Virus record (IMG/VR): IMGVR_UViG_2537561992_000022
Origin: a virus
Taxonomy: Duplodnaviria > Heunggongvirae > Uroviricota > Caudoviricetes
Length of the DNA stretch: 35,929 nt
Reading direction: 5' to 3' (one strand)
In this document: positions 1 through 35,929 of the stretch, piece after piece
Layout of the letters: every line of letters starts with the position of its first letter
Position numbering within the stretch: the first letter of the stretch is position 1
Notes under the pieces: generated by a model
What the model was told of the DNA's origin: nothing
The model's database searches: none
What the model saw: only the letters and a program-made list of their open reading frames with translations
Translations under genes and position numbers: made by a program

Positions 1-588
1 AGTTTCATTATCGCTATTGTGATGCTGATTGCCGCCAGTGTTCTCCTTGTGTGGATGTTCAGCGCCTTCCATTTCCTCCGGATCATCTTCCTGAACTTCA
101 ACCTGATACTCTTCATCGAATGTTTCTTGGTATGTTGCGTCGCCCATCACCGCGCCACAATCAGGGCAGTTGCCGCCGCCGGTCTGACCGCAGGCGGTGC
201 AGGCTTTTTCCACTTCCTGTTGCGCCACTGGTTCAGGCTGTTTCGTTTCTGGCTCGTTTTGTAACGCATTTGGACTGTTTTGTTCCGCTTTTTGGTAGTT
301 CCGTTCCGATTCATGCTGGTTCTGGTTCACAGAATCGCGGGTCTGGATCCCCTTAACCCATTTCGGATCATTCGGGTCACTAATCCCTTCAACAAATTCA
401 CCACGTGATGCAGCAAGCAACTTATCGGCGTCAGGCTGGCTGATATTGGCTGCCTGCATAATTTTGTTTACTTCGTCAGCGGTAACTTTTATCGGCTCTG
501 GTTGTTCTGAATCTTCAGCGGTATCTACATTTTGCGGTAAGCCCGTGTATGTGCCATTTTTCGGGCAAAATATTCTTCTTTTGTGATT
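1..588 (-). CDS. hypothetical prophage early-region protein, partial (frame open to window start); Cys-rich CTACGQ...CPDCG segment
   Basis: Minus-strand frame open from the stop at 589-591 to position 1; protein-like translation; no in-frame ATG before the overlap with the upstream ORF. Confidence 0.4.
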
Positions 589-1208
589 TCAGTGGCGCCA
601 GCAGCCAGTGCCTTATCCAGACCAGAAAGTTTGTTTGCGCGACCGTATTTTTCTCCGTCCTTATCTGCGAAGAGGAAATAGAACGGCCCCTCACGCTCTA
701 CAGATGGTTCAGCTTCCGGCGCGGTTTCATTTTTTGGGATATCAGATACCTCAGTTTCCACTGCATCAGTTTGTGTTTCTGATGACTGGAGAACATCAAC
801 AGTGCCCAGGTCTGTTTCTTCATTCTCAAACACGCCCTTTGTCGTCAGGTATTCGCAGATATATTTGTTCAGTGCTACGGGATCTTTGTGAATGTCGATC
901 GGACGCTCACGGACAAGGCCAAAAATAGTTTGGCGGTCGTAGCGAAGGGCATCAGGCTGTTTGCGCATTGATGCCGAGATACGCTTCCAGTCTTCGCGGT
1001 CGTTGTCGATAACTTCTTTTTTTGCCCAGCGATGGATGCTGCCGTCAATGTTTCCGGCATCCACATCACCAGGCCAGAGAGCGTAGGCCAGTTCGTCATC
1101 CAGTGTTTTCCATGTCTGCTTGTATTCGCGATGAATGGCAGCAATGACCGGGCTGATTTTTCCTGTTGAATTTTCAGTGTACTGAGGTAGCCTGAGTTTA
1201 ACGGACAC
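525..1208 (-). CDS. hypothetical prophage early-region protein; its only start (GTG 1206-1208) lies inside the IS left terminus, so the N-terminus is probably truncated
   Basis: 227-codon ORF in the track; protein-like composition; stop at 525-527. Confidence 0.45.
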
Positions 1209-2437
1209 TCCTTCCTGAAATAGAATGGCATCAGAAGGAGCTAATAATGAGCAGAAAAACCCAACGTTACTCTAAAGAGTTCAAAGCCGAAGCTGTCAGA
1301 ACGGTTCTTGAAAATCAACTTTCGATCAGTGAAGGCGCTTCCCGATTATCTCTTCCTGAAGGCACTTTAGGACAATGGGTTACCGCCGCCAGAAAAGGGC
1401 TCGGTACTCCTGGTTCCCGCACGGTGGCTGAACTGGAATCTGAAATTCTGCAACTGCGTAAGGCGTTAAATGAAGCTCGCCTTGAGCGAGATATATTAAA
1501 AAAAGACAACAGCGTATTTTGCACAGGAGTCGCTGAAAAATACGCGTTAATCGAACAATGGCGACAACAATTTCCCATTGAAGCGATGTGTCAGGTATTT
1601 GGTGTATCCAGGAGCGGTTATTACAACTGGGTACAGCATGAACCCTCAGACAGAAAACAAAGTGATGAGCGGCTAAAACTGGAGATTAAGGTGGCACATA
1701 TCCGCACTCGCGAAACATATGGAACCCGGCGGCTCCAGACGGAGCTGGCAGAGAATGGCATCATCGTTGGTCGTGACCGACTGGCACGTCTTCGTAAGGA
1801 GCTAAGGCTACGCTGTAAGCAGAAACGCAAGTTCAGAGCGACTACGAACTCGAACCACAATCTGCCAGTTGCGCCAAATCTGCTGAACCAGACGTTCGCT
1901 CCTACAGCACCAAATCAGGTCTGGGTGGCGGACCTGACGTATGTTGCCACACAGGAGGGATGGTTGTACCTCGCTGGCATCAAAGATGTTTATACGTGCG
2001 AAATTGTCGGCTACGCCATGGGAGAGCGCATGACAAAAGAGCTGACAGGTAAAGCTCTGTTTATGGCGCTCAGGAGCCAGCGCCCACCTGCCGGGCTAAT
2101 CCACCACTCTGATCGAGGTTCACAGTACTGCGCATACGATTACCGGGTCATACAGGAGCAGTTTGGTCTGAAAACATCAATGTCGCGTAAAGGTAACTGT
2201 TACGACAACGCTCCGATGGAAAGCTTCTGGGGAACGCTGAAAAATGAGAGCCTGAGCCACTATCGTTTTAATAACCGGGATGAAGCCATCTCAGTAATAC
2301 GGGAATACATTGAGATTTTCTACAATCGTCAGCGTCGTCACTCTCGTCTGGGGAATATCTCCCCGGCAGCCTTCAGGGAAAAATATCATCAGATGGCTGC
2401 TTAAAAAAAGAACAAATGGTAGTGTCCGCTATTGCCA
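1193..2437 (+). mobile_element. IS3-family insertion sequence, about 1245 bp
   Basis: Imperfect terminal inverted repeats TGAGTTTAACGGACACT (1193-1209) and AGTGTCCGCTATTGCCA (2421-2437), TG...CA ends, enclosing a transposase ORF. Confidence 0.7.
1247..2404 (+). CDS. IS3-family transposase, single in-frame OrfAB-type fusion (385 aa)
   Basis: N-terminal HTH-like region, A7G tract at 1498-1505, then MCQVFGVSRSGYYNW and DDE/rve-like HHSDRGSQY...SRKGNCYDNAPMESF. Confidence 0.85.
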   Translation: MSRKTQRYSKEFKAEAVRTVLENQLSISEGASRLSLPEGTLGQWVTAARKGLGTPGSRTVAELESEILQLRKALNEARLERDILKKDNSVFCTGVAEKYALIEQWRQQFPIEAMCQVFGVSRSGYYNWVQHEPSDRKQSDERLKLEIKVAHIRTRETYGTRRLQTELAENGIIVGRDRLARLRKELRLRCKQKRKFRATTNSNHNLPVAPNLLNQTFAPTAPNQVWVADLTYVATQEGWLYLAGIKDVYTCEIVGYAMGERMTKELTGKALFMALRSQRPPAGLIHHSDRGSQYCAYDYRVIQEQFGLKTSMSRKGNCYDNAPMESFWGTLKNESLSHYRFNNRDEAISVIREYIEIFYNRQRRHSRLGNISPAAFREKYHQMAA

Positions 2438-3118
2438 GTACACCTCATACTGTTGATTGGCTCTGGCGCGGGCGAGATCAACAACAGACGTGTATTTTCC
2501 GGTTTCCTTGCGTTCACCTTCGCGACGTTTTTTCCAGATGCGCATCTCTGCCTGAATTTCGGGCCATTTAGCACCAGGAATACATTTATGCTTAACCCAC
2601 CCAATGGCGTGCAACTTAAGCTCCGGATACATGGCGTTAACTTCTGGCATTTTCATCAACGCTTCAACGATATGTCCGTCGAATGTTGCCATGTCTTCCT
2701 GCAACAATTCCTGTGCGCTAATAACCATATCAACGGTGATGTTTTCACATGTGTCGAACTTAACCATGACAGCGTTCTGTACTTCAGGGGCCAGCTTGTC
2801 AAAAGTGACGTTCATCGGATCGGATTCAGTCTCAACCGGGACAAAAGAAGCAGACTCCTCATCCCAGCGGTTTTCCTGCATATATTCAGCATCCCATGAA
2901 TCGAGGGCAGGGCGGGGTATGCCAGGTTTATCCTCGCAGACAATAAATTTATAAGCGCAGTCCTGAGCAGCCGGATAATGTTCCAGGAACTGCCAGTGAA
3001 ATTTTGCTCGAGCACGGCGTTCGTCGCCAGCTTCAATGGCTGTGGCTACAGCCACAGAGCCTTCTTCCCTTGTTGCCAGTTCGTCAGGAATAGCGGCGCA
3101 AATAAAGACTTTACTCAT
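2429..3118 (-). CDS. ydfE: YdfE-like prophage protein; stop codon lies inside the IS right terminus, so the C-terminus is probably IS-truncated
   Basis: 229-codon ORF with GAGG RBS upstream of the ATG at 3118; last gene of the dicB operon by position. Confidence 0.5.
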   Translation of the reverse strand: MSKVFICAAIPDELATREEGSVAVATAIEAGDERRARAKFHWQFLEHYPAAQDCAYKFIVCEDKPGIPRPALDSWDAEYMQENRWDEESASFVPVETESDPMNVTFDKLAPEVQNAVMVKFDTCENITVDMVISAQELLQEDMATFDGHIVEALMKMPEVNAMYPELKLHAIGWVKHKCIPGAKWPEIQAEMRIWKKRREGERKETGKYTSVVDLARARANQQYEVYWQ

Positions 3119-3211
3119 TTTGTTTTAACCTCATGACAGATTTAAGGATGAACAAATCCCTGCCATTGCTGGCATATAAGAATGAAACCGGATATTTATT
3201 ACGGAACTGTT

Positions 3212-3403
3212 TTAAAGACCTGCCGGGATTTCGATATTATCCTGGTGAATAACTTTATCGACCGGGTAACAGTTACCGGGAATTTTCTGTTCGGTTGCTG
3301 CAGTCATACACTCCTGCATTGTCCTGTGAACACTGACTGCAATATCAACTGGCACTCCGGAAACAAGAAAAACTGTCAGAACAAGCGCAAATGCTGAATT
3401 CAT
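3212..3403 (-). CDS. ydfD: YdfD-like small protein (63 aa) with N-terminal hydrophobic segment
   Basis: ATG at 3403 overlaps the dicB stop (ATGA overlap); MNSAFALVLTVFLVSG signal-like N-terminus; size and position match recalled YdfD. Confidence 0.6.
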   Translation of the reverse strand: MNSAFALVLTVFLVSGVPVDIAVSVHRTMQECMTAATEQKIPGNCYPVDKVIHQDNIEIPAGL

Positions 3404-3588
3404 TGTGCACATCCTTTTGGCATCAGACGTAAACGAGCCAGCATTGAAACAATGCATATTTTATTTAATAGCTCCCGTTCTTGTTTTCTCTTGTTAATGG
3501 CATCTTCAGTAAATACAGGGTTACTGATAGTGACACCAATTTCAAAACAACCTTCAGACGTATTAACGTTTGGTAATAACGTTTTCAT
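3400..3588 (-). CDS. dicB: cell-division inhibitor DicB (62 aa)
   Basis: Translation MKTLLPNVNTSEGCFEIGVTISNPVF...MPKGCAQ matches recalled DicB; lies downstream of DicF on the same strand. Confidence 0.8.
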   Translation of the reverse strand: MKTLLPNVNTSEGCFEIGVTISNPVFTEDAINKRKQERELLNKICIVSMLARLRLMPKGCAQ

Positions 3589-3757
3589 TATCGCGTCCTC
3601 AACAATGAATTTTGTGATGCAGTGCCTGGTGCCTCCAGGTGACGTTAACCAGTTAACAATTAACGTCGGATACAGAGAATCCACCCATAACACTGTTTTT
3701 GGTTTTAACTGTTCCGCGTGCGCTCAGCCGCATTCACCGCATCACAAAATTCACTTT

Positions 3758-3815
3758 AAAAAGGGCGGCAGAGCAGTCACGGAGTAAAACTGATACCGCC
3801 AAACGTCACCAGAAA
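3758..3815 (-). ncRNA. dicF: DicF small regulatory RNA with 3' stem-loop and U-tail
   Basis: Minus strand reads TTTCTGGTGACGTTTGGCGGTATCAGTTTTACTCCGTGACTGCTCTGCCGCCCTTTTT, matching recalled DicF; GGCGG/CCGCC stem then T-run. Confidence 0.8.
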
Positions 3816-4074
3816 ATTGATAACAGAGGGCGTTGCAGCGGGGTTGTCACTTAAGCGTATGGTCAACCTGACAACCCGGTGTCCTCAACGGGGAAGGAAT
3901 AACCCCGCCATACTTACCGCCGCGCCATTTTGCGGGTTGCCACAACCGGAAGCGCACGGTCGAATTAAATTTAACGACACCGTACAGTGAGACGAACTTC
4001 GCCGTGCGCTTTCGTGTTGTGTGCCTGCTTTTAACCACGTCAGGCGAGGTGGTATCCTTAAAATCACCACAGTT

Positions 4075-4650
4075 TTAAGGATTCATTAAGCAATGTCGCA
4101 ACCACCAATAAATCCGCTTAAGAACATGAAAATTGATTACTGGTATAAAGCGCTTACAGTTGTTGGCGCTGCGTTGTTTGTCTTTAATGGAACGTCTTTT
4201 TTTGACAGATATCCCGTTGTTCCATTGGGTTTTTTGTCCTCCGGCATCTTTTTTATTGGTTTGGGGGAGTGGATTAATCACCCTCTCATAGTGAGATTTA
4301 TTGGTCCTGGAGTTTGGACTCGTGGATATAATCGTTCTTCGTGCGCACTCGGTATCATCTTCGACATACTTGGTTGTTTCCTGATTGTTACAGGAGTCGT
4401 CAAGTTCTTCTGATGTAAAACCGCAAATGGGGCACGTAACGGGAATTTTGAAAAGCGTTTCTCCGGGTTCCAGAACAAAATTTTCTGCGGTCTGATTTTG
4501 CTTCTCATATTTGTGCTCCGCGTCATTGTGAGAGCACATTCTTATTCTGAGTGCCTGTTTAAACTCACTGAAGCTGAGAGCTTCTTCGCCTTCGGCAAGG
4601 CCTTCGAAGTATTCTTCGTAAGCCTTTTCCATGATTGTGTTGAAATCCAT
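4075..4650 (-). CDS. hypothetical protein in the ydfB/ydfC position; acidic N-terminal half with a CPIC motif, basic low-complexity C-terminal half; extent uncertain
   Basis: ATG at 4648-4650 sits 1 nt after the ydfA-like stop with GGTGA RBS; frame open for 192 codons; C-terminal two thirds overlap an opposite-strand ORF in antisense register. Confidence 0.35.
   Translation of the reverse strand: MDFNTIMEKAYEEYFEGLAEGEEALSFSEFKQALRIRMCSHNDAEHKYEKQNQTAENFVLEPGETLFKIPVTCPICGFTSEELDDSCNNQETTKYVEDDTECARRTIISTSPNSRTNKSHYERVINPLPQTNKKDAGGQKTQWNNGISVKKRRSIKDKQRSANNCKRFIPVINFHVLKRIYWWLRHCLMNP
4093..4413 (+). CDS. candidate small membrane protein with three hydrophobic segments, antisense to the dicB operon; may be a shadow ORF
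   Basis: 106-codon ORF with three roughly 20-residue hydrophobic stretches separated by charged loops; AAGGA 11 nt upstream of the ATG. Confidence 0.2.
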   Translation: MSQPPINPLKNMKIDYWYKALTVVGAALFVFNGTSFFDRYPVVPLGFLSSGIFFIGLGEWINHPLIVRFIGPGVWTRGYNRSSCALGIIFDILGCFLIVTGVVKFF

Positions 4651-4651
4651 A

Positions 4652-4807
4652 TCACTCACCTGAGTTTCTTTCCAGCCAGCGACGGGCACCATTTTCGGTT
4701 TTAAACGTTTTGCTTTTGGTATACGTCATCGCGGTGAACGTGCCGTCCTGGTTGGGGAACACGCCACATACCAGAGATTCGCTGTTGCCAAGATCGATAG
4801 TATCCAT
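4652..4807 (-). CDS. ydfA: YdfA-like small protein (51 aa)
   Basis: ATG at 4805-4807; 51 codons; first gene downstream of dicA on the same strand, as in the recalled K-12 dicB operon. Confidence 0.5.
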   Translation of the reverse strand: MDTIDLGNSESLVCGVFPNQDGTFTAMTYTKSKTFKTENGARRWLERNSGE

Positions 4808-4999
4808 GCTGACCTCATTTCCCCTTAACGCCGGGGTAGCGGAACTGTTTGCTGAGAACACCGTGCGGTGTCTTGATGGAGGTAATTTAGTTTTCTCATT
4901 ATTTTTCGTCAAGGTTTTTTGATGAGAAAACTCAAGTGTTGGCGCAAGATAAAGCCAATACATTGAAATGTAAGGCTTTAAAATTTTGTGAAGGGATGA

Positions 5000-5407
5000 T
5001 TATTGATGCTTGTTGCGTTTGCGAGCCTCTAATAGCTCGGTGAACAGGCGATTAAAATTCTCAACGCGGGCGCGGAGTTCGCTGAGTTGTGCTTGTTGCT
5101 CTGATTTAGGAAGTGCGCGATACAAACGCAGCATCTCTAACTCATCTTCCGATAAGTCTAAGGCACTATCGAGTGAAACAGGGGGAGCTGGTGTTTTGTC
5201 CTCGTCGCCAAACAGTATCCAAGTTGGTGAACATTGCAATACCTCGGCGAGGCGATGCAAATTTTGCCCGCGCGGGGCTGTATGGTCACTTTCCCATAAT
5301 GAAATTGATGAGCCAGATACGCCAGCAGCTTTGCTTAAACCGTTTTGACTTAAGCCTACCTGCTTACGTCTTTCTCTAATGCGTTGACCTAAAGTTTTCT
5401 CGTTCAT
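5000..5407 (-). CDS. dicA: DicA repressor (XRE-family HTH, 135 aa)
   Basis: Translation from the ATG at 5407 (MNEKTLGQRIRERRKQVGLSQ...NLHRLAEVLQCSPTWILFGDEDK) matches recalled DicA in sequence and length. Confidence 0.85.
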   Translation of the reverse strand: MNEKTLGQRIRERRKQVGLSQNGLSKAAGVSGSSISLWESDHTAPRGQNLHRLAEVLQCSPTWILFGDEDKTPAPPVSLDSALDLSEDELEMLRLYRALPKSEQQAQLSELRARVENFNRLFTELLEARKRNKHQ

Positions 5408-5484
5408 ATTTAGATATCTTAATAACCCTTGACTTGAGATTCCTTGAGTGATTAGCATTGAGAAAACTCAATATTGGAGGTGCG
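5408..5484. promoter_or_regulatory. divergent dicA/dicC promoter-operator region with TTGAG repeats and the palindrome TTGAGAAAACTCAA (5458-5471)
   Basis: 77-bp intergenic region between divergent repressor and Cro-like genes containing direct and inverted TTGAG/CTCAA repeats. Confidence 0.5.
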
Positions 5485-5712
5485 ATGTTTAAATCAGACG
5501 TAATTAATTTTTACGGTACGAAAGCCAAAGTAGCGAAAGCTGCTGGCGTTGACCCATCTGCTGTTTCTCAATGGCAAGAGCTGGTTCCTGAAGGTCGCGC
5601 GATGCGTCTACAGGAGGCATCTGGCGGCGAGCTTCTGTATGATCCCAAGGTTTATGACGAATATCGTAAGACGAAGCGGGCGGGGCGGTTGAACAATGAA
5701 AATCACTCCTGA
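5485..5712 (+). CDS. dicC: DicC / Cro-like regulator (75 aa)
   Basis: GGAGG RBS before the ATG at 5485; divergent from dicA; translation resembles recalled DicC. Confidence 0.7.
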   Translation: MFKSDVINFYGTKAKVAKAAGVDPSAVSQWQELVPEGRAMRLQEASGGELLYDPKVYDEYRKTKRAGRLNNENHS

Positions 5713-6217
5713 ACAGGCTCGTGAGGCTCTGGATGCCTGGATATGTCGACCAGGAATGACACAGGAGCAGGCGACGATATTAATCACTGAAGCATTCTGG
5801 GCTTTGAAAGAGCGCCCGAACATCGATGTTCAGCGTGTCACAGATGAAGGTGGCGCGGTTGATCAGCGAGCACTTGGCGTTAATCGAGTGAAGATATTCG
5901 AACGCTGGAAGGCTATCGACACCAGGGATAAGCGTGAAAAGTTCACGGCGCTAGTGCCTGCAATTATGGAGGCTATTCGGATTAATGATTTCAGGTTGTA
6001 TCGTGAAATTAGTGACGGAAAAAGCATCACGTACATGATCGCCGGGTTAAACAAAGAATATGGCGATGTGGTGGAGTCCGGACTGCTTTTTGCTGATCCT
6101 GCCGTAGTGGATCGTGAAACTGACGAACTTATAGAAAAAGCAATTGCTTTCAAACTTGCGTATCGACAGCAATACCAACAAAAAGCTGGATGGAATTATG
6201 AGCCTTCTTTTTGCTGA
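5696..6217 (+). CDS. YdaT-like prophage protein in the cII position
   Basis: 173-codon ORF overlapping the dicC stop; family assignment is by position and general resemblance only. Confidence 0.45.
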   Translation: MKITPEQAREALDAWICRPGMTQEQATILITEAFWALKERPNIDVQRVTDEGGAVDQRALGVNRVKIFERWKAIDTRDKREKFTALVPAIMEAIRINDFRLYREISDGKSITYMIAGLNKEYGDVVESGLLFADPAVVDRETDELIEKAIAFKLAYRQQYQQKAGWNYEPSFC

Positions 6218-7163
6218 ACGCCCACTGGTTATAAACACACAGCTTGCGATGAAGATTGGCTTAAATGAAGCCATTGTGTTGCAGCAGTTGCATTACTGGT
6301 TGAGAGATACCAATTCCGGCATGGAATGTGATGGTGTTCGCTGGATTTACAACACAACGGAACAATGGCTGGAACAGTTCCCATTCTGGTCAGAGTCAAC
6401 GTTAAAGCGCGCGTTTGCAAGTCTGAAAACGCTGGGGCTTTTGCGTTGTGAAAAGCTCAATAAATCAAAGCGCGATATGACCAATTTCTACACGATCAAC
6501 TACGGGAGCGAGCTTTTAGATGGTGGCAAATTGAGCGAATCCATCGGTTTAAAATGCGCCGCTCCATCAGGTCAAAATGACACGATGGAAGAGGTCAAAA
6601 TGAAACGCTCCATTGGTTCAAAACGACCCAATGTCATCGGGTCAAAATGGCCTGATGATCTTACAGAGAATACAACAGAGATTACTACAGAGAATAAAAA
6701 CACTTTTCGTCCGGAAGCTTCGCAACCGGACCAGCAGACCGCTGAACAGGATTTTTTAACCCGGAACCCCGACGCGGTTGTGTTTAGTGCGAAAAAACGC
6801 CAGTGGGGTAGCAGGGAGGATTTGGCGTGTGCGCAGTGGATTTGGGGGCGGATCGTGAACCTTTACGAACAGGCTGCCAGCGACGATGGAGAGATCATGC
6901 GACCAAAAGAGCCTAACTGGACAGCCTGGGCCAATGACGTGCGCACAATGCGGATGCTGGATGGCAGAAGCCACAGACAAATTTGCGAAATGTTTGGTCG
7001 GGTACAGCGAGATCAATTCTGGGTAAAAAACATCATGAGCCCGTCAAAACTCCGCGAAAAATGGGACGAACTGGTCATCCGCCTGGGACGTTCACCTGTA
7101 CAGCGTTGTGTGAATCATATTTCTGAACCGGATACAGAAATTCCGCCTGGTTTCAGGGGATAA
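6198..7163 (+). CDS. lambda O-like replication initiator with internal origin iterons
   Basis: N-terminal domain typical of phage replication initiators (LVINTQLAMKIGLNEAIVLQQLHYWL); five iterons in the linker-coding region. Confidence 0.6.
   Translation: MSLLFAERPLVINTQLAMKIGLNEAIVLQQLHYWLRDTNSGMECDGVRWIYNTTEQWLEQFPFWSESTLKRAFASLKTLGLLRCEKLNKSKRDMTNFYTINYGSELLDGGKLSESIGLKCAAPSGQNDTMEEVKMKRSIGSKRPNVIGSKWPDDLTENTTEITTENKNTFRPEASQPDQQTAEQDFLTRNPDAVVFSAKKRQWGSREDLACAQWIWGRIVNLYEQAASDDGEIMRPKEPNWTAWANDVRTMRMLDGRSHRQICEMFGRVQRDQFWVKNIMSPSKLREKWDELVIRLGRSPVQRCVNHISEPDTEIPPGFRG
6542..6650 (+). repeat. five about 23-bp-spaced iterons (consensus CATCNGGTCAAAATG), followed by an AT-rich ACAGAGAWTA x3 segment at 6662-6702; putative phage ori
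   Basis: Repeats start near 6542, 6565, 6589, 6612 and 6635; arrangement parallels ori-lambda inside gene O. Confidence 0.55.
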
Positions 7164-7203
7164 GTGTTGATTTTAGGGTATAAAGTAATGTTCAGGAGGA
7201 CTT

Positions 7204-7623
7204 GTGGCAAAAGTTTTTACACAAGAAGAGCGGGAAAAAATTAAAGGGCAGGTGGTGGAACTCGTACGCCAGAGTGGGCGCGAGACGTTACGACAACTGG
7301 AAGCTAAAACTGGGGCAACAAGATATCTGATGAGCGTTCTGGCCAGAGAGCTGGTTGCCAGTGGCGATGTATACAGCTCTGGTTACGGGTTATTCCCGTC
7401 TGAACAGGCGCGTAAGGACTGGCAAAACGCCCGCAAAAAACTCTCGAGGGCAAAGGTGAAGAAACCTGCTGTGGTTGATCCGGACCTTATCTGGTCATTA
7501 CCTGACGGAGAAATACGTCGCTACGACAGTCGTCTAAACATAATCTGTCGCGAGTGCCGGAAGGCAAGGAGAAGCAGGCTATTGTTAACACCAAGCTGTA
7601 ATGTCCCCTTTGAACCATTCTAA
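7204..7623 (+). CDS. hypothetical protein in the helicase-loader position; possibly truncated by the downstream IS
   Basis: 139-codon ORF; no resemblance to lambda P or DnaC that I can recognise. Confidence 0.4.
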   Translation: MAKVFTQEEREKIKGQVVELVRQSGRETLRQLEAKTGATRYLMSVLARELVASGDVYSSGYGLFPSEQARKDWQNARKKLSRAKVKKPAVVDPDLIWSLPDGEIRRYDSRLNIICRECRKARRSRLLLTPSCNVPFEPF

Positions 7624-9240
7624 AATGTCCCCAGACAATTCTCTGGGGGATTTTTCATGATCAAAGAGACTGTTACGATGAGTCATAAGGAACTCCACCG
7701 ACTTCAGATTATTCAGGAGTCAATTAATCGACATATTACTCAGGAACAAGCTGCGGCACGCATTGGCATTTCTATTCGGCAGGTTAAACGTCTGGTGCAA
7801 CGGTATAGAAATGAAGGGCCTTCTGGTCTGGTTTCCCACCGACGTGGAAAGCGTCCTAATAATTCCTTTTCTACTGAATTCAGAGCAACAGTAATTTCAC
7901 TCCTCAAAGGCCGTTACGCTGATTTTGGACCTACGTTTGCGTGCGAAAAATTGCGCGAGATACACGGTTTATCTTTATCCGTTGAAACTCTCAGAAAGTG
8001 GATGATAGAAGAGGGGTTATGGCGTGAACGCCGTCGTAAAATTGCCCGTATATATCAACGCCGCATGCGACGACCATCTTACGGTGAACTGATCCAGATT
8101 GATGGCTCACCTCATGACTGGTTTGAAAATCGAGGCCCCAGATGTACACTGATCGTTTTCATTGATGATGCCACCAGTGCGTTGATGGCGTTGCGTTTTG
8201 TGCCTGCTGAAACAACCCGGGCTTACATGGAAACCCTCCGGGGTTACCTTAATGATCATGGCGTACCGCTCGCTCTCTACTCTGATAGACACAGTATATT
8301 CAGGGTAAATAACCCAGAGCGGGAAGGTGAGCTGACCCAGTTCACTCGTGCGATAAAGACACTGGGCATCGAGCCAATCCATGCCAACAGCCCGCAGGCA
8401 AAAGGGCGGGTAGAGCGCGCCAATCAGACACTACAGGACAGGCTGGTCAAAGAAATGCGGCTTCAGAATATCAGTGATATTGAAACAGCAAATGCATGGT
8501 TGCCGACCTTTATTGAAGCCTATAACAACCGGTTCGCTACGTCGCCTCGTACTACTGATAATGCTCATCTTGATGTGCACCATTCTGAAGAGGAACTGGG
8601 TTATATCTTCAGCCTACAGGCGAAGCGCGTTCTGTCTAAAAATCTCACTTTCCAGTACAAAAGCAGTGCGTTTCAGGTACGCAGTGAGGGCCGGGGATAT
8701 CGACTTAGGCATTCGGTTGTTACTGTATGTGAGAACTTTGACGGTGAAATTAACGTTCTGTATGACGGGAAAGCGCTGGGCTGGGAAAAGTATGTTGATG
8801 GCCCGGAGCCTATACCACTGGATGATGAAAAGAGTGTCCATGAACGAGTGGATAATGCCCGTATTGATTTACGCTCAAAATACTATGTTAAATCTAAAGC
8901 TGACCATCCCTGGCTTACGCGCCGAACGCAAAGTCATCAGCAAGTTAAGCCCCCGAAGTTACCTAAAAAGAAGCCTGATCCCGATAAAATAGATTGAAAC
9001 CAAGATCGATTCGGTTGAGTGCATATCCATTCATAGGGTAGATTCTTAAGTCGCGTTTCTGATGTTCATTTTCGGGTGGTTTGTTACTTGTTTTACCGGG
9101 GATATGCCAGAAACGCGCTGAGTCAGTCTGGGCGGTGCGCGTAATGAGGCGTTATGGTAAATAGCCTATGCTAATGTCCGCTAAGAGCAAGAAGCGGAAG
9201 TTGGCAGTTTTGTGGACTGTCCCCACAAAAGTGACTACAG
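7600..9240 (+). mobile_element. IS481-like insertion element; boundaries approximate
   Basis: Transposase ORF flanked by non-coding DNA; TGTCCCCA motifs at 7626-7633 and 9219-9226 (the left one is also at 7603-7610); termini not resolved. Confidence 0.3.
7657..8997 (+). CDS. DDE transposase of rve/integrase-core type (IS481-family-like, 446 aa)
   Basis: N-terminal HTH-like region plus HANSPQAKGRVERANQTLQ motif typical of IS481/Mu-type transposases. Confidence 0.7.
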   Translation: MIKETVTMSHKELHRLQIIQESINRHITQEQAAARIGISIRQVKRLVQRYRNEGPSGLVSHRRGKRPNNSFSTEFRATVISLLKGRYADFGPTFACEKLREIHGLSLSVETLRKWMIEEGLWRERRRKIARIYQRRMRRPSYGELIQIDGSPHDWFENRGPRCTLIVFIDDATSALMALRFVPAETTRAYMETLRGYLNDHGVPLALYSDRHSIFRVNNPEREGELTQFTRAIKTLGIEPIHANSPQAKGRVERANQTLQDRLVKEMRLQNISDIETANAWLPTFIEAYNNRFATSPRTTDNAHLDVHHSEEELGYIFSLQAKRVLSKNLTFQYKSSAFQVRSEGRGYRLRHSVVTVCENFDGEINVLYDGKALGWEKYVDGPEPIPLDDEKSVHERVDNARIDLRSKYYVKSKADHPWLTRRTQSHQQVKPPKLPKKKPDPDKID

Positions 9241-9433
9241 AAATAGTTGCAATTCATAATTGATCATGGGTTGTCAGTTAAACTCGTGGCGATTTAAATA
9301 GACTAATTGGGAGTGCGTCCATTACTTATATCTTGTAATGTTAACTATCAGAAATGATACAAAGATAATATGTCTTTAAAGAAAAGGCTGATGGCGAAAA
9401 GTGGCCCGATGAGGGCCACAATACGGCTGTCAC

Positions 9434-9766
9434 TTAGACGTAAATATCAATGGTGCCAGCGGTATTTGTATCGTCTTTTTTCTCTTCTTTTTTATCAGGC
9501 TGAACTGTCGCGTCTTTATTCTTTTTCTCTGCCTGCTGCCTTAACAACTGCTCCAGTTGAGCCCTGAGGCTTTCAATTTGCTTCTGTACCAATGCAGCCA
9601 TTTCTTTTTTCTGCTGTGTCGTCATCCCCTCTTCCGATGAGATTTTCCCAAGCTTTTCAGTCAGCACCTGAATTTGTCTTGTGATTTTGGCTATTTCTGA
9701 TGTTCCTTCCGGGGCGGAGTTGTTTGAAATAACGGTTGAGGTATTTCCCTGAATTGTGACAGACAT
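9434..9766 (-). CDS. flxA: FlxA-like protein (110 aa), FliA-regulated
   Basis: 110-codon coiled-coil-rich ORF; near-consensus sigma-28 promoter immediately upstream. Confidence 0.75.
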   Translation of the reverse strand: MSVTIQGNTSTVISNNSAPEGTSEIAKITRQIQVLTEKLGKISSEEGMTTQQKKEMAALVQKQIESLRAQLEQLLRQQAEKKNKDATVQPDKKEEKKDDTNTAGTIDIYV

Positions 9767-9789
9767 AGATTTCTCCTTTTAAAAAAGCA

Positions 9790-9816
9790 CTATCGGCATG
9801 CACAAAAAAATCTTTA
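9790..9816 (-). promoter_or_regulatory. sigma-28 (FliA) promoter for flxA: TAAAGATT, 11-nt spacer, GCCGATAG
   Basis: Minus-strand match to the sigma-28 consensus TAAAGTTT-N11-GCCGATAA, 24 nt upstream of the flxA start. Confidence 0.65.
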
Positions 9817-9968
9817 ATCGTATTTCTTGTGTCATTAATTGTTTGATGTTCAGATTGTTTTCCTCGCGGGCTGGCGCGCCTCAGAAAGTAAAGCTTGTTG
9901 ACAGGGGTAAACGTTCGGCAATAATTTTCTGCCGCATGCGGGTGTTGCATAAAACGTGCTACGTTCCT

Positions 9969-10274
9969 TTATCGACAGGTCAGGTCACCGCTCACCCGCC
10001 GACGAGAAAGCAACACTGACATGCTAAAGCAAAAAATAGATGAATAAGTTGAGTTGTGCATATGTAGCCTGACCGTCACAAAGTATATGGTGTCTGTACC
10101 AGTAAGATGATGGCCGGACTCTTTAAAAACGAGCTGACCTGCACAATACAGGATGGACTTAGCAATGGCTGCTCCTGGCACAAAGCGGACAGTGATCACC
10201 GTTCTTACGACTACTTTCTGACTTCCTTCGTGACTTGCCCTAAGCATGTTGTAGTGCGATACTTGTAATGACAT
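9969..10274 (-). CDS. YdfV-like hypothetical protein (101 aa); weak call
   Basis: Size and position between flxA and relB match recalled K-12 ydfV; translation is not obviously protein-like. Confidence 0.3.
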   Translation of the reverse strand: MSLQVSHYNMLRASHEGSQKVVVRTVITVRFVPGAAIAKSILYCAGQLVFKESGHHLTGTDTIYFVTVRLHMHNSTYSSIFCFSMSVLLSRRRVSGDLTCR

Positions 10275-10287
10275 TTGTAATTACAAG
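10262..10287 (+). promoter_or_regulatory. relBE operator: TTGTAAT repeats including the 12-bp palindrome TTGTAATTACAA
   Basis: Palindrome at 10275-10286 immediately upstream of the relB RBS. Confidence 0.5.
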
Positions 10288-10298
10288 AGGTGTAAGAC

Positions 10299-10538
10299 AT
10301 GGGTAGCATTAACCTGCGTATTGACGATGAACTTAAAGCGCGTTCTTACGCCGCGCTTGAAAAAATGGGTGTAACTCCTTCTGAAGCGCTTCGTCTCATG
10401 CTCGAGTATATCGCTGACAATGAACGCTTGCCGTTCAAACAGACACTCCTGAGTGATGAAGATGCTGAACTTGTGGAGATAGTGAAAGAACGGCTTCGTA
10501 ATCCTAAGCCAGTACGTGTGACGCTGGATGAACTCTGA
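10299..10538 (+). CDS. relB: RelB antitoxin
   Basis: Translation MGSINLRIDDELKARSYA...VRVTLDEL matches recalled RelB; TGATG overlap with relE. Confidence 0.9.
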   Translation: MGSINLRIDDELKARSYAALEKMGVTPSEALRLMLEYIADNERLPFKQTLLSDEDAELVEIVKERLRNPKPVRVTLDEL

Positions 10539-10825
10539 TGGCGTATTTTCTGGATTTTGACGAGCGGGCACTAAAGGAATGGCGAAAGCTGGGCTCGACG
10601 GTACGTGAACAGTTGAAAAAGAAGCTGGTTGAAGTACTTGAGTCACCCCGGATTGAAGCAAACAAGCTCCGTGGTATGCCTGATTGTTACAAGATTAAGC
10701 TCCGGTCTTCAGGCTATCGCCTTGTATACCAGGTTATAGACGAGAAAGTTGTCGTTTTCGTGATTTCTGTTGGGAAAAGAGAACGCTCGGAAGTATATAG
10801 CGAGGCGGTCAAACGCATTCTCTGA
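10538..10825 (+). CDS. relE: RelE toxin (ribosome-dependent mRNA interferase)
   Basis: 95-codon ORF MAYFLDFDERALKEWRKLG... matches recalled RelE; translationally coupled to relB. Confidence 0.9.
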   Translation: MAYFLDFDERALKEWRKLGSTVREQLKKKLVEVLESPRIEANKLRGMPDCYKIKLRSSGYRLVYQVIDEKVVVFVISVGKRERSEVYSEAVKRIL

Positions 10826-10896
10826 ACCAAAGCATGACATCTCTGTTTCGCACCGAAGGTGACACTTCTGCTTTGCGTTGACAGGAGAAGCAGGCT

Positions 10897-11052
10897 ATGA
10901 AGCAGCAAAAGGCGATGTTAATCGCCCTGATCGTCATCTGTTTAACCGTCATAGTGACGGCACTGGTAACGAGGAAAGACCTCTGCGAGGTACGAATCCG
11001 AACCGGCCAGACGGAGGTCGCTGTCTTCACAGCTTACGAACCTGAGGAGTAA
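10897..11052 (+). CDS. hokD: Hok-family membrane toxin HokD/RelF (51 aa)
   Basis: MKQQKAMLIALIVICLTVIVTALVTRKDLCEVRIRTGQTEVAVFTAYEPEE; below the 60-aa cutoff of the ORF track. Confidence 0.8.
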   Translation: MKQQKAMLIALIVICLTVIVTALVTRKDLCEVRIRTGQTEVAVFTAYEPEE

Positions 11053-11120
11053 GAGACCCGGCGGGGGAGAAATCCCTCGCCACCTCTGATGTGGCAGGCA
11101 TCCTCAACGCACCCGCACTT

Positions 11121-11148
11121 AACCCGCTTCGGCGGGTTTTTGTTTTAT
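11121..11148 (+). terminator. rho-independent terminator after hokD
   Basis: CCCGC-TTCG-GCGGG hairpin followed by TTTTTGTTTT. Confidence 0.55.
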
Positions 11149-11267
11149 TTTCAACGCGTTTGAAGTTCTGGACGGTGCCGGAATAGAATCAAAAATACTT
11201 AAGTAGCGCGCAGGGATAAGAGGGATGGTCCCTTAAAGGGGAGAGCTAATTATCCGGAAGGATTCTG

Positions 11268-11519
11268 ATGATGAACATCGAAGAACTGCGTAAAATTTTT
11301 TGTGAAGATGGCCTCTATGCTGTGTGCGTTGAAAATGGAAATCTTGTTAGTCATTACCGCATTATGTGTTTGCGAAAGAATGGGGCTGCGTTAATTAATT
11401 TTGTGGATGCTCGGGTCACGGACGGATTTATCTTGCGCGAAGGTGAGTTTGTCACTTCATTACAGGCATTGAAAGAGATCGGAATAAAAGCTGGCTTTTC
11501 TGCTTTTTCAGGAGAATAA
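11268..11519 (+). CDS. rem: Rem-like small protein (83 aa)
   Basis: 83-codon ORF in the position of rem next to hokD. Confidence 0.55.
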   Translation: MMNIEELRKIFCEDGLYAVCVENGNLVSHYRIMCLRKNGAALINFVDARVTDGFILREGEFVTSLQALKEIGIKAGFSAFSGE

Positions 11520-11585
11520 ACTCATCTACAATCTTGCGCGGGGCTGAACTCCCGCTGAGTAACACCGTGCCACCGGAGAAAACCG

Positions 11586-11864
11586 ATGGCACGCAACGCA
11601 AAATATTACAATTCTGATAATTCGCCCGTTCTTGCCTGCACGCACGGGCGGTATTCTCACGCATTCAAGTCTGAATGGTTCCAGCACCCTCCATGCACTG
11701 CAGAACAGGCCGAATGGCTGATTCATTCTTACCGCAGGCGCGGGTTCGAGGTTAAGAAAGCTCTCAGTCTCGACTATCGGCACTGGATAATCTCTGTCAG
11801 GCTGCCTTATTCCGAACGCCCACCACGTGCGTCCCGCACTTTCCAGCAACGGATCTGGAGGTAA
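11586..11864 (+). CDS. hypothetical protein (92 aa)
   Basis: ORF ending at TAA 11862-11864, immediately before the ydfU start. Confidence 0.4.
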   Translation: MARNAKYYNSDNSPVLACTHGRYSHAFKSEWFQHPPCTAEQAEWLIHSYRRRGFEVKKALSLDYRHWIISVRLPYSERPPRASRTFQQRIWR

Positions 11865-11865
11865 C

Positions 11866-12915
11866 GTGCGGGTATTACTTAGACCTGTTCTGGTGCCTGA
11901 GCTTGGGCTGGTGGTCCTTAAGCCGGGCCGTGAATCCATACAGATATTTCATAATCCTCGAGTGCTGGTGGAACCGGAACCAAAAAGCATGCGTAATCTG
12001 CCATCCGGAGTCGTTCCTGCCGTTCGCCAGCCGCTGGCGGAAGACAAAACATTGCTGCCGTTTTTTAGTAACGAACGGGTGATTCGTGCTGCTGGCGGCG
12101 TTGGCGCATTGTCCGACTGGCTATTACGTCATGTTACATCCTGCCAGTGGCCTAATGGCGATTACCATCACACTGAAACAGTCATTCACCGTTATGGTAC
12201 CGGCGCAATGGTGTTGTGCTGGCACTGCGACAACCAACTGCGTGACCAGACATCGGAATCACTGGAGCTGCTTGCTCAACAAAATCTGACAGCATGGGTG
12301 ATTGACGTCATCCGTCACGCAATAAGCGGTACGCAGGAGCGGGAATTATCTTTGGCTGAATTATCCTGGTGGGCGGTCTGCAATCAGGTGGTGGATGCAC
12401 TACCTGAGGCTGTATCGCGTCGTTCGCTGGGATTACCAGCGGAAAAAATCTGCTCGGTGTACCGCGAAAGCGACATCGTACCGGGAGAGCAGACCGCCAC
12501 CAGCATATTGAAACAACGCACAAAAAATCTTGCACCGTTGCCTTACGCCCACCAGCAACAAAAATCACCACAGGAAAAGACGGTGGTAAGCATCACCGTT
12601 GATCCAGAGTCTCCGGAATCTTTCATGAAGCTGCCTAAACGTCGCCGCTGGGTTAAGGAGAAATACACACGTTGGGTTAAGACACAGCCGTGTGCTTGCT
12701 GCGGTATGCCAGCCGACGATCCGCATCATCTGATTGGTCACGGGCAGGGCGGAATGGGAACAAAAGCACATGATCTCTTTGTGTTGCCTTTGTGCAGAAA
12801 GCATCACAACGAGCTGCATACGGATACAGTGGCATTTGAAGATAAGTATGGCTCCCAACTGGAGCTGATATTTCGTTTTATCGATCGCGCGCTGGCAATT
12901 GGCGTACTGGCGTAA
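11866..12915 (+). CDS. ydfU: YdfU-like protein (349 aa) with C-terminal Cys/His cluster (HNH-like)
   Basis: GTG at 11866 with GGAGG 4 nt upstream; length equals recalled K-12 YdfU; C-terminal CACCG...HH...H...C..HH..H motif. Confidence 0.6.
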   Translation: MRVLLRPVLVPELGLVVLKPGRESIQIFHNPRVLVEPEPKSMRNLPSGVVPAVRQPLAEDKTLLPFFSNERVIRAAGGVGALSDWLLRHVTSCQWPNGDYHHTETVIHRYGTGAMVLCWHCDNQLRDQTSESLELLAQQNLTAWVIDVIRHAISGTQERELSLAELSWWAVCNQVVDALPEAVSRRSLGLPAEKICSVYRESDIVPGEQTATSILKQRTKNLAPLPYAHQQQKSPQEKTVVSITVDPESPESFMKLPKRRRWVKEKYTRWVKTQPCACCGMPADDPHHLIGHGQGGMGTKAHDLFVLPLCRKHHNELHTDTVAFEDKYGSQLELIFRFIDRALAIGVLA

Positions 12916-12928
12916 GTGGAGAACGAGC

Positions 12929-13570
12929 ATGAACCTTGAAGCCTTACCAAAATATTACTCCCCAAAATCTCCAAAATTGAGCGATGACGCTCCAGCGACA
13001 GGCACCGGTTGTTTAACAATTACGGATGTAATGGCAGCGCAGGGGATGGTGCAGTCGAAAGCACCACTTGGGTTGGCCTTATTTCTGGCAAAAGTTGGTG
13101 TTCAGGACCCTCAGTTTGCGATTGAAGGCCTGCTAAATTACGCGATGGCACTGGATAACCCGACATTGAACAAATTGAGTGAAGAAATCCGGTTACAGAT
13201 TATTCCTTACCTCGTGAATTTTGCCTTTGCTGATTACTCCAGGTCTGCGGCAAGTAAGGCTCGCTGTGAGCATTGTTCAGGTACGGGATTTTATAATGTA
13301 TTGCGCGAAGTGGTGAAACACTACCGACGCGGGGAATCTGTAATCAAGGAAGAATGGGTGAAGGAACTATGTCAGCATTGCCATGGTAAGGGTGAAGTCA
13401 GCACAGCGTGCAGAGGGTGTAAGGGTAAAGGGATTGTTCTGGATGAAAAAGAACCCGGTTTCATGGCGTACCGGTATATAAGATTTGTGGGCGTTGTAAT
13501 GGAAACCGGTTTAGTCGTTTACCGACCACGCTGGCACGACGTCATGTCCAGAAGCTGGTACCAGACCTGA
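12929..13570 (+). CDS. quuQ: late antiterminator Q (phage 82/21 type, CxxCxGxG zinc-finger repeats); apparently frameshifted, C-terminal 76 codons continue in another frame to 13680
   Basis: GGAGA RBS and ATG at 12929; three CxxCxGxG repeats in frame, a fourth (CGRCNGNR) in the alternative frame after the A5 run at 13446-13450. Confidence 0.7.
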   Translation: MNLEALPKYYSPKSPKLSDDAPATGTGCLTITDVMAAQGMVQSKAPLGLALFLAKVGVQDPQFAIEGLLNYAMALDNPTLNKLSEEIRLQIIPYLVNFAFADYSRSAASKARCEHCSGTGFYNVLREVVKHYRRGESVIKEEWVKELCQHCHGKGEVSTACRGCKGKGIVLDEKEPGFMAYRYIRFVGVVMETGLVVYRPRWHDVMSRSWYQT

Positions 13571-13711
13571 CCGATTATCAGTGGTATAAGGGGTATGCGG
13601 ACGTCATTGGTAAACTGGTAACAAAGTGCTGGCAGGAAGAAGCATACGCGGAAGCGCAATTGAGGAAGGTGACGAGATAAATGATTTTTGCTGAAGATGG
13701 CGACATGATGT

Positions 13712-13740
13712 TTGCATTTTTCAAAAAATATGGATAAAAT
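13712..13740 (+). promoter_or_regulatory. pR'-like late promoter: TTGCAT, 17-bp spacer, TAAAAT
   Basis: Near-consensus sigma-70 hexamers just downstream of Q and about 50 bp upstream of a terminator. Confidence 0.45.
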
Positions 13741-13789
13741 TTTTTCAACGATGGGCTTTGTATACCCGACGTTAAGAAAAAGTAGAAAA

Positions 13790-13809
13790 CCCGCTGATGA
13801 GCGGGTTTT
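13790..13809 (+). terminator. tR'-like rho-independent terminator
   Basis: CCCGCT-GATG-AGCGGG hairpin followed by TTTTG. Confidence 0.6.
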
Positions 13810-14101
13810 GTGCTTTAAATGGGGCAATGGTAATGTTGAATCTCATCCCGGGACTCATGTCTGTTAACTTATTATTTAGCTGGTGACTTGGTTATTTGCC
13901 TGATGTTTAAAATGTTTTCTTCCAGTACAATGTCCCTAAACACAATGAGTCTGCTTATTATATTATTAGCAGAGCTATTACGGCCAAAGTACAGCATAAG
14001 CTTTTAAAGCCAATCAACCAGTCATCAAGACAGACGGGGTTATTCATAAAAACTCTCCATGTGTGATCCGATGGGGCCTGAAATTAAAGCTTTAATATAG
14101 C

Positions 14102-14314
14102 TCATGAAAGGTAAACATTGGCAGCTGAAGGGCCACGCAGACCATTTATCCGGCAAAATTCCACGCGTAATCCGGTGGTAATTTCTTCTGCATCGCGGAG
14201 ATTGAGCGCTGAAACATGAAGCTGGACATCGATACGACCATCGGATGGGGTGATAAGACCCTTGCCGCTTTTGCCGTCAAAGGTTTTGACAATTCCTGTC
14301 ATTTTACGGGACAA
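14102..14314 (-). CDS. cspF: cold-shock protein, CspF/CspH type
   Basis: 70-codon [29 protein letters not shown]...[10 protein letters not shown], cold-shock domain. Confidence 0.8.
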
Positions 14315-14614
14315 AAAAATTCCTTAATACTGATAACTTGGCGCACTATACACACGTTCCTGAAGAAAGCTATAGTTTTTTGATGGGGTTGAAGATGGCT
14401 GGATGTCTAAAATAAACATTGCTTCATATGTTCAACTATGCGTTAATGATTGCGTCGGTTTGAAGAACAGACGATATACGAAGTAGTTTACTAAAGCAGT
14501 TCTCATTTCAGGTGTTATTCACTTATTCCTTCTTTGAGTCTCTCCAATTAAGTACGAAGTCGTTTCTGTTATGCAAACCATTTATGCCGAAAGGCTCAAG
14601 TTAAGGAATGTAGA

Positions 14615-14830
14615 ATGTCAAATAAAATGACTGGTTTAGTAAAATGGTTTAACGCTGATAAAGGTTTCGGCTTTATTTCTCCTGTTGATGGTAGTAAAGA
14701 TGTGTTTGTGCATTTTTCTGCGATTCAGAATGATAATTATCGAACCTTATTTGAAGGTCAAAAGGTTACCTTCTCTATAGAGAGAGGTGCTAAAGGTCCT
14801 GCAGCAGCAAATGTCATCATTACTGATTAA
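14615..14830 (+). CDS. cspB: cold-shock protein CspB-like
   Basis: [38 protein letters not shown]...; long cspA-like 5' leader upstream. Confidence 0.85.
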
Positions 14831-15110
14831 AATTCATCGCTCGTCTGTATACGATAACGAAGAAGGCTGATGCCTGAGTAGAGATACGGACAGAGTAGTG
14901 AATATTGGATCTCTTTAATAAAAAGTAAGGAGGTCCAATACATGAAACAATGGCTAGCATATTTGGCAAAATCTTAATCAGGAAAAGTATGCTAACCATT
15001 GTGGTGAAGTGCAGGTTTGCTGCATGAATAGTTTCACAGCAGAAGCTAACTGCTGGCATCGCAAAACAAAGTGCGTAAGTGGATGACTCCCACAAAAAGC
15101 ACCACAATCT

Positions 15111-15134
15111 CAAACCCGCTCAGGCGGGTTTTTT
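15111..15134 (+). terminator. rho-independent terminator
   Basis: CCCGC-TCAG-GCGGG hairpin followed by TTTTTTATT. Confidence 0.5.
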
Positions 15135-15193
15135 ATTATCTGCTTTAAATATATTATTAAAATATAAAAAATACTTGTTACTAATAAAATCAA

Positions 15194-15364
15194 TCAGGCT
15201 ACAGCTTTAAGATTTGTCTGGAATACTTTGTTGCAATGAGGGCAGATCAAAAGGGCACCTTTTTGTACTCTTGAAAAACTGTGTTCTGACTCTTGGGTGC
15301 AGTTTGGGCAGGAACATTTAACGAGATAATTACGGCGTGATTTTGAGTCTTTACGTTCTGACAT
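15194..15364 (-). CDS. small zinc-ribbon-like protein (56 aa, CxxC...CxxC)
   Basis: Unlisted ORF MSERKDSKSRRNYLVKCSCPNCTQESEHSFSRVQKGALLICPHCNKVFQTNLKAVA with AGGAAA RBS 6 nt upstream of the ATG. Confidence 0.4.
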   Translation of the reverse strand: MSERKDSKSRRNYLVKCSCPNCTQESEHSFSRVQKGALLICPHCNKVFQTNLKAVA

Positions 15365-15583
15365 AGGCTTTTCCTGTATAATGGCCGTATACAGTACACT
15401 AAATATGAAAACATTTCTCGTATTATTATTTTATATATGACTTTCTTTCAAAATAATTACTCACATTTTTAATGTGTATGTTTCTTTAGCGCCGTTGAGA
15501 ACAACGTGTGCTGTCAAAACTACCCCGTAGACTCCGATCTTTTTCAAACATATTGCACCATCCGTGTACATCGGGGTGAGGAT

Positions 15584-15799
15584 ATGAAATCAATGGATAA
15601 GTTAACAACAGGTGTTGCCTATGGCACATCGGCGGGTAATGCTGGTTTCTGGGCATTACAGTTACTCGATAAAGTAACTCCGTCACAGTGGGCTGCAATC
15701 GGTGTGCTGGGTAGCCTGGTTTTTGGCCTGCTGACGTATCTGACAAATCTTTATTTCAAGATTAAAGAAGACAGGCGTAAGGCTGCGAGAGGAGAGTAA
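15584..15799 (+). CDS. essQ: lambdoid holin (71 aa)
   Basis: GAGGA RBS and ATG at 15584; [23 protein letters not shown]... with hydrophobic segments and charged C-terminus; precedes the lysozyme. Confidence 0.8.
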
Positions 15800-15803
15800 T
15801 CCA

Positions 15804-16111
15804 ATGACTCAAGACTATGAACTGGTTGTGAAAGGAGTCCGTAATTTTGAGAATAAAGTTACGGTAACTGTAGCCTTACAGGACAAGGAACGCTTTGACG
15901 GTGAAATTTTTGACCTGGATGTCGCCATGGACCGTGTTGAAGGAGCTGCGCTGGAGTTTTATGAGGCAGCAGCCAGAAGGAGCGTCCGGCAAGTCTTCCT
16001 GGAAGTAGCAGAAAAATTGTCAGAAAAAGTTGAGTCTTATCTGCAGCATCAGTACTCCTTTAAGATTGAAAATCCTGCCAATAAGCACGAGCGTCCTCAT
16101 CATAAATATAT

Positions 16112-16115
<4 letters not shown>
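15804..16115 (+). CDS. hypothetical protein between holin and lysozyme (103 aa)
   Basis: Tightly packed ORF inside the lysis cassette. Confidence 0.5.
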
Positions 16116-17138
<1,023 letters not shown>

Positions 17139-17500
17139 GGTAATATTAAATCGGAACATTTACATCGCGGAATGTAAAATTTAAATAAAAAGGACTCTTC
17201 CATGAGCCAAAATTCCTGAAATCTTAAGGGTAAGATAAAAGGTCTTAATCAGAATGACACGTTTTATTAATAAATAAAGCTATTCTTTCATTGCTGTGTT
17301 TTTCTTTACAAAAGTAATCCTTGCTATGGGTGGTTAATCATGCGTTAATGGTGTTCTGGTTTGTTACAAATTTATCTGAAGCAGTCATTGTTATAATTTT
17401 ATTATTTGTACCTCTTGAGATTTCCTTGTTGGTTTTTCTCTCTGATATTTTTTTTCGGACCATTCTGCCCAAGGGCTAATTTCTTCAAAAGGTAATAATT

Positions 17501-17713
17501 ATGTCTAACAAAATGACTGGTTTAGTGAAATGGTTTAACCCTGAAAAAGGTTTTGGTTTCATCACGCCGAAAGATGGCAGCAAAGATGTGTTTGTCCATT
17601 TCTCAGCAATTCAGAGCAACGATTTCAAAACATTAACTGAGAATCAGGAAGTTGAATTTGGTATTGAGAACGGACCTAAAGGTCCTGCCGCTGTTCATGT
17701 AGTGGCGCTTTGA
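17501..17713 (+). CDS. cspI: cold-shock protein CspI-like
   Basis: [43 protein letters not shown]...; long 5' leader. Confidence 0.85.
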
Positions 17714-17741
17714 GGTAGACAATATTACAAACCATATTCAC

Positions 17742-17911
17742 TTTAGATGCCCGTGTTGTCATGGTTCCCAGTATAGAACATCATCTTTTGATGTTTCTGA
17801 CATGAATCCTTTCGGGGCAAAATGTATCTTTTGTAAATCAATGATGATTACATTTGATAATATTTCACAATACTTAAATGCCAGCCGTCTGTCGTTGGAT
17901 TTAAAAAAGTG
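17742..17911 (+). CDS. small Cys-rich ORF (CPCC...CIFC, ynfN-position); no in-frame start before the Cys cluster, possibly frameshifted near the ATG at 17746
   Basis: Frame open from 17715 to TGA 17909-17911; the ATG at 17746 is out of frame by one nt beside a CCC run; terminator immediately downstream. Confidence 0.25.
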
Positions 17912-17919
17912 AAAATGAA

Positions 17920-17941
17920 GGCTCCTTCGGGAGCTTTTTTG
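17920..17941 (+). terminator. rho-independent terminator
   Basis: GCTCC-TTCG-GGAGC hairpin followed by TTTTTT. Confidence 0.5.
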
Positions 17942-18037
17942 CTTGGTATCTATTCGATGGATACTCACATACTACGGTAACATCATGAAAAAAATCATAG
18001 TTTTTTTAACTCTGAACCAGCAGTGGTAGTGCCAGCG

Positions 18038-18214
18038 ATGACTGGAGTTAACACCATCATGCGTGAATATCCAAATGGCGAAAAAACACACCTTACTGTA
18101 ATGGCCGCAGGGTTTCCATCTCTGACCGGAGATCATAAAGTCATTTATGTAGCCGCGGATCGACATGTTACTTCAGAAGAAATTCTGGAAGCAGCAATAA
18201 GGCTCTTGAGTTGA
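18038..18214 (+). CDS. hypothetical small protein (58 aa from the ATG at 18038)
   Basis: ORF track entry 18023-18214 begins at GTG; internal ATG at 18038. Confidence 0.35.
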   Translation: MTGVNTIMREYPNGEKTHLTVMAAGFPSLTGDHKVIYVAADRHVTSEEILEAAIRLLS

Positions 18215-18385
18215 TTTGATGCTATTGTATTGATAATTCAGGAAAATTCTCTTTGTCTGTTTGTGTAAAATTTAGACTATCGTATGTTGATTATTGCGAT
18301 GTTTCATCTTATCTTTTACACGTTTGCACCATATAATCGACTTACTGTGTAACTGGAAAGTCATAACAGACTAAAAGAGGAAATG

Positions 18386-18559
18386 ATGAATATTGAAAAC
18401 TTAAAAACAAAAGCAGAAGCAGATATTTCTGAATATATAACAAAAAAAATTATTGAACTTAAGAAAAAGACCGGGAAAGAAGTTACCAGTATTCAGTTTA
18501 CCGCACGGGAAAAAATGACGGGTCTTGAAAGCTATGATGTCAAGATTAATTTAATCTGA
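18386..18559 (+). CDS. gnsB: GnsB-like protein (57 aa)
   Basis: Unlisted ORF MNIENLKTKAEADISEYITKKIIELKKKTGKEVTSIQFTAREKMTGLESYDVKINLI with AGAGG RBS; matches the recalled GnsA/GnsB family. Confidence 0.75.
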   Translation: MNIENLKTKAEADISEYITKKIIELKKKTGKEVTSIQFTAREKMTGLESYDVKINLI

Positions 18560-18710
18560 TGTATTCAATAATAAAATTTATCCATAAACCTCGTTTTTTC
18601 GGGGTTTTGTTATATTTGAATGGTTCCGAATATCTAAATCACAATTGTTGATGGTTTTTATTAAACCAATGCAGTCCGGCTCAGGAGTGAGAGAAGCCGG
18701 ACGTTATGGT

Positions 18711-19121
18711 TTAGCGTGGTAAGATCTGTGTAGTTTTCTGGATGCTTTCAGTAAATAGTAATGAGTTATCAAAGGCATAGTAATATCTTTGGTGTTCCTG
18801 GATATTTGTAACCCATCGGAAAACTCCTGCTTTAGCAAGATTTTCCCTGTATTGTTGAAATGTGATTTCTTTTGATTTCAACTTATTATAGGAGGTCTCT
18901 ATAAGATGTTTGTTTCTGGAGAATTTAACATTTACAACCTTTTTGAGTCCTTTTACTAACACTATGTTGTCGTTTTCTAACACAATGTGAATATTATCTG
19001 TGGCTAAATAGTAAATATAAAGTGAGACATTGTGACGTTTTAGCTCAGAATAAAATAATTCACAGTTTAAATCTTTACGCACTTGATCGAATATTTCTTT
19101 AAAAATGGCAGCCTGAGCCAT
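18711..19121 (-). CDS. ydfO: YdfO-like protein (136 aa)
   Basis: 136 codons from the internal ATG ([11 protein letters not shown]...), matching recalled ydfO length and position. Confidence 0.6.
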
Positions 19122-19421
19122 TGGTAAACCTTCCATGTGATACGATGGCGCGTAGTTAGCATTATCGTGTTTATTGTTTCAATCTGGTCTGACCTCTTTG
19201 TGTTTTGTTGATGATTTATGTCAAATATTAAGCCTGTTTTTAATGAATAGTGTTGATTGCGTAACAAAATTGAGCCTTGCTGGCATCCAGGAGGGATATG
19301 CAACCGACAGATGTATGTAAGGTCGATGTACTCAAACTTTCATACTTTTCCTCTTTTATGCAGTAAGATTTGAAGTAATATTTTAACCGCTAGATGACGA
19401 GCAAACGCATGGAGCGACAAA

Positions 19422-19628
19422 ATGAATAAAGAACAATCTGCTGATGAAGTCTCGTTGGATCTGATTCGTGTAAAAAATATGCTTAATAGCACCATTTCTA
19501 TGAGTTACCCGGATGTTGTAATTGCATGTATAGAACATCAGGTGTCTCTGGAAGCATTCAGGGCAATTGAGGCAGCGTTGGTGAAGCACGATAAGAATTC
19601 GAAGGATTATTCCCTGGTGGTTGACTGA
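19422..19628 (+). CDS. hypothetical small protein (ynfO-position)
   Basis: 68-codon ORF between ydfO and the cos region. Confidence 0.4.
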
Positions 19629-19952
19629 GCACCATAACTGCTAATCATTCAAACTATTTCACCTGTGACAGAGTCAATATCGCATTCTGTCACTGTCAGG
19701 CTAATACAGAGCTGCAATTCAACTACTGCAATGTCCTCGTAATTAGGTGAATTTACAATATCGTCCTGTTCGGATGCCGGTTGCATTGCTGAAGATGAGG
19801 CATTTATGGTTCGCATATTTTCCCCTCATGCTCGTCAGTCCTGTGCGTAGGAAGAAACAGGACACTCACACTAATTTGTGTGGGCATGCTGTGATGTCCT
19901 TCTGAATTATTCCTATGCCATTATGTAAAGCGCTGTATCAGATGCTCATCAC

Positions 19953-20025
19953 GGCTGTCAGGCTGTCAGGCTGTCGGGTCCTCCCGGTGGGGGCCCCTGC
20001 CACGGGGCGGGAGCGTCGCGGAAAA
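19953..20025. other. putative cos region: tandem GGCTGTCA x3 (19953-19976), GC-rich palindromic segment, and a cosN-like ACGGGGCGGGAGCGTCGCGG (20002-20021)
   Basis: Resembles the lambda cosN context ACGGGGCGGCGACCTCGCGG, about 180 bp upstream of the Nu1-like terminase gene. Confidence 0.35.
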
Positions 20026-20200
20026 AGGCTAGTTTTTGCATTTCCATGGCGGCGGCAGCATGTTTGGTAATTTATTGATAATTAAAAGTTATTTCTCTTT
20101 TCACCTGTACAATATTTCTTTCTCCCTGTCATTAGACCAGTTTGCAATTAATTGAAATATATAAATAAACATGATTTTCACCTGCCAGATGGAGTTGCTT

Positions 20201-20728
20201 ATGTCAAATGTGAGCGGGATCGGTGATGCTTATTACTGGAGTGTTTTTAAAATCGCTGAGGCCTTTGGGCTTCACCGGGACACAGTAAAAAAACGGCTCC
20301 TCGCGGCTAACACTCCTGTGGCTGCGACTGTCAGGGGGAACCCCGTTTACGCCCTGCAGCATGTCGGGCCAGCCCTGTTTAGTGTGAAGCATGAGGCAGC
20401 AGACTCTGTTCATGATCCATCCCGTATGGAGCCGAAAGAGAGAAAGGACTGGTACCAATCTGAAAATGAAAGGATCAAGCTGGAAAAGGAGCAGCGAAAA
20501 CTCATCCCCGTTGATGAAGTAGTCATCGTCTATTCGTCCATGAGAAAGGCTGTCGTCCAGGTTCTGGAGACAATTCCGGATGTTCTTGAACGCGATTGCG
20601 CCCTGACTCCTCAGGCCGTCGGCGTTGTACAGCAGGCCATTGATGACCTGCGATACACTCTTCAGGAAAAATCCTACGAGGCTTGTGCTGCTGAATTAAT
20701 TCCTGATGAGGAAGGAGAGAGTCTCTAG
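20201..20728 (+). CDS. nohA: terminase small subunit (Nu1/NohA-like)
   Basis: GGAG RBS and ATG at 20201; immediately precedes the large terminase. Confidence 0.7.
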   Translation: MSNVSGIGDAYYWSVFKIAEAFGLHRDTVKKRLLAANTPVAATVRGNPVYALQHVGPALFSVKHEAADSVHDPSRMEPKERKDWYQSENERIKLEKEQRKLIPVDEVVIVYSSMRKAVVQVLETIPDVLERDCALTPQAVGVVQQAIDDLRYTLQEKSYEACAAELIPDEEGESL

Positions 20729-20736
20729 GAGGAATA

Positions 20737-22836
20737 ATGGGTTTTTCATCAGCCCGAAATTTGGGAAGGGACATATCGGCAGGATTTTCCCCACCACGTC
20801 GCATGCCGATTTCGGAGGCTGTTAAAAAATTCATGCGTGTTCCCAAGGGGGCTGGTAACTCGGTGCCATGGGATCCTGAACTGACACCCTACATCATTGA
20901 GCCCATGAACTGCCTGGCATCGCGTGAATACGATGCGGTGATTTTTGTTGGTCCTGCGCGAACAGGGAAGACCATTGGTCTGATCGATGGATGGATTGTC
21001 TATACCATCGTTTGCGATCCTTCGGACATGCTCGTTGTGCAGATGACCGAAGATAAGGCCCGCGAGCATTCTAAAAAGCGCCTCGACAGAACGTTCAGAA
21101 GCAGTGCGGCGGTAAAGAAAAGAATGAGTCCACGTCGTAACGACAATAATGTCCATGATAAGACGTTCAGGGATGGCTCGTTCCTTAAAATTGGTTGGCC
21201 CTCGGTCAACATTATGTCGTCGTCGGATTACCGGTTTGTCGCCTTAACCGATTACGACCGTTTTCCGGAGAATATCGACAGCGAGGGTGATGGTTTCTCC
21301 CTGGCCTCAAAACGTACCACCACATTTATGTCCGCTGGGATGACTCTGGTGGAGAGCTCGCCGGGACGTGACATCTGCGACAGCAAATGGCGACGTAAGT
21401 CGCCTCATGAAGCGCCACCGACGACTGGTATTCTTTCCCTTTACAATCGTGGTGACCGCCGCCGCTGGTACTGGTCATGTCCGCACTGCGGTGAATATTT
21501 TCAGCCAGCCATGGATGCCATGACCGGCTACCGTAATGAACCGGATCCCTTTAAAGCCAGTGAGGCGGCGTATCTACTTTGCCCGCACTGCAGCGGCATT
21601 ATCACTGCGGAGAAAAAGCGTGAGCTCAATAGTGCAGGAGTCTGGTTGCGTGAAGGTCAGGTCATTGATCGTAACGGCAACGTTTCCGGTGAACCGCGCC
21701 GCTCCCGTATCGCCAGTTTCTGGATGGAAGGGCCAGCTGCTGCGTATCAGACCTGGGCGCAACTGGTTTACAAATTACTGACTGCAGAACAGGAGTATGA
21801 AGCGACAGGAAGCGAAGAAACACTCAGGGCGGTTATCAACACCGACTGGGGATTGCCTTATCTTCCTCGTGCCAGCATGGAGCAACGAAAAAGTGAACTG
21901 CTTGAGCAGCGGGCAGAGCCAGTTCCTTCCCGCAGTGTGCCGGATGGCGTTAATTTCCTTGTGGCGACAGTGGATGTGCAGGCGGGACGTCATCGCCGTT
22001 TTGTGGTTCAGGTAACGGGCTATGGCAGTCGTGGCGAACGCTGGATTATTGATCGTTACAACATCACGCAGTCATTGCGCAGTGACTGCGACGGGGAGAG
22101 CCAGCGAATTGATCCGGCCAGCTATCCGGAAGACTGGGATGTCCTGCTGACGGATGTTTTTCATAAAAGCTGGCCGCTGGCCTCCGATCCTTCTCAACAA
22201 ATGCGACTGATGGCAATGGCGGTGGACTCCGGCGGTGAAGACGGGGTCACTGATAATGCCTATAAATTCTGGCGTCGTTGCCGTCGTGATGGCCTTGGTA
22301 AACGTATTTACCTGTTTAAGGGTGACAGCATCCGGCGCGCAAAACTGATCAGCCGTACATTCCCTGATAACACCGGACGAACGGGCCGCCGGGCGCAGGC
22401 CGCAGGTGATGTGCCGCTCTGGCTTCTTCAGACGGATGCCCTGAAAGACCGGGTGAATAACGCGTTATGGCGTGACTCGCCAGGTCCAGGCTATGTGCAT
22501 TTCCCTGACTGGCTGGGGAGCTGGTTTTACGACGAACTGACGTATGAAGAGCGGAGCAGTGACGGGAAATGGAGTAAGCCGGGTCGCGGTGCCAACGAAG
22601 CTTTTGACCTGATGGTGTATGCCGAGGCTCTGGTCATTCTGCATGGATACGAAAAGATCCGCTGGCCGGATGCACCGGAGTGGGCGAGCCGGGAGACCTG
22701 GCTGGAGTGTGTCCAGGACAGTACCGAACCGTCATCCTCACCGGAACCGGTATCCACGCCTGTTAAAAAACAAAAACGGAAGAAAACAGTAACTGACGAT
22801 GTTAACCCCTGGCTGACTTCCGGAGGATGGTTATGA
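20737..22836 (+). CDS. A: terminase large subunit (lambda gpA-like, 699 aa)
   Basis: AGGAGG RBS; 699-codon ORF with P-loop-like GPARTGKT motif. Confidence 0.9.
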   Translation: MGFSSARNLGRDISAGFSPPRRMPISEAVKKFMRVPKGAGNSVPWDPELTPYIIEPMNCLASREYDAVIFVGPARTGKTIGLIDGWIVYTIVCDPSDMLVVQMTEDKAREHSKKRLDRTFRSSAAVKKRMSPRRNDNNVHDKTFRDGSFLKIGWPSVNIMSSSDYRFVALTDYDRFPENIDSEGDGFSLASKRTTTFMSAGMTLVESSPGRDICDSKWRRKSPHEAPPTTGILSLYNRGDRRRWYWSCPHCGEYFQPAMDAMTGYRNEPDPFKASEAAYLLCPHCSGIITAEKKRELNSAGVWLREGQVIDRNGNVSGEPRRSRIASFWMEGPAAAYQTWAQLVYKLLTAEQEYEATGSEETLRAVINTDWGLPYLPRASMEQRKSELLEQRAEPVPSRSVPDGVNFLVATVDVQAGRHRRFVVQVTGYGSRGERWIIDRYNITQSLRSDCDGESQRIDPASYPEDWDVLLTDVFHKSWPLASDPSQQMRLMAMAVDSGGEDGVTDNAYKFWRRCRRDGLGKRIYLFKGDSIRRAKLISRTFPDNTGRTGRRAQAAGDVPLWLLQTDALKDRVNNALWRDSPGPGYVHFPDWLGSWFYDELTYEERSSDGKWSKPGRGANEAFDLMVYAEALVILHGYEKIRWPDAPEWASRETWLECVQDSTEPSSSPEPVSTPVKKQKRKKTVTDDVNPWLTSGGWL

Positions 22837-23045
22837 ACCAGAATGATATCGAAGCCATGATTCAGCGTTATACGGAAGCTGAAATGGCGGTGCTGGACGG
22901 AAAATCCGTCACCTTTAATGGTCAGCAGATGACCATGGAAAACTTATCTGAGATCCGGCAGGGACGGCAGGAGTGGGAGCGCCGCCTTGCGGCTCTGATT
23001 ACACGACGACGGGGGCATCCCGGGTACCGGCTGGCGAGGTTCTGA
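22833..23045 (+). CDS. W: head-tail joining protein (gpW-like)
   Basis: About 70-codon ORF between terminase and portal; ATGA overlap with the terminase stop. Confidence 0.6.
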   Translation: MNQNDIEAMIQRYTEAEMAVLDGKSVTFNGQQMTMENLSEIRQGRQEWERRLAALITRRRGHPGYRLARF

Positions 23046-24553
23046 TGGCAATTCTTGATGATGTGATTGGCGTTTTTTCACCAGGATGGAAAGCGGCAAG
23101 GCTGCGTTCCCGTGCGGTGATCCAGGCTTATGAGGCCGTAAAAACGACGCGGACACACAAAGCCCGACGGGAGAACCGAACTGCCGACCAGTTAAGCCAG
23201 TACGGGGCCGTGTCGTTACGTGAGCAGGCCCGTTACCTTGATAACAACCACGATCTGGTTATTGGTGTATTTGACAAGCTGGAAGAACGGGTGGTGGGGA
23301 AAAACGGGATTATTGTCGAGCCACATCCGGTATTACGCAATGGGGCCATTGCCCGTGACCTGGCTGCGGAGATTCGCACCCGATGGAGTGAATGGTCTGT
23401 CAGCCCGGAAGTCACCGGGCAGTTTACCCGTCCGATGCTGGAACGTCTGATGCTTCGTACCTGGCTGCGCGATGGTGAGGTGTTTGCCCAGATGGTTTCC
23501 GGGCGCATAAACAGCCTGGCGCCTTCTGCCGGTGTTCATTTCTGGCTGGAGGCGCTCGAGCCGGACTTTATTCCCATGACTAGTGATGAGAGCAACAGGC
23601 TGAATCAGGGCGTGTTTGTTGATGACTGGGGGCGTCCCGAAAAATATCTGGTGTATAAAAGCCGTCCCGTATCCGGACGGCAGATGGAAACCAAAGAAGT
23701 GGATGCAGAGCGAATGCTGCATCTTAAATTTGTTCGCCGTCTGCACCAGATGCGCGGGACGTCTTTGTTGTCCGGTGTGCTGATCCGCCTCAGTGCCCTG
23801 AAAGAATATGAAGATTCTGAGCTGACTGCAGCAAGGATCGCCGCTGCTCTGGGGATGTACATCCGGAAAGGCGACGGGCAGAGCTATGAACCGGATGGTA
23901 ATGGCAGAAAGGAGAATGAACGTGAGCTTACCATTCAGCCGGGCATTATTTACGACGATCTGAAACCCGGCGAAGAAATCGGAATGGTGAAGTCGGATCG
24001 CCCCAATCCTAACCTTGAAACTTTTCGTAATGGTCAGTTGCGTGCCGTGGCGGCGGGCAGTCGTCTGAGTTTTTCCAGTACAGCGCGCAACTATAACGGC
24101 ACTTACAGCGCCCAGCGTCAGGAGCTGGTTGAATCCACTGATGGCTACCTGATCCTGCAGGACTGGTTTATTGGTGCCGTCACCCGCCCGATGTATCGTG
24201 CATGGCTGAAACAGGCTGTGGCATCCGGTGTTATCAGGCTACCCCGCGATCTTGACCGTTCTTCACTGTATACCGCGGTGTATTCCGGACCAGTGATGCC
24301 GTGGATTGACCCTGTTAAGGAGGCTGAGGCCTGGAAAATCCAGATTCGTGGTGGAGCGGCGACAGAATCAGACTGGGTACGTGCTGGTGGTCGTAATCCG
24401 GATGATGTCAAACGTCGGCGCAAGGCCGAAATTGATGAAAACCGCAAGCTGGATCTGGTATTTGATACCGATCCGGCCAGTGATAAAGGAGGCAGTAGTG
24501 CCGCAACGAAACGACAGGAGCCGCAGCACACCGACGACCAGTCCGAAGAATAA
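23045..24553 (+). CDS. B: portal protein (lambda gpB-like, 502 aa)
   Basis: TGATG overlap with W; size and position of a portal. Confidence 0.85.
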   Translation: MAILDDVIGVFSPGWKAARLRSRAVIQAYEAVKTTRTHKARRENRTADQLSQYGAVSLREQARYLDNNHDLVIGVFDKLEERVVGKNGIIVEPHPVLRNGAIARDLAAEIRTRWSEWSVSPEVTGQFTRPMLERLMLRTWLRDGEVFAQMVSGRINSLAPSAGVHFWLEALEPDFIPMTSDESNRLNQGVFVDDWGRPEKYLVYKSRPVSGRQMETKEVDAERMLHLKFVRRLHQMRGTSLLSGVLIRLSALKEYEDSELTAARIAAALGMYIRKGDGQSYEPDGNGRKENERELTIQPGIIYDDLKPGEEIGMVKSDRPNPNLETFRNGQLRAVAAGSRLSFSSTARNYNGTYSAQRQELVESTDGYLILQDWFIGAVTRPMYRAWLKQAVASGVIRLPRDLDRSSLYTAVYSGPVMPWIDPVKEAEAWKIQIRGGAATESDWVRAGGRNPDDVKRRRKAEIDENRKLDLVFDTDPASDKGGSSAATKRQEPQHTDDQSEE

Positions 24554-24566
24554 TTCCTGGTTCAGG

Positions 24567-26525
24567 ATGCAGGCTGGTCACCAGAGTGACGCGGATATTT
24601 ATATTTATGACGAGATTGGTTTCTGGGGTGTTACAGCGAAGCAGTTTATCAGTGATCTGAATGCACTGGGCGATATCACCCACATTAATCTCCATATTAA
24701 TTCACCGGGTGGCGATGTCTTTGAAGGCATCGCCATTTTTAATGCGCTGAAAACACATGGTGCGTCCATTACCGTTTATGTCGACGGTGTGGCGGCGTCA
24801 ATGGCGTCGGTCATTGCGATGGTAGGAAACCCGGTCATTATGCCGGAAAACTCCTTCATGATGATTCATAAACCATTTGGCTTTACGGGCGGTGATGCGG
24901 AGGACATGCGCACCTATGCCGACCTGCTCGATAAAGTTGAGGCGGTTCTGTTACCCGCTTATGCACAGAAAACCGGGAAAACCACCGATGAAATTGCTGC
25001 CATGCTGGCGGATGAGACCTGGATGTCCGGTGCCGAATGTCTGGCACAGGGATTTGCTGATCAGGTGACACCAGCCGTTAAGGCAATGGCATGTATTCAG
25101 TCAAAACGTACAGAGGAATTTAAAAAGATGCCGGAATCCATTCGAAATATGATTACTCCGCCACGCAACAGTGCTCCACGCGTACAGGATGATGGACCTG
25201 CAGCCTCCCGGACGCCAGTGCAGGCAGCAGCACCCGTGGTGGATGAAAACAGCATCCGTGCGCAGGTCCTGGCAGAGCAAAAAGCGCGTGTAAACGGTAT
25301 TAATGATCTGTTTGCCATGTTTGGCGGGCGTTATCAGTCGTTGCAGGCTCAGTGTCTTGCCGATCCTGAATGTTCGCTGGAGCAGGCCCGCGAAAAGCTG
25401 TTGAACGAGATGGGGCGCGAGTCCACGCCATCCAATAAAAATACCCCGGCTCATATTTATGCCGGTAACGGTAATTTTGTGGGGGACGGGATCCGCCAGG
25501 CGCTGATGGCGCGCGCCGGGTTTGAAAAAACTGAACGTGATAATGTCTACAACGGGATGACCCTGCGTGAATATGCCCGTATGTCACTGACTGAACGTGG
25601 TATTGGTGTTTCCAGTTATAACCCGATGCAGATGGTCGGTGCGGCGTTCACACACAGTACGTCTGACTTCGGTAATATTCTGCTGGATGTTGCGAACAAA
25701 GCCATTCTGCAGGGCTGGGAAGATGCCCCTGAAACCTATGAACAGTGGACGCGGAAAGGTCAGTTGTCTGATTTTAAAATTGCCCATCGTGTGGGTATGG
25801 GGGGCTTCAGTGCTCTGCGTCAGGTGCGTGAAGGGGCAGAATATAAATACGTCACCACCGGAGATAAACAGGCCACTATTGCACTGGCGACCTATGGCGA
25901 GCTGTTCAGTATCACCCGTCAGGCCATTATCAATGATGATCTGAATATGCTGACCGATGTCCCGATGAAGCTGGGCCGTGCGGCGAAATCCACTATTGCC
26001 GATCTGGTTTATGCCATTCTGACGTCTAACCCGAAAATCTCCACAGATAATGTAAGTCTGTTCGATAAAGCGAAACATGCAAACGTACTGGAGAGCGCGG
26101 CAATGGACGTGGCATCGCTGGATAAAGCCCGCCAGTTGATGCGCGTTCAGAAAGAGGGTGAGCGTCATCTGAATATTCGTCCTGCGTTCGTACTGGTACC
26201 GACGGCGATGGAGTCTGTTGCTAACCAGGTCATTCGCTCCTCAAGTGTCAAGGGGGCTGACATTAACGCCGGTATTATTAACCCGGTGAAAGATTTTGCG
26301 ACCGTTATTGCAGAGCCTCGTCTTGATGATAACAGCCAGACCACCTTCTACCTGGCTGCGTCCAAAGGCTCCGATACGATTGAAGTGGCTTATCTCAACG
26401 GTGTGGATACGCCATATATTGATCAGATGGAGGGCTTCAGTGTGGATGGCGTGACAACGAAAGTGCGTATTGACGCTGGTGTTGCGCCAGTTGATCACCG
26501 CGGCCTGGTGAAATGTACGGCGTAA
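24567..26525 (+). CDS. prohead protease (ClpP/S14-like) fused to major capsid protein (652 aa)
   Basis: N-terminal ClpP-like motifs (INSPGGDVFEGIAIFNALK...SMASVIAMVG) and a long C-terminal capsid-like domain in one ORF. Confidence 0.75.
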   Translation: MQAGHQSDADIYIYDEIGFWGVTAKQFISDLNALGDITHINLHINSPGGDVFEGIAIFNALKTHGASITVYVDGVAASMASVIAMVGNPVIMPENSFMMIHKPFGFTGGDAEDMRTYADLLDKVEAVLLPAYAQKTGKTTDEIAAMLADETWMSGAECLAQGFADQVTPAVKAMACIQSKRTEEFKKMPESIRNMITPPRNSAPRVQDDGPAASRTPVQAAAPVVDENSIRAQVLAEQKARVNGINDLFAMFGGRYQSLQAQCLADPECSLEQAREKLLNEMGRESTPSNKNTPAHIYAGNGNFVGDGIRQALMARAGFEKTERDNVYNGMTLREYARMSLTERGIGVSSYNPMQMVGAAFTHSTSDFGNILLDVANKAILQGWEDAPETYEQWTRKGQLSDFKIAHRVGMGGFSALRQVREGAEYKYVTTGDKQATIALATYGELFSITRQAIINDDLNMLTDVPMKLGRAAKSTIADLVYAILTSNPKISTDNVSLFDKAKHANVLESAAMDVASLDKARQLMRVQKEGERHLNIRPAFVLVPTAMESVANQVIRSSSVKGADINAGIINPVKDFATVIAEPRLDDNSQTTFYLAASKGSDTIEVAYLNGVDTPYIDQMEGFSVDGVTTKVRIDAGVAPVDHRGLVKCTA

Positions 26526-26549
26526 ACGTCGCAGACAACAACTCTGATG

Positions 26550-26568
26550 GCCCGTAAGGGCTTTTTTT
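26550..26568 (+). terminator. terminator-like hairpin after the capsid gene, with a second hairpin at 26581-26597
   Basis: GCCC-GTAA-GGGC hairpin followed by TTTTTTT; then AGCCCC-TGAA-CGGGGCT. Confidence 0.4.
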
Positions 26569-26611
26569 GTACCTGAAATCAGCCCCTGAACGGGGCTGTG
26601 CGGAGACAGTT

Positions 26612-26935
26612 ATGGCAAAGAATTTTGTAGAAGAAGGAAAAACGGTGGCGATTGTTGCCAGTGCAGCCATCAGCAGCGGAGATCTGGTGCAGGTGGGGGA
26701 TGTTTTTGCGGTGGCGCTGACCGATATTCCACAGGGAGAAACAGGCGACGGCATAACCGAAGGTGTGTTTATGCTGCCTAAGCTGAAAACGGATGACATG
26801 AAAACGGGTAAGAAGGTTTATCTGAAGTCAGGAAAAGTTCAGCTGACTAACAGCGGCTCTGAGCCGCTGGTCGGGGTTGTCTGGGCAGATGCCGGAACCA
26901 GTGCAGAAGAAGTGCCGGTAAAACTCAATGTCTGA
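26612..26935 (+). CDS. putative head decoration/stabilisation protein (107 aa)
   Basis: GGAGA RBS and ATG at 26612; small Gly/Val-rich ORF directly after the capsid gene. Confidence 0.45.
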   Translation: MAKNFVEEGKTVAIVASAAISSGDLVQVGDVFAVALTDIPQGETGDGITEGVFMLPKLKTDDMKTGKKVYLKSGKVQLTNSGSEPLVGVVWADAGTSAEEVPVKLNV

Positions 26936-27203
26936 TCCCTTTTCCCGGCTGGCAGCGCGTATGGATGCGATCACGGTCAGAAAGATGGGAAAGACAGCCT
27001 CGATTAATGATGTCGATATGATTGTGATCCCGGGAGAAACACTGGCAGAGCTGAATGCTCTGTCCGGACCTGCGGTCTCTCTGGTGGTGTTTTCTTCGGG
27101 ATACCGCCCACGGCGCGGGGATCGCGTTGTTTATGACGGACAACAATGGACGGTCACACGGCATGAACGTTTTAACGGTAAGCCAATGATCTTTATTGAG
27201 TAA
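26928..27203 (+). CDS. head-tail connector / head completion protein (FII-like position)
   Basis: 91-codon ORF overlapping the preceding stop, between the head and Z-like genes. Confidence 0.45.
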   Translation: MSDPFSRLAARMDAITVRKMGKTASINDVDMIVIPGETLAELNALSGPAVSLVVFSSGYRPRRGDRVVYDGQQWTVTRHERFNGKPMIFIE

Positions 27204-27214
27204 AGAGGTGTGGG

Positions 27215-27793
27215 ATGAAGGGGCTTGAGAATGCCATCCGCAATCTGAACAGCCTTGATACCCGTATGGTGCCACAGGCCAGCGCATGGGCGATAAACCG
27301 TGTGGCACAGAAAGCGGTCTCGGTTGCCACCCGGCAGGTTGCCGGGAATACCGTTGCGGGAGATAACCAGGTGAAAGGGATCCCCCTGAAACTGGTACGT
27401 CAGCGTGTCCGGGTGTTTAAAGCCAGTCCGTCAGGAAAAATGACGGTCAGGATCCGCGTTAACCGGGGCAATCTGCCCGCCATTAAGCTGGGGACAGCCC
27501 GGGTCAGACTGGCCCGGCGTGGTGGAAAACTGCAGTACCGTGGCAGTGTGCTGAAGGTGGGTAAATATCTTTTCCGGGATGCGTTTATTCAGCAACTGGC
27601 GAATGGTCGCTGGCATGTGATGCGACGTATTGATGGCAAAAATCGTTACCCCATTGATGTGGTGAAAATCCCGCTGTCCGGATCGCTGACACAGGCATTT
27701 GAAGATGCCCGCGACCACATCATTGCTGCGGAAATGCCGAAACAGCTGGGGTATGCACTAAAACAACAACTGAGGTTATGGCTGACCCGATGA
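27215..27793 (+). CDS. Z: minor tail protein Z-like (192 aa)
   Basis: Length and position match lambda gpZ. Confidence 0.6.
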   Translation: MKGLENAIRNLNSLDTRMVPQASAWAINRVAQKAVSVATRQVAGNTVAGDNQVKGIPLKLVRQRVRVFKASPSGKMTVRIRVNRGNLPAIKLGTARVRLARRGGKLQYRGSVLKVGKYLFRDAFIQQLANGRWHVMRRIDGKNRYPIDVVKIPLSGSLTQAFEDARDHIIAAEMPKQLGYALKQQLRLWLTR

Positions 27794-28191
27794 ACCGACA
27801 TACACAAATCCGCCAGGCCGTACTGGCACGCCTTCGGGAACAGTGTGGAGACAGCGCCACGTTTTTTGACGGGCTTCCGGCATTTATTGATGCGCAGGAA
27901 CTGCCTGCCGTGGCGGTGTGGCTGAGTGATGCTCAGTACACCGGAAAAATGACGGATGAAGATGACTGGCAGGCTGTTCTGCATATTGCCGTCTTCATCC
28001 GGGCACAGGCACCGGATTCAGAGCTGGATATGTGGATGGAGAGCACCATTTTCCCTGCCCTGAATGATATACCGGCACTTTCCGGACTCATCGACACCCT
28101 GATCCCACTCGGTTTTAACTATCAACGTGATAATGAGATGGCCACCTGGGCGATGGCGGAAATCACGTACCAGATCACGTACACGAATTAA
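27778..28191 (+). CDS. U: tail terminator protein U-like
   Basis: Resembles recalled lambda gpU (FFDG...AVAVWL...LDMWMES...DIPALS). Confidence 0.65.
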   Translation: MADPMNRHTQIRQAVLARLREQCGDSATFFDGLPAFIDAQELPAVAVWLSDAQYTGKMTDEDDWQAVLHIAVFIRAQAPDSELDMWMESTIFPALNDIPALSGLIDTLIPLGFNYQRDNEMATWAMAEITYQITYTN

Positions 28192-28201
28192 GGAGGTGGT
28201 A

Positions 28202-28945
28202 ATGACCACACCAAATCCACTGGCAAAGACGAAAGGTGCGGGGACGACGTTCTGGATGTATACCGGCAACGGCGATGCGTTTGCGAACCCTTTGTCGGAC
28301 ACTGACTGGCTGCGTCTTGCGATGGTGAAGGATCTGCAACCTGGCGAAATGACCGCTGATGCAGAAGATGACACTTATCTCGATGATGAAGATGCAGACT
28401 GGAAAACGACAACCCAGGGGCAGAAATCCGTTGGTGATACTTCGGCGACGCTGGCCTGGCGTCCGGGTGACAGCGGGCAGAAAAAACTGGTTCAGTTGTT
28501 CGACTCCGGTGAAGTCTGCGCGTTTCGTATCAAATATCCCAACGGCACTGTTGATGTTTTCCGTGGCTGGCTGAGCTCACTGGGTAAAACCATTGCCTCA
28601 AAAGACGTGATGACCCGCACTGTGAAAATCAGCGGTGTGGGGCGTCCGTATCTGGCAGAGGAAGGCACTGAAACCGTGAGCGTTACCGGGCTGACAGTAT
28701 CACCGGCGTCTGCCAGTGTAAAAGTGGGAGCAACCACCACGCTGACCTTTACAGTAAAACCTGACGGAGCCAGTGACAAAGCGATCAGTGTGCATTCGTC
28801 AGATCCACAGACTGCCACGGTTACCCTGAACGGACTTGTGGCCACGGTAAAAGGCGTGAAGCAGGGCAGTGTCAGCATTGTGGGCATGACCGCTGACGGG
28901 AATTTTGTGGCTGTGACTGCGGTGACTGTCAGCGCAGCAGGTTAA
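28202..28945 (+). CDS. V: major tail protein V (247 aa) with C-terminal Ig-like domain
   Basis: AGGAGG RBS; strong resemblance to recalled lambda gpV (KGAGTT, LDDEDADW, VDVFRGW). Confidence 0.9.
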   Translation: MTTPNPLAKTKGAGTTFWMYTGNGDAFANPLSDTDWLRLAMVKDLQPGEMTADAEDDTYLDDEDADWKTTTQGQKSVGDTSATLAWRPGDSGQKKLVQLFDSGEVCAFRIKYPNGTVDVFRGWLSSLGKTIASKDVMTRTVKISGVGRPYLAEEGTETVSVTGLTVSPASASVKVGATTTLTFTVKPDGASDKAISVHSSDPQTATVTLNGLVATVKGVKQGSVSIVGMTADGNFVAVTAVTVSAAG

Positions 28946-28965
28946 CAGGACGATACTCATCATTT

Positions 28966-28989
28966 GCCCCGGTTATTCGGGGCTTTTTT
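28966..28989 (+). terminator. terminator-like hairpin between V and G
   Basis: GCCCC-GGTTATTC-GGGGC followed by TTTTTT. Confidence 0.5.
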
Positions 28990-29002
28990 GCAGGTGGAGA
29001 AC

Positions 29003-29392
29003 ATGATGTTTCTGAAACAGGACACGTTTAATTATGAAAAACAGTCCGTGGTGCTCAGTGAGCTGTCCGGGCTGCAGAGAATTGAATATCTGACGTTTGT
29101 TCAGCAGCGAACGGCAAAGTTTGATGCCGGGGAGGGAGAACTGCCGGAGGCTGAACGACAGATTGCTTTTCTGCGGATGGGGATGGATATCAATGCCTGG
29201 CTGGTTTCCCGCTCACTGTGGAATGCGGATCAGTCTAAGGATGTAGAGACGCTTTGCGCATCCGTTATTACAACATGGTCGTATGATGCCCTGGGTGCGG
29301 GGGCGGAGATGGTTCTGTCGCTGAGCGGTATGGGGGCCATTGATAATGCCGTGGATGATGAGCATGAGGCGCTGACGCCGGAAAAGTCCTGA
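29003..29392 (+). CDS. G: tail assembly chaperone G
   Basis: MFLKQDTF... resembles lambda gpG; the ATG at 29006 is the alternative start. Confidence 0.8.
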   Translation: MMFLKQDTFNYEKQSVVLSELSGLQRIEYLTFVQQRTAKFDAGEGELPEAERQIAFLRMGMDINAWLVSRSLWNADQSKDVETLCASVITTWSYDALGAGAEMVLSLSGMGAIDNAVDDEHEALTPEKS

Positions 29393-29400
29393 CGCGGGAA

Positions 29401-29730
29401 ATGCAGTTTGTCATGCGGCTTGCCCGGGAGTTCCGGCGGGCAGACTGGCGGCGGATGCTGTCGGAAATGTCGGCCACTGAGCTTGGTGAGTGGGGCGATT
29501 ATTTCCGGATGCAGAGCTTCAGTGATGTGTGGATGGATGCGCAGTTTGCCTCGCTGAAGGCATTGATCGTGAGAATGGTGTCCGGCAGCAGTGATGCTGC
29601 GGTGGCTGATTTCAGCCTTTTACCGGAAGAGAACGGGATACCGGAGCGAACGGACGAAGAACTGATGCATCTTGGGGAAGGTATTTCCGGAGGTGTGCGT
29701 TATGGACCAGATAGCCAACCTGGTCATTGA
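29401..29730 (+). CDS. T: tail assembly protein T, in the -1 frame relative to G (probably made as a G-T fusion by programmed frameshift)
   Basis: The T frame is open across the G stop; conserved G/T arrangement of long-tailed phages. Confidence 0.7.
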   Translation: MQFVMRLAREFRRADWRRMLSEMSATELGEWGDYFRMQSFSDVWMDAQFASLKALIVRMVSGSSDAAVADFSLLPEENGIPERTDEELMHLGEGISGGVRYGPDSQPGH

Positions 29731-32700
29731 TTTGGGGATTGATGCGGCAGAGTTTAAAAATGAAATTCCCCGTATCAAAAACCTTCTGAATGGTGCAGCC
29801 AGCGATGCAGAACGGTCTTCTGCCCGTATGCAGCGTTTTATGGAGCGTCAGACTCAGGCCGCCCGGCAGACAACGCAGGCAGCTTCTTCGGCTGCAACAG
29901 CCGCATCCGTCCATGCGCAGACGGTGGAGAAGAACGCACAGGCTCATGAACGCATGGCCCGCGAGGTGGAGAAAACCCGCCAGCGCATGGAGGCACTGAG
30001 CCAGAAAATGCGCGAGGAACAGGCGCAGGCCATGGCTCTGGCGGAGGCTCAGGATAAAGCGGCTGCTGCGTTTTATCGTCAGATTGACAGTGTGAAACAG
30101 GCCAGTGCGGGGCTGCAGGAATTACAGCGTATTCAGCAGCAGATCCGACAGGCCAGAAACAGTGGCGGGATTGGTCAGCAGGATTATCTGGCGCTGATTT
30201 CTGAGGTTACTGCGAAAACCCGTGTTCTTACACAGGCTGAGGAAGAGGCTACCCGACAGAAAGTGGCGTTTATCCGTCAGCTTAAAGAGCAGGCAACCCG
30301 CCTGAATCTTTCATCTTCTGAGTTGCTTCGTGCTAAGGCAGCCCAGCTGGGGGTAAGCAGTGCTGCAGAAGTGTATATCCGCAAAATGGAGCAGGCAGGA
30401 AAAGCCACGCATTCGCTGGGTCTGAAAAGTGCAGCAGCCCGCCAGGAGATAGGCGTTCTGATAGGTGAACTGGCCCGCGGCAATTTAGGGGCGCTGAGGG
30501 GATCCGGGATAACGCTGGCTAACCGTGCCGGATGGATAGACACACTGATGTCACCGAAAGGCATGATGCTTGGCGGGGTTATTGGCGGTATTGCCGCGGC
30601 CGTCTATGGTCTGGGTAAAGCCTGGTATGACGGTCAGAAGGAGGGGGAAGAATTTAACCGCCAGTTGTCGCTGACGGGGCATTATGCCGGAGTCACTGCC
30701 GGGCAGCTGTGGACGCTCAGTCGTGCTATTTCCGGGAATGGTATCACGCAACATGCTGCAGCCGGTGCGCTGGCTCAGGTGGTGGGGAGTGGTGCATTTC
30801 GTGGAAACGATATCGGTATGGTGGCGAGAGTTGCCGCACAGATGGAGCGATCGGTTGGCCAGTCGGTCAGCGATACCATAAATCAGTTTAAGCGGCTGAA
30901 GGATGATCCTGTAAATGCCGCGAAGGCTCTGGACAATGAGCTGCATTTTCTTACTGCCACTCAGCTTGAGCAGATACGCGTCCTTGGGGAGCAGGGGCGG
31001 TCCAGTGATGCTGCACGGATAGCCATGTCTGCACTGGCAGAGGAAACCGGTCGGCGTACTGCGGATATTGATAATAACCTCAATGCGCTTGGCAGTACGC
31101 TGAAGTATCTGTCTGATTTGTGGAGTCGTTTCTGGGATGCGGCCATGAATATTGGTCGTGAAGACTCGCTGGATGAACAGATTGCCGCTTTACAGGAGAA
31201 AGTGTCGCGGGCGAAAAGACTCCCCTGGACGGCATCATCTTCTCAGGTTGAATACGATCAGCAGCGTCTTAACGATCTTCAGGAGAAAAAACGCCAGAAG
31301 GATTTGCAGGATGCAAAAGAGCAGGCAGAGCGGAATTATCAGGAGCAACAGAAACGCCGTAATGCTGAAAATGCTGCACTGAACCGGATGAATGAAACGG
31401 AAGCAGCACGACATCAGCGTGAAATTGCGCGTATTAATGCCATGCAGTACGCCGATCAGGCTGTCAGGGATGCGGCGATACAACGTGAAAATGAACGTTA
31501 CGAGAAAGCCCTGGCATCCGGTAAGAAAAAAACACGCGAAACCCGTAATGATGAGGCCACCCGGTTATTGCTGCAGTACAGTCAGCAACAGGCACAGGTG
31601 GAAGGACAGATTGCTGCTGCCAGACAGTCAGCAGGCATTGCCACGGAAAGGATGACAGAAGCGCATAAACAGCTTCTGGCTCTGCAGCAGCGCATCAGCG
31701 ACCTGGACGGGAAAAAACTGACGGCAGATGAAAAGAGTGTGCTGGCCCGTAAAGATGAACTGATTCAGGCACTGACGCTGCTGGATGTAAAACAGCAGGA
31801 GCTTCAGAAACAGACGGCACTCAACGAGCTGAAGAAAAAAACAATTCAGCTGACCAGTCAACTGGCTGAAGAAGAGCGCGCTCAGCGTCAGCAACATGAC
31901 CTGGATATCGCCACGGTGGGTATGGGTGATCAGCAGCGACAGCGATATCAGGTACAACTGAGTCTTCGCCAGAAATACCAGCAACAGCTGGAGCAGTTGA
32001 GGCGGGATAGTGAGCAGAAAGGGACATATAACACGGATGACTACAGAAAGGCCGAGCAGGCGCTGACGGAGAGCCTGAACCGACAACTGAATGAGAATCG
32101 CCGTTACTGGCAACAGCTTGAAGTTGTGCAGGGTAACTGGAAAAACGGAGTCCTGCGTGCATTTCAGGATTTTACCGTGGATGCAGATAATACGGCAGAA
32201 ACAGCAGAACAGGTGTTCTCGTCAGCCTTCAGCAACATGGGAAATGGCCTGGCAACTTTTGTCACTACCGGCAAACTCAATTTCAAATCCTTCACCTCTT
32301 CTGTGCTGTCAGATATGGCGAAAATCCTGGCGCAGGCAACCATGATGAAATCGATAAAAGGGATTGGCAGTGTACTGGGATTTGATCTCAGCAGCCTTTC
32401 CCTGAATGCCAATGGGGGGATTTATCAGTCTGCTGATTTGAGTCGTTACAGTGGCACGGTGGTTAACCGTCCGACGTTTTTTGCTTTTGCAAAAGGCGCG
32501 GGTGTGATGGGGGAAGCGGGACCTGAAGCCATTCTGCCATTGCGTCGTGGTGCTGACGGTAAGCTGGGGGTTGTGGCGGATATTGGGGGGTCAGGTATGG
32601 CGATGTTTTCCCCGCAGTACAACATCGAGATCAATAACGATGGCACGAACGGGCAGATAGGTCCGGCTGCCCTGAAGGCGGTTTATGACCTCGGGAAAAA

Positions 32701-32767
32701 AGCGGCAGCGGACTTTATGCAACAGCAGGCCCGTGATGGTGGTCGGTTAAGTGGAGCATATCGGTAA
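29702..32767 (+). CDS. H: tail tape measure protein (gpH-like, 1021 aa)
   Basis: Very long coiled-coil-rich ORF between G-T and M; GGAGG RBS. Confidence 0.85.
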   Translation: MDQIANLVIDLGIDAAEFKNEIPRIKNLLNGAASDAERSSARMQRFMERQTQAARQTTQAASSAATAASVHAQTVEKNAQAHERMAREVEKTRQRMEALSQKMREEQAQAMALAEAQDKAAAAFYRQIDSVKQASAGLQELQRIQQQIRQARNSGGIGQQDYLALISEVTAKTRVLTQAEEEATRQKVAFIRQLKEQATRLNLSSSELLRAKAAQLGVSSAAEVYIRKMEQAGKATHSLGLKSAAARQEIGVLIGELARGNLGALRGSGITLANRAGWIDTLMSPKGMMLGGVIGGIAAAVYGLGKAWYDGQKEGEEFNRQLSLTGHYAGVTAGQLWTLSRAISGNGITQHAAAGALAQVVGSGAFRGNDIGMVARVAAQMERSVGQSVSDTINQFKRLKDDPVNAAKALDNELHFLTATQLEQIRVLGEQGRSSDAARIAMSALAEETGRRTADIDNNLNALGSTLKYLSDLWSRFWDAAMNIGREDSLDEQIAALQEKVSRAKRLPWTASSSQVEYDQQRLNDLQEKKRQKDLQDAKEQAERNYQEQQKRRNAENAALNRMNETEAARHQREIARINAMQYADQAVRDAAIQRENERYEKALASGKKKTRETRNDEATRLLLQYSQQQAQVEGQIAAARQSAGIATERMTEAHKQLLALQQRISDLDGKKLTADEKSVLARKDELIQALTLLDVKQQELQKQTALNELKKKTIQLTSQLAEEERAQRQQHDLDIATVGMGDQQRQRYQVQLSLRQKYQQQLEQLRRDSEQKGTYNTDDYRKAEQALTESLNRQLNENRRYWQQLEVVQGNWKNGVLRAFQDFTVDADNTAETAEQVFSSAFSNMGNGLATFVTTGKLNFKSFTSSVLSDMAKILAQATMMKSIKGIGSVLGFDLSSLSLNANGGIYQSADLSRYSGTVVNRPTFFAFAKGAGVMGEAGPEAILPLRRGADGKLGVVADIGGSGMAMFSPQYNIEINNDGTNGQIGPAALKAVYDLGKKAAADFMQQQARDGGRLSGAYR

Positions 32768-33096
32768 TGGAGACGTTTCACTGGAAAGTGCGCCCGGATA
32801 TGAATGTGGTATCAGAGCCGAAAGTGGTGACAGTGAAGCTGGGCGATGGTTATGAACAGCGTCGTGCGGCGGGACTGAATAACCAGTTGTCGACTTACAG
32901 CGTGACGATACGTGTTCGTAAATGTGACCACCCATCTTTAAAAGCCTTTCTGGAACGGCACGGTGGCGTCCGTGCATTTCAGTGGACGCCACCTTATGAC
33001 TGGAAACCGATCAGGGTGGTTTGTCGTAAATGGTCGGCAAGCGTGGGGGCGCTGTGGGTAACCATAACGGCAGATTTTGAACAGGTCGTGGCATAG
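32767..33096 (+). CDS. M: minor tail protein M
   Basis: 109 codons; resembles recalled lambda gpM (FRWKV...GDGY...TYSV...FLE.HGG...W.PPY). Confidence 0.9.
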   Translation: METFHWKVRPDMNVVSEPKVVTVKLGDGYEQRRAAGLNNQLSTYSVTIRVRKCDHPSLKAFLERHGGVRAFQWTPPYDWKPIRVVCRKWSASVGALWVTITADFEQVVA

Positions 33097-33105
33097 GAGG
33101 CTCTG

Positions 33106-33804
33106 ATGCAGGATATTCCACAGGAAACACATCATGAGACGACACGCCTCACTCAGTCAGCCCAGGTGGTGCTCTGGGAAATCGATCTGACAGAGGTCGG
33201 TGGTGAACGTTATTTTTTCTGTAATGAGCAGAACGAAAAAGGTGAGCCGGTTATCTGGCAGGGGCGGCAGTATCAGGTATACCCCATTCAGGGGACGGGA
33301 TTTGAACTGAACGGCAAGGGCAGTGCTGCCCGTCCGACACTGACGGTTTCTAACCTGTACGGTATGGTCACCGGGATGGCGGAAGATCTGCAGAGTCTGG
33401 TCGGCGGAACGGTGGTCCGGCGTAAGGTTTACGCCCGTTTTCTGGATGCGGTGAACTTCGTCAACGGAAACAGTGACGCCGATCCGGAGCAGGAGGTGAT
33501 CAGCCGCTGGCGCATTGAGCAGTGCAGCGAACTGAGCGCGGTGAGTGCCTCTTTTGTACTGTCCACGCCGACGGAAACGGACGGCGCTGTTTTTCCGGGA
33601 CGTATCATGCTGGCCAACACCTGCACCTGGACCTATCGCGGTGATGAGTGCGGTTATCACGGTCCGGCAGTCGCGGATGAATATGACCAGCCGACGTCCG
33701 ATATCACGAAGGATAAATGCAGCAAATGCCTGAGCGGCTGTAAGTTTCGCAATAACGTCGGCAACTTTGGCGGCTTCCTTTCCATTAACAAACTTTCGCA
33801 GTAA
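33106..33804 (+). CDS. L: minor tail protein L
   Basis: 232 codons, same length as lambda gpL; Cys cluster near the C-terminus. Confidence 0.9.
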   Translation: MQDIPQETHHETTRLTQSAQVVLWEIDLTEVGGERYFFCNEQNEKGEPVIWQGRQYQVYPIQGTGFELNGKGSAARPTLTVSNLYGMVTGMAEDLQSLVGGTVVRRKVYARFLDAVNFVNGNSDADPEQEVISRWRIEQCSELSAVSASFVLSTPTETDGAVFPGRIMLANTCTWTYRGDECGYHGPAVADEYDQPTSDITKDKCSKCLSGCKFRNNVGNFGGFLSINKLSQ

Positions 33805-33808
33805 TCCC

Positions 33809-34552
33809 ATGACAGAGACAGAATCAGCGATTCTGGCGCACGCCCGGCGATGTGCGCCAGCGGAGTCGTGCGGCTTCGTGGTGAGAGCGCCGGAGGGGGA
33901 AAGATATTTTCCCTGCGTGAATATTTCCGGTGAGCCGGAGGATTATTTCCGGATGGCTCCGGAGGACTGGCTGCAGGCAGAGATGCAGGGTGAGATTGTG
34001 GCACTGGTCCACAGTCATCCCGGTGGTCTGCCCTGGCTGAGTGAGGCTGACCGGCGGCTGCAGGTGCAGAGTGATTTGCCGTGGTGGCTGGTCTGCCGGG
34101 GGGCGATTCACAAGTTCCGCTGTGTGCCGCATCTCACCGGGCGGCGCTTTGAGCACGGGGTGACGGACTGTTACACGCTGTTCCGGGATGCTTATCATCT
34201 GGCGGGGATTGAGATGCCGGATTTTCATCGCGGGGATGACTGGTGGCGTAACGGTCAGAATCTCTATCTGGATAATCTGGAGGCCACAGGGCTGTATCAG
34301 GTGGCGTTGTCATCAGCACAACCGGGCGATGTGCTGCTGTGCTGTTTTGGTTCATCGGTGCCGAATCATGCCGCCATTTACTGCGGCGACGGTGAGCTGC
34401 TGCACCATATTCCTGAACAACTGAGTAAACGAGAGAGGTATACCGACAAATGGCAGCGACGCACACACTCCCTCTGGCGTCACCGGGCATGGCACGCATC
34501 TGCCTTTACGGGGATTTACAACGATTTGGCCGCCGCATCGACCTTCGAGTGA
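33809..34552 (+). CDS. K: tail assembly protein K (247 aa, MPN/JAB and NlpC/P60-like)
   Basis: HSHPGG motif (JAB-like) and Cys/His hydrolase-like region; position after L. Confidence 0.85.
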   Translation: MTETESAILAHARRCAPAESCGFVVRAPEGERYFPCVNISGEPEDYFRMAPEDWLQAEMQGEIVALVHSHPGGLPWLSEADRRLQVQSDLPWWLVCRGAIHKFRCVPHLTGRRFEHGVTDCYTLFRDAYHLAGIEMPDFHRGDDWWRNGQNLYLDNLEATGLYQVALSSAQPGDVLLCCFGSSVPNHAAIYCGDGELLHHIPEQLSKRERYTDKWQRRTHSLWRHRAWHASAFTGIYNDLAAASTFE

Positions 34553-35097
34553 AAACGGGGTCTGAAGCCATCCGGGCGCTGGCCATGCAGATCCCGGCGT
34601 TTCGTCAGAAACTGAGCGACGGCTGGTACCAGGTACGCATTGCCGGGCGTGATGCAGGTGAAACCGAATTGTCTGCCCGTCTTAATGAGCCGCTGGCAAA
34701 TGGTGCCGTGATCCACATCGTGCCGCGTCTGGCGGGAGCTAAAAGTGGCGGTGTGTTTCAGGTGGTGCTGGGGGCGGCGCTGATTGCGGTGGCATGGTGG
34801 AACCCTGTGGGCTGGCTGGGTGCCGCGGCTGTATCGGGCATGTATGCGGCAGGGGCCAGTATGATCCTGGGCGGAGTGGCGCAGATGCTGGCACCGAAAG
34901 CCAGGACGCCCACGGCAGCAAGTACAGATAACGGCAAACAGAACACCTATTTCTCCTCACTGGATAACATGGTTGCCCAGGGCAATGTTCTGCCCGTTCT
35001 GTACGGTGAAATGCGCGTGGGGTCGCGGGTGGTCTCTCAGGAGATCAGCACGGCAGACGAAGGGGATGGTGGTCAGGTTGTAGTGATTGGTCGCTGA
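34450..35097 (+). CDS. I: tail assembly protein I
   Basis: Near-identical to recalled lambda gpI at both ends (MAATHTLPLASPGMARICLYGDLQRFGRRIDL... and ...GEMRVGSRVVSQEISTADEGDGGQVVVIGR). Confidence 0.9.
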   Translation: MAATHTLPLASPGMARICLYGDLQRFGRRIDLRVKTGSEAIRALAMQIPAFRQKLSDGWYQVRIAGRDAGETELSARLNEPLANGAVIHIVPRLAGAKSGGVFQVVLGAALIAVAWWNPVGWLGAAAVSGMYAAGASMILGGVAQMLAPKARTPTAASTDNGKQNTYFSSLDNMVAQGNVLPVLYGEMRVGSRVVSQEISTADEGDGGQVVVIGR

Positions 35098-35116
35098 TGA
35101 AAAACGTTTTATGTGA

Positions 35117-35138
35117 AACCGCCTCCGGGCGGTTTTGT
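35117..35138 (+). terminator. terminator-like hairpin between I and J
   Basis: CCGCC-TCCG-GGCGG hairpin followed by TTTTG. Confidence 0.35.
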
Positions 35139-35157
35139 CGTTTATGGAGCGTTAGGA

Positions 35158-35929
35158 ATGGGTAAAGGCAGCAGTAAGGGGCATACTCCGCGCGAAGCGA
35201 AGGACAACCTGAAGTCCACGCAGTTGCTGAGTGTGATCGATGCCATCAGCGAAGGGCCGATTGAAGGTCCGGTGGATGGATTAAAAAGCGTGCTGCTGAA
35301 CAGTACGCCAGTGCTGGACACTGAGGGGAATACCAACATCTCCGGCGTCACGGTGGTGTTCCGGGCCGGTGAGCAGGAGCAGACACCGCCGGAGGGATTT
35401 GAATCCTCCGGATCCGAGACGGTGCTGGGGACGGAAGTGAAATACGACACGCCGATCACCCGGACCATCACGTCGGCAAACATCGACCGTCTGCGCTTTA
35501 CCTTCGGTGTGCAGGCACTGGTGGAAACCACCTCAAAGGGGGACAGGAATCCATCGGAAGTCCGCCTGCTGGTTCAGATACAACGTAACGGTGGCTGGGT
35601 GACGGAAAAAGACATCACCATTAAAGGCAAAACCACCTCGCAGTACTTGGCCTCTGTGGTGGTGGATAACCTGCCGCCGCGCCCGTTCAGTATCCGGATG
35701 CGCAGGATGACGCCGGACAGCACCACAGACCAGCTGCAGAACAAAACGCTCTGGTCGTCATACACCGAAATCATCGATGTGAAACAGTGCTACCCGAACA
35801 CGGCACTGGTCGGCGTACAGGTGGATTCGGAGCAGTTCGGCAGCCAGCAGGTGAGCCGTAATTATCATCTGCGCGGGCGTATTCTGCAGGTGCCGTCGAA
35901 TTATAACCCGCAGACGCGACAATACAGCG
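35158..35929 (+). CDS. J: host specificity / central tail fibre protein J, N-terminal part (runs off window end)
   Basis: AGGAA RBS and ATG at 35158; frame open to the window end; follows I as in lambda. Confidence 0.85.
   Translation, partial: MGKGSSKGHTPREAKDNLKSTQLLSVIDAISEGPIEGPVDGLKSVLLNSTPVLDTEGNTNISGVTVVFRAGEQEQTPPEGFESSGSETVLGTEVKYDTPITRTITSANIDRLRFTFGVQALVETTSKGDRNPSEVRLLVQIQRNGGWVTEKDITIKGKTTSQYLASVVVDNLPPRPFSIRMRRMTPDSTTDQLQNKTLWSSYTEIIDVKQCYPNTALVGVQVDSEQFGSQQVSRNYHLRGRILQVPSNYNPQTRQYS

Follow-up and report, generated by a model that had tools for sequence, protein, structure and literature searches.

A single extra adenine that fuses orfA and orfB in an IS600 copy of Escherichia coli EPECa14 is probably a consensus error

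The window analyzed here, a stretch of 35,929 nucleotides that represents the whole of contig ADUN01000041.1 in the draft assembly (GCA_000188755.2; WGS ADUN01) of E. coli EPECa14, contains an IS600 element in which one extra adenine, A1506 on the plus strand, brings orfB in frame with orfA. In the sequence as it stands the two frames are indeed fused, with no change in the length of a homopolymer, and A1506 is probably an error in the draft consensus that is not in the DNA of the strain.

Apart from this base, the element is an ordinary and well-known IS600, a member of the IS3 family that was first described from Shigella sonnei. It occupies positions 1183 to 2447 on the plus strand and is 1,265 bp long, compared to a canonical length of 1,264 bp. 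Its terminal inverted repeats are imperfect 27-nt arms on either side (plus strand; left, 1183 to 1209, starting with 5'-TG; right, 2421 to 2447, finishing with CA-3'), which a repeat search of the window found to be complementary at 19 of 27 positions (70%). The flanks read as a 3-bp target-site duplication, TAC, at 1180 to 1182 and 2448 to 2450. The sequence matches the IS600 copies of E. coli O26 strains RM10386 and 11368 at 1,264 of 1,265 positions, and both of these copies are annotated as [quoted passage not shown] (WP_085948186.1). This near-identity bears out the assignment to the IS3 family made in a first-pass annotation, but the span proposed there, 1193 to 2437, has to be extended to the ends set by the inverted repeats and the TAC duplication. 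A promoter scan yielded a single consensus match (TTAACG-17-TAGAAT, 1198 to 1226), with no excess over shuffled sequences.

ORF calling and sequence comparison reveal an uninterrupted reading frame of 385 amino acids (1247 to 2404, plus strand), with a GGAG Shine-Dalgarno sequence at 1237 to 1240, that equals canonical OrfAB except for S87D, the sole residue difference. Pfam searches of the product detect HTH_Tnp_1 at residues 3 to 75 (E = 1.9e-23), HTH_21, and an rve/DDE domain at residues 220 to 318 (E = 5.9e-26), and the putative DDE codons, assigned by visual comparison with the motif of the IS3 family, are 1931 to 1933 (D229), 2111 to 2113 (D289), and 2219 to 2221 (E325). The first-pass annotation was thus right that the transposase, as written, is an in-frame OrfA-OrfB fusion that reads through the A7G tract into the DDE domain: adenines fill positions 1498 to 1504, guanine occupies 1505, and a single ORF spans them. 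The motif is found a single time in the window and is absent from shuffled sequences. Also as described there, the +1 frame past the A run encodes KKTTAYFAQESLKNTR followed by a stop. This TAA (1548 to 1550, plus strand) ends the 100-amino-acid orfA of canonical IS600 and here lies unused in the +1 frame; the tail that had been taken for that of a canonical OrfA is not identical to the reference tail, which reads KKATAYF... and not KKTTAYF....

In canonical IS600, ribosomes would make OrfAB through programmed −1 slippage on A_AAA_AAA, with G as the next base and with the help of a downstream hairpin, and the regulator OrfA would result when no shift occurs. The heptamer lies in the orfA frame at 1498 to 1504 (plus strand), immediately before G1505, and its computed frame offset marks it as a canonical programmed −1 frameshift site. 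Frameshifting at this site is expected by analogy with other members of the family, and the derived product of a −1 slip (…DILKK-SNSVF…) matches exactly the proteins that NCBI lists as "IS3-like element IS600 family transposase." RNA folding predicts a hairpin 3' of the slippery site at 1508 to 1548 (plus strand), with a strong 9-bp stem (1512 to 1520 paired with 1537 to 1545) and a free energy of −13.1 kcal/mol; the canonical and window versions fold alike (z-scores from −1.8 to −2.9), and the predicted structure would be a likely frameshift stimulator. A match to the Rfam ALIL pseudoknot at 1511 to 1613 scores 14.3 bits (E = 0.57), below the gathering score of 50. As written, this copy departs from the two-ORF layout of the IS3 family in having one continuous ORF, with the heptamer still present, and taking out base 1506 brings that layout back (orfA in frame 0, orfB in frame −1). 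Because the departure hangs on one doubtful base, it leaves membership in IS600 unquestioned.

The identity of the extra base emerges from comparison with reference copies. All three reference IS600 copies compared, each annotated with a programmed frameshift, carry the identical A7G tract followed by CAACAGC, and two of them differ from the window solely in being without A1506, which falls between G1505 and C1507. It had been proposed instead that the canonical run consists of six adenines and that this copy gained a seventh, either by mutation or by a run-length error. Removal of one A from the window does formally produce A_AAA_AAG with orfB in the −1 frame, an arrangement that looks canonical from the sequence alone. 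However, A7 is the state of the three annotated E. coli copies and of 141 motif matches in viral loci, the conceptual OrfAB at NCBI agrees with slippage on A_AAA_AAA, and the A6 copies that are known appear broken, with an OrfA' of 95 amino acids. The smallest change that turns the reference into the window sequence is an A inserted between G and C. A canonical A6G tract has next to no probability and is ruled out by the reference copies and by this minimal edit. One extra base does fuse the frames, as the first-pass annotation had held, but that base is A1506, after the G, and not the seventh A of the run. By its own account, a shared A7 run together with a single ORF in all reference copies would have refuted it; they share the run, but they have two ORFs.

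The variant with A1506 is confined to the source contig in every collection searched. When an 81-mer containing A1506 was compared to 5,426 complete E. coli genomes, the best full-length matches, at 7,368 places, all contained a 1-base gap, and the same held for the best full-length matches in 72,556 plasmids, 130 Shigella records included. An exact, unfiltered scan with a 33-mer containing A1506 gave no matches among viral contigs, genome contigs, or metagenome contigs, whereas a canonical 32-mer used as a control matched more than 120 viral loci. Filtered BLAST with 40-mers of the A1506 and A8 variants against E. coli genomes also found nothing, but carries no weight, because a canonical 39-mer was missed as well, its seeding blocked by the low-complexity filter. 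The protein with D87 is missing from about 15 billion proteins, among which canonical OrfAB and OrfA were both found, but the absence of the exact 385-amino-acid product is due in part to the NCBI gene call on the source contig, a 237-amino-acid OrfB fragment, and is to that degree weaker evidence. The IS600 tract is itself indel-prone in other public assemblies: viral contigs include 13 copies with A6 and 3 with A8, several of which share one source genome.

The insertion is also private to EPECa14. The element interrupts a YdfE-like exonuclease gene on the minus strand, whose 5' part (2429 to 3118; Pfam YdfE_N and YdfE_C) reaches into the end of the IS and whose 3' part (1 to 1182) contains a T6-to-T5 contraction at 557 and is cut off by the end of the contig. 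The intact homologue in E. coli O26:H11 11368 is WP_000048369.1, and an empty site within an unbroken exonuclease gene is present in all four relatives compared (O26:H11 11368, UTAK-23, 20.1, and 96_1414B). BLAST searches over the junction for the same insertion elsewhere gave split matches only, an exact 32-mer across the junction had no matches in three collections, and a 229-amino-acid product specific to the insertion was found on the source contig only. On this basis the insertion is judged to be recent: an IS600 copy would have entered the exonuclease gene of a Qin/Rac-type prophage in EPECa14 and generated the TAC duplication.

The remainder of the contig provides a context in which to evaluate the extra base. 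Compared with four independent O26-type assemblies, the window outside the IS has five homopolymers that are one base shorter and no more than two substitutions. These contractions, at 557, 11143, 13446, 16721, and 18001, each fall in an A or T run 5 to 8 bases long; of the four 8-base runs, two have lost a base, and runs of at least 5 bases comprise 2.9% of the sequence, yet contain all five deletions. At least three of the five break conserved genes, truncating ydfT from 250 to 213 amino acids, rzpQ from 165 to 41, and ynfN from 76 to 14. Each contraction is contradicted by the four other assemblies, and three are contradicted by a further draft (L146). The view that all five are private errors is weakened by the contraction in ydfT (A6 to A5, at 13446), which is also present in four independent samples of other, divergent backgrounds. 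The substitutions, at 3725 and 3731, were considered as a lineage marker and are uninformative, matching an allele common in paralogous prophages.

These features resemble those of flow-based sequencing, the presumed source of the EPECa14 assembly. ADUN01 would be a 454 assembly, in line with the sequencing center's drafts of 2010 to 2011; no description of the sequencing method for EPECa14 or ADUN01 was found in the literature searched. On the minus strand, GTTG-C-T7 has become GTTG-T-C-T7, such that the extra T lies one base ahead of the T7 run. Carry-forward insertion is a documented pattern of pyrosequencing error (Huse et al. 2007, PMC2323236), and A1506, read on the minus strand as GTTG[T]C-T7, agrees with its definition: the inserted base copies a nearby homopolymer and precedes it, with one base between. 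The undercalled homopolymers at other sites in the contig are likewise as in pyrosequencing. The published pattern is described per single read (PMC2323236), whereas A1506 would have had to reach the consensus of an assembly whose platform is presumed. If the error arose in this manner, flow-based sequencing adjoining a long homopolymer would have added A1506 to the consensus, and the true EPECa14 copy would keep the ordinary two-ORF, frameshift-controlled layout. The caveat in the first-pass annotation that a homopolymer error could be involved was apt in that a sequencing error probably accounts for A1506, though not through a change in run length.

Several observations weigh against a consensus error. 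A1506 is the lone insertion among six private indels and is itself no run-length change; an error in the consensus requires support from most reads; the recurrence of A5 in ydfT indicates that such indels need not all be errors; and the attribution to the 454 platform is presumptive. Moreover, the product is only one residue removed from functional OrfAB, so that a real mutation would be viable. A genuine private +1 insertion, with which all ribosomes would make OrfAB(S87D) and no OrfA unless they slip, is nonetheless rather unlikely. In its favor, the lesion goes beyond a mere miscall of run length, the 385-amino-acid ORF is intact with all its domains, the heptamer and hairpin are unaltered with a spacer just 1 nt longer, the insertion site is private to EPECa14 and hence recent, and in-frame IS600 occurs in nature as a 17-nt deletion variant in 461 genomes. 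How much an element transposes is also determined by how much frameshifting occurs, and a cis preference of about 200-fold is seen for the OrfAB of IS911 (reviewed in PMC5009743). But the variant did not occur a second time in any collection searched, and, because the IS copy is young and A1506 is its sole difference from the O26 copies, there was little time for a real mutation, which would have had to arise within the 64-nt overlap and in a very brief interval, in a contig with five other private homopolymer indels compared to two substitutions. Nor is a fusion needed to account for a new insertion: canonical IS600 makes private new insertions unaided, as at another site in the same prophage in 96_1414B, and reaches up to 43 places in some genomes, whereas the fused 17-nt deletion copy shows no proliferation (469 places in 461 genomes). 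The proposal that this copy has lost frameshift control is thus unlikely to be real, given the five other private homopolymer indels and the carry-forward form of the extra base.

That all six private indels are real, with EPECa14 deriving from a mismatch-repair-deficient lineage that accumulates frameshifts in runs, is very improbable. The indels cluster in runs of A and T, and one of them recurs in other strains, both consistent with a mutator. Mutation-accumulation work has established that mutator spectra are dominated by transitions. The contig, however, has six indels against two substitutions, both of which represent a common paralogous prophage allele, and it is this ratio that ranks a mutator low; in addition, all five run changes are contractions, and A1506 is outside any run.

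If A1506 were nonetheless real, a −1 slip on the heptamer would yield a 96-amino-acid OrfA-like protein with an aberrant tail (RQQRILHRSR), and the ratio of the two products would be inverted. Given the preference of IS3-family transposases for action in cis, hyperactivity of such a copy is conceivable and could explain its sighting as a new insertion. The copy would then be a natural counterpart to the constitutive OrfAB mutants made in the laboratory and a possible source of IS bursts, and would offer a natural test of the restraint that OrfA and frameshift efficiency place on IS600 in its native host. Even so, a genuine fusion of the frames would count as a minor variant, since in-frame IS600 is already common in databases, apparently without proliferation. 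A consensus error, the preferred explanation, has a broader implication. The slippery tracts of the IS3 family are homopolymers and so lie exactly where homopolymer-sensitive sequencing gives indel errors, and one wrong base in such a tract can make a frameshift-controlled gene pair look like a constitutive fusion or, in the case of the A6 copies, like a pseudogene. Claims of lost frameshift control therefore need comparison with the rest of the contig and with the reads.

Fusions of orfA and orfB are known from several other settings. The engineered constitutive OrfAB versions of IS911, IS3, IS150, and ISSau2, made through the addition of a base in the slippery run, resemble this copy in joining the frames and supplying OrfAB without OrfA; they are laboratory constructs with measured activity, whereas the copy in the window is known from its sequence and its extra base is doubtful. 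In the engineered systems, transposase activity resides in OrfAB and is damped by OrfA or OrfB (PMC5771124; PMC5009743). Among natural elements, the 17-nt deletion variant of IS600 encodes a 379-amino-acid "IS3 family transposase" (WP_000088357.1 and WP_000088351.1) and occupies 469 places in 461 of the 5,426 complete genomes, nearly always as a single copy and, in all three genomes examined, upstream of the same BCCT transporter gene. Like the copy in the window, it is a complete element with both inverted repeats and has orfA and orfB in one frame with no need of a frameshift, but its fusion stems from a deletion that removes the hairpin's 5' arm along with some of the slippery tract, and not from an added base. 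The junction of that deletion, GATATATTAAA|TTGCACAGG, is missing from the window, in which the A7G tract is complete and the 5' hairpin arm is still in place. The A8 variants (IMG/VR L093, L120, and L131), as assembled, also gain an uninterrupted 385-amino-acid ORF from one added base, but in these the base is added within the run and the product is exactly canonical OrfAB, with S87. With the reference IS600 of strains 11368 and RM10386, the element described here has in common its ends, 27-nt inverted repeats, 3-bp duplication length, A7G tract, and hairpin, and it differs in that the 100-amino-acid orfA and the orfB in the −1 frame are replaced, via the extra A1506, by a single ORF of 385 amino acids.

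The insertion sequence in the window is an ordinary IS600 element at a new site. It spans positions 1183-2447 (+; 1265 bp), about 10 bp further out on each side than the first-pass annotation had placed its limits, and is bounded by imperfect terminal inverted repeats of 27 nt at 1183-1209 (starting with TG) and 2421-2447 (ending with CA), the arms of which are complementary at 19 of 27 positions. A 3-bp direct repeat, TAC, flanks the element at 1180-1182 and 2448-2450. Its sole long ORF (1247-2404, +; 385 aa) contains an N-terminal HTH_Tnp_1 domain, an HTH_21 domain, and an rve (DDE integrase-core) domain. As that annotation reported, the ORF continues without a break through the A7G tract at 1498-1505 into the DDE domain, and the +1 frame past the A-run reads KKTTAYFAQESLKNTR-stop. 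Exact protein matches show that the window is contig ADUN01000041.1 (35,929 bp) in full, from the E. coli EPECa14 assembly GCA_000188755.2. The deposited annotation of this source contig calls a 237-aa OrfB fragment only (L144 10715-11428, corresponding to 1691-2404), leaving the 385-aa ORF uncalled. By megablast, the element is matched in 3,487 of 5,426 complete E. coli genomes, where it is labeled "IS3-like element IS600 family transposase" and the CDS of the transposase gene is given in two pieces with a programmed frameshift. In each of the 30 matches listed, 1264 query bases align with 1263 bases of the record.

The deposited sequence does contain the frame fusion, which hinges on one base. 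In a base-by-base alignment of the window with three reference IS600 copies, a single position, outside the A-run, distinguishes the window from the copies of the O26 strains RM10386 and 11368: reference IS600 reads TTAAAAAAAG-CAACAGC, and the window reads TTAAAAAAAGACAACAGC, in which G1505 and C1507 are separated by an additional A (1506). Read in the canonical orfA frame (TTA AAA AAA GCA), the slippery heptamer is A_AAA_AAA. Canonical OrfA comprises 100 aa (C-terminus …DILKKATAYFAQESLKNTR) and was found on at least 1000 contigs. The canonical OrfAB that we derived in silico by a -1 slip comprises 385 aa (…DILKK-SNSVF…) and has an exact match among the NCBI "IS3-like element IS600 family transposase" proteins; S87D is the sole difference between it and the window ORF. 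orfA and orfB overlap by 64 nt, and a +1 indel within that stretch would fuse the frames.

The A1506 variant was found on no other sequence in the collections searched. Of the 7,368 IS600 places in complete E. coli genomes and the 1,194 places on plasmids (a set with 130 Shigella records), none matched an 81-mer centered on 1506 perfectly over its full length, and all top matches in both sets contained a one-base gap. An exact 33-mer with GAC at 1505-1507 had no match in viral, genome, and metagenome contig collections, and the canonical 32-mer that served as a positive control matched more than 120 viral-contig loci. No protein identical to the 385-aa product occurs among about 15 billion, which is weaker evidence than it appears, since the source contig's own gene call is the 237-aa OrfB fragment.

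Beyond the IS, comparison of the window with 11368 shows 2 substitutions and 5 single-base deletions, and all five deletions shorten a homopolymer of A or T: T6 to T5 at 557, T5 to T4 at 11143, A6 to A5 at 13446, A8 to A7 at 16721, and T8 to T7 at 18001. Runs of at least 5 bases make up only 2.9% of the sequence, and the region has four 8-base runs, two of which are shortened. At all five sites and at 1506, the window is contradicted by four independent assemblies (11368, UTAK-23, 20.1, and 96_1414B) that do not differ from one another there; a fifth (L146) sides with them at 11143, 16721, and 18001. Contractions truncate ydfT (antiterminator; 12929-13570) from 250 to 213 aa, rzpQ (from 16642) from 165 to 41 aa, and ynfN (from 17985) from 76 to 14 aa, and a deletion shifts the frame of the exonuclease remnant. 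The substitutions at 3725 and 3731, both T-to-C relative to the O26 reference prophage and 6 bp apart, give the allele common at paralogous prophage loci of the same genomes, which suggests either gene conversion between paralogous prophages or assembly cross-talk.

The A5 state of ydfT, which gives the same 213-aa product, is also present in the NCBI draft GCA_014808725.1 and in Logan assemblies of the read sets ERR4561772, SRR11410517, and SRR12298928 (loci L146-L149), on backgrounds 5 to 9 substitutions per 1-2 kb from the window, and a related 213-aa variant is present on 58 contigs. The run at 13446 is a recurrent frameshift hotspot in this Qin-type antiterminator gene. Because the A5 state recurs elsewhere as a real polymorphism, the deletion at 13446 is not a certain error here.

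The ADUN01 draft dates from 2011 and was presumably made from 454 data. A run-length miscall was rejected as the source of A1506, since the added base lies outside the run. On the minus strand, GTTG-C-TTTTTTT becomes GTTG-T-C-TTTTTTT, which places an added T before the T7 run with one base between them. The same insertion pattern was described for pyrosequencing by Huse et al. 2007 (example, GACTGGG to GACGTGGG; PMC2323236), and carry-forward and incomplete-extension effects also occur in Titanium chemistry (Gilles et al. 2011; PMC3116506).

A1506 is probably a sequencing artefact: a base unique to this contig and adjoining the longest kind of homopolymer, it matches a documented pattern of sequencing error, on a contig with five other indels that resemble errors. 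It is unlikely, albeit with an appreciable chance, that A1506 is a real private mutation. The window has 6 private indels, all at or adjoining A or T runs, and 0 to 2 private substitutions; this indel-heavy profile is that of homopolymer-sensitive sequencing and not that of divergence between close relatives, and we consider it very improbable that the indels come from a mutator lineage. The first-pass annotation had attributed the fusion to one A gained within a canonical A6 run. Canonical IS600 already has A7G and the added base is A1506; therefore, that model is wrong and retains next to no probability.

Apart from the IS, the window consists of a lambdoid prophage of the Qin/Rac type; E. 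coli O26:H11 11368 and many relatives carry a practically identical one. IS600 splits a YdfE-like prophage exonuclease gene (1-1182 and 2448-3118, -), whose intact homologue, WP_000048369.1, has 823 aa. BLAST across the IS/prophage junction gave no continuous match, an exact junction 32-mer had no match in three collections, and an insertion-specific 229-aa ORF is confined to contig ADUN01000041.1. Since 11368 and its relatives have an intact exonuclease gene and no insert at this site, the insertion is recent and, among all collections searched, private to EPECa14. E. coli 96_1414B carries an independent canonical IS600 in the same prophage (L127 8387-9650, between ydfW and flxA), so wild-type IS600 is actively producing new private insertions in this lineage. 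Elsewhere in the prophage, a 439-aa ORF (7678-8997, +) with HTH and rve_3 matches corresponds to what is annotated in the O26 reference prophage as a truncated IS1202-like ISEsa1 transposase; nearby genes for RelB, HokD, Rem, and cold-shock proteins are typical of a Qin-like cryptic prophage.

The hairpin 3' of the heptamer (1508-1548, +; strong 9-bp stem at 1512-1520/1537-1545) has a predicted fold of -13.1 kcal/mol that is the same in the window and canonical versions, and A1506 changes nothing in the signal except the heptamer-hairpin spacer, which gains one base. The ALIL pseudoknot, a frameshift stimulator of the IS3 family, has a sub-threshold Rfam match (RF01497) directly 3' of the slippery site (1511-1613, +; 14.3 bits versus a gathering threshold of 50; E = 0.57), a lead rather than evidence that the IS600 stimulator may be of ALIL type instead of a simple hairpin. 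If A1506 were real, every ribosome would produce OrfAB(S87D), and ribosomes still slipping -1 would yield a 96-aa OrfA-like protein with the tail RQQRILHRSR. According to reviews, frameshifting joins DNA-binding OrfA to catalytic OrfB, the extent of frameshifting determines how much transposition occurs, and the IS911 transposase acts about 200-fold better in cis (PMC5009743); in ISSau2, OrfAB-driven transposition is lowered by OrfA and also by OrfB (PMC5771124).

Exact scans of viral contigs recovered slippery tracts of A6 at 13 loci and of A8 at 3, versus 141 canonical matches in the loci fetched. The A8 copies (IMG/VR contigs L093 9275, L120 7393, and L131 6441) read as uninterrupted 385-aa ORFs identical to canonical OrfAB, and the A6 copies (IMG/VR contigs L096 and L132-L143) read as broken elements. 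Several of these run-length variants share one source genome, and in other assemblies the tract appears prone to error or mutation.

Among the members of canonical OrfAB's 90% cluster are 379-aa proteins, taken from gene-caller sources, with the sequence …ERDIL-N-CTGVAEKY…. The DNA behind them is IS600 minus 17 nt; the deletion takes out the 5' arm of the hairpin together with some of the slippery tract, fusing the frames. The copies in E. coli 503025 and O104:H4 FDAARGOS_349 (L128 and L129, both 2228-3474; ORF WP_000088357.1/WP_000088351.1) are complete, with 1247 bp, both inverted repeats, and one substitution, and a third (L130 2271-3474) has had its first 43 bp removed by IS1. The three genomes examined all have the element upstream of one and the same BCCT transporter gene. 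A junction-specific 40-mer occurs in 461 of 5,426 complete E. coli genomes at 469 places (median, one per genome), nearly always as a single copy; therefore, a naturally fused IS600 transposase is already catalogued, and the element that encodes it has not proliferated. Even if real, A1506 would be a small variant of a kind already known.

Follow-up and report, generated by a model that had tools for sequence, protein, structure and literature searches.

In the window, that is, the whole stretch of 35,929 nucleotides analysed from the Caudoviricetes record IMGVR_UViG_2537561992_000022, it is rather probable that both strands of one segment of the dicB operon carry a real gene, although of unequal standing: the plus strand a constrained membrane protein, and the minus strand an ORF that reads through it with a drifting, stop-purged tail. 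The 106-codon plus ORF (4093-4413) is nested in the 191-codon minus ORF (4075-4650). Codon boundaries on the two strands are identical, because both codon sets start at positions congruent to 1 mod 3, in agreement with the original prediction; the overlap, there given as 320 bp, comprises 321 bp with the plus stop codon included. The minus ORF is listed as 4075..4692, with 205 aa from its first ATG, and has 191 aa from the ATG at 4650-4648 (MDFNTIMEK...), which, with the stop, corresponds to the 192 codons reported earlier. The features of the locus are collected in Table 1.

Table 1. Features in and around the two-strand locus (positions are those of the window)
Feature	Position	Strand	Basis or remark
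dicB, cell-division inhibitor gene	3400..3588	-	operon-downstream
DicF sRNA	3763..3814	-	Rfam RF00039, 76.7 bits; operon-downstream
Conserved 41-nt element, two interleaved inverted repeats (GCCTG..CAGGC, ACCAC..GTGGT)	4022..4062		overlaps the candidate promoter
Candidate plus-gene promoter (sigma-70): TTTAAC (4030-4035), 17-nt spacer, TGgTATCCT extended -10 (4050-4058)	4030..4058	+	conservation
Module in place of the ydfB 3' end and ydfC of K-12 Qin	4033..4549		K-12 homology only at 3100-4032 and 4550-4878
Minus ORF, 191 aa + TAA, operon orientation, coupled to ydfA	4075..4650	-	WP_000344958.1 in one genome; phrog_35040
AAGGA, Shine-Dalgarno-like, 11 nt 5' of the plus ATG	4077..4081	+	read from the sequence; putative function
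Minus ORF tail, 111 codons (106 opposite the plus gene, 5 past its start)	4078..4410	-	hydrophilic, basic, stop-free
Plus ORF, 106 aa + TGA, small three-helix membrane protein	4093..4413	+	homologs, dN/dS, SNP phase, structure model
Minus-frame motif EPGETLFKIPVTCPICGFTS, residues 61-80	4411..4470	-	last codon opposite the plus stop codon
Codons 1-34 of the minus ORF, derived from ydfB	4549..4650	-	PGAP: 'ydfB, missing C-terminus'; phrog_2061 on residues 1-34
ydfA (DUF1391)	4652..4807	-	directly 5' of the minus ORF
DicA-like HTH repressor gene	5000..5407	-	ORF list and genome annotation

The corresponding segment of the K-12 Qin prophage has the same flanks (ydfA, the first 34 ydfB codons, dicF, dicB and ydfD) at 97% identity, reaching 96.7% from 4550 onwards, and differs in carrying the 3' end of ydfB and ydfC where the window has a cassette at 4033-4549. 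DicF is the only RNA family detected by Rfam within 3000-5600.

A conserved and mobile gene on the plus strand

The plus ORF is a real gene under strong purifying selection. Full-length homologs with 36-58% identity are found in Yersinia, Herminiimonas, Reinekea and many metagenomes, covering many phyla, and the family amounts to 450 clusters at 50% identity (E<=1e-3) of proteins of about 105 residues. Two motifs characterise it, DYWYKA (residues 15-20) and GLGEWINHP (residues 56-64); in the family alignment DYWYKA and the N-H-P of the second are invariant, and the surrounding G, E-W-I and L are conserved in at least 90% of the sequences (GLGEWINHPL). The window protein shares the traits that define the family, namely a length of about 100-115 aa, both motifs and alignment over the full length.

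Selection acts in the expected frame. Thus, dN/dS in the plus frame is 0.09-0.19 across six lineages, with differences falling, for example, 11/7/35 on the first, second and third plus codon positions, and 19/12/52 within the mEp390 subfamily. Among 81 near-identical loci, 8 of the 12 variable sites in the overlap lie at plus position 3, and 6 of the 12 are plus-synonymous. The AF2 model of the protein (pLDDT 82.6) contains helices at residues 17-32, 42-62 and 85-105 together with a beta-hairpin, which agrees with the three hydrophobic segments previously noticed. The earlier proposal of a genuine, moron-like gene on the opposite strand is thus backed by homology, selection, the structure model and position.

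No model of Pfam, NCBIfam, PHROG or PADLOC matches the plus protein or its relatives usably in scans of each of these collections. The family profile found no match among PDB sequences, a Foldseek comparison of the model with viral models returned nothing below E=0.02 (the best holin fold match having E=0.4), and a scan of viral contigs with the Yersinia homolog found no match. Neighbours of the non-phage homologs include no conserved partner gene. PGAP omits the gene in both of the genomes inspected; gp33 of Bcep176 is annotated on the strand of this family.

The plus gene is a mobile accessory gene, borne by phages as a moron and also carried as an integron cassette. The homolog of Pseudomonas guineae (L016) lies among co-directional small ORFs and is flanked by attC-like repeats of 78 nt (CTAACAA...GTTAG), present in nine copies spaced 389-1973 bp apart; seven of the eight gaps measure 389-643 bp, and the gene itself is bounded by the repeats at 3919-3996 and 4308-4385 of that locus. 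Cassette status is confined to this homolog, the copy in the window being phage-borne.

Upstream of the gene, some candidate signals can be read. An AAGGA/AAAGA-like motif occurs at the place of the putative Shine-Dalgarno sequence in four of the five other aligned window-type lineages, L117 and L119r reading CGGAT. The candidate promoter, TTTAAC-N17-TGgTATCCT, is kept in six diverged lineages, which suggests that it may serve the plus gene; a scan for consensus promoters and terminators returned no promoter for this gene, the candidate falling below its threshold, and a weak hairpin at 4590-4609 was the only terminator-like structure. In L161 both arms of one repeat of the overlapping 41-nt element have changed (GCCGG..CCGGC), and the element was not found in the Rac or Qin prophages of K-12.

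An operon reading frame held open across the plus gene

The minus ORF is a real ORF of the operon and not a plain shadow of the plus gene. Three parts are joined in it as a chimera: the N-terminus of ydfB, a motif borne by the cassette, and a tail antisense to the plus gene. The ydfA stop (TGA, 4654-4652) is followed, after one base, by the minus ATG (4650-4648), with AGGTGA 5 nt upstream, so that the operon orientation, ribosome-binding site and tight coupling to ydfA originally described are borne out. Among the lineages, Shine-Dalgarno-like motifs 5' of the respective minus ATG are clear in about 11 of 15, and weak or absent in L006, L013, L154 and L161. The minus protein fails to match the 42-aa YdfB of K-12 (b1572) over its full length, since residues 1-34 alone correspond and the C-terminus has been replaced. 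Of the two genomes inspected, PGAP calls the long minus ORF in one.

The approximately 45 codons that follow the ydfB part contain the motif PGE..F.IP..CPICGF.S and are under purifying selection in the minus frame. Every window-type lineage has this motif, and the mEp390-type lineages have the related PGSV.ID..V.L.GW.L and KPLYDKCP.CGC.L. In the motif region pN/pS is 0.35-0.79 here, 0.18-0.23 among the closest mEp390-type lineages and up to 0.48 against L013. From the plus stop to the minus ATG, differences fall 4/6/20 on the minus codon positions, the minus same-boundary frame alone is stop-free in all 19 lineages, and five of the eight SNPs found at 4414-4650 in near-identical loci are minus-synonymous. 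An extension of the plus gene in the +1 frame was considered, because the wobble positions of that frame and of the minus frame are in the same phase. This conserved stretch was rejected as a plus-strand feature, either a 3' UTR or a +1-frame extension: the latter has stops in 11 of the 19 lineages and the minus frame has none.

Upstream of the motif, the N-terminus of the minus protein is swapped freely across lineages, the frame starting with ydfB, at the ydfA ATG or at an ATG of its own. In L119, the minus frame continues into ydfC. Pfam scans of nine minus proteins gave nothing usable, and the minus family is confined to the Enterobacterales, with 28 clusters.

The tail behaves differently. 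Residues 1-80 of the minus protein contain 7 K+R and 15 D+E, and residues 81-191 contain 21 K+R and 12 D+E (GRAVY -1.15), in keeping with the acidic and basic halves noted before. Within the overlap the plus frame is under clear purifying selection, whereas the minus frame is without amino-acid constraint and under strong selection against stops. Minus-frame dN/dS in the tail is 1.3-1.7 among close lineages, and 52 of 105 amino acids differ in the minus frame against 21 in the plus frame, the tail changing about 2.5 times faster; differences at plus positions 1 and 2 are in the ratio usual for a single-coding gene. Taking into account that amino-acid constraint in the overlap is found in the plus frame only, the minus tail is a shadow in terms of sequence.

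Such a shadow may be expected to stay open to some extent, because the same-boundary antisense frame is usually the one that is most open in a gene. For the window alone, the probability of finding no antisense stop is about 0.07-0.09 when codon usage is taken from K-12 or from window ORFs no shorter than 150 aa, which is only mildly unusual, and 0.008 with the codon usage of the flanking ORFs. Among related phage lineages, however, the lack of stops goes far beyond chance. In 16 phage lineages, which were picked for an intact minus ORF and thus chosen partly on that feature, no antisense stop was observed against about 67 expected, with GC contents of 0.41-0.54 and plus-protein identities down to about 38%; since lineages are related, the probabilities of stop depletion are not independent. 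The remaining lineages carry 106 antisense stops for 106.8 expected. TTA, CTA and TCA, which create minus-frame stops, account for 0 of 274 Leu/Ser codons in the 16 lineages (0/204 Leu as TTA or CTA; 0/70 Ser as TCA) and for 70 of 272 in relatives with antisense stops, while A-ending Thr, Ala, Pro and Gly codons keep a share of 21-26% in the phage set. Codon bias of the kind seen in highly expressed genes is excluded as the cause, because Leu codons are mostly CTT, CTC and TTG, and not CTG. The difference between 0/274 and 70/272 indicates that the minus frame through the overlap is maintained stop-free by selection.

Five further lineages of enterobacterial phages had been set aside for their stops; in four of them no minus-frame stop occurs opposite the last 90-102 plus codons, and in L162 the same holds for 62. 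Only among lineages of enterobacterial phages do both frames stay open along an extended overlap. Distant homologs of the plus family, in integrons or other contexts, have 3-17 antisense stops and only the plus frame open. Thus, whether homologs conserve a single frame, a check put forward with the original prediction, has a divided answer: a single open frame is found in these distant homologs, but both are open in the enterobacterial phages. Likewise, the idea that either ORF might be the shadow of the other is right in so far as only the plus frame is constrained in the overlap, and wrong in so far as the minus ORF has a selected upstream domain and is stop-free through the overlap. Nevertheless, the open minus frame is not indispensable, because L118 has a minus-frame stop within the motif and one of the 81 near-identical loci has one in the tail.

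Explanations for the two-strand arrangement

According to the explanation that we prefer, both strands of the 321-base overlap are probably translated, to judge by the sequence comparisons. The plus strand would encode a conserved inner-membrane protein of 106 residues, with three helices and a hairpin, placed backwards in the dicB operon and, during repression of the operon, probably transcribed from a conserved extended -10 promoter of its own; its position suggests that the protein probably guards the lysogen at the membrane. On the minus strand, ribosomes would start at the ydfB ATG, coupled to ydfA, read the short cassette-borne knuckle motif (CPICGF) under purifying selection, and then cover another 111 codons, which lie opposite the plus gene and extend slightly beyond its start. 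The plus gene would dictate the sequence of this tail, which would otherwise be free, with selection purging stops. The most likely reason for the open frame would be the transit of ribosomes across the antisense insert, which would spare the operon transcript Rho termination, or decay after pairing with the plus mRNA; alternatively, the hydrophilic tail could itself be functional. It has to be weighed that the operon tolerates untranslated RNA before dicF, 260 nt here and 340 nt in K-12, a point counting against ribosome transit. The minus RNA across the overlap has a mild excess of C over G (C/G 1.2, a weak rut-like skew), and this too was counted against the explanation.

A more specific and tentative proposal, which we hold to be possible rather than probable, is that of 'translational bridging': a conserved two-strand module in temperate enterobacterial phages, in which the frame across a backwards moron would be stop-free purely for ribosomes to cross it, with the amino acids drifting.

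Among the alternatives, true dual coding would make the entire minus protein of 150-190 residues functional, for instance as a disordered basic tail on a small knuckle domain. Nearly all lineages of enterobacterial phages have the frame open for 90-110 codons, the N-terminal domain of the minus protein is conserved, the pair has outlasted a divergence of the plus protein to about 38% identity, and tail C-terminal endings recur in part of the mEp390 subfamily. However, the end point of the tail varies between lineages, the N-terminus before the motif is exchanged freely, the tail evolves faster than the plus protein with the single-coding ratio at plus positions 1 and 2, and the minus protein has no confident fold (pLDDT 42.9 overall and below 50 for residues 35-191, from an alignment of 7 sequences). 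Taken as a whole, dual coding appears unlikely.

Somewhat harder to sustain is a passive shadow, in which the plus gene alone would be real, the minus ORF would follow from register and codon habits, its ydfB-derived product would have no role, and phrog_35040, WP_000344958.1 and mEp390_039 would be artefact calls. The window-only probability given above, the minus-frame dN/dS above 1, the poor minus model, the restriction of the minus family to 28 enterobacterial clusters and the frequent reduction of the minus ORF to a ydfB pseudogene by PGAP are all compatible with it. Indeed, the tail resembles shadow ORFs, a known gene-finding artefact, in its register, its dN/dS and its mirrored hydropathy (plus hydrophobic, minus hydrophilic). 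Unlike them, the minus ORF has its own selected N-terminal domain, often with a Shine-Dalgarno-like motif, and has no stop in the overlap in 16 lineages, against an expectation of about 67. The absence of antisense-stop codons with other A-ending codons at normal use, the fit of the lineages outside that set to expectation, the Leu codons unlike those of highly expressed genes and the adjoining minus-selected domain, usually with a Shine-Dalgarno-like motif and an ATG, in every enterobacterial-phage lineage examined make this account quite improbable.

A regulatory or toxin module deserves still less credence. It would consist of a toxic plus membrane protein, holin-like or a type I toxin, under antisense control by the operon, or of plus transcription blocking leaky DicF/DicB expression. 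Convergent geometry, with a conserved candidate promoter facing the operon, and the same arrangement 5' of kilS/kilR in Rac would suit it, as would the size and three helices of the plus protein, which resemble those of class I holins. Nevertheless, family scans and fold comparison link it to no holin, type I toxin or defence family, 106 aa exceeds the length of typical type I toxins, and the stop-free minus frame and conserved minus-frame domain would be left unexplained. Finally, that the minus ORF is the gene and the plus ORF a chance shadow, as its greater length, operon orientation, translational coupling and recognition by most gene finders and PHROGs might suggest, is contradicted by the comparative data and hardly credible, given the low plus dN/dS with substitutions at plus wobble positions, the presence of the plus family in many phyla with 3-17 minus-frame stops, the confident three-helix model and the Bcep176 annotation.

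Known counterparts and meaning for temperate phages

The closest counterpart of the plus gene by position is sieB of the Rac prophage (K-12 b1353, superinfection exclusion), a small membrane protein gene in the same slot and orientation of the lambdoid early-left region. The Rac map racR-ydaG-ydaF-[sieB opposite]-kilS-kilR matches dicA-ydfA-ydfB'-[plus ORF]-dicF-dicB in the window, sieB being the sole opposite-strand gene between the repressor-adjacent ydaF/ydaG, which are of the ydfA/ydfB type, and a pair made up of an sRNA and a division inhibitor, kilS/kilR in Rac and dicF/dicB in the window. This likeness is positional only. SieB has 162 aa against 106 for the plus protein, in K-12 the overlap between sieB and ydaF is just 4 nt, and no ORF in the direction of the operon is annotated through it. 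Homology to SieB was considered and rejected, BLASTP against the K-12 protein giving E=12 and Pfam no PF14163 hit at E<=1. A lysogen-protecting role is argued from position, because no resemblance of the plus protein to SieB or to a defence family was detected (Pfam at E<=1, other family scans, BLASTP).

Antisense overlapping pairs have been reported in E. coli O157:H7 (pop/ompA, asa, ano and oloz; PMC9927249, PMC5960689, PMC6294744, bioRxiv 10.1101/2020.11.18.388249). As at this locus, they have long ORFs on both strands, one old and constrained and the other taxonomically restricted and weakly constrained. They are supported by Ribo-seq and phenotypes, and the overlapping ORF is usually short, young and limited to Escherichia/Shigella; here, the signal is a comparative one, stop depletion among lineages with plus proteins 38-58% identical, and the restricted partner is the longer ORF in operon direction. 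OGC51 (bioRxiv 10.1101/2020.11.18.388249) was discarded as a description of the present pair, its sequences being those of another locus. In the literature on ydfB, ydfA, dicB and antisense overlapping genes nothing was found on the plus/minus pair.

The plus family represents a blind spot of annotation, as its 450 clusters, from phages and at least one integron array, have no model in Pfam, NCBIfam, PHROGs or PADLOC, and in the phage records inspected the gene is masked by a longer antisense call (phrog_35040, mEp390_039, HannyBb CDS0038). Integron cassettes have been reported to encode phage defence (bioRxiv 10.1101/2024.07.02.601719), which fits, without proving, a defence role of the plus gene. 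Its place in the sieB slot of Rac and 5' of the toxic DicF/DicB leads to the suggestion that it may be a new lysogen-protecting function and part of keeping such operons silent.

The selective upkeep of long antisense overlaps in bacteria is disputed and has mostly been argued from Ribo-seq, the argument here being comparative; the system is also easy to test, because single plus-synonymous changes create minus-frame stops. If true, translational bridging would add a hitherto undescribed means by which an operon can accommodate an antisense gene without suffering polarity, and would stand among the best comparative cases, in bacteria or phages, of selection keeping a long antisense overlap open.

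The dicB operon and the position of the overlapping pair

The region 3200-5500 of the window is a Qin-type dicB operon located on the minus strand. The plus ORF and the longer minus ORF that contains it both have triplets starting at positions congruent to 1 mod 3, and the module 4033-4549 stands in place of the 3' end of ydfB and of ydfC in K-12 Qin. The original prediction described a minus ORF with an acidic, CPIC-containing N-terminal half, a basic low-complexity C-terminal half, a ribosome binding site and tight coupling to ydfA, and a check of sequence and composition proved this correct.

Features of the dicB operon and of the overlapping ORFs (window coordinates)
Feature	Coordinates	Strand	Remarks
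DicA-like repressor gene	5000-5407	minus	
ydfA	4652-4807	minus	
Long ydfB-like ORF (minus ORF)	4075-4650; 4075-4692	minus	from MDFNT start; from first ATG
Plus ORF	4093-4413	plus	106 codons, entirely within the minus ORF
DicF	3763-3814	minus	Rfam, 76.7 bits
dicB	3400-3588	minus	
ydfD		minus	member of the same operon

In Yersinia and other enterobacterial prophages, the plus homolog adjoins a CI-like repressor gene in convergent orientation (at one locus with an intervening small ORF) and, at loci where the other flank is available, is encoded on the opposite strand from the early-left genes, the orientation of the flanks having been judged from raw ORFs. The Rac prophage of K-12 is arranged in the same way, sieB being the gene on the opposite strand (racR-ydaG-ydaF-[sieB]-kilS-kilR); direct comparison of the plus protein with SieB revealed no similarity. 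In phage mEp390 the pair is found between a cro-like gene and the next early-right gene, outside the early-left region, and in another lineage (L119) a PaaA2/ParE toxin-antitoxin pair adjoins the repressor gene.

Six lineages share a conserved stretch upstream of the plus ATG, TTTAAC-N17-TGgTATCCT (4030-4058), a possible extended -10 promoter that a consensus promoter scan did not flag. This candidate is overlapped by a 41-nt element (4022-4062), conserved in all lineages sharing the motif type of the window and absent from K-12 Rac and Qin, which contains two interleaved inverted repeats, GCCTG..CAGGC and ACCAC..GTGGT; the version in lineage L161 reads GCCGG..CCGGC, with both arms changed. 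A weak terminator-like hairpin on the plus strand (4590-4609), within ydfB-derived codons and ~180 nt past the plus stop, could be the end of the plus transcript.

The plus gene and its family

The plus ORF is a real gene. Its relatives are full-length (100-111 aa, 36-58% identity) and occur in Yersinia enterocolitica, Herminiimonas, Reinekea and many metagenomes, with DYWYKA and N-H-P invariant, the latter inside a near-invariant GLGEWINHPL motif. A profile search of 1.84 billion representatives gave 450 clusters at E<=1e-3, nearly all of ~100-115 aa, and genome scans placed the gene in Proteobacteria, Desulfobacterota, Nitrospirales, Arcobacter and others; no model in Pfam, NCBIfam, PHROG or PADLOC covers the family. 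The AlphaFold model (20 sequences, pLDDT 82.6) predicts three helices and a hairpin.

Among six diverged lineages (window, L117, L118, L119, L006 and L003), dN/dS in the plus frame is 0.09-0.19, with differences concentrated at the third codon position (e.g., 11/7/35), and the same changes read in the minus frame give 1.3-1.7 between close lineages. Within the overlap, 81 near-identical loci from viral contigs and genomes hold 12 variable sites, of which eight fall at the third plus position. Six of the 12 leave the plus protein unchanged; ten alter the minus protein, one of them by creating a stop. At 4289 the window has T and most loci have A, a difference from 69 of 80 ungapped near-identical loci; plus residue 66 is accordingly Ile rather than Lys, and the minus frame has Tyr in place of Phe.

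Many of the distant homologs point in the same direction as the genes around them, and in Pseudomonas guineae (L016:3919-4385) the family is an integron gene cassette, lying between 78-nt attC-like repeats (CTAACAA...GTTAG) that occur nine times among small co-directional ORFs, spaced 389-1973 bp apart (seven of eight gaps 389-643 bp). Homologs in these co-directional or integron contexts carry 3-17 antisense stops. Similar repeats were seen in Salinimonas. Arcobacter sp. Pygsuia-1 has three protein-identical copies of the family gene at distant places in one chromosome, which suggests carriage on a repeated mobile element.

The minus frame upstream of and through the overlap

The minus ORF is more than a simple shadow of the plus gene. 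Of the six frames in the interval from the minus start codon to the plus stop, only the same-boundary minus frame is stop-free in 19/19 lineages; 11 of the 19 have stops in the plus frame with which it shares its wobble phase. This stretch encodes the motif (E)PGE..F.IP..CP[IV]CGF.S in lineages of the window type, and M.YEFFERL....PGSV.ID.....V.L.GW.L or ..KPLYDKCP.CGC.L in those of the mEp390 type. Differences between lineages in the motif stretch favour minus codon position 3 (4/6/20, 6/5/17, 3/5/12). Values of pN/pS are 0.35-0.79 among window-type lineages; among mEp390-type ones they are 0.18-0.23 for the closest and reach 0.48 in comparisons with L013. Five of eight SNPs in 4414-4650 are synonymous in the minus frame. 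Substitutions therefore change phase at the plus stop codon, with the minus frame giving way to the plus frame. A recognisable SD-like sequence precedes the minus ATG in about 11 of 15 lineages. The sequence upstream of the motif varies: in the window it is the N-terminus of ydfB, L117 and L119 have the start codon of ydfA/ydaF there, and the P13, Yersinia and mEp390 types have a start of their own. The minus frame of L119 (1716-2531) is a 271-aa ORF that begins at this ydfA/ydaF start, crosses the cassette and continues into ydfC; in an Escherichia lineage of P0003 type (L118:~3322-3345) a minus-frame TGA falls within the motif (CPVC*F) and the plus gene is intact.

Through the overlap, stops have been selectively removed from the minus frame. 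Local codon usage predicts ~67 antisense stops in 16 phage lineages that span GC 0.41-0.54 and plus-protein identities as low as ~38%, and none is observed. These lineages were selected partly for showing the minus ORF and share ancestry, so that probability products overstate the significance. All other lineages have 106 stops against 106.8 expected, which backs the calibration of a reference codon usage taken from raw long ORFs. In the pooled phage set, TTA or CTA accounts for 0/204 Leu codons and TCA for 0/70 Ser codons, with A-ending Thr, Ala, Pro and Gly codons at 21-26%; in 13 relatives having antisense stops (GC 0.35-0.50) the three codons make up 70/272. Leu is mostly encoded by CTT, CTC and TTG, and the depletion therefore differs from the codon bias of highly expressed genes. 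In four of five enterobacterial-phage lineages with stops, these are confined to the stretch facing plus codons 4-17, so that 90-102 codons remain open; in the fifth, L162, a stop lies as far in as plus codon 43 (62 codons open). Burkholderia-type phages do not keep the minus frame open.

Lineage comparisons detected no amino-acid constraint in the minus tail. At 105 positions compared within the mEp390 subfamily, the minus protein shows 52 differences and the plus protein 21, and differences at plus positions 1 and 2 are in the ratio usual for a single-coding gene. The minus-protein model, from an alignment of only seven close sequences, has pLDDT 42.9 (below 50 for residues 35-191), and the family comprises 28 clusters, from Enterobacterales only. 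Annotation is uneven: of two genomes inspected, PGAP gives one a 191-aa hypothetical protein and the other no more than a ydfB pseudogene. The records of phages HannyBb and mEp390 annotate the minus ORF and not the plus ORF. The CDS mEp390_039 (L123:2456-2911) is the antisense ORF, noted as 'similar to Bcep176 gp33' although the annotated gp33 shares its strand with the plus family; the mEp390 homolog itself (2501-2815, plus strand of the locus) is unannotated.

Expression and possible roles of the two frames

It is moderately probable that both strands are translated, with the plus frame constrained and the minus tail kept open. The pair resembles antisense overlapping genes reported in E. 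coli (PMC9927249, PMC5960689, bioRxiv 10.1101/2020.11.18.388249). It differs from them in three respects: of the two ORFs, the restricted one is the longer and runs in operon direction; the plus protein has diverged to <40% identity without loss of the pair; and the evidence is comparative rather than from expression. OGC51 of the last study is, by its sequences, another locus, and a literature search on ydfB/ydfA/dicB and antisense overlapping genes found no paper on this one.

The plus gene would be expressed in the lysogen from its own promoter and, by analogy with sieB in the same slot, its product may act at the membrane. After derepression, ribosomes starting at ydfB would translate across the insert. 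Their transit may protect this operon's transcript, either against Rho or against duplex formation with the plus mRNA and RNase III. Two observations weaken this idea: the operon copes with 260-340 nt of untranslated RNA ahead of dicF, and in the minus RNA C exceeds G only slightly. Alternatively, the frame may be kept open because the hydrophilic tail has a function.

What the first reader, a model, noticed from the sequence alone, without database searches (positions are those of the whole stretch)
12929..13680. Antiterminator Q split by a frameshift in an A5 run
Q carries three CxxCxGxG repeats in frame and stops at 13570. The alternative frame, entered by adding one A to the A5 run at 13446-13450, encodes a fourth repeat (CGRCNGNR) and a protein-like 76-residue tail ending at 13680, for a total near 250 aa as I recall for K-12 QuuQ. 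As written, Q lacks its fourth repeat and C-terminus, which would impair late gene expression; alternatively this is a homopolymer error.
Basis: partly seen in the sequence, partly recalled or inferred. Interest (0 to 1): 0.5.

Follow-up and report, generated by a model that had tools for sequence, protein, structure and literature searches.

The report
Frameshifted prophage Q gene, probably sequencing error
The late-gene antiterminator (Q/YdfT) of a Qin-like prophage is cut short by one missing A in a run of six; the contig carries several other one-base homopolymer slips, so this is most likely a sequencing error, or otherwise an ordinary inactivating mutation.

Summary
The ORF at 12929-13570 encodes 213 aa. 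Adding one A to the A5 run at 13446-13450 restores a 250-aa protein identical to YdfT/QuuQ of E. coli O26:H11 str. 11368. K-12 b1559 and the Q proteins of phages SfV and PhiR42_1 are also 250 aa. The protein belongs to the Q-lambda family, not Q21/Q82. The shift after K174 removes the fourth Cys repeat, which is the second half of the zinc ribbon, and the helix-turn-helix half of the body. As written, the product should be inactive.

The window is the whole contig ADUN01000041.1 of the E. coli EPECa14 draft assembly. Against str. 11368 it differs by only 2 substitutions. It also has 5 one-base homopolymer contractions and 1 extra base beside an A7 run. No complete RefSeq E. coli genome matches the A5 site exactly. 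The 1827-70 draft, from a neighbouring WGS accession series, shows the same error pattern.

I therefore favour a homopolymer under-call (about 0.72) over a real mutation in this strain (about 0.25). The same A5 allele does occur as the only indel in a few clean assemblies on other haplotypes, so the tract is genuinely slippage-prone. Either way the finding is ordinary.

The parts
12929..13570 (+). ydfT/quuQ ORF as written: 213 aa, made of 174 authentic N-terminal residues plus 39 out-of-frame residues. Deposited as EFZ42848.1, 'antitermination protein Q [E. coli EPECa14]'.
13446..13450 (+). A5 run. It is A6 in every best-matching complete genome, in K-12, and in phages SfV and PhiR42_1. This is the frameshift site, after codon K174.
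13450..13680 (+). +1-frame continuation encoding the authentic 76 C-terminal residues (R175-R250) and the stop TAA. It corresponds to Q-lambda residues ~132-207: the second half of the zinc-ribbon arm and the HTH-containing half of the body.
13265..13288 (+). CxxCxGxG repeat 1 (CEHCSGTG, aa 113-120), in frame.
13370..13393 (+). CxxCxGxG repeat 2 (CQHCHGKG, aa 148-155), in frame.
13409..13432 (+). CxxCxGxG repeat 3 (CRGCKGKG, aa 161-168), in frame. It aligns with the first Cys pair of the Q-lambda zinc ribbon.
13486..13509 (+). Repeat 4 (CGRCNGNR, aa 187-194 of the intact protein), out of frame in the window. It aligns with CGRCKGVG of Q-lambda.
13711..13740 (+). Candidate late promoter (TTTGCA-18-TAAAAT), 31 nt after the authentic Q stop. 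This is a consensus match only, so the role is inferred.
13779..13816 (+). Strong hairpin (core 13786-13809, -30.5 kcal/mol for the 86-nt fold, z=-4.7). It lies 106 nt after the Q stop, the same position as the annotated rho-independent terminator of phage SfV. It is the likely terminator that Q reads through.
557..561 (.). T5, where str. 11368 and EH031 have T6. It lies inside the IS600-split exonuclease gene. One of the companion one-base contractions.
1506..1506 (+). Extra A directly after the A7G slippery site of IS600. No exact match was found in complete genomes.
11143..11146 (.). T4 where relatives have T5, in the hokD-rem intergenic region. No exact match was found in complete genomes.
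16721..16727 (+). A7 where relatives have A8, at the 5' end of rzpQ. It turns the 165-aa spanin-like gene into a 140-aa ORF starting at 16716.
18001..18007 (+). T7 where O26 relatives have T8, at ynfR/ynfN. T7 is also the K-12 allele.

Best explanation
The gene is ydfT/quuQ, the Q-lambda-family late-gene antiterminator of a Qin-like lambdoid prophage. In this record one A is missing from an A6 tract. I think the missing base is most likely a homopolymer under-call in the draft assembly of E. coli EPECa14 (contig ADUN01000041.1). The real strain would then carry the intact 250-aa gene, as all its close O26-type relatives do. Shown: the indel, the identity of the restored protein, the source record, and the pattern of companion indels. 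Inferred: that the cause is technical. From memory and not verified here: that this assembly was made by pyrosequencing.
For: (1) The window is 100% identical to ADUN01000041.1 of GCA_000188755.2, a 35,929-bp contig. The truncated protein is EFZ42848.1 from E. coli EPECa14.
(2) Across the whole window, the differences from O26:H11 str. 11368 are 2 substitutions, 5 one-base contractions of A/T runs (561, 11146, 13450, 16727, 18007) and 1 extra A beside an A7 run (1506). If natural indels run at roughly a tenth of substitutions (a figure I assumed, not one measured here), 5 or more indels has P of about 2e-6 to 4e-3.
(3) No complete RefSeq E. coli genome matches the A5 site at 100%, with either 141 or 105 bases of flank. 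All best hits are one base longer. The T4 at 11146 and the extra A at 1506 also have no exact match. The A7 at 16727 is matched by only 3 complete genomes.
(4) On the window's own synonymous haplotype, A5 is seen only in this assembly.
(5) The draft of E. coli 1827-70 (ADUK01, a neighbouring WGS accession series) has 4 homopolymer contractions and 1 substitution in 4.1 kb against a complete genome, including the same A5.
(6) Several other assemblies with A5 are visibly error-laden, with many homopolymer indels: L021, L023, L025, L026 and L028.
(7) A published comparison lists EPECa14 among strains whose YjcC has a substituted C-terminus, and attributes these substitutions across the strains to single-nucleotide or several-nucleotide deletions (PMC10459773).
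Against: No reads are available, so the call cannot be checked directly. The same A5 allele is the only indel over 3.7-6 kb in apparently clean assemblies on other haplotypes: L024, L027 and L005. L020 and L022 carry just one further one-base indel, a G5 to G4 change that the two share. Real slippage at this tract therefore happens in nature. The T7 at 18007 is a common natural allele, also found in K-12. All five contractions lie in the first 18 kb and none in the last 18 kb, which is only weakly unusual (P about 0.1 given 101 versus 60 A/T runs of 5 or more). The prophage already carries IS insertions, so relaxed selection would tolerate a real loss of Q. The sequencing platform could not be confirmed from the literature.
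Confidence: 0.72

Rival explanations
1. The mutation is real. Replication slippage in the A6 tract of ydfT in strain EPECa14 deleted one A and made Q a pseudogene. The product keeps the N-terminal torus-forming and half-body region. It lacks half of the zinc ribbon and the helix-turn-helix, so it cannot bind its DNA site or load onto RNA polymerase. Transcription from the late promoter would then stop at the terminator at about 13786-13809, silencing the lysis and morphogenesis genes of an already decaying prophage.
For: The same -1 allele occurs on at least 4 synonymous haplotypes. It is the only indel in L024, L027 and L005, which look like clean assemblies; L020 and L022 have one further shared indel. 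The second 213-aa variant, P0004, is listed in 69 blocks of the collection. The prophage is degraded: IS600 sits in the exonuclease gene and there is an ISEsa1 remnant. The lost segment corresponds to Q-lambda arm residues 114-152 (in part) and body residues 153-207, which include the HTH, the NusA contacts at 182-197, and L202 and T206.
Against: The indel-to-substitution ratio in this contig is far above natural expectation. Three of the companion indels are unique to this record. No complete genome carries A5 with identical flanks. All O26-type relatives that are otherwise identical over kilobases have A6.
Confidence: 0.25
2. The A5 allele is functional or leaky. A -1 slip of tRNA-Lys on A_AAA_G, or transcriptional slippage, restores the frame and makes some full-length Q, giving a damped late-gene switch.
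For: A -1 slip at the Lys codon 13448-13450 would give exactly the wild-type 250-aa protein. A_AAA_G-type sites are known to be slippery in E. coli (general knowledge).
Against: The intact homologues examined here are single A6 ORFs: O26 str. 11368, K-12, and phages SfV and PhiR42_1. The frameshifted arrangement is therefore not the conserved form. There is no tandem-slippery heptamer in frame. The 70 nt downstream fold no better than shuffled sequence (z=-0.54). An A5 run is too short for appreciable RNA polymerase slippage (general knowledge).
Confidence: 0.02
3. The A tract is a contingency (phase-variable) switch that reversibly turns prophage late genes off and on in the population.
For: The same site has shifted recurrently on several haplotypes.
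Against: The tract is only 6 nt long. No complete genome matched the off allele exactly, out of about 2,150 that carry the gene. Many of the off alleles sit in error-laden assemblies. Only -1 variants were seen among the sequences retrieved, although those look-ups started from the -1 product.
Confidence: 0.01

Closest known systems
YdfT/QuuQ (b1559), putative antitermination protein Q of the cryptic prophage Qin of E. coli K-12; WP_001047133.1 in O26:H11 str. 11368
   Same: The restored window protein is 100% identical to WP_001047133.1. It differs from the K-12 protein at two residues (N96S, V157A). The neighbourhood is the same: relBE-hokD-rem-ydfU-ydfT-cspF-cspB-essD-ydfR-rrrQ-rzpQ.
   Different: The window lacks one A of the A6 tract, so the annotated product is 213 aa instead of 250 aa. 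This O26-type prophage also still carries terminase, portal, capsid and tail genes that K-12 Qin has lost.
Q protein of bacteriophage lambda (PDB 7UBM/7UBN, 4MO1, 7UBJ)
   Same: Clear sequence homology over both halves: YdfT 1-120 aligns with Q-lambda 1-125, and YdfT 160-250 with Q-lambda 117-207 (E=5.8e-36). This covers the N-terminal torus-forming segment, the four-helix body with HTH, and the zinc-ribbon arm. The gene sits directly upstream of a promoter-plus-terminator region and the lysis genes.
   Different: YdfT has about 40 extra residues (aa ~121-159) in the arm, carrying two more CxxCxGxG motifs. It therefore has four motifs and also matches the DnaJ central domain, PF00684. Antitermination activity and the binding site of YdfT were not tested here.
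Q of Shigella phage SfV and Escherichia phage PhiR42_1 (deposited phage genomes)
   Same: Both are 250 aa and match the restored protein through the fourth repeat and the tail. SfV has an annotated rho-independent terminator 107 nt after Q, the same position as the hairpin in the window.
   Different: Both have the A6 tract and a single ORF.
Homopolymer-length errors of flow-based or long-read sequencing
   Same: There are several +/-1 errors in or beside A/T runs of 5 or more, with almost no substitutions, relative to near-identical genomes. The pattern repeats in the 1827-70 draft from a neighbouring WGS accession series.
   Different: The platform of this assembly could not be verified with the tools. 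One of the sites (18007) coincides with a natural allele.

Membership tests
Q-lambda-type antitermination protein (Pfam PF03589 Antiterm) | Sequence match to the family model above its curated cut-off | tested here: met
   The intact form scores 181.6 bits and the truncated form 87.3 bits, against a cut-off of 26.7.
Q-lambda-type antitermination protein (Pfam PF03589 Antiterm) | Homology to solved Q-lambda over the N-terminal segment, zinc-ribbon arm and HTH body | tested here: met
   For the restored 250-aa protein, the hit to 7ubm_Q has E=5.8e-36, with stretches 1-120 and 160-250. Domain limits are taken from PMC9388147.
Q-lambda-type antitermination protein (Pfam PF03589 Antiterm) | Complete zinc ribbon (both Cys pairs) and helix-turn-helix encoded in one reading frame | tested here: not met
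   In the window as written, the frame shifts after K174. The CGRC pair (13486-13497) and the C-terminal 76 aa are in the +1 frame.
Q-lambda-type antitermination protein (Pfam PF03589 Antiterm) | Gene lies just upstream of a late promoter, a terminator and the lysis cassette | tested here: met
   There is a promoter-like site at 13711-13740 and a hairpin at 13786-13809 (z=-4.7). SfV has an annotated terminator at the same offset. essD, ydfR, rrrQ and rzpQ lie downstream.
Q-lambda-type antitermination protein (Pfam PF03589 Antiterm) | Antitermination activity at its own promoter-proximal binding site | not testable with these tools
   This needs a reporter or an in vitro transcription assay.
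Q21/Q82-type antiterminators | Sequence similarity to Q21 or Q82 | tested here: not met
   The PDB sequence search at E<=1 returned only Q-lambda chains and unrelated weak hits. No Q21 chain was found.
Programmed ribosomal frameshift gene | The two-frame arrangement and slippery site are conserved among homologues | tested here: not met
   The homologues examined are single ORFs with A6: O26 str. 11368, K-12, and phages SfV and PhiR42_1. No complete genome has A5 with identical flanks.
Programmed ribosomal frameshift gene | Stimulatory RNA structure downstream of the slip site | tested here: not met
   The fold of 13451-13520 has z=-0.54 against shuffles.
Sequencing or assembly homopolymer artefact | Excess of +/-1 homopolymer indels over substitutions relative to near-identical genomes | tested here: met
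   There are 6 single-base indels against 2 substitutions in 35.9 kb relative to str. 11368. Three of them have no exact match in 5,426 complete genomes.
Sequencing or assembly homopolymer artefact | Read-level evidence of ambiguous run length | not testable with these tools
   No reads are accessible, and the platform was not confirmed.
Phase-variable contingency locus | Long repeat tract with both lengths common in the population | tested here: not met
   The tract is 6 nt. No exact A5 match was found among complete genomes. The exact window protein is in 5 contigs and the second truncated variant in 69 blocks, against at least 1,000 contigs for the intact protein.

The most novel reading that the evidence does not exclude
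The A6 tract in ydfT may be a genuine recurrent slippage hotspot that repeatedly switches off the Q antiterminator of Qin-like prophages in natural E. coli lineages. The A5 allele could then remain slightly leaky, because a -1 slip of tRNA-Lys on A_AAA_G regenerates exactly the wild-type protein. That would give a mutational 'safety catch' on prophage late genes.
Probability: 0.04. Interest if true: 0.35.

Novelty: already known. Interest (0 to 1): 0.07.

Why it matters
It matters very little for biology. If the frameshift is real, it is one more inactivating mutation in a decaying, IS-ridden Qin-like prophage. It would predict that the lysis and structural genes downstream cannot be switched on. 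If it is an artefact, as I think, the value is practical. This contig and the 1827-70 draft contain homopolymer miscalls. Apparent pseudogenes in them (Q, rzpQ and a fused IS600 transposase) should not be read as biology without re-sequencing.

Tried and rejected
1. I searched IMG/VR for the exact A5 38-mer and found no hits.
2. I searched the literature for the accession (ADUN...), the assembly and the strain names to confirm the sequencing platform. Nothing usable came back. One paper mentions EPECa14 among strains with a substituted YjcC C-terminus.
3. An exact-product look-up of the fused IS600 ORF found nothing on record, so it was uninformative.
4. I considered programmed -1 frameshifting or transcriptional slippage. 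I rejected it because the homologues examined are single ORFs and there is no downstream structure.
5. I considered a phase-variation switch. I rejected it because the tract is short and the off allele is rare.
6. My first assumption was that all five contractions were private to this contig. That was wrong. The T7 at 18007 is the K-12 allele. The rzpQ A7 product is listed in 919 blocks of the large collection, although only 3 complete genomes match it exactly.
7. I did not use the structure-prediction or large protein-search tools. The PDB and Pfam matches already settled the family.

Full report
**1. What is in the sequence**

The ORF starting at ATG 12929 reads ...GAT GAA AAA GAA CCC... through an A5 run at 13446-13450. 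It stops at TGA 13568-13570 and encodes 213 aa. It contains three CxxCxGxG motifs, at aa 113, 148 and 161.

Adding one A to the run restores a 250-aa protein that ends at TAA 13678-13680. This protein has a fourth motif, CGRCNGNR, at aa 187-194 (nt 13486-13509) and a 76-residue tail. The two products share 174 residues, and the written ORF then runs through 39 unrelated residues.

**2. Comparison with relatives**

The 752-nt stretch matches about 2,400 complete E. coli genomes. The best hits are all 99.9% identical and one base longer (753 nt), and all are annotated 'ydfT: antitermination protein'.

A direct alignment with O26:H11 str. 11368 shows one difference only, A5 against A6. No complete RefSeq genome matches at 100% with 141 or 105 bases around the site.

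K-12 ydfT (b1559) is 753 nt. The Q genes of phage SfV and phage PhiR42_1 are also 753 nt. In a protein alignment all four continue ...DEK-RTRFHGVPVYKICGRCNGNRFS... to residue 250, while the window product diverges straight after K174. The frameshift relative to intact homologues is therefore certain.

**3. What the gene is**

- Pfam gives PF03589 (Antitermination protein Q): 181.6 bits for the intact form and 87.3 bits for the truncated form. It also gives a DnaJ CXXCXGXG match.
- The PDB sequence search hits Q-lambda: 7UBM/7UBN at E=5.8e-36, 4MO1 and 7UBJ. YdfT 1-120 aligns with Q-lambda 1-125, and YdfT 160-250 with Q-lambda 117-207. No Q21 chain is hit.
- The protein is therefore a Q-lambda-family antiterminator. 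Its arm carries about 40 extra residues with two additional Cys motifs.

The structural paper (PMC9388147) gives the Q-lambda layout:

- Residues 1-44 form the 'torus' that narrows the RNA-exit channel.
- The body, a four-helix bundle with the HTH, is residues 61-113 and 153-207.
- The zinc-ribbon arm is residues 114-152.
- Residues 182-197 contact NusA.
- L202 and T206 contact the torus.

The frameshift falls at about Q-lambda residue 131. It removes the second Cys pair of the ribbon, the HTH half of the body, and the NusA and torus contacts. I infer that the written product cannot bind its DNA site or load onto RNA polymerase.

**4. Context**

The neighbourhood is that of a Qin-like prophage: relB-relE-hokD-rem-ydfU-ydfT, then cspF and cspB, then essD-ydfR-rrrQ-rzpQ. 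Unlike K-12 Qin, terminase, portal, capsid and tail genes follow.

Just after the authentic stop there is a promoter-like site at 13711-13740. A strong hairpin follows at 13786-13809 (z=-4.7). It sits at the same offset as the annotated rho-independent terminator of SfV. This is the expected Q, late promoter, terminator layout, but the promoter and terminator roles are inferred.

The prophage is already damaged. IS600 splits the exonuclease gene and an ISEsa1 remnant sits in the early region.

**5. Where the window comes from**

An exact-product look-up shows that the window is the complete contig ADUN01000041.1 (35,929 bp) of GCA_000188755.2. The protein is EFZ42848.1, 'antitermination protein Q [Escherichia coli EPECa14]'.

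**6. Real mutation or error?**

A full-length comparison with str. 11368, and with strain EH031, shows that the window is otherwise almost identical. Only 2 substitutions were found (3725, 3731). The single-base indels are:

| Position | Change | Location |
|---|---|---|
| 561 | T6 to T5 | IS600-split exonuclease gene |
| 1506 | extra A | directly after the A7G of IS600 |
| 11146 | T5 to T4 | hokD-rem intergenic |
| 13450 | A6 to A5 | ydfT |
| 16727 | A8 to A7 | rzpQ |
| 18007 | T8 to T7 | ynfR/ynfN |

Six homopolymer-associated indels against two substitutions is far from the natural ratio. If indels occur at about a tenth of the substitution rate (an assumed figure), the Poisson probability of 5 or more is about 1e-6 to 1e-3.

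How the companion indels fare in complete genomes:

- The sites at 11146 and 1506 have no exact match.
- The A7 at 16727 is matched by only 3 complete genomes.
- The T7 at 18007 is a common natural allele, also present in K-12. This weakens that one site as evidence.

The draft of E. coli 1827-70 (ADUK01, a neighbouring WGS accession series) carries the same A5. It also has three more homopolymer contractions in 4.1 kb, with one substitution, against a complete genome. A published comparison lists EPECa14 among strains whose YjcC has a substituted C-terminus, and attributes these substitutions across the strains to single-nucleotide or several-nucleotide deletions. I recall that these 2010-11 drafts were pyrosequenced, but I could not confirm it.

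**7. Evidence on the other side**

The exact 213-aa product is also encoded in GCA_014808725.1 and in three Logan contigs. A second 213-aa variant on the K-12-like background (N96S, V157A) is listed in 69 blocks.

Haplotype comparison shows A5 on four different synonymous backgrounds. The window's own background with A5 is seen only in EPECa14.

Some of the A5 assemblies are full of homopolymer errors: L019, L021, L023, L025, L026 and L028. In L024, L027 and L005, A5 is the only indel over 3.7-6 kb against complete genomes that carry an intact 753-nt gene. L020 and L022 have one further shared one-base indel (G5 to G4). Real slippage at this A6 tract therefore does occur in nature, and a real mutation in EPECa14 cannot be excluded.

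**8. Other readings**

A -1 slip of tRNA-Lys on A_AAA_G would regenerate exactly the wild-type protein. However, the homologues examined are single ORFs, there is no tandem slippery heptamer in frame, and the downstream RNA folds no better than shuffles (z=-0.54). Programmed frameshifting is therefore rejected, and at most trace leakiness is conceivable. A phase-variation switch is unlikely for a 6-nt tract whose off allele has no exact match in complete genomes.

**9. Verdict**

- The most likely cause is a homopolymer under-call in the EPECa14 draft (about 0.72).
- The main rival is a genuine slippage mutation that inactivates Q in a decaying prophage (about 0.25).
- Both are ordinary and of a well-known kind, so interest is low.

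Noticed in passing
window 1247-2404 (IS600; extra A at 1506): An extra A directly after the A7G programmed-frameshift site fuses IS600 orfA and orfB into one 385-aa ORF (junction ...ILKK-D-NSVF...). No exact match was found among about 7,400 IS600-like places in complete E. coli genomes. It is either a sequencing error beside the A7 run or a constitutive-transposase variant.
   Followed up: partly
window 16716-17138 (rzpQ; A7 at 16721-16727): A8 to A7 removes the first 25 codons of the Rz-like spanin gene, leaving a 140-aa ORF instead of 165 aa. The identical 140-aa product is listed in 919 blocks of the large collection, but only 3 complete RefSeq genomes match the site exactly. This tract shifts, or is mis-called, very often.
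   Followed up: partly
window 18001-18007 (ynfR/ynfN): There is a T7/T8 length polymorphism. O26 relatives have T8, while K-12 MG1655 and many other complete genomes have T7, as the window does. Both forms are annotated with an intact ynfN.
   Followed up: partly
L005, L020, L022, L024, L027 (ydfT at locus coordinates given): The same A6 to A5 frameshift in ydfT occurs on at least four synonymous haplotypes. In L005, L024 and L027 it is the only indel against complete genomes, which suggests recurrent real slippage at this tract. L020 and L022 also share one G5 to G4 indel.
   Followed up: partly
window ~13289-13405 (YdfT aa ~121-159): Relative to Q-lambda, YdfT has about 40 extra residues in the zinc-ribbon arm that add two more Cys motifs. 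This gives four CxxCxGxG motifs and a DnaJ-central-domain match, hinting at a two-zinc arm. I did not model it.
   Followed up: no
window 3763-3814 (-), 14454-14846 (+), 17355-17740 (+): Rfam finds DicF sRNA (76.7 bits) and two cspA-type thermoregulator leaders, upstream of and across cspB and cspI. These are the expected Qin features.
   Followed up: no
window 3725 and 3731: These are the only two substitutions against str. 11368 (both C in the window, T in 11368). They lie 6 bp apart, just outside DicF. L005 shares the C at 3731, so this looks like a small natural polymorphic patch.
   Followed up: no
window 1183-2452 versus L003: In EPECa14, as in strain EH031, IS600 sits in the exonuclease gene. 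In str. 11368 an IS600 copy splits the integrase gene and an ISCro1 element splits xis. The same prophage therefore carries different IS insertions in close relatives.
   Followed up: no
L008 (Logan SRR12298928), equivalent of window 13587: This A5 allele also has an extra A, 137 nt downstream (AA to AAA). That would put the last ~30 codons back in frame, but it lies after the premature stop. It is probably noise.
   Followed up: no
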